Part shown: in pieces, positions 1-64,000 of the stretch | How the letters are laid out: every line of letters starts with the position of its first letter | Position numbering within the stretch: the stretch's first letter is position 1 | DNA from: Anthoceros angustus | Taxonomy: Eukaryota; Plantae; Anthocerotophyta | Assembly: GCA_010909165.1 (NCBI GenBank) | Contig: VJWM01000016.1 | Span: 1 to 64,000, forward strand | DNA length: 64,000 bases | Direction: 5' to 3' | Position numbers and translations under genes: made by a program | The notes under the pieces: generated by a model | The model's input: the letters and a program-made list of their open reading frames with translations, nothing else | What the model was told of the DNA's origin: nothing | The model's database searches: none

Positions 1-205
1 AAACGATGCACCTAGTGGGAAGGTAAGTGTGGATGCGTGGAGGGCCAGTGAGTGTCGAGCAATTCTTGATGACGTTGTGACCCGAGGCGCTCCGGTAGCG
101 AGGCCGTGAGGCGGCAGGCTCAGCGTGAGAGCTCCAAAACGGCGGGTGGCTGCAGTGGAGCTTGTTTTGATCGTGAGGAGGAAGTAGCACAAAGTCGGTG
201 GCAAG

Positions 206-880
206 GTGGGGTGGTTCCTCAACCCTGGCGGCGATGGCGATGAACATAAGATCGACCAGCAAGCGACTCTCTCTTTGGAGGTAAGAAGGAGGACGGAAAC
301 CTTTGTGGAGGATTATTATGCGAACTTCAAGAAGGTTGGGATCGGACTCATCCATTGTTCGTGGGTCCTTCGCCGAGAACAGTGCTCGATGGGTACCGGA
401 GGAAGTACCGACCCGAGCGCCCCCTGCGACCTTGAAGCATTGAAGGATGCCTTCTTGGAAAGATTCCGTGGATTGACCAAGAAGGCTACGTCTGCCTAAG
501 CCTCGAGAATGCGAGGCGAGGCAAGGCGGAGAGGTTGGGATCGTACATCGAATGGTTCTACGCCTCCGGGACCCGGCACCCCACCCACACCACTATGCAA
601 AGTGGGATGCTGGTTCGCGGCCAATAATAAGCAAACACGCCGTGCGAAGCGAGTGGCGGTCCGGGGCGGAGAACTACGAGGAATCGATGCACCAACGAGG
701 CGAGTGCGCCTCCGGTGAAGAAGAAAAGAAACGGGGGTCAATCCGAGGATGAAGAGCCCTCGAGCTGAGGAAGAGGAGGAGGTTCAAGAAGAATTTGGCG
801 AAGAGGAGAGCAGGGTCTCCTGGCGGCAGTGACACTCGACTGGACGGCCAGAATATGTGTCATACCGAAAATTTGACTTG
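206..880 (+). mobile_element. Degenerate Ty3/gypsy gag fragment (separate element, cut off at the LTR-like end near 896)
   Basis: ORF 206-499 ends DLEALKDAFLERF, matching the retrotransposon gag (W)EALKxAFLxRF motif also seen at ~11480-11520 on the minus strand. An acidic/basic low-complexity tail follows. Frameshifted. Confidence 0.6.
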
Positions 881-895
881 AAGAAAACCTAACGC

Positions 896-1403
896 TGATG
901 GTAGGAGGAGAAATGGGGGCACTCCCAGGTCCTCCCACTATAAGCGGCCACACTTATCCTTGTCGCTTCGTCGTTGGGTTTCGTCCCATGAGACTTGTGT
1001 GAAAGTTCGAGGCCTTGTGGTCACCAATCGCTACGCACAACTCTCGGCCTTCTCAACAAGCAAGGCCCACTACTCTCCCTCTCACAGCAGTGCACCACCT
1101 TGCTTGAAAAATCGCCAACCTCGACCACGACACAAAACAATTTGGTCCACCTGACAGCCTACCACAGCGCCGGGGAATTCACACAGCGATTCGTCCCTAC
1201 TTCTAAGACCAAACTTGACCTACGACCACAACACACAACACACATCGTCCCTACTTCTGTACACAACACTGGGCCTGGAGCCTACCACGGGCCGGGACAG
1301 TTCACACCGATTCGTCCCTACTTCTAAGACTACTCTTCCACTCGGGGCGCTCGTTTACTTGCAGTTGGGATTCGTCCCTTAGGCTCGTGGCCTTCCACTA
1401 ACA
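896..1403 (-). repeat. Probable 3' LTR of the gypsy element
   Basis: ~899-978 (TGGTAGG...GGCACTCCCAGG..TCCTCCCACTATAAGCG.CCACACTTATCC) matches the start of the LTR at 12786. Ends near ...CTAACA at 1403 and is followed by a pyrimidine tract (a PPT on the minus strand). Contains repeated (GA)TTCGTCCC(TACTTCT) motifs. Right boundary tentative. Confidence 0.5.
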
Positions 1404-1949
1404 CCTACACCTCTAATCCTCTACTCATCTTCTCATCTCCTCATCCTCTTCCTCCTAGTCTAACCTCGGTTCGGGCTTCTTGGTTTCGACTGCCCTTACG
1501 GCTGGCGCACAGGGTCGCCTCCACCAGCAAGTTCTTCCTTGGGCGGTTGCTATGAGTTTGACACAGACGGCGAGAACCTCCAGTCTTTCCACGTAGTCTA
1601 CCCTCAAGAGAGTTCTCAGGCATTTGCCACACACCCAAAGCAAAGCAATTTCACGGCAACCATTCACAGCAACTCGTTTAGGCACTTGCGTGAGCAAGTC
1701 CTCCACCAAGCACTCCGACCGCGACTTCCTCTCTACCAGACGTTGGCTCCACGGCCGCACGAAATTCCTGTAATGGCAAAGGACTCGAGAGCGTGGGCGC
1801 AAGACATGATACTTTACTTTGTGAAATCCTCCTCCTCTTATAGGAGGCCTTCCACATACAACCTCCCTTGGGTGACCCTCTGCAGTCACCTTTTCCAATA
1901 TTCTATTATTTCCTACATGACATTTAATGTCAGCACCTAAATCTATTGT

Positions 1950-4900
1950 CCTTGGTAAATTCTATTCTAGCAACTTCACCTAAGACCTCTTTAGGATGTC
2001 GACACCACACCTATCCTTCTTCCCCAAAGCTCATTTATGGTCATTGACCATTCTAGTCTTATCTTTTGGGGTGGTGACGTCCCTTGGATTGGCTCCCTCG
2101 CCTCCTTTTGCTCTTGCCCTTCCCGGATCTTGTCGCCTTCCTAATGTGTGGGGCAAGTACAATCTTGCCCCTTCCTCCATCTCCGCGGCGCCTAAATCTG
2201 TATCTTCCATCGGCGCCCCTCCCGCGCCTAGGCGCCTTTCTCCAGCCTCCGGTCGCGCCCGTTCATTCACCCTACGCGGTAGTCGGCGGACTAGGGGTAG
2301 GCCCTACCAGTGGTACCTTCTCCTTCTTCTCCTCCGTGATGTTTCTTGGGTCGAGATCATTGCTCTTTCCTTGTTTGGTTGTCCATACCTATCATAGAGC
2401 ATCATCTTCCCCAATGACCATGCCTAACTCTCGGGCCTTTTTGCGTTGGACTCCTCCTCGGGGTCCCGGCTCCTCCCTTATCTGGGGGGGCCTCACCCCT
2501 CCCCTTCCTCGGGGTCGGACCCGTCCTTAGTCTCCTCCGGTGGGGTTGTCTCTCCCACCACCAGCTCCTCCGGGGTATACTGGACCCCCGGCTCCTTCAT
2601 CCTCGGCCGGGCCTCCGGCGACTCCTCCACACCCACGGGCACCTACCGGTGGTCAGCGGACTACGTGTATCGTCTGCAGTCGGCGACTACCGTGGTAGTG
2701 GTCACCACCGTGGTAGGTTGACCCCCCCCGAGGTGGGCTTTCCCCCTCCTTGCTCTGCGCCACCTTCTACCTTTGGCGCTGGCCTCCCTCTCCACTCCTC
2801 AGTTCCTCGGAGTCCATTTGATGGCCTCATCAAAATCGGAGGCCTCACTGTTGCGCTCCTTTTGTCATCATGAGGACCCAATGTCCTCCTCTTGGCCGAA
2901 CATTGTTGGCCTTCAAAATTCTATTGTGGAGGTGAGCCCCAAGCTATGATATTGCATTTGGAGATCATCAATCTCCCGTGGGCCACTCTCCATCTTCACA
3001 CCTACCTTTGTAGGCATCTCTTGAGGTGGTCAATTCCCCACCTTGACATGGAGGTTACATTCTCCTCCCTCACTTCCTTTGGTGGCTGCCAATTTTGCAA
3101 GGGCATAATCGCCCAAAACCTTCGCTTCCTTACTACGGCATTCATGCACCACCTTCTTGTGGCTCCTCCTAGACCTCCTTTTCCTTCCAAGTCCTCTATT
3201 CTTGAGCAAGCCCTTCCTCTCGCTTGCCAAGCATCTTTTCTCGCGCTCCGGCTCCTGGTCTTTGGTTTTGAATTTCAGCGCTTCTCTTCCAAACTGGGGT
3301 CCTTCTCAACTCTTCCTTCATGTCCGGATCAGATGGCTTGCGTATCACACATCTGCGCGTCCATTCTTTGGACGCTACCTTCTCCTTCCAGTGCCTCTGT
3401 TTTGCCCTTTCGCTCTTGCTCTAATTGGGCAAAATGCTCTTCCGCCCTCCATGATCCTGTTGGGTGGTTGCCGAATGGCTCTTTCTTGACTGACAACCTT
3501 CCCTCAGGACCTTCTCCCGTGCGCCCATCCATGAGGTCGCGGAGCTTCTCCTGACCTTTTCCAACTTGGCTGCCTTTTCATCGGACTCCATGGCCTCCAA
3601 TTGCCATTTGGTCCCTGCCTTCCTCCCGCCATGTCTTGAGATTTCACTTCCTCTTGGCATGCCCACAAGGAGGCTGTCTCTAGCCTTCAAATCCACCTGA
3701 GTGCTTCACAAGCACCGGCAATTCTCCTAGGGGTCCTAATTCCACCCCTTCTTTCTTCTTGCTGGAAATTTCCAGCTCTCACACCTCTCGGGCCATCGCC
3801 AGTGCGGGCCTTCACCGTCGCTCCATCCGCTCTCCCACAGGCGCGAGATGGTGGCCTCGCGCCCGCTCGCGGCCTCTTCTTCTCCTTCCCTTCCACCGCA
3901 GGCTGTTTGGCGTGGGTGCTGCCTACCTGGTGGCGCTCCCCCCCTCGTGGTAGTGCCTACCTACCATGGTGGTGGCCTGATCCCCACCCCTTGGGTGGGC
4001 GCCTCCCTCACGGGTGGCTGGGGTGTCTCGTAGGCACAAAGGAGATGGTGGGGACTCCCCACTCTGGGCATCACCCCTCCGTGGTCCTTCTCTCATAGAC
4101 CACCATCGGCCTTCCTCGGCCGCTTCCTCTTCTCCCTTGCTTGCTCACTGTGGGGAAAGGATTCCCCACTCGGCAACTTTGTTGCCTCCGCACTTCTCCT
4201 CTTGCTCTAGCATTTTGTGGAGGTCGACCTCCCACCGTCTTCCAATGCAAAGGCAAAGGCCTTTCCAACTCGGTGGAGATGGATGACCTCAAAGGGATGC
4301 CATGCATCTTCAAGCTCCTTGCTTGTGAGAAGTCCCTCGGTTTCCCATAAATGCACCAAATAGGTGCTAAGATAGCGAGGCCTTGGCCTTCCTCATCCAC
4401 GAATTTGGCTTGAGGAGCTTCTCGATGGTGGATGTAGGCCTTCATACATGATAGTCCCCAATCGGCTTGGCTCCCATGGAAATCTTCCACAAAATTGGAG
4501 GAAGTTGGTCTTTGAAATAAAGTGCGTTGGTAATTTACCAACCCCAGCACAATCTTTGCGAAGAGCCTCCACTTGACTCCTTGATGCTCTCGGTCTTCCG
4601 CCATTCTTGGCGTGGGCCTTCACTCCTCCATCCATCATGTCGAGGAACTCTGCGGGATGTCGGAGGCTGTCCTCTTCCTCCATTCCTTTCGAGAGAGCAG
4701 AGCTCTCTTCCTCCGGTCTTCCATACACACCGAATACTTCTCACGGTCCAAGCGGGGATCCGTTAGCATTCCTTTCCGGTGGCCGGCGCCCGATTGATGG
4801 AGGTTGATGTAACACTCCTCAATCAATTCCAAATTGGTGTAGGCCCATTGGCGGCCATACACCCATCCTAGTTGGATGTTCTCCTCCTCCCGCTGAAAAT

Positions 4901-5150
4901 CAACCAAATCTCGGGGTTGAGCGAAAAGCAAGTGAATTGGGGCATCACAAGTTCACCTCCTCTGGCGGGCAGCACTGCTGCCTTTCTTTCCTTTCTCGCG
5001 AGGAGCCCTTGGGCGGCTCCTTCCCTTGCCTTTCCACTCGAGGCATGGCACCTTCCTTCTCCAAAATCTAGCAAAGGGATTACTTCCCAATTTGTTGTGT
5101 GCTCCAAGCTTTCTCAAACACCTTTTGTTCGTCCACACTGAGGCACAAGC
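1950..5150 (-). pseudogene. Frameshifted extra ORF 3' of integrase (Athila ORF2/env-like region)
   Basis: Protein-like fragments in several frames: LGWVYGRQWAYTNLELIEECYINL (resembles the GW..F...LV.EFY.N motif of Athila-associated ORFs), KWRLFAKIVLGL...FVEDFHG...DWG, and a coiled-coil-like stretch near 3400-3700. Confidence 0.5.
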
Positions 5151-6059
5151 ACACGTTAGCCTCTTGGGTTTCCGGCCAATTTCCTCTTGATTTCTTCTCC
5201 AGGCCGGCAGGTGGTCGCGATTCCTCCTTCTACTCACTCTCTCCTTCACCTTGCCTGCGCTCCAACTCGCTCTCCGGTGAGCTCCTTCAATGTGTCTTTT
5301 CCTCAAGAGCTCTTCTGGGCGCTTTCTCGCCTCCTCTTTTCCTCCTAGGTCTTCTCCTTTGCCTTCCTCGGTTGGTGCGATGCGGCCTGGCGCTTCTCCC
5401 TCTCTTTTTGCGCTCCGGCTTTCGTCTCTTGGGAGTGAGTTTAGCTCGAAGGAAGTTGGCGCCCAAAGCGCACTTTGCCCTTTGGATGGCGCCACTGGCG
5501 GCCACACAACCCTAGATTTTTCATCATTCCAAAATCCTAATCTATCTATAAACTACCTATTTTCCTATCCCTAATTAATCTCTTCTAATATATTTATCCT
5601 TTATTGATGAGCATATATAGTGGATATCCCCTATTCTAATTTCCTTTTTATTAGATCGTGACCTACCACGGTAGTCCTTCCCTACCCGTGGTAGTGTGGC
5701 ATCTGTGATACCTACCTCGGGTGCCTTCACGCCGTCTTTTTTCTTCCTCGGATATCCTTTTGCCTTCCTAACAATATCCTACAACTCGGCTTCAAGATTC
5801 TTGAAAATTTCTTGGCATGCTCCTCTTCAATCGTTCTTAGCCAAAAAAATCAAACTTGTTGTCTTGGCTCTTTTGGGCTGGTTGCCCAAACTTTTCGTTC
5901 CACATACTCCCCACCTCACTGTTTGCGTCCTCGCAAACAACGAATACCAGTGAGGTACTTCTTGACCTTCCACCCATTGACTCGGTGGCAATAATTGCGC
6001 CTGCAGTTATGCGGATCCATTCGTATCTGCGACCACCTCGTAAGGTCCCATCCACCTTA

Positions 6060-7100
6060 GCTTCCTGGAAAGTCTAGGTGACTATCATATAGAAGAACCA
6101 AATCCCGTCCACGATAGCCTCTTGCTTCCTCAACCTCCCATCATGCCCCTTTTTACGAGTTCCACGAATCTGTTTCTTCTAAAGCATCCTCCCTACGTTC
6201 TTCTGCTCTATGAATGATTCTAGTCTAACTACGGCTATCCTCTACGGTCATCGTTCATCCTCCATGATTACGTAGGTGGGTACTTCGAATTCCACGGGCA
6301 TCACAGGAGACATGCCATATGTTAGATAATAAGGGGTCTTTTGGTGGTTACCTTCTCCAGCGGTCCTGTAAGCCCACAGTCAAATGCAACGCATCCCAAT
6401 CATACATGTGTGTCACAGTACCTTGGTGAGGATTGTGCGAGCAACCCATTCGTCTTCTCCGTTAATCCATTCGCTTTGGGGTTGTAGGGGTCGTCTTCGA
6501 TGCGAATGTTGAAGTAGGTGGTTGGTTCGAGTTGAGGAAATGTGTCCCCGGTCTGACCAACTCTAAAGGACATCCATACCGTTATGATGTTCTCGAATAG
6601 AAACTTGCTCTGCGGTCGTCGTCCTTCCTGGTTGCTTCCACCATCTTGTACAATAATCCAATAGCCACCAAAATGTCGCTTCCTCGTCCATTGCGTTGGT
6701 GGTTTGATTGGTCCCCTGAAATCGATTCCCCACTTCTCGAGCGGTGCTAGCGGGATGTAGGTAAGAGGCCATTGTGTCGCGTGGGCCGTCAACCCTCGAC
6801 ACGCATCACACCTCCGGTGAACTCCCACACATCCTTTTGCATCGTAGCCCAAACCCGGCATTCAAAATCTTCTTAACGGTCACTGCACGAATAGTGTCCA
6901 CTCTTACGCATGCGCCTCGTGACGAGCTTCTCCAGCACCGAGACGTCGGATCTTTTCGTCGGCCCAAGTTTATGCAGGACACCTTCCGTGCAATGGGGTG
7001 CGGCTTTATGGAGAAGACCGCCCGTCCTTCCCGACAACCCATCGGCATGATCCATGCTCCGAATTTCGTACTTCACGCTCAACAAATACCTCGGGCATGA
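6060..7100 (-). pseudogene. Gypsy integrase remnant
   Basis: PLAPLEKWGIDFRGPIKPP and YNPKANGLTEKTN motifs (ORF 6400-6861), with a degraded zinc-binding region upstream. Confidence 0.85.
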
Positions 7101-7849
7101 ACGCCCCTCGCGTTCTAATCTCCTCCTTCCGGTGTGCCACGTCTCCTCCTCCTAGGGCGTTAGTAGCTCCGGATGGCGTGTATCCATCCTCGGCCACGGC
7201 TTCCTGCCGCCCATCTTGCACGTTCCTCAACAGTTCGCATGTTCTTCCTTCATTAACGGTTGATTTCGTCCGCCTCGGCCCAACGTTTGGGTCCATCTTG
7301 TGCTCCCATGGCGACCTCTCGACTTGTTGCACCTCCATGGTCGGATTTTGAGGATTGCCAGATCCAACTCTCCCTTGCAATTTTCTTCAAACTTGTCATG
7401 GGCGCATCTCCTTCTTCGCCTGGCGCACCTCCTAGGCTCTCCTCCTCGGCCCCATGGCGGCTTGACCACCGTCCTTCTCGCTCAAAAGCGGTGCTCTCAT
7501 GTCCGTTTTGCTTCTGCCAACGTGTGGCCTCCACTTGCAGCCCCACTGCTCACCCTTGAGGAGATTCAGCCTCCTCCTTGCGCCCATGCTGGCGCCATCC
7601 TATCTCCTCGGTTCCAGTTGTCCTGCGGCTTTTTCACCGCACGCTCCTTCTTGCTCATTTGGCCTCTCTGCAAGACTTGCTGATCAATTCTTAGGCCCGA
7701 CAACATGCTCACCTCCTTCCCCTTGACTTGGGTCATGGTAACCAACTCCTCGTCGAAATCGATCATCGTAAGTCGCTCTCGGTTTGAGAGAAATGAAATC
7801 GCATTACGATGTTGCTTCTGGTTTCGTCATAGTCAAACTCTTGCAGCGA

Positions 7850-8900
7850 TAATACCCATCGGCAATCCTTCGACAAATCGGCTTGTTGACAAGATACTTC
7901 AAGCAAAATGATCAACATGGGGTAACCTTGCAAGCGGATAGTGTCTAAACTTCTTACGAGTAAATGATACCAAGACCCTCCCGCTCCGTGGTTGAGTAGT
8001 TCTTTTCGGCATCCGTGAGTTGTCTACCCGCATAGAAAATCGGATGATCCGTTTCTTCTCATCTTCGACTAAGGCGGTCCCAATGGCATAGGCGGACACA
8101 TCCGTATACATGAAGCGGCTTCCCCAATCCGGTTGTAAAGTTGGTGCGCTCACCAAGCTGTCCTTCAAGCTCTGAAAAGCCTCTGTGCGTGTCCATTCGA
8201 AGGGTGTATCCTTTTTGGTTAATTGTGTCAACAAGGCTGCCTTCTTGGCGAAATCCTTGATGAACCTCCTGTAATACCCACTAGCCCTAAAAGCTCGCTG
8301 CCTTTGCAGTGCGTCCATCTCGACTATGCTACCTTCTCTTTATCTACACCAATCCTCGTCAAACTCGATGTGCTAATAGAATGCCCTCCGTCATGCCAAA
8401 ATAACACTTCCGGATGAAGTTTCATGTTCGACTCACATTTAAAGCATTGCCTCAAATGGTCTAAATGCAAGTTCCTTCTCCCAAATACACAATCATCCAG
8501 AATACCTCCATGAACTTCCTCAATCTCGGAATCGCGTTCACTACCACTGGAAAGTGGCGGGGCATTGCACAACCGAAGGGAGCTTGAATAGCGTAAGTTC
8601 CCCAATCCGTGTGAGCGTTGTCTTGTCTGATCCTCCTTCAGCGAAATTTGATTGTACCGAATATCCATCAAGCTGTACATCTCATCGCCTCATGTCAACA
8701 CACTGTCCATGAAAGGTAAAGGGTGATGATCCTTCTTCGTTGCTTCAGTTTTGAAATCTTGACACACCGAACCTTTCCTGCGCTTCTTTGGTACAATCAC
8801 GATGGGGCGACCCACTCCTTTGGTGAGCAGGATAAATCACCCCACCTCCAAGTATTGGTCGAGTGATCCTTAACAACCATGGAATACTTGGGATTCGACT
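7850..8900 (-). pseudogene. Gypsy reverse transcriptase and RNase H remnant
   Basis: DHHPLPFMD, YSLMD..YNQI, LCNAP, ILDD, GYYRRFIKDFAKKAALLTQLTKKD and YTDVSAYAIG motifs across frameshifts. Confidence 0.9.
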
Positions 8901-9479
8901 GTATTGCTTGATCCTCTTGAGTGCCCTCCTTCAAAATCTATTCGATGTATTCCCGGTTCTTCGGTATCCCCATGTCGGTAATCTTGAAGGCAAACACATC
9001 GACATATTCTCTAAGGACCCTCTGAAACTCTTCTTTTCTATCGGCCTAGGTACTTAGAAAATCTTGACTACCTTGCTAGGTTCTAACTCTAGGTCTTCTC
9101 GCATCGGGATCTACATATGTTCCTGGACTGCCTATCTTGGTTCCGGATCCCTCTTAGTCTCGCTCATAAGCCCCTTCCAAAAGGCTACTCCTTCTCTATG
9201 GGCCTCATCCTCGGACTCCTCTGGCTTCCTCTATATGTAAGCAGGCATACACCAAATCACTCTTTATTTGACCTCATGAGGACCCCGATATGCTCGATCC
9301 TTTGCAGGAGCTTACCCCGTGCTACAGGTGTACCGTCGGTGGGTTGCGACTCCCCTCATAAGGAGCCTTACTCCATGACACAAAAGCAATCGCCAGTCCG
9401 TATCTTGGACTTGAAGGTGATGCCACTCGACCAAAATCAAAAACACACGCGTACCATACAAGGCCTACCTATCAAAACC

Positions 9480-9700
9480 TTATAGCCTAAATCCGAACGG
9501 CATCACAATGTAGGTAAGATGGAAGGTGAGTCCCAATTACAGTGGGCACGTTTCAGCACCCCAGTGGCTTTCTCCTTATGCAGTCGGCCATCCGTAAAAA
9601 TACTCGGGCGGGTGAAACTCGGTGAACCGAGTTGATGAGCCGTCTCCTCCGTCATCAAGTTGACTCGATCCGAATCTAATGGCACGTCGGGCACCAAACA
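9480..9700 (-). pseudogene. Gypsy aspartic protease remnant
   Basis: VPLDSDRVNLMTEETAHQLG resembles the LDSG..VNLM protease active-site region, and it lies between gag and RT. Confidence 0.6.
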
Positions 9701-10099
9701 CCCGCAATCTCAACCTCAATCTCGGGTGCCCCAAATCAATGAGTTCGACCACATTTACCTCCATGCCTTCTCCTCCCTACTGCTTGAGGATTCCCCGATC
9801 GCCTCCTTCACAATTTTGCGGGATCTTGGACTCACATGCAAGCATCTCATGACCACAAATTCGCGGTCAAGTAATGCGTCGTGGCCCGGAATTTTATACA
9901 AGGTTTCCTCCCGCTTGCAGCCAGCCGGTCGACTCCGACCTTATTGGTAAAGTTCGATTCCATGATCCTCCTATCGGTGGGTTCCCATACCGGTGGATCC
10001 ACAATTCGGCTCTGCGACCCACCTTCCCGTGTCGGGTGAGCTGTTTAATTCATCTTCCGGCATCGCTACTTCTCGACTAATGTCGGGAGGAAAGCGATT

Positions 10100-12500
10100 C
10101 GTTCCTCCCCTCCTTTGGTCCCCGCCTACGAGGTAGTCTGGTCTATCCCGTAAGTGCCGGACTCGGGGTGATCGCCTTCTGCGGTGGGGTCCTCCTCTTT
10201 CGCGCTTGGGCCGCGTCTCCGGAGGCCATGGTGAGTCCCTCACCTTCTCCGCTTCCTTTCCTCATCGCGCCGTTTTCCGATCGGCCTTTCTCGCGGCTCA
10301 CGGTGGTCACCGCCACCATCAACCTTTCATCCGCGCTCATTTCTCCTCGTATCCTTCCTCCACGATGTCTGAATCCCTTCGAGGAATCATACTCCTTCCA
10401 CCTTCAACAGGTGTTGTGGTCACGGTAATTCGGTTTCGGTGTTGGGTCGTGCCTCTTCCTGCCTCTCGGGACTGGTGGTGTGTCACTCGCGTCACCCCGT
10501 GCATATCCCCATTTTATGTCCCAATTCCATACACGGCAAGGGTACATAACCACTTGCTTCCGTGGTTACATTCGTTGAGTAGTGTCTGGTCTAATTATGA
10601 CACACAAATTGCCATCGTGATGTCGGATCTCCATTGTCCCGATGCGATGGACGTGAGCCATACCTTGAGGGGCCGGTGCGGTTGGTAAGTCGCCTCATTG
10701 ATTGAGGTCGGCTTCCGGTGACGCTTGTACTGTGCGCCTCGTCCACGTACCAATAATCTCCCGGCATACGGTTTCCACATGATTTACACGTGTGGTGCCG
10801 CGAATACATTCTCGGTTGGTGTGTCCCGTTTGATGACGATGAGCAATACACCAAGCGCCTCGGCGAAGGAGATCTTCGTGGAGCTTGATTCTTCACTTGA
10901 CCTCTAACTCGGTCAACCTTGGTCAAAGCCTCCACTTGTCCGGCAATCCCTCCTCCTGCTGCGACGTTTCTCCCTTCTCCATCCGACGGACCGTCTTCCC
11001 TTTCCTCTCCTTCTCCAATGCGCGTTCCGCCTCCTCTTGTCGTTTGACCTTCTCCGGGTCCTTCTCATTTCGTTCGTAGGCCTTCTCCGATTCCTCATCC
11101 GATGTGGAGCTTGAGTTCCATCCTCACTTTCGATGAGGAAGAGGCGACTGGAGGAGGTAGAGGAAGGCGAGCTAGATCTCCTCGATCCTTTCCTCTTCTT
11201 ATGACTCCGCCTCTTCTTCCTCCTCTCCCACTCGGCGGACTCCCATTCCTCGGCTAAGCGGAGGCCCCCCTTAACGTCTTCGTTCGCGCTGCGGTGTACC
11301 TCCATTTTCGTGACAAGCCACTCACAAACCAATCCAACGCTTGCTCTTGTGAGTACCAGTGGGTGGATCTCCGGCCTCGGGTGCATTTGAACTCGATCCG
11401 GATATCCATAAAACCTCTCCACATAATCGAACAAGACTCGTTTCTTCCTTGAAGGGTTCTCAACTTGCCAAAGTGTGGTGTGCGTGGAGCCCTCGGAACC
11501 GATTCAAGAAGGCTGCCTTAAGAGCTTCCCAATCGTGGCGCACGAATTATGCGACCATACCAGCATTGGGCATGCCCTCTCAGCGATCCGGAAAGATCGT
11601 GATCGATCGGCGACTCCATCCTCTAAATTTGCGTGGGAGGCGTGCTAAAGTTCTTACAAGCGCCTCGCGTCATCTCCTTCTTCTTCTGAATTTGGCGTAT
11701 TGGCGACTATGAAGTTAGGCGGTCCTCCTCCTCCACCAACTCCACTCATGTTGCTCGTTCGAGTGTCCCGCAGCGGACCAACACTCCTCTCGCCGGGGTA
11801 ACGAAACAAATCGGGATCCTTGAGCACGAAATCTTCTACCGCAAGGGTAGCGACCTCCCTCTAGTCGTCCCAAAGATCAATCGATCGGTGATCGAGTCGT
11901 TCCGCCAAATCCTCCGACCAAATGAAACTCCCGCTGGCGACCTCGTCGTCGCCGCATTTGGAAGATGAGGTGGTGTCACCGCTTTGAGAAGCAAAGCGTC
12001 GCGGGCGTTCGCGGCGGTTGTGAGCAACTCGTGCTCGGAGGGCGCGGCCCTTCCTAAATCCTGGACACCACTTCTCTTCTCGACCTCCTTCCTCTCGCCG
12101 GTGATCTCGCCTCTTCTTCCTCCTCTCCCTGCACGTTCCCCTCGCCTTGTCAGGCGACTTCCTCGCGTCTCGTGTCTACTTCCTCCCGCTCTTGGCGACC
12201 TCGTCGTCCGCGCCGGGAAGATGAGGTGGTGTCACCGCTTTGAGAAGCAAAGCGTCGCGGGCGTTCGCGGCGGTTGTGGAGAACAACTCGTGCTCGGGCG
12301 CGGCCCTTCCTCACTTTGGACACTTCTCTTCTCGACCTCCTTCCTCTCGGCGGTGATCTCGCCTCTTCTTCCTCCTTCTCCCCTGTCATCGTTCCGCCTC
12401 CGTCGCCTTGGGCGTCACGGCGACTTCCTCGCGTCATCGTGTCTACTTCCTCCAGCTGCCCAGTGGCGGCAGTGGCGGTCTCTCCTTAGCGGTTCTTCGT
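10100..12500 (-). pseudogene. Gypsy gag remnant
   Basis: DWEALKAAFLNRF read on the minus strand at ~11480-11520, followed by YVERFY and charged low-complexity segments. Confidence 0.7.
11937..12440. repeat. ~258-bp tandem duplication in the gag 5' region
   Basis: GCGACCTCGTCGT...GAAGATGAGGTGGTGTCACCGCTTTGAGAAGCAAAGCGTCGCGGGCGTTCGCGGCGG occurs at ~11937 and ~12196. Confidence 0.9.
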
Positions 12501-12764
12501 GGCTCGTAAATCTCGCGGTGACGGTGGTGACCTTCGCGTGTATCTCCCGAGATCGACCCCTATCGACATCGCAACCATCCTCATGTCCTCCAACCCCACG
12601 GTGTTAAGAAGGAAGCAAACCACACCCTCTAGTGTCTCAACCATTCACCCCGATGACACTTAGAGGCGTGAAATTCTTCTCACACATGGTGACTCTCGGT
12701 CCCTTCTCAAGCATGCTCTGACCTAGCGATGGAAACCACAAAACTTCAACCTTTCAACAACAAG

Positions 12765-12781
12765 TCCCGACAGCAGCGCCA
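12765..12781 (-). promoter_or_regulatory. Primer-binding site of the gypsy element
   Basis: Minus strand reads TGGCGCTGCTGTCGGGA, 4 nt inside the LTR end. It resembles the TGGCGCCGTTGCCGGGGA PBS of Athila-type elements. Confidence 0.7.
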
Positions 12782-12785
12782 AAAA

Positions 12786-13278
12786 TGTGGTAGGGAATCA
12801 GGGCACTCCCAGGAGTCCTCCACTATAAGCGCCACACTTATCCCGTCGCAATGCGTTGGGTAGCATCTAGGTTTGTGACCCTCATCCAAAAGGTCGCCAC
12901 GTGGTCTTCAACCTTCCGGCACTCAGCAACCACTTGGGGAAGGCAATCCTTCTCACTTATGCTAACCTCCTTTTGCCCAGGCGGGATGGACCCCTGCGAT
13001 GCGGCTCGGCGTTAGCTCTTCCTCTGCGTCTGGTAGGACTTGTACACCATGTGTCGTTGTTCAATGTACCCCGCACCTCAAATCGGCTTCAATCGCCGGT
13101 TCCGGCCACATAACAGTCTTTGCCAATGTTGTCGTGCGCTCCCCTGGCATCCACCCAATCTCCTTCCACGAGAATGTTTTGACAAGTTTTGTCATAAGGC
13201 CTAGCGGGCGTTGGTAAGGAGCATACCACCAGCAGCCGTGCGATAGGTGGACCCGGCTTCTTGGCAGCGGGGTGCCCA
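12786..13278 (-). repeat. 5' LTR, copy 1
   Basis: Begins TGTGGTAGGG next to the PBS and is repeated at 13389-13863. Right end approximate. Confidence 0.7.
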
Positions 13279-13388
13279 ATAAGCTCCTTCCTCACAACAC
13301 ATGGTCGACCTCACCTTCTCAAGCATGCTACAGCCTAGCGATGGAAACCACAAAACTTCAACCTTTCAACAAGCAATCTAGCGCAAAA

Positions 13389-13863
13389 TGTGGTAGGGAG
13401 AACTGGGCACTCCCTGTGTCCTCCCACTATAGCACACACTTATCCCATCGCCGCTTAGACAAGCAGCATCTAGGTTTGTTGGACCTCATCCAAAAGGTCG
13501 CCACGTGGTCTTCAACCTTCCGCACTCAATGCAACCACTTGGGCTGAAGGCAATCCTTCTCACTTATGCAACCTCCTTGCCTGTAATCGATGGACTATGC
13601 GGCTAACGTTAGCTCTTCCTCCGCACCGTAGGACTTGTACACCATGTATGCGTTGTTCAATGTACCCTGCGCACCTCAAATCGGCTTCAATCGCAATGCG
13701 CTCCGCCACATAATGTGTCACAATGTTGTCGCTCCCTGACAAGCATCCACAACCCAATCTCCTTCCCTGAGAATGTTTTGACAAGTTTTGTCATAAGGCC
13801 AAGGCGTTGGTAAGGGCATACCACCAGCTTGTGCGATAGGTGGACCACTTTGATGGGTGCCCA
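13389..13863 (-). repeat. LTR copy 2 (tandem ~603-bp unit that includes the leader and a decayed PBS)
   Basis: 13290-13863 aligns with 12680-13278 (CCTAGCGATGGAAACCACAAAACTTCAACCTTTCAACAA...AAAATGTGGTAGGG). Confidence 0.8.
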
Positions 13864-15199
13864 ATAACCGCCTTCCATTGTTGAAAGTCCCATGCATGGC
13901 GTTGGGCATCATGATCTCTCGCTTTGCTTTGCTTTTAGACACCATCCACGCATCACGTACTCGGCGATCAAATCCGCCTCTCGTTATTCATGTTTGTCTT
14001 GTCCGGATGAAGGATACCATTACTTCCACAAAATTTCGTATATAGACTCACTGTGTGGGCTTCTTCAACTCCATGCAAGGCGATAAGCACGAACTCCTGG
14101 TGGTCTTCTCTTCAAAACTACAAAAACTGTCCAACATGGCCAAATCCATGCGCTTGTCCATAGGACCGATGTCAAAGCCACGGGGACGCCCATGACAAGC
14201 AAAGTGTATCTCCTTCCCTTGAGATAACCACGCATGTCAAGAACATTCGATCCTTCGATCGATGGACTGCTTTTCGATCGATGGAGCGTTGAAAATGGAG
14301 TCCCTCTTGCAAGTCCTTGTCTTAAAGCCGCTGCTCATTCTCCAAGCCCTTCCAATTATTGATCTCAAATATGAAATGGCGAAACTCCTCGGGAAGTTTC
14401 GACAAGACCTCCACATCCTTCAATTCTGCTCTGTCAAGATAGTCGTGAAGAATATCCTATACTTTTCCACGAAAGACATATTGCAACAACGCGTCGGCGT
14501 CATCCTCGGCACCATCCTCAGGCGCCACAAAGCGGGTGGCTCAGAAGGCGCCGGCCCCTCCCTGCCACCGTTTGCCAGGGTGTGAAATGCAGCGATGGGC
14601 GAGCGGCGGCTGGCGGTCCGCGTACTACCGTATGTAGCCGCCGAGTGGTGCCGTGGAGGGCGCCGGCCGGCGCGCCCTCCTGGCGCGCCACCGTGCGCCA
14701 CCCGTCGCCCGGCGGTGGCGCCGCGGAGGGCGGCGGCGCACGCCCTCCCGAGCACCCGGTGGCAGGCGGGTGGTGCGCGAGCATACACCAGCCGGCACGG
14801 CCCACCCTAGGGGTGGCGGCGTGGAAGGCGCCCGTGCCTCCCTTGAGTTATCCGACGGGTGATGCGCGCGGCGACGCCGGCTTGACCAGGCGCCCGCCGG
14901 CGCATGTGGCGGTGGCCTGCTATTTGCATTATTCCCTAGGTTCGAGTTCGACCACCATTCCCCACAAACATTCTTTGGATGGAAAGTAGTAACTGCGTGA
15001 CACCCTTTTTTGAGTCGTTTTTCAATGCCTTCAAAACTGTTTTAGGGCCCATCAAAAACCCCCTTTAGAGATTATTTGCAGAAAACCCCCTTCGAGATTA
15101 TTCACCCCCTTCAAAAATTATCGTGTTTAGAGGTTGCTCATGCTCAGGAACAGGTTGAGCATGCTCAAGAGTAGGTTGCTCAAGAACCAAGTCTTGTGG

Positions 15200-16150
15200 T
15201 TCTTCACGCTCCTTCAACTCCTTGATGACAACTTCGTTGCTCCCCTCCTTTGTTAGGTTCCACAACCTCATGAAAAACAACATCCCTCACGAAAATGATT
15301 TTCTTGGTTGTAGGGTTGTATAATCTATACCCCTTTACCTCTCGGAATACCCAAGCATGATGGATGCCTTTAGGATCCCACTTGGTTCGGTTTTGCTTTG
15401 GAACATGAGCATAAACCTCGGAACCAAAGATCCTAAAATGACTCACGTTAGGTTTGACACCAGACCATGCCTCCTCGGGGTCATTCCAGTCTGACCTTGG
15501 TTGGAACTCTATTCAAAACATGAGTTCTTGCTCTCCTCCAAAAGCGTACCTCCAACCCACTTTGATGGAGCATGCACTGGCCGCCTCCACTAGGCTCCTT
15601 AGCTTGCGCCTCCGCCACTCCATTTTGCTCCGGTGTGTGAGAAATTGTTAGTTGCCTCCGAATGCCATGCTCCTTGCAAAAGCTTTTGAATTGAGAAGAG
15701 ATGTATTCTCCTCCATTGTCACTCCTAAGAGTCTTGAGGCATTCTCCGCTTTCGTTCTCCACCAAGACTTTCCACTCCTTGAATGTCTTGAACACTTCGG
15801 ACTTCTCCTTCAAAAGGTATGTCCAACTCCTCCTTGTGAAGTCATCCACAAACACTAGAATGTAGCGGGCTCCTCCATGGGTAGGGTTCTTCATTGGTCC
15901 ACACATGTGTGTACAAGTTCAACGCCCCTTTCGCGCTCCAATCCTTGGGAACTTGGTTGGTGAAGCTTTCCCATCATGCACCCTTAGCTGCGGCTCACCA
16001 ATATCTTTCAAATCCAAGCGGTCACCATTTGTTGATTCTTCATCATCTTGATGTTGTCCACTCCAGTGTGCCCCAAGCGTTGATGCCACAAATCTATTGA
16101 CCCAATGCTCTTAGACGAGCTTGACACAAATGTGCAAGCTTGTTGATCAC
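15200..16150 (-). pseudogene. Copia integrase (rve) remnant
   Basis: CGPM...GGARYILVFVDDFTRRSWTYLLKEKSEVF...LRSDNGGEY...TPEQNGVAE, followed by FGSEVYAHVPKQNRTKWDPK. Confidence 0.95.
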
Positions 16151-16259
16151 CTACAGCACACAACTTATAGAGATTGCCTTCCGAACACCTCGAGCTATCA
16201 CCTTGACATTAGGTGATTACGGTTTCGGGTTGGATGCGACATCCTCGAGTTGAACACAA

Positions 16260-16516
16260 TCTCATTCCGGGGTCGATGATTCTTGCTGAAAGAAGATTCT
16301 TCGCAAGACCCGGGCACATGGTGCACATCCTTGATTGTACCTTTGGATGGTCCTCAGTTGAACTTTAATCACACCTCTTCCTTTGATCTCGTGTGACCTA
16401 TTGTCTCCAAGCGCCACTTTATGCCCCGCCGGCATTTCTTCATAGCTTGAGAACCAAGGCCGATTGTAGGTGAAGTGTTGAGATGCTCCAGAGTCGAGGT
16501 ACAAACTCTCATCCTT
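16260..16516 (-). pseudogene. Copia protease remnant
   Basis: KDESLYLDSGASQHFTYNRPWF...VALGDNRSHEIKGRG. Confidence 0.9.
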
Positions 16517-19500
16517 CCCTACTAGAAAAGGGCACCCTATGTTACAGTGGATGTTGCAATTTTTTGTTACACTTCCACATTGCAACATGTTTTGGAGGTT
16601 GGTATTAAGTTTGTTAGTTACTGTCCCCGTTTGGTGCACCATCTTAACACGAACACACTCTCTCTTCCCACCTCACCCCTTACTACCCCTCTCTCACAAG
16701 CATTGTTAATAATTTCCCACCCCTTATTACTCGTGTTGCAATTTTATGTAACACTTCCAACTTGCAACATGGTTTGATGGCTTGGTGTTAAGTTGGTCCA
16801 TTCTTTCTCTTCCTTCTCCCACCATCCTAACACAATGCTTGGTCTCTCACTTCATGTACCACTTCAAAATTGCAACACTTTATGGTGGCTTGGTGTTCGG
16901 TGTCTTTCTTATCCACCTTCTCACCCCATCTTAACACAATGCTTGGTCTCTCTCCTCTCACCTCACCCTCCTATTTATTGCCCCTTATCACACCCTTTTA
17001 TACTCTTTCACTTCTCCTCCTCCTTCATGAGTGAGAAGGACCTCCCCTATCACAACCATTTTATACTCTTCCTCTTCCTCTTTCAACATGTTACAAGGAC
17101 CTCTCTCTCCCTGTCCTTCCTTCCTATTTTACCTCCTTTGCATATACTCGTATACATATATATGTATTGTAGGCTTCAAGACATAAGTATGTGTACATAT
17201 ATATGTACACATCCATCTCGTTATACTTCTATTATATTAGTGTATTTATATGCCTCTTTGTATACGTATATACGTACGTATATAGGCATCAAGACTTGTT
17301 TATATAATAATATATGTGCTAACCCTTACGTCACTCTCATACCTTGCATATATAAGTGTTTGATTTTATTGACAAATTAATTGGAATTTTTGGATTCAAG
17401 CGTCCTCTATCCCTTTTCGTGGCTTTGTTGCCACTGATGCAATTGGCTTTATCTACAAACATGTACGTCTTCCAAGTGATATGGCCATATGCGTCTTGCG
17501 ACGTCACTTGGTGACTCTTCAGACCAACACCATTGTTTTCAGGGTTCCTCCACAACTTCCTAGACCTATCCAGCGGCCTCAATCACCACTTTCACGGCGA
17601 AGGACCCCTGTAAATGCTAGGCTATAAAGGTGGGAATACCAATTCCATCTGTTTGTTGCTGATTGACCATCACCGGTCCACCCACGTACTGGCGACTCCA
17701 GCGTCTGCAAGAAAATGGCTCTGAACATTCACATTCCCCCTCCACAAACGGCCCACCTGCCACGGTTGTTTTCCAGTTACGTCGGCATGCGCTCCGCATT
17801 CTCTCATCCATCCAGTTCCCCACCATCTCTCCAGTGCTCCGCTCCCATCCAGTTCCCATCTCTCCAGGCTCCGCTCCCACATCCGTGTTCCCCACCATCT
17901 ACGTTGCCTCCATCACTTGACGGTGACGCTGTTGCCACCTTTCCTCCATCTTCCTTCTCTCCACTAGTATCTGCCTTCCTTCCGACATGGCCTTCACCTT
18001 CCACCGCTTTCCTTCCTTCTTCCCTGAGTCATGCACACACATCACTTAGAGCTCACGTCCTACATATCACCACGCCGCACCAACCAACTCCTCATTCTCC
18101 ACCCAACCTCCATCGCATAAGCTCACATATGTACACTCCACCACGCCCATGCGGCCGCACAACACGGCAATGGCTCGTCTAGTGGCTTACCGCCAACGCT
18201 CCATCAATTCTCCAATTTCGGTAGTGGCAATGTAGTCGGTATGTCGTCTCCACCTCATCATCCGCCATCTCCACATCCGCCTCCTTGCGCTTTCCCCATC
18301 ATTGCCCGTGTCCTTCTCCTCACCGTCCTCCGACCATCATATGCACGCGTTCCTTGGCCCGCCTCCGCAACCGCCTCCTCCAAGAGACCAGTCTCACTCC
18401 TGTGGCAGCTTCCTCCTCCACAGGCATCCTCCTCCCACGTTGTTGGGGTTATCCATCGCCACCATAGAAGGTCCACAAGACCAATGGCCTCTCTCGCCAC
18501 CACGGTCGGCCTCTTGGGCACCACCATGCTCCTCCCGATCACCACAGTCCTCTTTCTGACTCACGCCAAATTCCTCCTCCTCGATGTCACGGCCTGGCGA
18601 TTCCTCCTCCGAAAGTTTTGGATTCTCTCCTGCAAGCGCTCCAGTAGCTCCCACCTATTAGAGACACCCACTCCCTTGCGGCCGCTTTCTCAAATCGTCC
18701 TCCTCTTTGGCGGCAGACTCCACCTGAAGTTGCTCCCTCCAGCACCTCTCTCGCCGCCTCCGCTCCACGCGATGATCATCCACCCTCTCCACTTGATTGA
18801 ATCCGCATTCTCCACAGTGCCCACCTCACTTGCGCTAGGACCATCCTTCGTGTGCTTCCATCCAAGAAGGGGACTACGTGGCATGCCATGCCAGCTCCTT
18901 GCCTTGCCATGCCACCTTCCCCAGCTACTTGTGTTTGTGCACGAAAACCAAACCTTCCTTGTCCACGTATGCCATTCCTCCATGCATGCCATATATAGTC
19001 CCCGCTTTTTATGACCATTTCGTGACCCAAGGACAAGTGTTTGCAATGCGATTTCGAGTGGCGATGACCAAGGAAGTGCCATGCCATGACAAGGTCATGG
19101 CCATCTTACAACCCGCCATGAACCAAGGACAATGGTTCCCTTTCTCTCAAATAAAATTCTCCCTCCACCATGGTCCAAGGAAGGTGGGTGCAAGCCATTA
19201 GAATAATTGAAAACTCATGGCATGGAAGAAAACATGCCACGAAGGTCGCTTGGTGACAGACTTCCAATTTCGGTAATAATCTATATCAACATCTACACCA
19301 TTGTGCAAGGACGGTGGGTGGCACGTGAGAGCCATTCAAGCAAACTAAATGCCCCCTTTCATTATGCCATGAATGAAGGACCGTCCGTATGTGAATTTGC
19401 CATATATATGCCAATTCCCGTTCTCCTAGATAATGATGTCCATCGTTCGAGACTCCCATTCGCTCTCCACCAATCATGCGTCACATGGCGTAACGATAAT

Positions 19501-22500
19501 GTATTCACGCCGCGGCACCATGCTAGGGTGACGGCTCACGTCACTATGGCGTCGCAAAAAGTTTCCTTAGGAGACATGAAAACAAACTGCATTCGCTCCT
19601 TTATGGCGCAGCGCTTCACACTCATTGCATTTACCAGCAATCACTTTGTTGGTCGTGGCCATCAAAGCCCATGTTTGGTTTGTCACATGTAAGGAAGCTT
19701 GAAATTCAAGATCCTCTCATCCGCAACCCGATGTGGCACAGGGCACAAGTGTAGAAGGTGGTGGTCCGCTTTAAATGTCACCACCTTGCCCTCGCTTCAC
19801 GCTACTACCTTTCTCTTGGTCATCCTCGCGGTGGCGAGCCTGTCTTCGGTGAACATGCACCTGCTGGCGCTCCTGCTACCTTATGCCATGTATGACGGAC
19901 ATGTTGACGTATGCGGAGCTAGCTTCCGGAAACCTAAATGGGCGTGGAGTGGTAGTTCGCACCACGAGGCGTGTGTTCATGTCTCCATCTTCGTGCACAC
20001 CATGATCAAGGATCCTTTGCAAAGGTTGGAGGCGGTGTCACCGCCTCATGGCGTGGAGCAGTCTCAGTGGCTATCCTCGTGGGGACTTGCCGTTCGGTGG
20101 CGAGGTGGTTCCTTCCACATGGTGCGGGCATGGTGTTCGTGACCACACACGGTATGGTGGGGGTTCGTGTGAGCGCGGATGTGAACACTTTTTGGCCCTA
20201 TTCGCCTACCTACAAGTCCATGCCGCAGCTAAAGTGTTTGTGGAATCGCATAAGTCAAAACCGCCTTCCGCTGACATGTCTTTGTGGATCATTGCGTGTG
20301 TGCACATTATTGTTGCACAGTGGTGGAAACCGACGATGGCCATTAAGGACAAGGGCTGCAATTCCACATGACGATGGCCATCGAGGATGATGGATGGGAG
20401 GTTGCTCTCCCTCGTCGGCCATCAAGGACTGGTATGGAGGGCCATCGTCCCTTGGCTCTTCGTCTCGGGGCAGCGTCGTGTGAGCGGGGGCGGTTTATAC
20501 CTCACAATGTGGGGACATATGCTTCGTAATTAAACATTGGGATGGGAAAGTCCTTCATCCTTGATCACTACTTGTACTTCCCATCTTTGTCACGCAATGG
20601 ATGGTTTTATCCATACGTTGACCGGACATGACAAGTCACCCTTGCGCGTCTCGAGTCACGCGTCTGAAAGTGGAATAAATCATGTATGGTGATTGGTTTG
20701 CACAGTGCTATAGTCTATTGTCTCCTCCCTCCTGGATGCACAAGGCAATCTTTGGTCAGTGGAAGTCGATGATTAATGGTAAAATGCAGGAATGGGCGCA
20801 TTGAGAGCGGTGCGCCATGTGGGCAATATAATACATCATGAGTAACGTACAGCGTAACCAATGGGACATGAAACTTGCTCCCAAGTCTGTCAAGGTTGTG
20901 GTCGAAAATTGTTGATTATGGGCAAGTAGCATGTGCATAGCGCTCGTCCGGAGAGTAAATGACAACCACCGGGCCTTTGCAAACAAAGCTTTTCAAAATA
21001 GCAGCCTTGAATTCGGCCTGGACTCATGGCGCACCTTTCACAGAGGAAGCCATTGCCTTGACATGCACGAAGGTGGTGGACAACCGGTTCGCGGGATGGG
21101 GAGTATGGCGAGGTGAAGCTTGCTAGGGAGTCACGTCTGAAGGCGCGAACACCATAGTCGGGCGTCGACACGGACCGTATCTGGGTGGGGAGGATGAGGG
21201 GCCAAATGGCCTCGGGCTATCTCGCTCATCCACCGCACCCGGTCTCCATTCGGGTCGGCGATGTGAAGAAGCTCGTCGAAGGCGGTCGGGTAAGAGGCGA
21301 GGGCAACGAGCCCAAACTTGATTTTGACGACTTTGAGACGTGGAACCTCCAGCCCGGCGGATGCGGAGTTGGAGCATGCGTGCAGTGAAGGAAATAGATG
21401 AAGAGCTATTTACATTGGATGAGGTGGGTTTTCGCAGACTGCGTTAACGGCAAGTGACGGCAAAGTGTGCATTAAAGTTTGGGCGGATGAGTGGGCATGG
21501 TGGACAAACGGGTAACACATGTGCATCTTGGCATTCAAGCTTGGAGACAAGGGAGGCAACCTTTCGAGGACGGCGGTGTGATTGCTAGAAGGGAAAGGGT
21601 GGAAATCGTGAAAGGGGATAGTGGGGTTCTGAGTTCCTTGAGTAAGATAGGGAGTGTATGAAAAGATCCTAGAGGTTCGAGCTATTGCAAGGAGAACAAG
21701 GAAATGACCATTTTGCTTAACGACATTGAATTGAAGATGGATCCCGATATGGTGGCCTTTAGACGACGGAAGGAAGGGGTGGGAGGCAACGATGGTGCGA
21801 GGTGGTGACATGGACGACGAGGCTATCAAGGAATGCGATGGCGGAAGGGGCTTGGGAGGAAGGAGGCCGGAGGGGCGAGGACAGGACTTTGAATGGGGAA
21901 AGGTGACGATGAACAAGGAGCGGGAAGTGGAGGCGGCGCGGTCTTGAGGAAGCATGCGAGGGAGGCAGCGGAGGGTGGCCGATGTGGGCAGGTGTGACAC
22001 CACGATTGCCTAGGTTGGTGGAAGCGCATGCACAGGATTGGGGTCAATGGAGGCGAGGGCAACGAGGTATGTCGGTGGGCAGCAAGCAAATAATGGAAAA
22101 GAGGTGGAGGGTGCCCGAGACCGCCGGTGACGGCCATGTATGGGAGGGTGGAGGCCGTTGGGATCGAGATGGAGTGGCCGATGGAGGCGGGAACAAGGTG
22201 TGTGGAGGCGGAGTGGTGGAGCACGGAGGGGGGCAAATCACGGAAGAAACACACTTGTGTGCACTATGGACAGCCAAAAATCGCAGGGGACTAGGAGGAG
22301 GCGGGTGGCGGAGGGGCAGACGAGTGGATCACCCAGCGGCCATGGTGGGCGGGCAAAAGGCGCGAACATGAGGCGGATGTCGAGGAGAGAGAATGAAGGA
22401 GGACTAAGAGGGCAACATGCAGTGCGTTGATATCGGCAAAGGCCAATGCAGATGGAGGCGAGGCAGCGTGGGGGGGCTGCAGAGCAGAACATGGGCAGAG

Positions 22501-23739
22501 GAGGCAGTCTTGAAGAGGATGTGCCTAATTTGTGCAGACACATACCTTGCAGCCTCGGATCGAGCATGGACACATAGTGGAGCCCAGTTGAGGCAAGCGC
22601 CACCGTGATAAAGGGTGGAGGCCGAAGAGGAAAATGGGAGGAGGAGTAGAGGAGGCAGGCGGTGGGCAAGTGACAAGGCAGGCTGCGGCCGGGAAGGAGG
22701 ACGGAAGAGGAAAATGTCCAGAAGGCGGAAAAGAGGAGGGCGGAAGGTAAGGCAAATGGACGCTTTGTTGTGGAAACCCATTAACTGGATAACTCATGAT
22801 GGCCATGCTGGTTTGTATGTGCAAGTGTGCCCGAGGCGAGGAGGAAGCGGAGGAAGTGGCAAAGCTTGCCTCGGCCGCAAGTGGGAGGGAAGAAGAAAAT
22901 TGCGAATCGAGCAGGAGGCGGAAGTTTCTGTAGGTGCATACGATGACGAGTAGGAAGTGCCTTACATGGAGGCGAGAAAAGCATAAGCCGGCATACCAAA
23001 TCTCCTCCGCACTGACAATCTGTAGGGGCATAACCTCACGGTGATGCGTCACAATAAGGTGATAGGTGGGGACAATATCTTCTTGGGCGCCATGGCGGAA
23101 GCCGATGGCTATTGTTGACGTGGGAAGGACAAACCGCATGCCATGCTATAAAGTAGGGGTATAAAGGGCCGTCTATTTACAAATAGTAAATACAAAGTAT
23201 CGTACCATGAATATATACGGACCGATGTCGTAAATGTCATAATATACAAACTTATTTTATATGAAATTGAATACGCCGTATAGCACTTAGAATAATACAT
23301 TACATTTATCAGTAGACTATATGCGATATAGTACAAGGATGTATTGATACGGTATTTATATGTGGTCGTATTGAAGGGCGTGTCGGTGGTAACTACCAAG
23401 TAAAACGTGGTATTTCAAAGGGCAAAAGTAAAAGGGCAATGGTGGATGGGAGGAGGTTTCAAGCCTCCAAAAGTGTTACAAGACCTCTCTTGTAACACTT
23501 TAGATGTTGCAATCATGTTGCAATTTTGAGAGAGGCAAAACCACCTCTCACTTCATCTTAACATAATTGCAACACCATTGCAACATGATTGCAACAACGG
23601 CCGTGGTATGGTTTCCAAGCCAAAGTGTAACAAGGGGCCCAAAAGTGTTACATGACCCCAAAATTGCAACATGAGTGTTACATCCGTGGGTCCAAATCTT
23701 AACATAAAGTGTAACATAGGGTGCCCTTTTCTAGTAGGG
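16517..23739. mobile_element. CACTA-like TIR DNA transposon with CCCTA ends (7223 bp)
   Basis: CCCTACTAGAAAAGGGCACCCTATGTTACA at 16517-16546 has its exact reverse complement at 23710-23739. CTT flanks both ends (16514-16516, 23740-23742). TTGCAACA/TGTTGCAA subterminal repeats occur at both ends. Confidence 0.9.
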
Positions 23740-24580
23740 CTTCTTTGATGTAATTTATGTACTCTTTCTCTTGGGGAAGTAAAAAAGATGTTCTTCCTTC
23801 TCACTCACTTGATTGGCTTGTGACTCCTTTCCCTTCTTCTTCAAGTCACCAACCTTGTCCTACAATCCTTGGCATAGTGATTAGGCTTTTGCAATAATGG
23901 CAAGTACCCCATACCTTTTCTTGCACCTTTCTCCTTGATCCTTCTTGAGTTGGCTTGTGAAGTCTTCCCATGTTGTTCCTTCTTTGAGAAGAGCATCGAG
24001 TCTCCATTCTCTTCTTTCTTGAAGGAATTCTCCAGCTCCTCTTGTAGGAGCAACCCAACCACCTCATCCAACGTTGGTGGTGGCTTGACATCGCTTCTGG
24101 CGTTCTAAAAAACACAAATTGCTTATGCTGCGGATGGTAAGCTACTCAAGAACACCACGATAACCTTTTCTTTCGGAAGGTTTGGCGTCGCCGCCTTCAT
24201 TTGATCCACCAAGTTCTTCAACTTGTTGGCGTGTTGTTGAATGGTGTCACCTCGACCATCTTGAAGTTGGGGAATTGTTGCTCCAACAAGATCTCATTCA
24301 CCAAGCTTTTCTTCTCATACGTGTTGCCGGGTCGTCACGCCGCTTTTGATGTTGCACACTCACTCAATTGAGAGAGTATGTCATCGGACACATTGAGGAG
24401 AATCGTCGCCGCCGCTTCCATCTTTCTCGGTGTCACTTGTGGGTGTTTCTCGAGGCCATTGTCGACAAACTTCCATAGTCCTCGGTCGATGAGAAGCATC
24501 TTCAGCTTCAACTTCCACAATGTGAAGTTCGTGCCTCCAAACTTCTCCACTAGACGTGCCTCCATGCTTGTTGACGCCAT
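23740..24580 (-). pseudogene. Copia gag remnant with zinc knuckle
   Basis: VEKFGGTNFTLWKLKLKMLLIDRGLWKFV...AAATILLNVSDDIL, and CHYC/KPNHYAKDC across a frameshift at ~23870-23910. Confidence 0.9.
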
Positions 24581-24639
24581 GCTAGTTTCCCTATAATTGA
24601 TCTTGAAGACCAACACACTTCAAGATTAGTATCAAGACC

Positions 24640-24771
24640 TTTCCAATTGCACACAAGTTCTCACAAGCTCTAGGCTAAGAACTATGCAATAGGACTTGAC
24701 TCAAGTTTCCAATTGCACACAAGTTCTCACAAGCTCTAGGCTAAGAATTATGCAATAGGACTTGACTCAAG
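24640..24771. repeat. 66-bp direct duplication in the copia leader
   Basis: TTTCCAATTGCACACAAGTTCTCACAAGCTCTAGGCTAAGAA...GACTCAAG at 24640 and 24706. Confidence 0.9.
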
Positions 24772-24809
24772 TAACAATGCAAGGGGCATTCTACAAGGCT
24801 CTTGAACAT

Positions 24810-24822
24810 GGCTCTGATACCA
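24810..24822 (-). promoter_or_regulatory. tRNA-iMet primer-binding site
   Basis: Minus strand TGGTATCAGAGCC directly abuts the LTR end. Confidence 0.95.
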
Positions 24823-25184
24823 TGTTCGGAAAAGAGCTGAGCCTTTATAGAGAGAGAACACAACACTCCCATACAATATGGGTTATATGCACTAGGCACA
24901 CTAGAAACTAGCACACAAGCACACAAGCACACAAGAACACTTGCACACACCACACCTTACAAATAGGTGGGCTTGGCCTTATAGTCCTAGCCTTGAATCC
25001 TACTGGTCACTTGACCTTGAATCCTATTGGTTACTTGACCTTGCCCTTTACTTTTGGACTTTCTAGAAGATACTTTCTAGAAGATGCATGACTTTCAAGT
25101 TATTTTTAGGGCACTCTTCATAACCTGCTTTTAGGGCACTCTTCATAACATATTTTGATATGTTGTAATAAAACACTTCTAACA
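24823..25184 (-). repeat. Copia 5' LTR (362 bp)
   Basis: TGTT...AACA termini, adjacent to the PBS. The outer boundary coincides with resumption of a dispersed repeat family at 25185. Confidence 0.85.
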
Positions 25185-25850
25185 GAATCTCTGTGATTGA
25201 TATTGGGAGCACAATCTCAAGGAAAGGTTGCCTGGTGTGCTGACATTTCTCGTTGTGAGACTTAAGCGATATAGTCCCCAGTGTATCCTGGAATCAAAGC
25301 GAACGGCTCAGTACTCACTTCGAATGTCAAGCAATTGGCAAATTCGACCGCCTGCTCTGCTTGCTCTTAATCCAGCACCTGGATGCAATCCGATGCATTC
25401 TCAGCCGAAACTCACACATGGATGCATTGGATGCAACTTGCAAATAACTGCTCAAACCAGAATCAGCTTCCCAAAGAAGATTGAAAACATCAGACTGAAG
25501 GCAGATAGGATCCGGATTTCCCCCCTACCTAGCACTGGGATAGTGGATCGGGTGCCTCTTTCGGATGCTTCCTCAGTCTGCCTATCACAACCTCCTTCTT
25601 CACCGCCCGCAAGGGGCCAATGTACCAGCAAGCTTGGCCGACTGGCTCAGCGCATGAATTCATCATCAAGCTCTTCCTCAACGCCTTCCACCTGAGTCCG
25701 TTCATGGCTCTGGATTGTTCATCAGATAACTCGAGACGCCGACGCCGAAACAAACCGCCTCCTACCAAACAAAACTCTTTCACTCGCTCACAACACTATC
25801 GATGGTGGACACGCTTCCTGGCCATACCGTCGCCATAGGGCCGTACTTTT
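25185..25850 (-). repeat. Dispersed repeat family X, copy 1
   Basis: Its reverse complement aligns with 47960-48520, 60680-61220 and 59420-59530. Confidence 0.85.
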
Positions 25851-25980
25851 TAGTTCAAGCCTTCAACGCATCCCTCTTGCTCGTCTTGGAATTGCAGCAA
25901 ACTCCCAAAAAGCCAAAAAGCGGATACCTTCTTAGTCGACTATGGAGACAAACGTTTCGGAGAAATCTTTTTCTCGATCG

Positions 25981-26206
25981 TGGTCCCGAATCCATTTGTT
26001 TGTGGCCCGAACCCATTTGTTTCCATTTGTTTGTGGCCCGAACCCATTTGTTTCCATTTGTTTGTGGCCCGAACCCATTTGTTTCCATTTGTTTGTGGCC
26101 CGAACCCATTTGTTTCCATTTGTTTGTGGCCCTTAACCCATTTGTTTCCATTTGTTTGTGGCCCGAACCCATTTGTTTCCATTTGTTTGTGGCCCGAACC
26201 CATTTG
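25981..26206. repeat. 31-bp minisatellite, ~6-7 units
   Basis: TGGCCCGAACCCATTTGTTTCCATTTGTTTG at 26003, 26034, 26065, 26096 and onward, with no spacers. Confidence 0.95.
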
Positions 26207-29200
26207 GTTGACTCTCAACCTTTCGTGTTATATGTAAATTAATAAATTATTAAAAAAAAACAGGAATGCCCGAAATGGTTGAGGAAGGCGAGGCTTGAAA
26301 ACGGGTTGTTGGAGGATAGCGCAGTAGTGATTAACACAACCGACACGGGAAGAAGATTTTGGAAGTCAGTGCAGGCAGCCAACCAACTGCAATGGGAGAC
26401 TAATGTTGCCCACATAGGACCAACTGCAATGGGACACTAATGTTGCCCACAGAGGATAAGATTAAACGAACACTCAATCTTAAAGTCCTTGAGCAATGAA
26501 GCTCACATCCTTCAATTCATCCTTGACATCCATAGGCTTATGGCATGAACCGACCACTGGCAATGTACCATTGCCCACATCACATGCGGGTAATTGCTCT
26601 TTATTCACCATACCACATCGATGAGGTCATTGTGCGAGATAGTGACCCCAGTTTGGATAGCAGTCTTCAAGGGCATCTTTCGAGGTCAAACCCGAGGCCG
26701 ATGTCTGAAGACAAGGAGGATGATCTTCGTCCTCCTCCCCCACCAATTTACTGCTCATTTGTTCGGCAATTGGTGACTTGGTGCAAAAACTGAATCTCTA
26801 TTCTGTTTTTTCACTAGTTTTTACAAGGGGGTTGGTAGCGGCTTTAGGATTTTGCCAAATAGCTTTTCCTTTTTTTTTTCTTTGTTCCTGGACATCTTGG
26901 GTTGAGCCTATTTTGCAGGCTCATCCAGACCTTGAAGCTTTGTTGCTTCTTTAGTTAGCCATGTATCCGCTTAGCATGGCCATGGACAGCTATGCTGCCT
27001 CACAGCATGACACTCACATCCATGCAATTGGAGATGGTGATCTGAGAAGCTTATTCATTCACCTTCTAGCAACCGCTGGCTGTTGTGACCCGATGGATGC
27101 ATGGAGTTCTAGTGCCTATGGCACACCAAAGAGGACAGAGGGGACCTGAACCCAACACATTTCTCAGAACCAGAACACATAAATGACAGTACACAGGTAG
27201 CAACGATGAAGGAACATAAAGTGAAAGGAGCATCTCACCTTTGAGATAAAGTCCAGCGGTCAAAGGGCCTAACTAGCAAAGGCTCCGCCATGATGACAAC
27301 AAGATAAAGAAACACAAACAATTAGAATCACACACAAATCAGTCATAAGCTCGATCAGACGGAGGAAAAAAAATGTAGACAGTTATGACTCACAAAATCA
27401 ATCAACTAGAAACAAAGGGGATACAGTAAATGAGGGGTTTGCAAAATCTGTTTCCCTCCCTCACGACAGCTTCTTCCCTCACCTATGTGATGTATCTTAG
27501 CTTGTTGTCAACTTGTTGGGCTTGGTTTCGGAGCTGTTACCATAACGTTGAGCACGGGTTAAGGAGCCTTTGCTGTGAACCCAGCACAGTCTTCAAACAA
27601 ACCAAACAGAAGGAGTTTGATCATTACCTCTCGCTGTACGCGAGCAAGGACGGGGCACCTTTTTTTCACATCAAACTTTTCTCCGCATGTATTAGGGGAA
27701 CAGACGCGGGTCACGGCCGAGAACGGTCGAGATAGGGCGAGACTGCCGAGGCCGTCTTGGCGCCCGACGCTGCCTCGGGCGCAGGAGGCCGTAGTCCGGG
27801 CCGAGACGCGCCCGCACTGACCGGCTGGGGAGCCGAGGGGCAGAAACATTCAAAATTAAAGACTTGTTGCTTGCGTGAACTAAAGGTTATACTTTTTCTC
27901 TCACTACGATGTAACATTTCATATTTCACAGTCTTGGTTTTACCATTCTTGAAGTGTTTTTCAAAGAGGTTCAACGGCAATGTTATTGTGTTGAACACTG
28001 ATAGTCACTATCGAAAGATGTTACATTGGTTAGTAAACATAAACCAAAGAGGAAATGACAAAGTGATTCATTACCTTCTTCAATATCCACCATTGCGTCG
28101 TCTTTCACAACGAGCATCACGGAAGTCGGGCTGCTACATTAAATTGGATGGTGAGTGGCAAGGACCCCTCACGGAACCCACCCCGAGGCACTCTGGGGTG
28201 GGTTCCGTGTCATAGTTATCAATGGTGAAGATCCTGACTCGGCAATCTACGGCTTCACAAGCGGGCCCCTTCTAGCCTTCGTTATCCGCACTTACACCTA
28301 AAGATTTGTGATGGGAACCATTGGATGTAAGTTAAGGGTACCTCGGTATCTATTGCTCGCATAACACACATGAGCCGGATATACCTTTGGGAGTTTATGA
28401 AAAAAAAGTAAACGAGCACTGGGCTAGTCCGTTGCATACAATGTCTGTTGGAGATCTTTTACTCGCACCTTGGGTGGTGTTGTATCCGAGGGCAATACAG
28501 AAAAGCACCTTGTTAGTAAACCAGTCCTTAAACTGGGGTCCTAAGAAACAAATTGAAGCAAAGAGTCCGAGTGACCCTTACATATGAAAAAGGCGGTTGA
28601 GGCCGAGCAATCACTTTGCAGAAGTCTATAAGTACAATCACTTTATCGATGCTTTGAACTCGCTTGCACAATGAGGTATGCTGAAATTGGATTTTAATCA
28701 CACACACATAACCTCAAACTACCATCGGATCATGAGCGAAACAAATTGCTAGTACTAAGCATCGAAGAAAGCGAGAGGACTCAAGCACACCACCTACGGG
28801 TGATCCGAGCTTGTAGCGGCGACCACGCATCCCTATGCTTCTTTGTCTTCAAAAATGTCTGCTCAAATGATCACCATTCTTCTCGTGACCAGAAGTCGCA
28901 ACGCATCAAGGACAAAACGCCATGAACTCCACTTTACATTCAATCCACCTCGGCAAAACATACCTTCCTTCTTATCGGCGGAGGCGCGTGAAGGCGATGA
29001 ACTCCACTTCCCTCAGCTCACTGCTTGGAGTCGTTTGGTAGAAGGACGCGTTTCGAGTCGGGAACATAGTGGTCTTCCTTCATGCTCTTGACCGGGGGTT
29101 GAGCGGATGAAGAGGAAACCACAAAGACTTCTTGGGCTCCTGTAATATTTGCCCAAGACAGCTTGACCTCCGTTGCCTCCACCAAGTGATGAGGAATGGG

Positions 29201-32200
29201 GAAGAGATGATGGACGGCGTGAGTGCCAATGTCGTGGTGGATGTTGTTGATCCGGCCGTAGTCCCTCGATGGTGGAGAGCCCTCCACGCATGTAGTTCCA
29301 CTCCTCGCCTGCATGCGGACCTTGTGCTCATACCGTGGTGGTGGAGGTAGGTGACCACATCCACACCACATTGGTGAGGGCACAACGTGAGCTTGAGCAT
29401 CCGTGATAGGGGCCCGGGCCCGGTCGAGCCCCCGCGAAAAGCGTGAGGAGGTGAGCTGTGGCGCTCCGTGAGGACAGTCTGGCCGGGTCGAAATGGGAAC
29501 CTGTCTTGCCGGGCTCCACGGAAGAGGTAGAACGGGTAGGCGAACATGGCCCAGGCAAGGAGAGCACTGCCGACGAATAACATCCAACCCCCATGCGTGC
29601 TTTCCAGGCATGGGGTGCGGACTCGTCTTTCTCCACATGCGCGGTTGGTGGTGCGTGCGTGGTGATCCTCCACCCGTGAAGCACACAAGAATGGACGAGT
29701 GCGTGAGGTGCCCGGACGTTTGGCGTCTTGTTATTGGAGAAGCTCCGTGCCCGATCGTGCCCGGCCTGAACAAGGCCGAACATGGTGCCACGAACCCGAT
29801 CTGAGAGGCCACAAACCACTGTTGAGATACGCCGCCGCAGCAGCCCAACACCACCGCCCCGTCCCTCGCATAGCTCAAGGACCTCAAGGTATTCTTCTCC
29901 CAGGTGCTTGGGATAGCGGCCGGATGTCGCGGTGAAAGGGGCGCGCCCGCGCCCTCCAGCTCCCGTCCTGGGCGCCGGGCGTGAAGCTAGGCGGGCAGGA
30001 ACGCCACCATGGCCACCACGCCCTTCCTCCTCCCCTCTGCTGCGGCCCGCATCCCAGACCCGGCGGTCAGCCCTGCTCCCTCCCCCAGCAGGCAGCGCCG
30101 GCCGCCATCGCCGATCTCCCACCCTCCCGCTGTTCCGTGGGCTTTGCACCGCGCCGTATCTCAAGTATATCCATCGGAAAAATGCTATCCACTTACTTGT
30201 GCAATCTCGACCTTCTCCCGAGCGGTTGCGGCGAAGTACTGAGAGCATGGGGAAGGAAGTACGCCAAAACATGTTGGGCACTAGACGTGAGCACAAAAGT
30301 GATGCGGATGAAATGACGTGACGCGGGAGGGGGGTTAGGGGAAGTGGCGCGACTGTTCTTGTTTAAGTAAGAGGAGGTGGATGGTTCTAGGCGTTTCCAG
30401 TTGGATATCCATGTGTGAAGTGCTGATTCGTTCCTAGGTTCGGCTTACGCTCTGGCCGTTGCTGGTTTGGAATGTTTAGGTTTGGTTGGGCGGCGGCAAG
30501 TGTGGGACGAATCATTTTTGTAGGTAGGTTTGGTCTGGCTTGGGAGTTAGGTCTGGGAATTTAAACTTAGGTCTGGTAGAGAAAGCTTGTCGGCGCCGAC
30601 AGAGAGAGAACCTAGGGTTTCTTTGTCTATATAAACCTCTTTTCCTGCAGTCTTATGTCTTTTGGTTCAGCGCTGTTCATGCTTTCTCGCGATTTTGCTC
30701 GTTTAGGTCTTTGGCGGTTTTCTGAGTGACGGTGTGTGTTTGCGTCCTCTGGCTGTTGATCTTGCATTGTCTTCTTGTTTGTTTGATGTCTTATTGTTTG
30801 GTCGAGCGCCTCCTTGAAACTTCTTCTTTGATTCGCATGTCTTGAGCAAGCGATTTCATTTTGTGTGTGTTTTAAAGTGTGCTTAATGGAGGACATTATC
30901 AAAAGTGTCTCTTGACGCTGAGGTCACTCTCTGGGCGGTGTTAGTTGGAGGTATTGAAGTTATTCTGAAGTTTTGAAGTTTTGAACTGATTGCAGTGATT
31001 GCTGAAGTTTTGAACTACAAGCGTCCTCTGGCGCTCTTTACACCAAGGCCAGTCTCTACTGAGCATGCCTTTTAATAGCTTTGTTTTTGTTCTGTGTTCT
31101 TAAAGCTCTTGCTTCCAATGAAATAATCGTAAGTGTAGGCGCTCCATGTAGTTTCTTTTGGGTCTCTGAAATACGGTGTATTCTTTGCGTAAGGACGGGA
31201 GAAACACAAAGATAAACGGAGTGACATACCACTTATGGGGTAGTACTCTATCCTGTTAGAAAGTATCTATGTTTCTTTTCCTTTTGATTTGTAGTCAAGA
31301 CTTGACCTTTCTAGTAGTACCGTTGGTGTTGCTTATGTTCTAGGTCGCTTGGTGAGCAGACCATCCACAACCGATATCTACATATGATTGTAGTTGTTCG
31401 AAACGACGCCCCGACGTATTGTCGACGGGATCATCTTCTACTTTGTTCTTTAAATGTGTGTGTTTTCCATCCTCTTTTTAAGACCTGTTAAGCCTTAGAA
31501 TAGTTCATTCGGTACCTTAGCTTTTGCTGAACTTTTGAGCTCTGCATGCGTGTAGCATGCGTTTGGTTTCTCTGCATAATTCCGGTTCATGCTTTCTCTT
31601 CCGATACTTCTATTAATTGTTGTTTTTTTTCAGAATCAACAAAAAGCTTTCACCCGACTGAGTACTTGACTGCTGCCTTTTTCCTTCTTATGTCGTCAAG
31701 TTTCATTATGAAATTGCTGTTTTATCAAATAGGAGTTTTGTGTCTAGAGTTTTATGTTGTGTTCTTTAATGTTGCATTTGTTTGTCGCTTGCAAACACCG
31801 AAAATCTTTGTAGTTCGAATGATGTTTCGTTGAAGTGCACCATGGACGCCATCGGAAGTAAGAACATGAGTATATCAGTCTGTTCCAAATACGGCCCCAA
31901 ACCCCGAGAGTCTTTTGAGTCTCTTCAAGTGTTTGTTTCTTTTAGTGTTTATGTTTGGATTCTTGATGTCTATGTTTGGAGGTTGGTTTGCACGCTCGTT
32001 TTGTTTTATTTTCTACGTGTCTTCCAAAGAACGCCGGGTTGCATGTAATTTGTTCCTATGTTGTGTCCTTTTCTTGTAGCATAGATAGCAATTGTAGTAT
32101 GCTATTTTGCATGTATTGTTTTTTGCTCTTACAATGAGGTTTGGCTAAGCCAATTACGGTTTCTTTTACGTTGTTGTGTTGGTCTTGATTCTCCGAGTAA

Positions 32201-32253
32201 ACAATCTTTGGTAGTTGTCCGCTTCATCTTTGTGTGCCTTTGCGTATGTGAAG

Positions 32254-33250
32254 GCGGTGGAGCAGTCCGGACGAACTTGGATACATTTTGATCTGCGACA
32301 TGTGTGCACTCTTGGGTAGGTTGTGTCTCGTGTTGTGTCGGTACTGGTATTTACTTGGTGTCTATTTTTTTCTACCCCGCTGCCCTGGTTTCAACATTTA
32401 TGGTGGATGCATTTCACCCGACATGCCATGTTTTCTACTCTATTGTAATGGATTTTACTATATTGAGTAAAAATAATGACCAAATGGTCAATTCTCTCTC
32501 TAGAAATCTACCCTTTAGCCCCCGAAAAAAAATCAAGCTAGCGCGTCGAGGCCCCAGACGAGGCCGCGACTTTGTTGTTGCATGCTTGATTGTGTCCACT
32601 GTGGTAGCAGATCGAACTTAGGGTGCCCAAAGTCGATGCACTAAAGAGGCCACTTTGAAGCATATACACGAACCCATTTCTTTCCTTAGGCACCAAACTT
32701 CCTTCCGCATGGTCGATTCAAGTTTTCTTTGGTAAAGTTGTAGTGTGAGCGGTGGAGCAGTCCGACGTAACTTGGATACATTTTGATCTGCGACATGTGT
32801 GCACTCTTTGGGTAGCTGGTTGTGTCTCAGGTTGTGTTACTGCATATTACTTGGTGTCTATTTTTTTCTACCGCCTGGTTTCAACATTTATGGTGGATGC
32901 ATTTCACCCGACATGCCATGTTTTCTACTCTATTGTAATGGATTTTACTATATTGAGTAAAATAATGACCAAATGGTCAATTCTCTCTCTAGAAATCTAC
33001 CCTTTAGCCCCCGAAAAAAAATCAAGCTAGCGCGTCGAGGCCCCAGACGAGGCCGCGACTTTACGTTTGACTGCATGCTTGATTGTGTCCACTGTGGTAG
33101 CAGATCGAACTTAGGGTGCCCAAAGTCGATGCACTAAAGAGGCCACTTTGAAGCATATACACGAACCCATTTCTTTCCTTAGGCACCAAACTTCCTTCCG
33201 CATGGTCGATTCAAGTTTTCTTTGCAGACCGAAGTTGTAGTGTGAGCGGT
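32254..33250. repeat. ~495-bp tandem duplication
   Basis: GCGGTGGAGCAGTCC...AACTTGGATACATTTTGATCTGCGACATGTGTGCACTCT at ~32254 and ~32749, aligned along the whole unit. Confidence 0.9.
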
Positions 33251-34632
33251 GTGGAGTGTGAATTTGTGTCTAGGGACACCGTGAGGTCCACATTCACCCT
33301 CAATGTCGTTGTAGGCTTAGGATTCGCTCCCAAGGGAATAGTTTGTGCCAAGAGACGCTAACTTCTATCACTCGACCTTTGCCTAAATCGTGACTCACCA
33401 TCACTCCTCTTACCTATCTACTCAACTACTACTACCTCCCGACTTGTCCAACTACCACCGATCTTATTCCCGACCACGGATCTCATTCCACACCAAATCT
33501 TATTCCACGACGCAAATCTCACTACCACGGTGGCTCTCACCACTAGGGTACACGACTACCGAGGTGGGTCCCACGCCAAACCCTAGCGACTTATTTCGCG
33601 ACGGCGCATGGATCTCGCACGGGCGGCTACCACTGCAGATCGACTTTATTCTGCACTCCACACTTCATGCACACACACATTCCTAGGGACCAAAGTTCCA
33701 CAAATCCTCTCAACCGCTCACACACACACAAAGGCGCCACACTCACACAATTCCACAAGGAATCTGTTTCCTCTTGTGCACACTTCCACCAATAAGACCG
33801 TTTGGATTCTTTTGGATCCACACAAATCTCCACCGTTAGTCTCTCAATTAGTTCCTTCTCAACTCCTCTTACACCTCTGATCACAGACGGTCATCACCCT
33901 TCACCCAATCTTCTCTCTCTCTCTCTCTCCCGCCTCGTGCTTCCAACCCACCACACACACACTCTCTCAATTTGAACACAACCAATGTGAACAAGGGTGA
34001 AGGAAAGAAGAACCCCAAGGCCACACGTTACGAGCAAGCTCCACCCGCCGCCAATCCCTTGGTTTCCTCCTCCTTTGTCGAGATTGCTCTATCACCCCTC
34101 CCCGGTTGGAGCAAGCCTCGACCACCCCTAGGAGCGCCTCGCACACCACCTCCAATTGGACGCCTCCAACCAGCCACAAGCAGCTGGGGATCTCAACCAG
34201 AGTTATCTCGATGTGAGGGGCACAACCAAGCCCCTTTATACAATTGTCAGCGCCATAGCCACCGACTTTCGTGTCCTAAAACGGCGAACGCCAAGAGGCC
34301 CCTACAATTGGACGGCCTTAGGTCCGATGGCATCCTATCCAAAGTTCTATTCCTAGGATGCCACTACTCCCTGCCCATGTTATCTCCGCACCCTCCGATT
34401 TGGTCGCTGGCCTTCGTCCTTTTCTTGCTGAATTTATGGGTCCTCCTTCCTCGCGGTCCGAAAATCCTCCCATAAACTCTCCACTGCTTTTTCCATGATC
34501 CCAAGTCCCAGCCTCCTCACCAATCCTCCACCTCGGACCCTCCAATGGTCCATATTTGGCCATTGGGCAAAATTTCCGCAACCTTGGGCGCCATGCTCTG
34601 CAAAACCCTCATTTCAAATTGCTGATAACTCG

Positions 34633-35115
34633 CCTCGGAATCTCCAACTTGGTCACCCCCTGTGGTTTCTTCCTTCCAGAATCGCGAGCTCCCCGCCACT
34701 GTGCCTCGCCTCGGAATCTCCAACAGTGTCCCCGGGGTTTCTTCCTTCCAGAATCGCGAGCTCCCGCCGCCACGGCTGCCCTTCTGACCTCGTGCGAGCT
34801 CGTGCTGCTGTGGATCCTGAGCTACTGGCCACCGGCCTTCCGAGTTCCCTTAGGGTTATATTTCCTGAAACTCTACGACCGCCAACCGGCGCTACCACTT
34901 CTTCTTCCGCGACCGCTCCTTCCTTCCACGACCGCCTCCCGCCGCCACGGGCTGCCCTTCTGACCTCGTGCGAGCTCGTGCCACCGGATCGTCTGGAGCT
35001 ACCCATGCCGCCCGCCTCGTGCCTTTCCAGTTCCCTTAGGGTTATATTTCCCGGAAACTCTCGGTATGTGGCTTAGCTACCACTTCTTCTTCCACGCTCC
35101 TTCCTTCCACGCCGC
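34633..35115. repeat. Adjacent ~75-bp and ~175-bp tandem duplications, possibly within an LTR-derived segment
   Basis: CCTCGGAATCTCCAAC...GTTTCTTCCTTCCAGAATCGCGAGCTCCC occurs twice, and CTGCCCTTCTGACCTCGTGCGAGCTCGTGC...GTTCCCTTAGGGTTATATTTCC occurs twice. Confidence 0.8.
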
Positions 35116-38100
35116 CCGGTTCGCCCGTCTTGAAACATAGTCCTGACACCCCTGGGCCACACACACCAGCTCAACTACACCCTTGGTTCGACCTCTAGCC
35201 TACGGACCGCCAAATATGGGGACCCCTCCCACATATATAGACTTTCTATTAGATATTCCGAGACCAAAGGCCAAGGAGTATCGAGTTCATAGTCTAAGGA
35301 CCGATTATTATTCAACCTGTGAAACAACCCAAAACTCATAGGTCAAGGACACTTTCTAGTATAAATATCCCTTCCTACTGACAACTTAGCTCGTTTTGAC
35401 ACCAAACTTAGCAGAAAAAAACAAAAAATCACTCAAAGACACAATCCAACAGGGAGTTTTGAAATCCATATCGTTTACAAGCGGGCTGAGTTTTGGAGAA
35501 ACTCAGCCCTCCAGCATCGTTGACTTCAGCCCTTCCACGAGGCTGGTGGGACGGGTGGCTAGTTTAGGGTTCACGGGCGGTAGGTTTCATGAACGGGAGC
35601 GGTGAGGCCTATGCCAGCTATAGTAATCTAATGCGGAATGCCTGGTGTGCGATCTGTGCACATAGAGCATCTTGGACATTCACTTTCGCGGATGCCTAAG
35701 CTAACACTTCCCAGTCAGGGCTATCTTTAGCGTTGCTCCAGTTCAGTCTTAACCCACAAGTTGATGCTTTGGACGGTTACATGGGTGCGATGGAGCTAGG
35801 AGTGTTCAATGACATGAAGGCCATATCAAGGTGAGAGTACAACAAGTATTGTTACTCTCTTTGTGCATGACAGGGAGCTATTAAGTTCAGGTATACTAGC
35901 CTGTAGGCTTGTCAAGCTTAGGGCATTAGCTGATAGATAGCACATTTCCGACCATCATGTGCTCCTAGGAGGCATTTTGAAAACAGCTGACGGCCAGCTA
36001 TTGTAATTTGGTAGGAATGCAAGCTCTCAAATTTGTAGCGGACTTGGTGGTAAGGAAGGGTTGGATTCAAATAACGTCTAAGTACACGGACTCCCGCAAA
36101 CCCCAAATTGCATGCTAAAAAATCCGCACTAAAAACGGCCGTTTTGAAGAGTTTAGGTCTTGTTTACGCGTGCACAAACGTATTTGATTTTAAACTTTAT
36201 CCAATTCTGAGCCTTCCTAAAAGAAGATCATTCTCACAATCGGCGCGTATACAAACAATTAGAGTTTTTAGGGCCTGCTGTAATTCTGGTGCGCAAACTT
36301 GTTTGCGCACCAACCTTTCATTCATACCAGTCAATTCTAAGACTATACTCTCGTTCTGGGAATTTTACAGGACTTTGTTTCTTAGACATTGGGACAAGTA
36401 TATCTTCATTGACTAGATGCTCTTGATCTGCATGCAGTGTGAGAATGAGAGTGGGCCCACGCACGGTCTGCACTTGGAGCTAGGCCCACGCTAAACGTCT
36501 CAAGATTCAAAAGATGCAAAAGGTTCTCACTACTAGTTCAAAGTTTTAACCACTAGAAAAAAGATGAGGGCTAAGTAAAGATAATATCCACGTTAGGGAG
36601 GTGCACAAAAAAGGTTGAAAAAGTCGAAAGGAACCCTTTAAAACAACAAAAGTATGAAAAAATACCAAAAAAATTCAAAAAATATCCAAATTTTAAGGTA
36701 ACTGCGCGCACTTGCCTCAAAAAATTGGACTTTTTTGGGATTTTTGAAGGATATTTTAGATTTTTTTCTCTTTTTTTCTTTGGATGAACCGTCTGGGAAT
36801 GCACTACGAGGCATGAACCATATGGGTTCATGCTCCTAGGCCCTTCTTGACCTTGGGTGCGTGCACTTGTGCGCGCACCTTGGCCCCCTTGTCCCCTGGT
36901 GCATGCACTTGTTCACCCAGCTGGCCCCCCTAGCATGTTTGATGATAACCCGGTACTAGGTCACCGCCGAAAGAGACGGAAACACCGTAAAGGATAAAAA
37001 GGGGATAGGGTATTCTTCGTCGCATTAGGGCATAGGATAGATATATGAAAGCGGTCTAGGTGAACTTCCGCCGATGTCTGCTACTTGTTATTTTGTCGAT
37101 AGTTCCGGCACATCCTCAGACCTCCAAAAGGACATGTTTCCCTATTAGAAAGATCATTTTTCGCGTTCTTTTTGCACAGTGCGCGCACAAGTTTGCACAT
37201 AGCGTTGTACCTGGCGCGCACTTGTGCGCGTCTAGGCCCCCTTGGAATACAAAAACATAGAGAACCACACAAAATGCAGAAACTACGGACATGACAAAAT
37301 TATGGAACAATGAGGTCAGTGACCCTTCATCACGCCGACTAAATCGCCATGAATCTGATTAGAAGGCGCCAGCTCGGTGTAAATGACTTGACAAGAAGTG
37401 GGACCGAACTGAGAATGCCAGAAACCGATGGATGAACACCTAACCCTATAATTTTGCTAGGGGGGAAATATACTTGTACTTGTTTGATAAAGGCAATGAT
37501 TCAAACCCGTGAAAGACAAAACCCAGGCAGACGTGAACGTTCTCGTAAACCAAAACGGCAAAGGAATGATGCATAGGCTACGACCACAGCTACCACACGC
37601 TTACGCAAGTGCTTGATGAGGCAGGAGTTGTGAACGAAAACGCCAAGTCCATGGGCAAGACAATGATTTTGATGACCCAGAAGTGCAGCGCATGTGGCAC
37701 TTAGAAGTGGTCATACATTCAGTGTTGGCTCAAAGCCCGGATGAGTTACAGATTGGTCCCCATGAGGGACCATTCCCGGCGTAGCTGCTTGCATGTGCTC
37801 GTTTTAAAGTTTACCGTTTTGTCCCAGTCGTTGTGGTGCCGCCATGTCGGCGTTCACACACAACCTTAGGTTTTGTTTCTTTCCAAAGTATAACCATGTT
37901 TAGTTTTGATATGAATTTATTGAATGGTGTCCATGACACATCACGGAGGGCGCTAGCCGGCCGGCGCCCTAGACAGGCTCTCTATCATGCCAATGGAAAA
38001 AATGCATACTTTCTATTTGTGGATGGAATAAAGAGGCTAATGTCATTTTGAAGACCTAGGGTTTTAAATCCTCTTTTAAGGACTGTATCAATTTCATGAA

Positions 38101-40143
38101 GGGGATCTTCCATAATTATGGTGTTGGTGGAACGAATGCGTAATTTAGCAATGGTGTTGGATTTAGTATCCGCTCAGGCACCAGATGAGTCACAACGCAG
38201 CCCCCGTCATATTCCTCCATTCTAAAGTAGACAGACTCAAAACATTGGATTGACGGTGAAAGGTCCATTTTTTTTGTGGTATAGAAAGTCCACCCGTAGT
38301 GCCGCACAAAATAGTACAAGGCTTGAGTGTTGTGATAGACCCGTCAGGGCGCCGGCCGGCCGGCGCCCTGATAGGTCATTGTAGTGGAGGCAAATGGTAA
38401 ACATTTGATGTGTAAGTATATGTACCCCAGGAATGGGGGTGATGTTTTAAACCTGACGTAAAAGGCTATTTTTGGACTGGGCAGTGTTTGGTCAAGAGGG
38501 TCCGACCCCAGAAGAAGAGGGTTTGTATATTCCCCCCTTGCAAAATTATTGTGTTACCTACAAAAAAACAACAAAAACCAAACCAACTTGAGTTTTTGGC
38601 GAAAAGGGTTGGGATTTTTACCAAAACCCCTTCTGACAAAAGAAACTCCTTTCTACACAGACGCTTTCCGAAGCATAATGCTGCTGAGAAAGTTGGACAT
38701 AATGTGCAAATTGAAGCTCTTTCAAAGATGATGAGGCCAACCAAGTTTATGCGGAGCTATCTCAGAAGCTCTGAAGGCCCATTGATTGGGTTTTTCAATG
38801 AGCAGATCGTGGAAGGAGATACATCTACTAACTGCCCAAGTGTGTGGACTTCTGCAGAGAAGTTGGCTATGGAATTATTGTCCCTATACCAACCTTAGAT
38901 CCTTTGTTGTGTCATCTGGGTGGTTGCCATTTGCTTTTCGTGTTTTGAGTGTTGTTTGAATTAATTTACAGTGGCTTCCAGCCTCGGAGTTTTGATATGC
39001 TTGCTATGCTCAGGCGAAAGAGGCACCAAAGAAGCTAAGTGGAGACTTGACATAGGTGAATGTGAAGCAAGGAACCAATGTAGGTCGCTCTATTGGAGGT
39101 TGCCTTAATGAGGATGAGTTGCAAACGTGGAGAGAAAAGGCCTTTTCAAGCTGTGGCTGTGGGGTCCCTAGCGTCCTACGGGTTTGGCCTAATTACCCTG
39201 CATGCCCGGAGCCTTGTCTGCGCTCCTTTGCGTGTCTCCTTGTTTCGAGCATGATCTTGTTTCCTCCTTTTCTATTTTTTTTAATTTGATAATTTGAAAA
39301 TAAATCGAAACAACCCCGGGGGAGAAATCTTCAGCACGGGTTCTGATTCCCCTGTGTTACACATCGTTCTGATTCCCCTATATTTTCTCCTTTTCTATAA
39401 AGGGTTCTCTAAGAACAAGACCAAGTGCATGTCACTTGCTCACAACCCCAGAGTGCGGTCGCGGCCGAGGTAGGGTTTCGCAAACCGAGGGTGCTGCCAT
39501 GGACGAGTTAGGGTTTGGAAACCCGATGGCACAGCCGCAGTCGCAATTGAATTAGAGTTAGGCCACCATGTAATTGCATTGAAACAAAAGAGACTCTTGT
39601 TTTCAGAGCGACTTTGAAAACAGAGTGTCAAGAGTCTGTGAAAACTGATATCTCTCTCTAAAAACAAAAGACACTCTTGTTTTCAGAGAACACTCTCTGT
39701 TTTCAGTGAGCACTCTTTGTTTTCAGAGAGACTTTTGAAAAAGATTGTCTGACCGCTTTGGTACATAGCCACTCTTGGTGAGGGCACCAAAGTGGACACC
39801 TAAGCATGTTTATTGAGGTAGGACGTCTTTACAAGATAGATGCCTTAGTATTGGTATTCCATAAGTGCCACCAAAACACGGCATTGAGTGTGCCCAATTG
39901 AGTATTTTATAAACAGCATGGCAAAGTGGCTAACATAATTCTGGAGGAAATTACACGTCTAAATTAGAGACTTTCCCGAGGCCATTCTGCAACCTAAGCA
40001 TTCTTCATTTATGTACAGAAAAGTTCGTGTTTTCTTTGTATTTAAGTTATGCTGTGTTATAGAACGCCTATAGTGCTCCAAAGTCCAGATAAGGTGCTAT
40101 GGTCCGACCTTGAGCAGTCCGAAATTGAACGTTCTCAGCGCGT

Positions 40144-41738
40144 TTATGCAGCAGCAGCCTTTCTGAGTCTGACTCGAGCCTCCAGCGGGTACTTCATTGT
40201 CACAGTCAAGATTTGGCTATAAGTAAGGTCAACAACCTCTTTGCCCTTGGGCGGAAGCCACTCGAATGACTGCACAAGCCTGCCAAGGATGAGGTGCATG
40301 TGGAGCATTGCCAAGCCCATCCCAGGACAGATCCGTCGTCCTGCGCCGAAGGGTATCATGGTGATGGGGCCCTTGGTTCCCGTGATGTCTGTAGGAGGCC
40401 CCTCCAGGAACCTTTCTGGCATGAACGTCAAGGCGTTAGGCCACACCTCTGGGTCTGTTGACAACTTGCGCAGGCAGGCCAGGAGCTCTGCGTTCTTGGG
40501 GATGTCGTAACCTCCCAGCCTCTCCTTCTGCGTGGTCTGGTGGGCGAGAGTGAAGTTCCCAGGAGGGTGAAGCCTCAGAGTCTCCAGCACCACCGCCTTG
40601 AGGTACGGCAGAGACTCCAGGTCGGACTGGGCCAAAGGCCTGTCTCCACACACCGACCGGATCTCGGCTGCAAGCTTGGCCTGCTGCGCCTTACCGTTGA
40701 CCAGCTCGGCTAGCGCGAACTGCATCGCACTGGCCGTCGTGTCTGTGCCACCGTTCAGGAGCTCTGAGCAGAGAGAAATGTAGTCGGAGTCGTCCAGGTC
40801 CAGCAGGCCTTTCTCGGCCTCGACTGCCAGGGAGTCCACGTAGCTGCCCAAGATGGGAGTGCGTGCTTTTCGTGCGTTCCGAATCTCTGTGATGATGGGA
40901 AGCACAATTTCGATCAAAGTGTTTCTGGCTTGCCTGCAGTTCTCGTAGTGAGCCTTGTTCACCAGCCAATGCAGAAGCGGGATGTAGTCCCCAATGTTCG
41001 GTCCAGCCAGCGCGAACATCTTGTTACTGATGTTGTCAATGGCTCTCACCTTCCCATCCTCCAGCACCTACACCATTCCACAGATTCTCAGGCCACAAAC
41101 TTCTTCATGCACAGACAGATGGATGCAGACGAATTCCTCACCTTCCCAAAGCAGATGTAGAGTAGCAAAGTGAAGCCCAAGAAGCGGATATGCTGTAGCA
41201 CCGGGATTGTGGCGTCGGGACTCTCTTCACAATGGTTCCTTAACGTCTCCACCAGAGCCTCAATCTTCATCGCCCGAAAGGGAGCCATACCCGCTAGCCT
41301 GGACTGGCTCAGCGCGTTCATCACAAGATTCTTCCTCAGTTCCTTCCATCTGGGCCCGTACACCGAGGTATTGATGGTTCTGTGACGGTTGGTCAGGAAG
41401 TGTCTGGAGAAGCGCTGCGGGCGGGAATCAAAACGCCCGCCTGCTCCAAACAGAAACTCTTTCACTTCTGCTCTGCCGCTCACGAAGATGTTGGGCATGG
41501 TTCCTAACCAGACGGTCAGAACTGGTCCGTATTTCGCAGTCCAGGAATTCAGCAGATCATCTCTGTTTTTAGCTGTGAAATGCAACAAACTCCCCACAAT
41601 GGGTAGGCCCCCAGGACCAGGAGGAAGACGGGCTCTGAAGAACAGGTGGTACAAGACTAGAGCAGCGGTGACTGAACCAACCAGAGCAGGGACTAGGACA
41701 CTTGGAGTCACCGCGGCGAGCAGCCCAGCTTGCTCCAT
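40144..41738 (-). CDS. Cytochrome P450, clan 71, CYP77/CYP89-like; exons 41738-41142 and 41067-40144 (506 aa)
   Basis: N-terminal membrane anchor, PPGPGGLPIVG hinge, GGTDTT I-helix, ETLR, PERF and FGAGRRICPG heme motifs are all intact. A 74-nt GT-AG phase-0 intron (41141-41068) joins the two ORFs in frame. Confidence 0.95.
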
Positions 41739-42092
41739 CGGTACAGGCCGGGGGCGCGCAGAACCGCAAAGCCCAGGGATTTCAATAAGGAGTGAGTGAT
41801 CCCAGCCTCCTAGCAGTGTAGGCTACCGTCCCGAACATATGGAAACCGCCCTCAAGCTCGAGGGATGTGGTGAATGAAGTTGCTTGGCGACAGCTACGTA
41901 CCTGCGCAGGCACTGAAGCACCGGCTACCCCTGTGATATACAAGTGGGGGGAGACCCCAAATCTCCACCCTCCAGCATCAAGAATGGTGCACGGATTGAT
42001 GCTGACACATATCTTCCATTCCAGTCTTGAAAGTCACAACGTAGGCATGCCCAGTGTGGGTCAAGAACATGATATACTTGTTGTCCTGACAA

Positions 42093-42204
42093 AGCTTCAA
42101 CAGCATGATCATCTCGCAACTGCTTCAAGAGCATGATCATCTTGCAACTGCTTCAAGAGCGTGATCACCTTGCAACTGCTTCAAGAGCACGATCATCTTG
42201 CAAC
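42093..42204. repeat. 28-bp tandem repeat x4 upstream of the P450
   Basis: TGCTTCAAGAGCATGATCATCTTGCAAC at 42121, 42149 and 42177, plus a variant at ~42093. Confidence 0.9.
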
Positions 42205-44001
42205 AATCTTCCCATGCATGAACAATCCTCGGCCGATAACAACAACACTCAAGTTGGCCAGGTTAACTGCGGGCTCCCTGTCCCAGGGAAGTTAAGTTGC
42301 ACTGTTTCCTTGATTTGAAGTAACAGAGAATTATCGCGTCCCTCATACGTATCCAGGTTTCTGGATGAAGGGCACCTGCTCTGTATTATTGGCCAGCAAC
42401 TAGTGAGAGCCCCACGATGTCATGAGCGTCTACCGGTGATAGCTCAACAGACCAGCTCCACAACCAGTTCGAAAATCAACCAAGGGCAAAACTCTTCCCG
42501 CAGGTATCGTGCAGCGCATAGAGTGGCATCCAGCCAGAACCGGTACCATGGAGCTTTAATAAGTCTTCTTTGGGCGGATCAGCGTCTAGATGGGGTCTGG
42601 ATCTAAATAATGTTCGAAGTAAAATTATCTATACATATCCAAGGGACAAAAATGTGGAATCAAAACAACCAAGCATCTCAAGTCACGGGTCAGTGTAAAT
42701 TATGTTCTCACGATAACTTAAATATTTGCTTAGATACTAATCATCACTAATATTTACAAGAGTTTTTAATTGGTAAAATTATTAAAGTCTTTTATTGATA
42801 AAAAATAAATTAGGTAATAATTTTAAGAATCTTTAATTCATAAAATAAAATTGAGAATCTATATGTAGTATCTAAAATTAGGCATGCAACTATGGGACTA
42901 CATATGCATTAAAGCTTCATCTATCATCTAGCCAAGTATACTATGAGGATTATACTCATCTTTTATTGAAATAAATACCAAGGCTTTATAAAGATTTAAA
43001 AATTACTAGTCAAGCTCAGAGGATGATACTCATCTTGGTGTATGCATGTGCACTTGCAAAGCAAATTAGTGGGCAGTTTAGATAGGAACTCGAACTCCTG
43101 GACCGAAAGCTCACTAATTTAATAAACAGTAGGAGGATGGTCACATACCATGGCAAGGTATTGTGAAGACAACTAGGTTCCACATGACTATTAAAATATA
43201 ACTTGAGACCAGAATCCTCAAAGGACAATATCCTTCCTTCGTAAGAACATTTGCTATATTTAAAAAGACTTCCATTGCTATCACTTTGCAACATTAGATT
43301 ACTTGGCCTTCAATTGTTCCGTATACCGTCCCTACCTATCAGCAATTGCCTTATTATCTCTTGGCTTGTGTGTATCCTCTCACCGTCACATTCAATCAAA
43401 ACCCCATACAAAGAAATATGCAAGGTGAGAAAAAGACATGAAAGTGAGACCTAGACTATCTAATATTTGTATGTAATGAGAACCCTAGGGTACTTATTTA
43501 TAATTATGATCAACTGGGCACATAATAACACAACTTATTTCCATCCTCATGGTTGTACACACGAGTACAATTAAAGAATTCTACATACTTTGAACGAAAT
43601 GATTTTTCTTAGCAATAGGTATTGCTTTATTATGCAAATAATACAAGACCTTTTCCTAGGAATAGGTTTAGCTTTATTATGCAAATCATACAAGACCAGA
43701 CAAAGCTCAACAGCTAGGTACCAGCCCTCAACAGCAAACATTAAAAAGACGGAGAACTCAAAAGAAACAAAGCCGCAAATTTAAGCGTGAGTTGGCCAAC
43801 AACTTTAGGGCAAGCTAGGTAGAATTGCAGAGGCTCATTGAGAAATTTCTCCACTAGTTTCTCAGGAGCAAAAAAACTCTAGTCACCTATCACTTAATCA
43901 AGGAAAATTTGGAACTTAATGAATCAAGTGATTCCACTTTGTTTTGATTATGAACCATTTCAAAGCTGCATTGGAAAGTTATCAACATCAATTGCATTGA
44001 T

Positions 44002-45210
44002 TTATTTTTTGCGGCGTCGTCGTGTTGCATCCCTTAGTGCAGATGCTTCGTCTAATATGAACTGACGATATTCTTCAATTTTAGTCATTTGAAGCACATT
44101 TGGGTTGCACATGTCATCCAAATATAGTTCTAGTGGGAAATTTAAGATGATCTTATATGGCTCATTGGCACGTGATCTACGCCCATCATTAACTCGTATT
44201 CCACATAGATACATCTTAATTTTCATCTTATCCGATGCATATGCAGCTTGTTTTGCAGACGTGTAACTGCCACAATAACATTGTTTCCCAAATGATTTCT
44301 TTTTCACATATGGTTGTACACTTTGGTTGCGACTTCTTGTTGTTGGACGATTTGAGGGAGATGAATGTTCCTCATCAGTTGAAGTAGGGCACCATATATA
44401 ACAATCAAATGTGCCAATAAGTTTATTGACACTAACTCCTTGATATTGTTCCTCATCTTCATTGACACTTTTTATCTGCGCATATTTTGTTTCAACCATT
44501 TCCTGCATGTGTTTCCAGATAGATGCCCTTGGGCTAATATCTTGACCTGACCTAGTTGGCCTGATAGGCTTCAATTTTTCTGGGCGTGCTCGACTCCCTT
44601 GTGCAATTTCTTCATATTCCGATCCAATTGCAAGCTGATTGGATGAAGTTGATGCTTCGTGTGCTTCAAGTTTGGATGGTTGGTGTACTTGATCCATGGA
44701 TTCAAAATGCACATCAGTGCATTCGCGATCCACGTTCTTTATGCAACGACTCGGGTCCTTTACCCACTCAGCATGTGAAACACGAATTGTTAGAGGCTCA
44801 TTCATGGATGCACCGCGTTGAAATAATGCTGGATTTACAATATCTATAAATTCTCGACTAGATGGTGGTATATAGTCGATCCAGGGCCGCAAACATCCTT
44901 TTGAACATTCCTCTGTGTCTGAATCAGATATATATATATATTCATCGTTTGATGTGTACCCTTCTTCTTTTGATTCCTCGCTGTTTGACAAGAACCCTTT
45001 TTCCTGTGATTCCTCGCTGTCTGACAAGAACCCTTTTCCCTGTGATTCCTCGCTGTCTGACAAGAACCCTTTTCCCTGTGATTCCTCGCTGTCTGACAAG
45101 AACCCTTTTCCCTGTGATTCCTCACCATCTTCCATGCTGTACCCTCCTTCCTCCGATTCCTCGCCGCTTGACGTGCACCCTTTTCCCTTTGATTTCTTGC
45201 CGTCAAACAT
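44002..45210 (-). CDS. Intronless 402-aa ORF: acidic 12-aa repeats and a divergent AP2-like C-terminal domain
   Basis: GKQCYCGSYTSAKQAAYASDKMKIKMY...LNFPLELYLDDM...MTKIEEYRQFI resembles the AP2-subfamily pattern GRQVYLGGYD.EE.AARAYD.AA.KYWG...NFP...Y..E...M...EY. The true start is uncertain. Confidence 0.6.
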   Translation of the reverse strand: MFDGKKSKGKGCTSSGEESEEGGYSMEDGEESQGKGFLSDSEESQGKGFLSDSEESQGKGFLSDSEESQEKGFLSNSEESKEEGYTSNDEYIYISDSDTEECSKGCLRPWIDYIPPSSREFIDIVNPALFQRGASMNEPLTIRVSHAEWVKDPSRCIKNVDRECTDVHFESMDQVHQPSKLEAHEASTSSNQLAIGSEYEEIAQGSRARPEKLKPIRPTRSGQDISPRASIWKHMQEMVETKYAQIKSVNEDEEQYQGVSVNKLIGTFDCYIWCPTSTDEEHSSPSNRPTTRSRNQSVQPYVKKKSFGKQCYCGSYTSAKQAAYASDKMKIKMYLCGIRVNDGRRSRANEPYKIILNFPLELYLDDMCNPNVLQMTKIEEYRQFILDEASALRDATRRRRKK

Positions 45211-45270
45211 CCTGCACGTTCTTTCCTCCGATATCTCGTTGTCTGACCGGCACCCTTTTCCCTCGGATTC
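44961..45270 (-). repeat. 36-bp coding tandem repeat (EESQGKGFLSDS) with degenerate flanking units
   Basis: TGATTCCTCGCTGTCTGACAAGAACCCTTTTCCCTG repeated about 4 times, with degenerate 36-41-nt units up to ~45270. Confidence 0.9.
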
Positions 45271-47621
45271 CCAGGTGATTTACAAAGTAATATTATGCTA
45301 TAGGTTCACGCGCTAAAAATGGAGTGAGAAGGAATTCTAGCCAAGACCAATGAGCCGAGTCACTTGTCCCTTAGTTAAAAGTAATGCAAAAGGATACACA
45401 CATATATAGAGAAAATTAAGAATTAGTGATTATTTTAAGAATTAGTGAAAATATGAAAATTCAAGCTCATGTAGTCACTTGTACTTTGTCGTTATAAGTA
45501 ATGCCTGAGGATACACGCATATATAGTGATTTTTTTGAAGTTTATGAAAAAATCTCAACATCCAAGGCCATACCGAGAAGTTCTTGATGTAAATATATCA
45601 AGACTCAAGGACTATTTATACCTAAATATATTGGTAGAAAATAATTTTATATATTACTTTTATAAGATTTTCAAGTTCAAGGATTAAATAGTTGTTAAAG
45701 TTCCAAAAAATATCTAAAATAAGAATAAGCTATATTTAGGTTTTGTATTCCTTTTGGTAATACCGGTCCTCGGCTTGTGGACCAAAAGTGACATTCTTAA
45801 CGTGAAGTTTCCTTGATTTTTGGGTTCTCTCCGTTTTCCTTCTTTTTCGGGTTCTCTTTGCTTTCCTTCTTTTTCGAGTTCTCTCCGCTATTTTTCTATT
45901 TACTTCCAGCTCACTTTTTCTCAGAAACCAACTTAGAATGGGTTCGCAAGTAGAAAAGCTCTAGAACTACTCTACTTTAAAACATATCTCAATATTTTAA
46001 TTAATTACTATATATTTTAAAAACTAAATATTTAGAGAAACTCTATTACCACCCTTATATTTTATAAATCCAGATGTATATAAAAACTCTTAGCAAAATA
46101 TGTCTAAAATCATAATTACAACCCTTATATTTTATAAATTCAAATATATATAAACACTCTAATATATTTAAGCACTCTGGCAAAATATATCCAAACGCAT
46201 GGGTTTTCTCACTTCTATATTGTCCTCTATCAAGACCCTTGCCATTGTATCCATGAGGTACTTGCTCCCCATGGCCGGTTGGATCTTTTTTAGCACTTTG
46301 TGTTACACAAGCAGTTTTCCTGGCCTCGCTCAAGGAAGCATTTCACAAGTAGTGGCAATTAGTGGTCATCGTTGGAAATTTGTTTTTTGAAAGGGCCAAA
46401 ATATCACTACAAGAAAACCATCCCCAAATATCAATCTTTCCTTTTATAAAAAATGCAGCAAACATATCACATATTCTTCATAACTCTTGGTTCTTCATAT
46501 TTACGCTCTCTTCCTAGGCCTCCAACTCTAGATCTAACTTTGGCCAAGACTAAGATACTTTGAAGTTGCGTTTCTCGCACGAGGTAAGCACTTGCTTTCA
46601 TATAAGCACTTCCTCAGCAGATAACCAAGCAAACAAATCTAATATGCAAATATAGGTGCAAACCAATAATAATAAGAGAGAGTAGCTTACATGTTGTGGC
46701 ACAAACACATTGTCCCTACGAGAACAACGCGCAAATTTCTTATACATTGCTCTCGGAGTCATAGCTTTGGCCTACTCACAACAGTCTCGTATTGCATTTC
46801 TAGAGGACATGCTATGATTTGAGCTTGTCCTTTGTGAAAGAGTCTATATATACTAGCCCTCGGCATCGGCATGTTTCTAAAATATCCTATTGGCATCAGC
46901 ATATGTCGAAAATATCCTAAGAATACACTATAATTTGCAAGGGATATCCTAAAGCATATTACTTGTGCTTATCCACTTAGCTATTGCTAACCATGTTTAA
47001 TTAACACAAGCAATTAAGATTAATTAATACTAACTACTTACTTAAAGATGAGCAATTAAATTATTTAATGCTAATAAAAACTAAACCCAAGCGCTAGATT
47101 AGTGTCATACGGCATGATACGTTGAACATCAAACTCTTGCTAAGACTAACACTAAGACTAAGACTATGCTAAGATTAGACTAAGACTAACCAAATGATCT
47201 ATAAATCATCTAGATATCTCATTCTATTAAATCTAAAACTATTATATTACTGTTTATTTCTTCTTCTTAGTAATCAAGAACTAGACGGGGATAAAAATAT
47301 ACTCAGACCTCAGCTATGAACTTCCATAAATGAACTTGGATCATTAATTTGCTAGCACCCAATCTATTATTTGAACCTCACCATCAATATGTGGAAACAA
47401 ATAGCTTTCACTAGTACACTTATATTCCTCTATTAACTTAATTTTCCCGATGCTAACGATTATTTTGACCTTGACATGGTTATGTGATAAATCTAAAGCT
47501 CGTAATTCGTATACCAGAATTCCTTTTTTATTCTATCATAATTTGTTTATCCTATTTAAACTTTTTATAGCAGCATCCGCATTCCTAGAACAAATCCTGG
47601 GACTCTTAGCCTGTGAGTAGA

Positions 47622-47940
47622 GGTTCCCAGTCTGGGAGCCTCTGCTCACATGTCAAATCCCGTTTCCACTGTTTGATTCTTCGATCGGAGGAAATGGCAG
47701 AGAACTTAATCTTTTGCGCCAACGCTTTGTGAGCTTCACTCCCCTGTTCAATCCTGTCCTGAGTGTGGCTAAGAGAGGGTTCCCAGCCTGGGAGCCTCTA
47801 CTCACGTTTTAGATCTCGTTTCCACTGTTGGATGCCTCGATCTGAAGAAATGGCATGCGGAGAGAACTTAATCTTTTGCTCCAACACTTTGTGAGCTTCA
47901 CTCCCCTGTTCAATCCTATCCTGAGTGTGGGCAAGAGAGT
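47622..47940. repeat. ~156-bp tandem duplication
   Basis: GGTTCCCAG.CTGGGAGCCTCT...GAGAACTTAATCTTTTGC...GAGCTTCACTCCCCTGTTCAATCCT at 47622 and 47778. Confidence 0.9.
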
Positions 47941-47959
47941 GCTGACTACCGCCCGATGT

Positions 47960-48520
47960 ATTAAGATGGAAGAAGAAATGGAGGGCGCTGAGGAACAGTT
48001 TGATGATGAATGCGGTGAGGCTGGCCAGTACAAGCTTTGCTGGTATATTGGCCCTTGCGTGCGGTGAAGATGGAGGCTCTGATACACAGACTGAGGAAAC
48101 ATGCGAAAGACGCACCCGATTCCACTTTCCCAGTGCTAGGTAGGGGAAATCCGGTTCCTAGCCTTCACTCTGTCGGTTCCCATCTTGTTTGGGAAGGTGA
48201 TTCTGGTATAGCAGTTAGTGCTTGCAAGTTGCATCCATGCCTGAGTTTCGGCCTGAGAATGCATCAGATCGCATCTGAGGAAGAGTAGGCGACATTGCAG
48301 CCGATTGCCTGACAGTGGAATTGAGTACCAAATGGTTCGCTTGGATTCCAGGATACATCGGGGACTAAATTCCTTGTCTGCGCTTGCCGGTGACTCCTTG
48401 TAAAAGGCTCACAAGGAGAAATGCAGGAAAAACAGGCAGCCTTTCCTTGGAATTAACTGTGCTTCCCATCGATATCAACACAGAGAATCCGGCAGGCAGG
48501 GAAGGAAGATATGTATTGTC
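47960..48520 (+). repeat. Dispersed repeat family X, copy 2
   Basis: Shares CCCAGTGCTAGGTAGGGG, TTTGGGAAGGTGATTCTGG and GGATTCCAGGATACATCGGGGACTA with the other copies. Confidence 0.85.
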
Positions 48521-49124
48521 CAGCGGCTGTTGGATGTGGACGACATGCAGAGTCTACGTTGTTCGCATTCTTTGCGCATAGCTCCTGAATATTTAGCGCT
48601 AGCAGGCTGGTGCAGGTGACTCACTCCAAGTTTGTGCTGGGCATCGAGATCAAAGCCTCTTTTCCTCAGCCAGCCAGCATAGGACGGTAATGTGCCTGTG
48701 CAATGAAGCATCAAAGAGGTCATGACTGTGTGCATGAGGTCAGCGATCGAGTATGGAGTGGAGGTGATGACTTTCTCCGCGAGGTCACCGAGAAAAGAAG
48801 TCTGCGGTGTTTTATAGCCACTTTGTGACCGCCCCTACGATACGACCAAAGGCAGGTCTCTTACAATTTAATCTGTTTCCGTGTGTCAGCCCAGGAGCAG
48901 GCTGGCCCTAAGAGAGCCTCCAAAGTTCACATTATTTTGTCGAGCAGTTACAGACATGGACCTGCAGTCCAGTACATCTTCAGAAATGAAACTTTCCCTT
49001 GAGGACGGCCTCCCCACTGGGATTTGCCGTCAACCAACCAAGAAACGGAGCCGACGGTTTTCATGGGACTGGGCACTTGGGCTCGAGGCTAAACAAACGG
49101 AGTAGGAATGGCAGGTAAAGTCAA

Positions 49125-50264
49125 CTACATGTCTGCAGCTCCTCCACCCAGACTCACAGCGGGGAGGTCTGTGGAAGACGAGGTGACCGGAGTGGAGTCC
49201 CAGGTGACGCCGGTCAGGGTCCAGGCGGTGGCCTTGTCCTTGGTGTAGTAGCCCGAGAAGGAGAAGAATTCATAGAACACCTGCTTGGTGAGGGCGTTGC
49301 CGATCTTATAGCTGCCGGTGCCGTCGTTGGTGGGGTAGAAGTACCACCACACGCGCGTGTCGTAGTTGTGGTTCACGTTCACGGCCTGGATGTCGCGGTT
49401 GCTGGAGAGGTTGGCGTTGAGGTAGGAGTGGTAGATGGTGACTGCGTTGCGCGCCGGGCCGGCGTCGAAGTTGCCCACCGTCCACCAGGTGCTGGCGTGA
49501 GTCTTGTCCGCGGTAACGCCCACAGCCTCGGTCAGGGCGTAGGCGTACCAGGTGACGCCGCCGTACACGTACGTGAGCTGGACGGGGCCGGTGCCCACCT
49601 TGTCCCTGATATCCACGCTGTCCACCGGAGGCACCGGGTCTGTGGACGGCACGATGGTGAAGACAGTGGCGCCGTCCAGGGTGTAGACGCCATTGAGGGA
49701 GAAGAACTCGTACGTTACCTGCTTGCCCAGGGCGTTCCCGATCCTGTAGGTGCCGGTGCTGCCCACCTCGTAGAAGTACCACAAGATGCGCTCTTGGTAC
49801 AGCTTGTACACGTCCAGCACCTGTATGACGGCGTTGTTGGATATGTAGGATTGGAAGCCGTAGGAGCTGTAGATGGTGACGGCGTTGGTCGGCCCGGAGT
49901 CCAAGCCGATCTGCCACCAGGTGCCCGGGTAGGTTTTGTCCAGAGTTCCGGCGAAGCCCCCGCCGTCGGTGTAGAGGTAGTAGGTGATGCCGCCCAGCTG
50001 GAATGTGAGCTGGACGAGGCCGTTGCCCACGCGGCCCCTGATGTCCGCGGTGCCGGCTTTGGCAGGAGGTGGGGGAGGAGGAGACGGCGGTGGAGGAGGA
50101 GGAGATGGCGGCGGGGGAGGAGGGGAGCGAGGAGGAGGAGGAGGAGAGGCCCGGGGAGGAGGAGGACTTGATAGGATTCTCTGAGCCTCCACATCCATGG
50201 CCAGGCTAGCCAAGAGCAAGGCCACTGCCGCTCCCATAACCCACAGCCTGCCGCATGTCGCCAT
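49125..50264 (-). CDS. Secreted Ser-Pro-rich (extensin-like) protein with 2 repeats of a ~145-aa probable beta-trefoil domain (gene A, 379 aa)
   Basis: MATCGRLWVMGAAVALLLASLAMDVEA signal peptide, SPPPP tracts, repeats starting DIR at 50045 and 49613, strong GC3 bias, and an intact paralog at 62330-63937. Confidence 0.9.
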   Translation of the reverse strand: MATCGRLWVMGAAVALLLASLAMDVEAQRILSSPPPPRASPPPPPRSPPPPPPSPPPPPPSPPPPPPAKAGTADIRGRVGNGLVQLTFQLGGITYYLYTDGGGFAGTLDKTYPGTWWQIGLDSGPTNAVTIYSSYGFQSYISNNAVIQVLDVYKLYQERILWYFYEVGSTGTYRIGNALGKQVTYEFFSLNGVYTLDGATVFTIVPSTDPVPPVDSVDIRDKVGTGPVQLTYVYGGVTWYAYALTEAVGVTADKTHASTWWTVGNFDAGPARNAVTIYHSYLNANLSSNRDIQAVNVNHNYDTRVWWYFYPTNDGTGSYKIGNALTKQVFYEFFSFSGYYTKDKATAWTLTGVTWDSTPVTSSSTDLPAVSLGGGAADM

Positions 50265-52154
50265 TGCGCATGCGCCTCGCGCAAAGGACGCGTTAACGTA
50301 TCTGGGTTCCTGCACATGCAATTCATCCATCCATGGCCAACACACACACTGCACCTGGTCAGCTTGATTTAAAACTAATCAGTAGAAAATTTAGACCGTA
50401 CACATCTTAATTCTAAAGGCGACAACTCAAACCGTCGCCCACTACAAAAGTAAATGTGCACGACAGGAATGTGAAGACACTTGAGGTGATGGGCTTGCAA
50501 GGTGATAGAGGCCCAACCACACAGCGCTGCAGGTAGGTGGTTGCGATCGGGGACCACTGAATCAACGCTCTTTGCCGCTTGCTCCAAACGAGTTCCCCAG
50601 GCCACTTTATATACATGTGGGCACACACTGCATATTATTATTTTTATGAGCAGGGAAGGCCCGGCTGGTGGCCACACCACACAATTCCTTCCCCTGTAGG
50701 ATTGGTACGCATCTTTCGCATGGAGCTGAGAATCGTACGAATGCGCATGCAGGCCTCAACGGCGCAACCGCGGCGAATAGACACTGTTCAGACATTGCGG
50801 GGTTTGAAATCTACGGCACCCTCGATTGAATACGTGGAAACCGCACTCGTCCTCCTACTACTGGTTCTGCTAATGCCAAAAAGGGAAAACAACAAAAACG
50901 CACTAGTACTGTTCCGGAATTCAGGGACAACGTGTTGCTGCAGGCCAGGCGCATCCGGACATTGTGGACACATGAGAGCTATCGACTTCCGTCACCATGA
51001 CTTTTCGAATAAAAGATAGTTGTTAATACGCCTGCCCCGGGGTCCTGGCGCGTCCTGCCGCATCATCCCGGCCACGCTTTTGTTCACTCGGCCACTGACC
51101 GTCGACGTTACAGCGCAGAAGCATCAAGCAGGCCTCGGGGCGGGGGCAGGCCTAGGGTAGGGAGCATGCACCAAGTTCATGACGCATACTGTGCACAAGC
51201 ATAGCCAATGGATGAAAGGCTCATCAAGCAGGCAAACACTGGGGGAGGGGAAAGCATGGGAGGCCTAGGGGCTAGGCCAGGGGCATGCACCAGCCAAATG
51301 ATGCACCGCGCTCGTTTCCTCACAGATTCCTCACTGATTTCGGACACGGCCATGTGCTAAACTTGTAAAGTGCACTCGGCTTCGACTGACTCGTTTACAG
51401 ATGGGTGCATTATGCACACGTTGCGATTTACAAAATTGTGAAGCTATCTGTCTTTGGTGGACAACGGCCGTCCAGGCAGGGTTTCATGTCCCTGGCCAGC
51501 CACACAGCGATGTGTGGTAAGTGGCAACTTCTATCAATGCCAAGGTACATACTGCGCAGCGACGACTTCTAGACGTCAGCCAAGTCAAGCTCGACACTCC
51601 ATTGGCAGGGGGCGGCGGCAAACCTGTGTACGCACATGCTCTGTTATTTGAACTTGTGTATTAAAGTATTTTCTCTCTCTGAGTCACATCAGTAATTTGG
51701 AAGAACGGAGGCTAGGAAGCTACCAATACAGGATATGCACATCTGTTCCTAATGAATAGATAGGTACGTACATCTTTCTTTAATATATACAACAAAAATA
51801 AATATCCTAGTCCAGGAGGTTCCTAACCCGACGCTCACGGAATCATATTTTGATTTGTGCATATCAAGCTACCTTCTTTCGCTTTCCCCGTCGCCTAAAT
51901 CTCATCAGCAAATACACGCCATGCTCACCGTCCCGCTCGTGTGGCACAGACCCCGATGCGCATCCGACGCACCGTGCGGCCGGCATCCTCTCGGACGAAA
52001 CCGCGCATTGAGTTGTCAGCTTGCCTCTCGTTTCTACCCCTTGCCTCCCATGCTGCGCTGGCTACAAAGAAGCAACAATGTGATGGCAAGCTCATAAGGC
52101 CAGCTACCTTCACCTCAACCTCTCTGGATAGACTGCCTACACACAGACATACCC

Positions 52155-54246
52155 ATGGGTGTGACTACTGACGCTTGGGCTGGATGGTACGAGCAAGACG
52201 GAACCAAAGAGCCCATCTCTGCGGGATCCGAGTTCACCTTCCTCATCACCGCTGCTGATGGCGTCACGCTCTCCGGTTCGGGTGTCGACGGTCTGGGCTC
52301 CTGGACTTGGAAAGGCCAGATCGATAGCAGCCGGGATGTGGTTCTTGAGAAGCGGTATGTAGGTGGCAAGCCACATGACCATGTCATTACCTACACCGGC
52401 ACCAGGAGTACGTCCGCTGCTGGCGTGGACACAATCGACGGCACATGGAAACTTGACTCCAATTCTGGCGCCTTCCAACTTCAAAAGCAGCCATATGTAC
52501 GAAGTCCTTCCCATTCTTCACTTGCATCTTTCCATCTTGGGCATTTCATGTCCTAGCTAGCTCGCATCTAGACTAGGCCCTCCTTTCATGGATTCTTTCA
52601 CCAGTTCCACTTGAGGCAAGAAACGTCCATGTCGGTAAATTTGCTTACTAGGATTTCTCGCTTCTTGCTGGTGAATCAGGCGCTGGAGGAGAGCTACACT
52701 GGCTACTACGAGCAGGACGGTACTCGGTACCCCGTGACCACCACCCTGTATACCACCCCCGACAACAAGATCTACGGCAGTGGCTCCGACGATCAAGGGA
52801 ATTTCACCTGGACCGGTATACCCAGCTAGGAGCTGTCTACGTTCTTACCAAGAAAATGTTTGAATCGGTTGCTTGTCAATGCGCGTGTGCGCCCTCCAGT
52901 GGGTTGGATCTGAGAACTCGTCAAATTCATGGTTGATGCTCTCCATCGGAGCCCCGCAGGTGAAATCGATCCTACTACCGGCAAAGTCACACTTCACAAA
53001 CTCTACCTCGACTCCACAGTATCGTTCGATTACACTGGCACTAAGTCTTTTGAGAATGGCCGGAATGTGATTAAAGGTTTGTGGGGCGATGCCTCTGCCA
53101 ACAACAAATTCTTCCTTGGAGTCGAGGTAAACCAAGCTTAAAACCCGAAGGCTAGCGCTGAATTCATTCGTTTTCTATATTCAGCTCCACACATTAATTC
53201 ATTTGCTTGCTGTAGACTTGCTTTAGATTTCTTGCAATAGCCACCTTTCGTGATTTGGAAATGTGGCAGGGGACGCCTTACACAGGACCCTGGACAGGAT
53301 ATTATGTGCAAGATGGGCACCAACACCCCGGCACCAATTTCACGTTGGATGTGGCAGGCTCCAGTTACACTGGCCATGGTTACGACGACGTCGGTGAATT
53401 CATATGGGAAGGTTTGTATAACCACCCACCTTCTTCCACTTGTGACACCCTTTGCTCTCATGACCAAAATGATGGATGAATATCTAAGCATGCCTACCTG
53501 CTTGCCTGCCTGCAGGTGAACTTGTGGGCAAGGACCAGGTCGTCCTCCGCAAGAAGTACCTCGACGCCAACGGCGCACCCAGCGCGAACCCCGACGTCCT
53601 CTACACCGGCACTCTAGCCTTCAAGGATGGCAAGCAGGTGATTGACGGCACCTGGAACGTCCCCGGCGACACCGCCACCGACCTGTTCCACTTCGAGCTG
53701 CCATCGCCTCCACCGGATGCACGGCCTTTCGGCATCCCCGTGTCCATCCGCTCCACAGGCACACCCAACGCCTATCTCCGCATCGACGGGTCCGGCGGGG
53801 GTGTGGTGAATCTGCAAGTGGGTCGATTCACCTTCGAGAGGTTCCAGCTGGTTCTGCAGGGCCTGACCGCCGACGGAGAGGAAGTGTACGCCATCAAGTC
53901 GCTCCTCTTCAACCAGTATCTGCACCTCGATCCCACTGTGTCCGAAGAACAGAAACCCAGTGCCGACACCCCCACCTTTCACCCCAAAGGCGTCGGCCGC
54001 ACTTACCCAGTCAAGACTGTGGATGAACTCACCAAGCTCACAGTGCGCTTGAACAGCGTAGACGGCTTCACAAGCCATTCCTTGAGGCTTCTCAACTCCG
54101 GCATCCCCGACCTTCCCAATGTCTTCCTCCGCCTCAACCCTGACAACATTGCTGCAGCCAAATCTGACAACGGAAGTGGCGAGGTGAACGGCCAGACTTA
54201 CATTGGCCCCTATGAGAGACTACTCATTGAGCCATATCCGTACTGA
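52155..54246 (+). CDS. Five-exon gene C: three ~100-110-aa repeats plus a fascin-like beta-trefoil domain (505 aa); exons 52155-52496, 52680-52815, 52960-53126, 53270-53411, 53516-54246
   Basis: All four introns are GT-AG with compatible phases (0,1,0,1) and the total is 1518 nt in frame. The motif (W/Y).G.Y.QDG...G.G.D..G...W.G...V.L.K.Y...Y.G...I.G.W recurs three times. An additional upstream exon is not excluded. Confidence 0.85.
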
Positions 54247-54449
54247 GATATAATGTATATAGCTCGGGGCTGTTGTGCTCTGCATTGTCAGGCAGAGCTT
54301 GGCCAACCCTTGTGAGTCGATGTGGAACATTTGGGTCAAGGGAGTTATATTCCTTACCCATTGTCTTGTAAGCAATACGCATAACCTACATATGACTTGA
54401 CTGGAAAGACAAGACGTTGCCACAAAATCAAGTAGACTATACAGCAAGA

Positions 54450-54554
54450 CTGCTCCTCAGCCCTGCTATGGTTGTGGGTGTCTCAATACCAAAACCCTGT
54501 TCTGCTCCTCAGCCCTGCTCTGGGTGTGGGTGTCTCAATACCAAAACCCTGTTT
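54450..54554. repeat. ~52-bp direct duplication downstream of gene C
   Basis: CTGCTCCTCAGCCCTGCT.TGG.TGTGGGTGTCTCAATACCAAAACCCTGTT occurs twice. Confidence 0.9.
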
Positions 54555-56599
54555 TGTCTGGTATTTATCAATGGCCACAACTATTGAGCAGCAGCACCAA
54601 CTTGAGCGTGAACATCTACACCCACTTTGGCGTGAATACCAACATTGCTTTCAAGACTGCTAACCCTCGCAGAAGCCACTGCACTCTTGAAACGTAAACC
54701 GTTCCCTTCACCGTCAACACAAACTCCACCCATGTCACTGCTAGCACCGTTAGCGCCTGTTCTGTCCCGATCACTCGGGAGAATCTTCCTCGCCTTGGCC
54801 AACTATGGCATACCAAAGCGGAGAGAGGGGACGGGGCACTTTTTTTCGCGCGAAACTCGTACAATACGCCACAATACGTAGGCATGTATCAGAATATACT
54901 ACCAAATCTAGTACGGATGTGCTACTCACCACACATGCTCATGTGTGCGCTTTGGCGCTCTCCCGAGCAAGTGACAATGTGATTCTATTGGTCTTTTTCT
55001 TGGGGAAGCCAAGATGTAAATTTAGAGAGAAGGAAGAAACAAGATCATACTCCAAACAGAAAGAGGGGATGGTGATGGAACATGCAAGCAGCCTTCACAG
55101 ATAGCTCCGCATATATTTAGGTGCCCTGAACATCGTTGAAACAACTTCAATCTCCACATCATGCCCAAGTTTTTGAACAACATCATGCTACTACCAAGTT
55201 TGGTACAAATTGAGACCTTGCATTCCAACCAGATTATTGTAGGTGGCCATCAGTTGATCCCAAACTGCATCCTGCACATGATGGTTGCAAACGTCCTACG
55301 TATCAGCTAATCCTTGAAGCTTGACAAGTCTGCAGGCTGGTACACCAGAACTTAATAGCTTCCTGTCATGCACAAAGAGAGTCACAACACCACCTATTGT
55401 GCCCTCAACTTCATGCGGGCTTCACGTCTTCTCTCCTTCACACAACTGCAATCCGTACAAGTAAAAACGACGGACCTCCACCAATCAGCCACAGCAGTGC
55501 CTGAACTTCTAACATCAGCACTCAGCCACAGCACCACATGAACTTCCAACATTAGCAACAATTAGCCAGTTCGTGAATGCTTTGATAAAGCTACACTTTG
55601 CTGAGGGCTCCATGTGTAAGAGTGCATATGTCCTTCAGTGTTTCCAATTTGAGATTTGTACTTTTCAGCTTCATGCACCATGTGTTAGGAAGCATAGTTG
55701 AAGGCATTCCTTGCGAATAATGTGATAGTTTGAATTGAAGAGGGTCTCTTGTGGTCATTCTAACAAAGCTATGACTGGCAGGAACCTGAGCAGGAAGAAG
55801 AGACTCAAAATGCAGATAAAGCTGCTGAGATGTTGAGGCTGCAAGCGACCAAAGACACGGCCAGGTTGCAAGAACGGATGCTATTCACTTGCCTAGGGGA
55901 AATGGCCTCGCAGTCGAATATGCAGTTGTGATGGGTATCCTTCGCCACATGCTGGATGAAGTGAAGCAAGCAATAGACTTGCACGCAGCTGCTGAAACAT
56001 AGAAGGCAACTCTTGAGTCTCCTATAACAGAAAGAATGAGATTTGTAGAGGGCAGTACCAGTACATCGCAAAATTGCACAGCTTGCATCATACTCTATTT
56101 CCTACTGCAGCCTTCCTATGGCGCATCCTTTGCCTCCCCTAACACAAAGCATACAAGAGCTGCTACTGCAACTTCAAGCCCTAGGGTTGAGGACCAAGCC
56201 TACTCCATGGCATCCTCCATGGCCTTCATGCTCACGCGGAGGCCGTTCAGCGTGGCCTACACTATCTGAGCGGTGCTCCGCGTCTCGCTCAATGTTACCC
56301 TCAGATCCTATTCGCCCGCAGCACCACCTCCAGAAGCCCGCGTTCGGGCATTGGGTGTTCCTGGCACCTGCCTTGCCCGCCACGCTTCCTCCTCCGACAC
56401 CATGTTTGACTCCCTATAGTCTCGCTTCCTCCCTCTTGTGCTTGCCCTCCGCGGAGTAGGGTCGTCTGTTCACTCTGCTCTCCCTCTCCTTCCAACATCG
56501 TCTCTGCTCCGTCACTACTATCAACTCCCTGGCTCCTCCTCCTCCTCCTCCGGTGTGCCACTGGATGCTGGCCTCCACCACCATGAGCTCGCGGCCTCC

Positions 56600-59310
56600 T
56601 CCGCTCCTCCCCTCCGCCTCACCGAGCCTTGAGTGCAGGCACTACTTCGCCCGTTTGAGATCCCGCGTTGGAATTGCCAATTCTACCCATACACCGCCTT
56701 CGGCAAGCGCACAGGCACGCTCCAATCCCACTCTCCCGCCGCAATTGCCGCCAGCACTGCTGGCGTTGGCTCTCCGTCTGCCGATTGCTCGGCGTCGGCC
56801 CCTCCGCACCATCCATGGCGGCGAAGGGAGTGCCACCATCGCCACGCCCTCGTTTGGCCTCAGGCTGGGCGGCGGCAACCATCGCCCTGCCACCACCATG
56901 CCGAGCTCGCCTCGGCGCTCGATGGGCGACCATCACATCGCCACCGCCAAGCTGAGCTCGACCTCGGCTTGGGCGTGGCGGCCATCGCCGCCGCCATGCC
57001 ATCCTTCACCCTCGGCTCGATGGCGGCGGCCATCGCAGCCCGGCATCCGCTATCCGCCGTCCCGACCTCGCCGGGGTTTCATTCACATTGGATGGCGGCT
57101 TCCTCCGGCCGCCATCGCTAGCCTCTGCGCCGCCAAGCCGCGGCGGCAGCCAGCCCGCCCTCAGGCGGCTCCGCTCCGGCGTCGCGGCGGCTTCCACCCC
57201 CTCCGGTGCCAAGGGGAGGCACACAAGGGGAGGGCACGGTGCCCTCCCCCTCAGGGGCGTGCCTCCACCTCGGCCCCGCCTCCATCGCCAGGGGAGGCAG
57301 TGCCCTCCCGGCACCACTCCTGCAGGCGCCTCCACCTCGGCGCCCCCACCTCCATCGCGGAAGGGCAGTGCCCTCCCCGCCTCCACGGATGCACGACCGC
57401 CCTGCACTTGCTGCCTCCATCGTCGGGGAGGCACGTTCCCTCCCCAGCGCCTCCCGTGGGCGCCTCCCCGCCAGCGCTCCCGCAACCAAACCACCCGCTC
57501 TCCTCCTCCATCACCCTCTCCCTCGCATGCGCGAGCTCAGCGTGTTTAAACCGCCTTGATCTTCGAAGCCACACGCCTCACCTTGCTCCTCCTCCTCCCT
57601 CGCCCTTCTCGCTCCTCCTTTGCTCCTTCCTGCTGCGCCTTCGCCCTTGCTGTCCCACAATGCTCACATCGCTATTGTGCATGGCGCCTCTGCATGCCGA
57701 GGCGGGGATGTTATTATGATGCAAAATCACCTTGCCTCCATCTCATTGCTGCGGCCCACAGGCCTCCCAATTTCGCCTCCGGCGAGCTATGCATCGACCC
57801 TTGCCTTTGGCGGTGAAGTTCTCGTCCAGTGCTTGGCATCTGCGTGCCATAGAAAAGAAGGCGAGGATTTGGGGCCCGTGAGGCTCAACGTGCCAGGCCC
57901 ACTCACGAGGCCCGTGGAGACAATCATCTCGTAGCCGGATCGGACCTCCTCCCCTCCGCCTCACCGAGCCTTGAGGGCACTACTTACGCTCTTCGTTGAG
58001 ATCCCGCGTTGGGCCAATTCTACCCATACACCGCCTTGCCCGCCACGCCTCCAATCCCACTCTCCCGCAATTGCCGCCCGGCCCCGCTGGCGTTGGCTCT
58101 CCGTCTGGCGATTGCTCGGCGTCGGCCCCTCCGCACCATCCATGGCGGCGAAGGGAGTGCCACCATCGCCACGCCCTCGTTTGGCCTCAGGCTGGGCGGC
58201 GGCAACCATCGCCCTGCCACCACCATGCCGAGCTCAGCCTCGCGCTCGATGGAAGCAGCCATCACACTGCCACCGCCAAGCCTGAGCTCGACCTCTGGCT
58301 TGGGCGTGGCGGCTCATCCATCGCCGCCATGCCATCCTTCACCCTCGGCTCGATGGCGGCCATCGCGGCGGCGCCGTCCGCTATCCCGCCGTCCCGACCT
58401 CGCCGGGGTTTCATTCACATTGGATGGCGGCTTCCTCGCCCGCCGCCGCTAGCCTCTGCGCCGCCAAGCCGGCGGCAGCCAGCCCCTCGCGGCTCCGCTC
58501 CGGCGTCGCGGCTTCCACCCCCTCCGGTGCCAAGGGGAGGCACCTGAGGGAGGCACGGTGCCCTCCCCGCCTCCCCAGGGGCGTGCCTCCACCTCGGCCC
58601 CGCCTCCATCGCCAAGGGGAGGGCACTCCCTCCCGGCTTTGCTCCTGTGAGCGCCTCCACCTCGGCCCCACCTCCATCGCCGAAGGGCAGTGCCCTCCCG
58701 CACCCGCTCCACGGATGCACGACCGCCCTCTGCACTTGCTGCCTCCATCGTCGGGGAGGCAGTGCCCTCCCCAGCGCCTCCGTGGGCGCCTCACCTCGGC
58801 TCCCGCAACCAAACCACTTCGCTCCTCCTCCATCACCCTCTCCCTCTGCATGCGCGAGCTCGCGTGTTTAGGCACCGGCGCAGTCTTCCAGAAGCCACAC
58901 GCCTCACCTTATCTGCTCCCTCCTCCTCCTCGCCCTTCTACGCTCCCTCCTTTGCTCCTTCCTGCTGTACTTGCGCCCTTCGCCCTTGCTGTCCACAATG
59001 CTCACATCGCTATTGTCCGCATGACGCCTCTGCATGCCGAGGCAGGGATGTTATTATGATGCAAAATCCTGCTTGCCTCCATCTCTGACTGCTGCGGCCC
59101 ACAACGGGCCTCCCAATTTACGCCTCCGCGGCAGGCTATGCATGCAGCCCTTGCCTTTGGCAGCTGAAGTTCTCGTCCCAGGTGCTTGGCATACTGCGTG
59201 CCATAGAAAAGAAGGCACTGAGGATTTGGGGCCCCGTGAGGCTCCAACAGCTGCACAGGCCCCACTCACGAGGCCCGTGGAGACAATCATCTCGTAGCAC
59301 CGGATCAGAC
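56600..59310. repeat. ~1.35-kb GC-rich tandem duplication
   Basis: The unit start CCTCCTCCCCTCCGCCTCACCGAGCCTTGAG occurs at ~56604 and ~57946, and the unit end CCCACTCACGAGGCCCGTGGAGACAATCATCTCGTAGC at ~57899 and ~59262. Confidence 0.9.
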
Positions 59311-59419
59311 CTCCGCGCGCTGCACCGCACCGGCCCGCCGAGGTATCCGCTGTCTGGCATTCCCGTTTTGGGGTGTTTGCTGCAATTCCAAGACGAGCAA
59401 GAGGGATGTATTTAACGCT

Positions 59420-59530
59420 TAGATTGACAAGTACGGCCCTATGGTGACGGTATGGCCAGGAAGTGTGTCCACCATTGTTGTGAGCAACAGTGCGGAAGTG
59501 ACAAAGAGTTTTTGTTTGGGCACAAGGTTC
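59420..59530 (+). repeat. Dispersed repeat family X fragment
   Basis: GTACGGCCCTATGG.GACGGTATGGCCAGGAAG.GTGTCCACCAT is the reverse complement of ~25760-25846. Confidence 0.8.
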
Positions 59531-59649
59531 CTACGGGCCTGGCATCCTCCATTTGGAATCTCTGTAACAGTTGGAGCACAAAGTGCTCTTGATCTTGATG
59601 GATATCAATGGAATGATTTGCATTAGACTTCAACAAGACTTTTGCACCA

Positions 59650-60123
59650 GTTGTAAAATCCACTTCTGTAACAATTCTACTTGCCATAGCTGCTCATTTC
59701 AATTTGACTGTCCACCAGCTAGATGTAAAAATAGCCTTTCTCCATGGACTACTTGAAGAGGACATATACATGTATCAACCTGAAGGATATGTCAAAAACC
59801 CAGCCAAAGTCCTTAAGCTCGTAAAGACCCTGCATGGTTTGAAGCAGTCTTCCAGGGCCTGGAATGAAGTATTTCACCAGGTTGTTATTGAGCTAGGTTT
59901 CTTTTGCCTTGATGTCGACACTAGTGTCTATATTCTGTTTGAAGGACAAGATTTCAACATACTTTCTGGCTATGTAGATGATAACTTCCTTTTTAGTACT
60001 TCTACAACTTTGATGGACAAGGTCAAAAGTGTGGTTTTTGCCCGTTTTCAGATGAGTGACCTTGGAGAGCTTTCCTTTTCATTAGGGGTTCAATTCCACT
60101 TGACTGTACTCTTTTGCAACTAA
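59650..60123 (+). pseudogene. Isolated copia reverse transcriptase fragment
   Basis: HQLDVKIAFLHGLLEEDIYMYQPEGY...LKLVKTLHGLKQSSRAW...GYVDD...MSDLGEL. Confidence 0.92.
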
Positions 60124-60679
60124 TCTGGCTTTGTATCTACCTATGCTGCCATCAGTATTAAGCTTCTTTTTAAACACCCACTTGCACGCAACAAGTTTAC
60201 GACCAGAGGTAAATCAACTTCTTTCCATGTCTTATTTTGAATGAGAGAGGAGTATTCAGACTCTATTGCCTTCTTCCATTGCTATGCCTCAGGTTGCATT
60301 CTTCCATTGCTCTTGCCTCAGGGCCTTCTACTGCTTCCCTATAGACGGCATGTTCATCTAAGGAAGCAGCAGCATTTAGGATAAAATCTTGAGCAAGAGG
60401 GTCAGCACTCACCATACCTACGACATAATCTGGTTTCCACTCTTCAATGGGACGACGAAGCCTTGTTGAATGACGTAGGGGAGGGGCTTCTATGGGTTCC
60501 GGTTCATCCGCAACTACAACTTCTGATAGTATTCAACATCAGGAGGCAATTGCTCAGCTACGTAATAGTTTGGGTCGACATTTAAATCCGTAGTTCTGAC
60601 GGAGGTGCTTGAAGCTTATTTCTTGTTAATGGCTGTGTGGTTGTTGAAGTGTTGCATTAGCGGGGCTTCGGATACACTA

Positions 60680-61230
60680 TACCGCTTAAGTCTCACAACG
60701 AGAAATGCCGGCACACCAGGCTGCCTTTCCTTGAGATTGTGCTCCCAATATCATACCAGAGATTCGGCAGGCAGGCGAGGCAGATATGAAAGAAGCACCG
60801 GATTCCACTGTCCCAGTGCTAGGTAGGGGAAAACCGGTTCTCAGTTCTCACTCTGCTGGTCCCAATCATCTTTGGGAAGGTGATTCTGGTTTGGTTTGAG
60901 CAGTTACTTGCCAGTTGCATCCAATGCATCCACGTGTGAGTTCCGGGCTGAGAATATATCAGATTGCATCCAGGGGCTGGAGGGTCGAAAAGCAGGCGAG
61001 ATTGCCGACTGCCTGACATTAAAATTGATTACCAAGTCATTTGTTTTCGTACACATCGAGGATTAAATCCCTTTTCTTCACTCGCTGGTGAGCCCTTAAA
61101 GAAGGCTCACAAGGAGAAGTGCAAGCAGGCGAGATTGCGGATTGCTGACATTTGAGTTGGTCATCAAGTCCGTCGCTTGGATTCCAAGACATATCGGGGA
61201 CTAAATCCCATAATTTTCTGCGCTTGGTGA
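60680..61230 (+). repeat. Dispersed repeat family X, copy 3 (blocks permuted)
   Basis: 60683-60765 matches the reverse complement of 25185-25280, and 60800-61210 matches 48110-48420. Confidence 0.85.
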
Positions 61231-62329
61231 GCCCCAATGAAATGCGGTGACGGCGTACCTTTCCTTGAAATAATTGTGCTCTACCGACAGGGAATCCAGC
61301 GGCGAGGCGGATATGCGGGTCCTACATTGTTGTATGCTCGAACTTCTCAAAGCTTGCAGACACCACAGGCGGCGCCATTCGATTCCGCGAGCTAGTGAAC
61401 GGGAAGGAGCTACGTCAGATGGGTGTGTATGCGGGGATGGGCCTGTGACCCAGCATATCCTCGAGTCTCTGCTGCATACAGCGGAAGGCCGTGGTACTAG
61501 AGAGCCTGAATGTCCAACGTCCTGGGAACATCGGCAGGAGGAAAACATTCGAAACACTTCCAACATTTTACGCAAGCAGGGTAGGTGTTGTGCGAGGGGA
61601 TGTACCGATGAGTCTGTACCGATGAGTCTGCTGCCCGTTAGGTACAACCACCGATCTGGAGAGTGTGTAAAGGTAATGGACCCCAGCCCTAGCACCAACC
61701 CCTACCATGATCAAACATGAGAGTACTTTAAGAAGAATTCGCCATCCAGGGCCCCGTTGAGTGACTAGTGATATCTCCTCCATTTTTTGGGAGCTTCCAT
61801 ATTGGGAGGTAGGCTTTTGCTCTGGTTTTTGTTTAGGCTTTTTTTGCTTTTGTTTTGGCTTACTGTTTTTGATTTTTTTTTTAATTTTTTTTTATGTTCC
61901 TAGCATTTGTTGATTCGTCACTTGATGGACCCTCTGCTTTTTTTAATTTTTTTTTGTGTTCCTGGCGTTTGTTGATCCGTCACTTGATGGACCCTCTGCG
62001 AAGAATGTAAGCGAACAAATCTTGAAATATGTGACTGGCATTTGCGAAACCCTTGGTAGCCGTCGAGATCTAGAAGTTACTAATACAAAAAATCCTCGTT
62101 GGTGGCTTCAAGAAGACTCAGATGGCTCAGTGTGTCCGAATTGAACCTGTCCGTGAATTTATACCCCACCCCCTGCCTAGGACCTAGGATTTGGATTTGC
62201 CCCTACTCAACTCCGAAACGTATGGGACTGAGAACTTGGGCTCGACACCAACTCCAACTAAACAATTGAAAGCCATATCATTAGGTGGTAGTAAAGTACC
62301 AGGAACGGAGTAGGAAGTGAAGGCGAAAC

Positions 62330-63937
62330 TCAAACGTCCGCAGCTCCCCTGAGGCTCAGAGGGGACAGGCCAGCATGCGCAGAAGACCAGGTGGAGGTGA
62401 CGATGGTGAAGGCAGTAGCGCCATCCAGAGTGTAGGCGCCGTTGAAGGAGAAGAACTGGTTGGCGACCTGCTTGCCCTGGACGTTAGCGATCTTGTACGC
62501 AGCTTGGCCGGATTGGGTGGTCTCGTAGAAGTACCACCAGATGCGCGTTCCGTACACCTTGGTGGTGTCCACCACCTGAGAGTCCCGGTTATTGGAGAGG
62601 AAGCCATCGCTGTAGGAGTTGAACAAGGTGACGAGGTTGGGCCCCGCGGAGTCGAAGCCCACCTGCCACCAGGTGCCGGGGTAGTTTTTGTCCGTGGTGC
62701 CTGCCACTCCGGCGCCGGCAGCGTAGGCGTACCAGGTGGTGGTGCCCACAACGTAGGCGAGCTGGATGGGACCCGTGCCCACCCGGCCCCTGATGTCCAC
62801 CGTGCCGGCCGGAGGAGGCGTCGCCCAGGTGACCCCGGTCAGGGTCCAGGCGGTGGCCCCCTCTTTTGTGTACACGCCCGTGGCCGACAGGAATTCCTTG
62901 AACACCTGCTTCCCGAGGACGTTTCCGATCTTGTAGGTCCCGGCGCTGTCGATGGTGGGGTAGAAGTACCACCACACGCGGGTGTCGTAGTTGTGGTTCA
63001 CGTTCACGACCTGGACGTCGCGGTTGTTGGATAGGTTGGCGTTGGTGTAGGAGTGGTAGATGGTGACTGCGGTGCGCGCGGGGCCGGCGTCGAAGTTGCC
63101 CACCGTCCACCAGGTGCTGGGGTGGTTCTTGTCCGTGGTGACGCCCACGCCCTCGCCCGTGGCGTAGGCGAGCCAGGTGGTGGTGCCGGACACGTAGGTG
63201 AGCTGGACGGGGCCTGTGCCGACCTTGTCGCGGATGTCCACGGTGCCCGGGGGAGGGACCGGGTCCGGGGAGGGCACGATGGTGAAGGCGGTGGCCCCGT
63301 CCTGGGTGTAGATGCCGTTGAGGGAGAAGAACTCGTACAACACCTGCTTGCCCAGGGCGTTGCCGATTTTGAAGGTGCCGGTGCCGGCGCTCGTCTCGTA
63401 GAAGTACCACCAGATGCGCTGCTGGTATGCCTTGGAGGTGTCCAGCACCTGGGCGTCGCGGTTGTTGGAAATGTAGGACTGGTAGCCGAAGGAGCTGTAG
63501 ATGGTGACGGCATTGGTTGGCCCGGAGTCGAAGCCGATCTGCCACCAGATGCCCGGGTAGGTTTTGTCCAGAGTTCCGGCGAAGCCGCCGCCGTCGGTGT
63601 ACAGGTAGTAGGTGGTGGTGCCCACCAGATAGGTCAGCTGGACGAGGCCGGTGCCCACCCTGCCCCTGATGTCCGAGGTGCCGGCTTTAGCAGCAGGAGG
63701 AGGAGGGGGAGATGGCGGCGGCGGGGGGCTTGGAGGAGGAGGCGACGGCGGCGGGGGAGGCGAGCTAGGAGGAGGAGGAGACGCAGATGGCGGTGGCGGG
63801 GAGGGAGTAGGAGGAGGAGGAGAGGCCTTGGGCGGAGGAGGACTTGACAATCGCTGAGCCTCGGCATCCATGGCCAGGCCGAAGAGCATAGCCACCAATG
63901 CCACTGCTCCCACAACCCGCAGCCTGGAGGTCGCCAT
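62330..63937 (-). CDS. Secreted Ser-Pro-rich protein with 3 repeats of the ~145-aa probable beta-trefoil domain (gene B, 535 aa), paralog of gene A
   Basis: MATSRLRVVGAVALVAMLFGLAMDAEA signal peptide, SPPPP tract, repeats starting DIR at 63673, 63238 and 62797 (spacing 145 and 147 aa), no stops or frameshifts. Confidence 0.92.
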   Translation of the reverse strand: MATSRLRVVGAVALVAMLFGLAMDAEAQRLSSPPPPKASPPPPTPSPPPPSASPPPPSSPPPPPSPPPPSPPPPPSPPPPPAAKAGTSDIRGRVGTGLVQLTYLVGTTTYYLYTDGGGFAGTLDKTYPGIWWQIGFDSGPTNAVTIYSSFGYQSYISNNRDAQVLDTSKAYQQRIWWYFYETSAGTGTFKIGNALGKQVLYEFFSLNGIYTQDGATAFTIVPSPDPVPPPGTVDIRDKVGTGPVQLTYVSGTTTWLAYATGEGVGVTTDKNHPSTWWTVGNFDAGPARTAVTIYHSYTNANLSNNRDVQVVNVNHNYDTRVWWYFYPTIDSAGTYKIGNVLGKQVFKEFLSATGVYTKEGATAWTLTGVTWATPPPAGTVDIRGRVGTGPIQLAYVVGTTTWYAYAAGAGVAGTTDKNYPGTWWQVGFDSAGPNLVTLFNSYSDGFLSNNRDSQVVDTTKVYGTRIWWYFYETTQSGQAAYKIANVQGKQVANQFFSFNGAYTLDGATAFTIVTSTWSSAHAGLSPLSLRGAADV

Positions 63938-64000
63938 TGCGGGAATCCGTGGGCAACCCTTGAAAGAAGCCCTGGCCTGTACAACCAATTCATCGACCCA

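Follow-up and report, generated by a model that had tools for sequence, protein, structure and literature searches.

The hornwort Anthoceros angustus carries, in the stretch of 64,000 nucleotides analysed here (henceforth the window; contig VJWM01000016.1 of assembly GCA_010909165.1), a gene for a modular protein that an earlier note on this DNA, made from its letters alone, could assign to no known plant family. The question raised by this locus is therefore what the modules of the protein are related to, how they came together in a hornwort and what such a protein may do.

The gene model, derived from the sequence and its splice motifs, comprises five exons, the last of which extends from 53516 to 54246 (Table 1). 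Between an upstream in-frame stop and the ATG at 52155 there is no other start codon, the joined exons measure 1518 nt (505 codons and the stop codon), and all four introns are bounded by GT and AG, with phases 0, 1, 0 and 1. The earlier note had described a cleanly spliceable protein of 505 residues that lacks a signal peptide and contains three diverged repeats with shared motifs, and our analysis agrees on each count: the five exons are open, the N-terminus that follows the ATG (MGVTTDAWAGWYEQDG) has no hydrophobic leader and lies already within repeat 1, and every motif quoted is found in all three repeats. In the order of the repeats these motifs are WAGWYEQDG, YTGYYEQDG and WTGYYVQDG; GSGVDGLGSWTWKG, GSGSDDQGNFTWTG and GHGYDDVGEFIWEG, which follow the pattern G-x-G-x-D-x-x-G-x-F-x-W-x-G; VVLEKRY, VTLHKLY and VVLRKKY; YTG; and IDGTW, IKGLW and IDGTW. 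The repeats also match one another with E values of 1e-5 to 1e-7 by tblastn within the window. All introns are confined to the part encoding these repeats (the barrels, see below), and the part encoding the C-terminal trefoil is intron-free. We considered N-myristoylation at the MG start and rejected it, since residue 6 is Asp/Glu and in our reading off-consensus. The genes adjoining the locus are plant-like and include a P450 and an extensin-like gene.

Table 1. Parts of the hornwort gene, with their positions in the window and the evidence for each.
Feature	Positions	Strand	Evidence
Exon 1, whole barrel repeat 1, 114 residues, from the ATG, no signal peptide	52155..52496	+	74.5 bits against the profile without hornwort sequences; AF2 pLDDT 86.9, nine strands
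Intron 1, 183 nt, GT..AG, phase 0, between repeats 1 and 2	52497..52679	+	X1 contig skips from 52496 to 52680; an X2 contig lacks almost exactly this stretch
Exon 2, first half of barrel 2, ends after F-x-W-x-G, phase 1	52680..52815	+	Profile positions 5-47
Intron 2, 144 nt, within barrel 2	52816..52959	+	Skipped in X1 and X2 contigs; same intron place in L001 and L004
Exon 3, second half of barrel 2	52960..53126	+	Profile positions 53-99
Intron 3, 143 nt, phase 0, between repeats 2 and 3	53127..53269	+	Skipped in X1 and X2 contigs
Exon 4, first half of barrel 3	53270..53411	+	Profile positions 6-47; 100%-identical X1 piece of 113 nt
Intron 4, 104 nt, phase 1; its place in barrel 3 is that of intron 2 in barrel 2	53412..53515	+	Skipped in X2 contig; loose ends in X1 on either side
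Exon 5, first part, second half of barrel 3	53516..53697	+	Profile positions 53-100
Pro-rich linker LPSPPPDARPFGIP	53698..53736	+	Lies between the barrel and trefoil profile matches
Beta-trefoil domain	53737..54228	+	60.9 bits against the profile without hornwort sequences; hhalign 99.7%, E 3e-26; BLASTP to P0004, 2e-12
Trefoil subdomain alpha, retains YLRIDG..VNLQ..FERF	about 53740-53859	+	Alignments
Trefoil subdomain beta, diverged, with hornwort-conserved insert TFHPKGVG	about 53881-54054	+	Alignments
Trefoil subdomain gamma, retains FLRLN..EVNGQ..YERL	about 54067-54234	+	Alignments
Stop codon TGA	54244..54246	+	Sequence

Parts of the window occur in four sequencing runs, none of them recorded as RNA; two, X1 and X2, are only presumed to be of RNA. 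Introns 1, 2 and 3 are missing from one contig of X1 (762 nt) and from one of X2 (727 nt), a second X2 contig (909 nt) lacks intron 4, and the loose X1 ends flanking intron 4 bear letters of the neighbouring exon on both sides. The X1 skips and those of introns 2 and 4 have GT..AG ends exactly as predicted, and the X2 skips of introns 1 and 3 are 1-3 bases off and have additional letters where the exons join. Because 4-8% of positions differ, these long spliced contigs, with their 92-96% identity to the window, must represent a paralogue, an allele or the gene of a sister species; of the differences listed for exon 1, 12 of 18 fall at third codon positions by our count. The exact window copy is found only as short, 100%-identical X1 pieces (53282-53394 and 54063-54400), at a read depth of 26-30 versus 300-600 for the 92-96% identical copy. 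Looking for transcripts with the junctions predicted in the earlier note thus showed all four introns to be skipped, in copies of 92-96% identity. Since the contigs concerned are close copies, splicing is shown for the gene family, and transcription of the exact window copy is likely.

The same architecture is encoded on three genomic contigs of SRR33208241. One of them (L003) carries an orthologue with 80% amino-acid identity whose exons are arranged as in the window up to the end of the contig, another (L004) a three-barrel paralogue whose barrel 2 contains an acidic insert and whose barrel 1 is also split by an intron, and the last (L001) a paralogue with one barrel and the trefoil. The word searches used a length window, and their matches come almost only from the contigs of one run for that reason. 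The top match of the exhaustive search is a transcript of the hornwort Nothoceros aenigmaticus (P0006) with four barrels, followed by a frameshift into what appears, by eye, to be the +1 frame of the trefoil, while a further Nothoceros protein (P0172, 45% identical) consists of the trefoil only. A phase-1 intron follows F-x-W-x-G in barrels 2 and 3 of the window gene and also in L001 and L004, and from this shared place we infer that the barrel unit was duplicated together with its intron, which was lost from barrel 1 in the window and in L003. A comparison of 200 codons between the window and L003 gives a dN/dS ratio of 0.20; first, second and third codon positions differ 24, 14 and 55 times, and the gene is, by this comparison, under purifying selection. 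Hornwort-type data are the only ones in which we see barrels joined to an AbfB-type trefoil (see below); the family is small, its members having one to four barrels, and our literature search on this architecture in hornworts found nothing relevant.

Homology searches of the spliced model were run exon by exon. Scans of every exon with Pfam, NCBIfam and PADLOC gave no match, and phmmer comparisons of exons 1 and 5 with the PDB sequences gave chance matches only. Profiles without hornwort sequences recognise every exon in the correct part (per-comparison E values of 3e-25 to 1e-8): the barrel profile, built from 67 non-hornwort units only, matches exon 1 over its full length and exons 2-5 each in the correct half (8e-15 to 1e-8). 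Among 1.84 billion representative sequences, the repeat profile matches 686 at E<=1e-3, 113 at E<=1e-10 and 10 at E<=1e-30. Named sources are the ancyromonads Fabomonas and Nutomonas, Salpingoeca infusionum, Hydra vulgaris and a Gracilaria transcriptome, besides many metagenomic and metatranscriptomic contigs, and no other plant is among the matches listed, which are mostly unnamed. Most members hold at least two copies and up to eight. The Pfam threshold is reached by none of 72 repeat units, and no Pfam family spans the barrel among 81 full-length members at E<=1e-5, where the commonest match, TIR_2, concerns only 5 proteins. TIR_2 and RING/U-box domains are the recurrent partners of the barrel, with DnaJ, WD40, subtilase, MIP and PLAT occurring once or twice each; the genomic contexts of two proteins (P0012 and P0135) held nothing informative. 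As judged from these profile matches, the barrels are homologous to a large eukaryotic domain family that has no Pfam model and whose range is broad and mainly eukaryotic. The failure to recognise a plant family is borne out in so far as no plant-family, Pfam or NCBIfam model matches.

The tandem-barrel proteins of Fabomonas, Nutomonas, Salpingoeca, Hydra and rotifers thus have the same barrel domain as the hornwort protein, usually in 2-8 copies, with the common signature WxGxYxQxG...GxGxDxxGxF...KxYxGxHxVxYxG...IxGxW...GxFxL. They differ in what the barrels are attached to: outside the hornworts the partners are TIR, RING/U-box, DnaJ or WD40 domains, or none, and a trefoil is found only in P0030, a protein of an uncultured eukaryote with two barrels and an FRG1-like trefoil. 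Because of P0030, the idea of joining barrels to a trefoil is not unique to hornworts, though the trefoil subfamily differs.

What fold do these repeats adopt? The earlier note had proposed barrels of the avidin/calycin kind. An AF2 model of exon 1 from a 72-sequence alignment (pTM 0.81; pLDDT in Table 1) is all-beta, with eight long strands and one short strand, and when compared with the PDB by Foldseek it was matched best by agroavidin, rhizavidin, shwanavidin, afifavidin and streptavidin, with TM scores of 0.60-0.68, E values of 5e-3 to 4e-2 and identities of 12-18%. A shape search of the ESM Atlas led to bacterial clusters without names, to a rotifer TIR cluster and to a PF26421 Avidin_like cluster (TM 0.71-0.78). 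Designed barrels and OmpA-type or membrane eight-stranded barrels score as high as the avidins, however, so that the fold says little about the ligand. On this confident model, the domain is a generic eight-stranded up-and-down barrel of which avidin is the closest natural example. The proposal therefore stands for the fold, the predicted model having the eight-stranded antiparallel up-and-down beta-barrel of Avidin (PF01382) and leading to avidins by Foldseek, but not for the family: no exon reaches the gathering score of the Avidin HMM, only 1 of 72 repeat units matches it (E 0.011), and the match of the four-barrel Nothoceros transcript is sub-threshold (E 0.0045, 17.8 bits versus a cut-off of 24). 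The repeat profile found no match among the PDB sequences and no avidin at E<=10, and membership of the avidin family is not supported by sequence. Avidin and streptavidin, including rhizavidin, agroavidin and tamavidin, have no significant sequence relation to the window barrels, and they are tetramers of single barrels, whereas the hornwort protein has three tandem barrels and a trefoil in one chain. The conserved positions of the barrel (G10, G41, G43, D45, G48, G54, K66, Y68, Y80, G82, G96, W98 and F107) alternate along the strands, and the polar ones have the same parity as the hydrophobic ones, which may reflect an internal polar cluster or pocket.

The C-terminus led to a different set of relatives. 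When exon 5 was compared by phmmer with 5.8e9 proteins, it matched P0004 (E 6.5e-7), a 160-residue protein from a bacterial-looking metagenome contig that is a near-perfect three-fold repeat. BLASTP aligns the two over the whole domain and gives a second alignment, of subdomain gamma with the middle repeat of P0004; alpha and gamma each align to several P0004 repeats. The trefoil profile search collected 162 proteins of about 155 residues from Actinomycetota, Nannocystis, Hymenobacter, Aspergillus, Talaromyces, Amanita, Laccaria, Pholiota and the sponge Ephydatia, which are labelled 'fascin domain-containing protein' (NCBI), 'Ricin B lectin domain-containing' or 'phospholipase C' (JGI), or are unnamed, and some of which carry a precomputed PF05270. 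These stand-alone trefoils of Actinomycetota, Myxococcota, Bacteroidota, ascomycetes, basidiomycetes and Ephydatia are 26-35% identical to the window domain at 95-97% coverage and have in common with the hornwort trefoils the motif FPNV(F/Y)LRxDG...G.VNxQ...G.(Y/W)E.F. They are near-perfect three-fold repeats without partner domains, whereas in the hornwort trefoils subdomain beta has diverged and carries an insert, and all of them but P0172 are fused to barrels. Four hornwort sequences align by hhalign with 46 microbial ones over 145 columns, and the profile without hornwort rows matches residues 74-237 of exon 5. Three homologous subdomains of about 40-55 residues within about 150-170 residues, as expected of a beta-trefoil, can be followed in the sequence alignment through all three repeats; in subdomain beta VNxQ is lost, and its insert is invariant in all four hornwort sequences. 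We conclude from these alignments that the C-terminus is homologous to a trefoil family of bacteria, fungi and a sponge.

Within the trefoils, Pfam and the PDB place this family nearest to AbfB/CBM42 and not to fascin. Its profile matches the designed protein Symfoil (2.5e-7) and the CBM42 structures 3kmv (1.8e-5) and 3akf (2e-3) among the PDB sequences, and of 58 members 36 match AbfB (PF05270; best E 4.9e-8) and 8 RicinB_lectin_2, versus none for Fascin at E<=0.01. The window's own trefoil has no Pfam match even at E<=10; it is a single trefoil without a match to Fascin (PF06268), which has four, and it has no HMM match to ricin-B (PF00652 or PF14200), its subdomains ending in E-x-F/L and not in Q-x-W. 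Atlas features of one family member retrieved only trefoil clusters (AbfB, ricin-B and Fascin/FRG1/DUF7910; 0.93-0.97), while exon 5 itself scored only 0.86, though every match was a trefoil cluster, and a single-sequence AF2 model of exon 5 had a pLDDT of 41. The fascin-like trefoil of bacteria and fungi announced in the earlier note can thus be kept as regards the family, some of whose members NCBI names 'fascin', but its nearest neighbour by Pfam and PDB is AbfB/CBM42. Like the window domain, CBM42/AbfB (PF05270; 3kmv, 3akf) is a three-fold repeat trefoil of about 140-160 residues, and unlike it the window trefoil lacks a PF05270 match, has no glycoside hydrolase attached and has a remodelled middle subdomain.

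A quick maximum-likelihood tree of 58 trefoils groups the four hornwort sequences in a single clade (SH-aLRT 100) at the end of a long stem. Its backbone among bacteria, fungi and the sponge is too poorly resolved to point to a donor. No other plant is among the trefoil matches listed, which are mostly unnamed, and horizontal acquisition of the trefoil is possible. Its patchy occurrence in bacteria, fungi, a sponge and hornworts, together with its intron-free coding, makes it a candidate case of gene transfer in plants.

What might such a protein do? CBM42-type trefoils bind sugars, and in barrels of the avidin fold an inner pocket binds small ligands. Given these families, the missing signal peptide and the fact that the gene belongs to a transcribed multigene family under selection, we consider it probable that the locus is a nuclear gene, intact and expressed, for a cytosolic, multivalent lectin-like protein with three avidin-fold barrels, a Pro-rich linker and an AbfB (CBM42)/'fascin-like' trefoil. 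This soluble binder would resemble a chimerolectin. Its trefoil would bind carbohydrate through alpha and gamma, which retain the polar motif LRxD/N ... VNxQ ... ExF, while subdomain beta would have been remodelled to a conserved, hornwort-specific loop. Each of the three barrels may offer an internal pocket, for which Q14, D45, K66, Y68, H76, Y80 and W98, of the same strand parity as the hydrophobic core, are candidate residues, and the barrels may additionally supply valency or spacing. By analogy, the most likely role would be that of an abundant defence or storage-type binding protein; fungal cytoplasmic lectins and tamavidin are precedents for such a role. In bryophytes, a functional precedent only is provided by the FB lectins (PF07367) of liverworts and mosses, which are cytoplasmic, microbial-type (fungal-derived, by horizontal gene transfer), bryophyte-limited and insecticidal, and whose genes are not reported for hornworts in that study (PMC12513842). 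The FB lectins are unrelated to the hornwort protein in fold and family.

A cytosolic site fits poorly with a module for cell-wall sugars, and the partners of the barrel elsewhere (TIR, RING/U-box, DnaJ, WD40) suggest protein or signalling roles; both observations speak against a lectin. The main rival is indeed suggested by the TIR and RING partners: the barrels would be protein- or peptide-recognition or signalling-adaptor modules, and the protein would serve in the cytosol as a scaffold or sensor, the trefoil adding a further surface for interactions. Eight-stranded barrels are found in the GID4 substrate receptor and in the Cap15 nucleotide receptor. A literature search on TIR with avidin-like domains found nothing relevant. 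We hold the adaptor or sensor role to be unlikely, if worth keeping in mind. That the barrels are true avidin-type binders of biotin or a related cofactor, acting in defence by sequestration as tamavidin does, strikes us as improbable: although avidins are the best natural structural matches, the Nothoceros transcript has its sub-threshold Avidin match and the strand-1 motif W-Y-x-Q-x-G is, we presume, like that of streptavidin, the single weak Avidin match among the repeat units, the low identities and the want of any avidin among the profile's PDB matches all argue against it.

Likewise, the trefoil might act like those of fascin or FRG1, in actin binding or in association with RNA, and the protein might be cytoskeletal. 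The name 'fascin domain-containing' given by NCBI to relatives, the Fascin/FRG1/DUF7910 clusters among the Atlas feature neighbours and the union of two barrels with an FRG1-like trefoil in P0030 would fit, but the Pfam counts favour AbfB over Fascin, and fascin bundles actin with four trefoils where the hornwort protein has one; we regard a cytoskeletal role as very improbable. Nor do we give much credence to an annotation artefact, a contaminant or a functionless, decaying copy, which is scarcely believable for a gene with 505 codons open over five exons, canonical splice sites that are used in close copies, a dN/dS of 0.20, relatives both in a separate Nothoceros transcriptome and in a further genomic run, and plant-like neighbours, even though the exact copy is known only from short identical pieces of lower depth in runs presumed to be RNA.

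Besides the multivalent lectin-like binder that we prefer, a bolder idea, which we think rather doubtful, takes the barrel for an unnamed, ancient eukaryotic sensor whose ligand would be a small molecule, a peptide end or a signal derived from a nucleotide, and which is used by immune-type TIR and RING/U-box proteins of animals and protists. Among plants, only hornworts would have retained or gained this sensor, and its fusion to a microbial trefoil obtained by horizontal transfer would have given them a lineage-specific, abundant binding protein of defence or symbiosis. For hornwort biology, this transcribed, selected and lineage-restricted family is a candidate for a part in defence or in the cyanobacterial symbiosis. 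The avidin-fold barrel is itself a candidate new domain family without Pfam coverage, with at least 686 cluster representatives across eukaryotes; it is repeatedly joined to TIR and RING/U-box domains, and in one plant lineage it is united with a trefoil of a microbial-type carbohydrate module.

The same barrel domain adjoins TIR domains in proteins from Salpingoeca, Hydra and others (P0018, P0020, P0021 and P0025), an adjacency that was found in a choanoflagellate and in Hydra, and the combination of barrel and TIR in these proteins is possibly a sensor-TIR architecture. PADLOC detects only their TIR part. A rotifer TIR_2 cluster was present among the structural neighbours retrieved from the ESM Atlas with the model of the first barrel repeat.

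The hornwort barrel-plus-trefoil architecture is paralleled by that of P0030, a protein of an uncultured eukaryote in which two barrels are followed by a Pro/Gly/Met-rich linker and then by an FRG1/fascin-like trefoil. P0030 is encoded on metatranscriptome-like contigs (L005-L007) of 1.4 kb. Variant forms also occur among the hornwort-type relatives: in the three-barrel paralogue L004 (positions 1248-1488), an Asp/Glu run of about 45 residues replaces strands 1-2 of the second barrel. The Nothoceros aenigmaticus transcript P0006 encodes four barrels, the last two nearly identical, followed by a frameshift; its sequence may be chimeric, with paralogues joined during assembly.

Other coding features of the window are listed in the table. 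The extensin-like ORF, whose two Trp-rich repeats measure about 145 aa each, had no Pfam match and is unrelated to the barrel-trefoil gene (52155-54246). The two long ORFs likewise had no Pfam match; GC content around them is 59-64%.

Neighbouring coding features in the window
Feature	Position	Strand	Remarks
Cytochrome P450 gene, at least 2 exons	40144-41738	-	Pfam p450 (E values 2.4e-64 and 1.9e-19)
ORF, extensin-like	49125-50354	-	Signal-peptide-like start, SP(n) stalk, two Trp-rich repeats
Long ORF, 388 aa	56553-57719	+	GC-rich DNA
Long ORF, 552 aa	62330-63988	-	GC-rich DNA

Positions 42001-48000 form a low-GC block (37-39%), the rest of the window having about 50% GC. About 200 nt 3' of the stop codon of the barrel-trefoil gene, at about 54452-54556 (+), a motif of about 52 nt (…GCTCCTCAGCCCTGCT.TGG.TGTGGGTGTCTCAATACCAAAACCCTGTT…) was seen by eye to occur twice in tandem.
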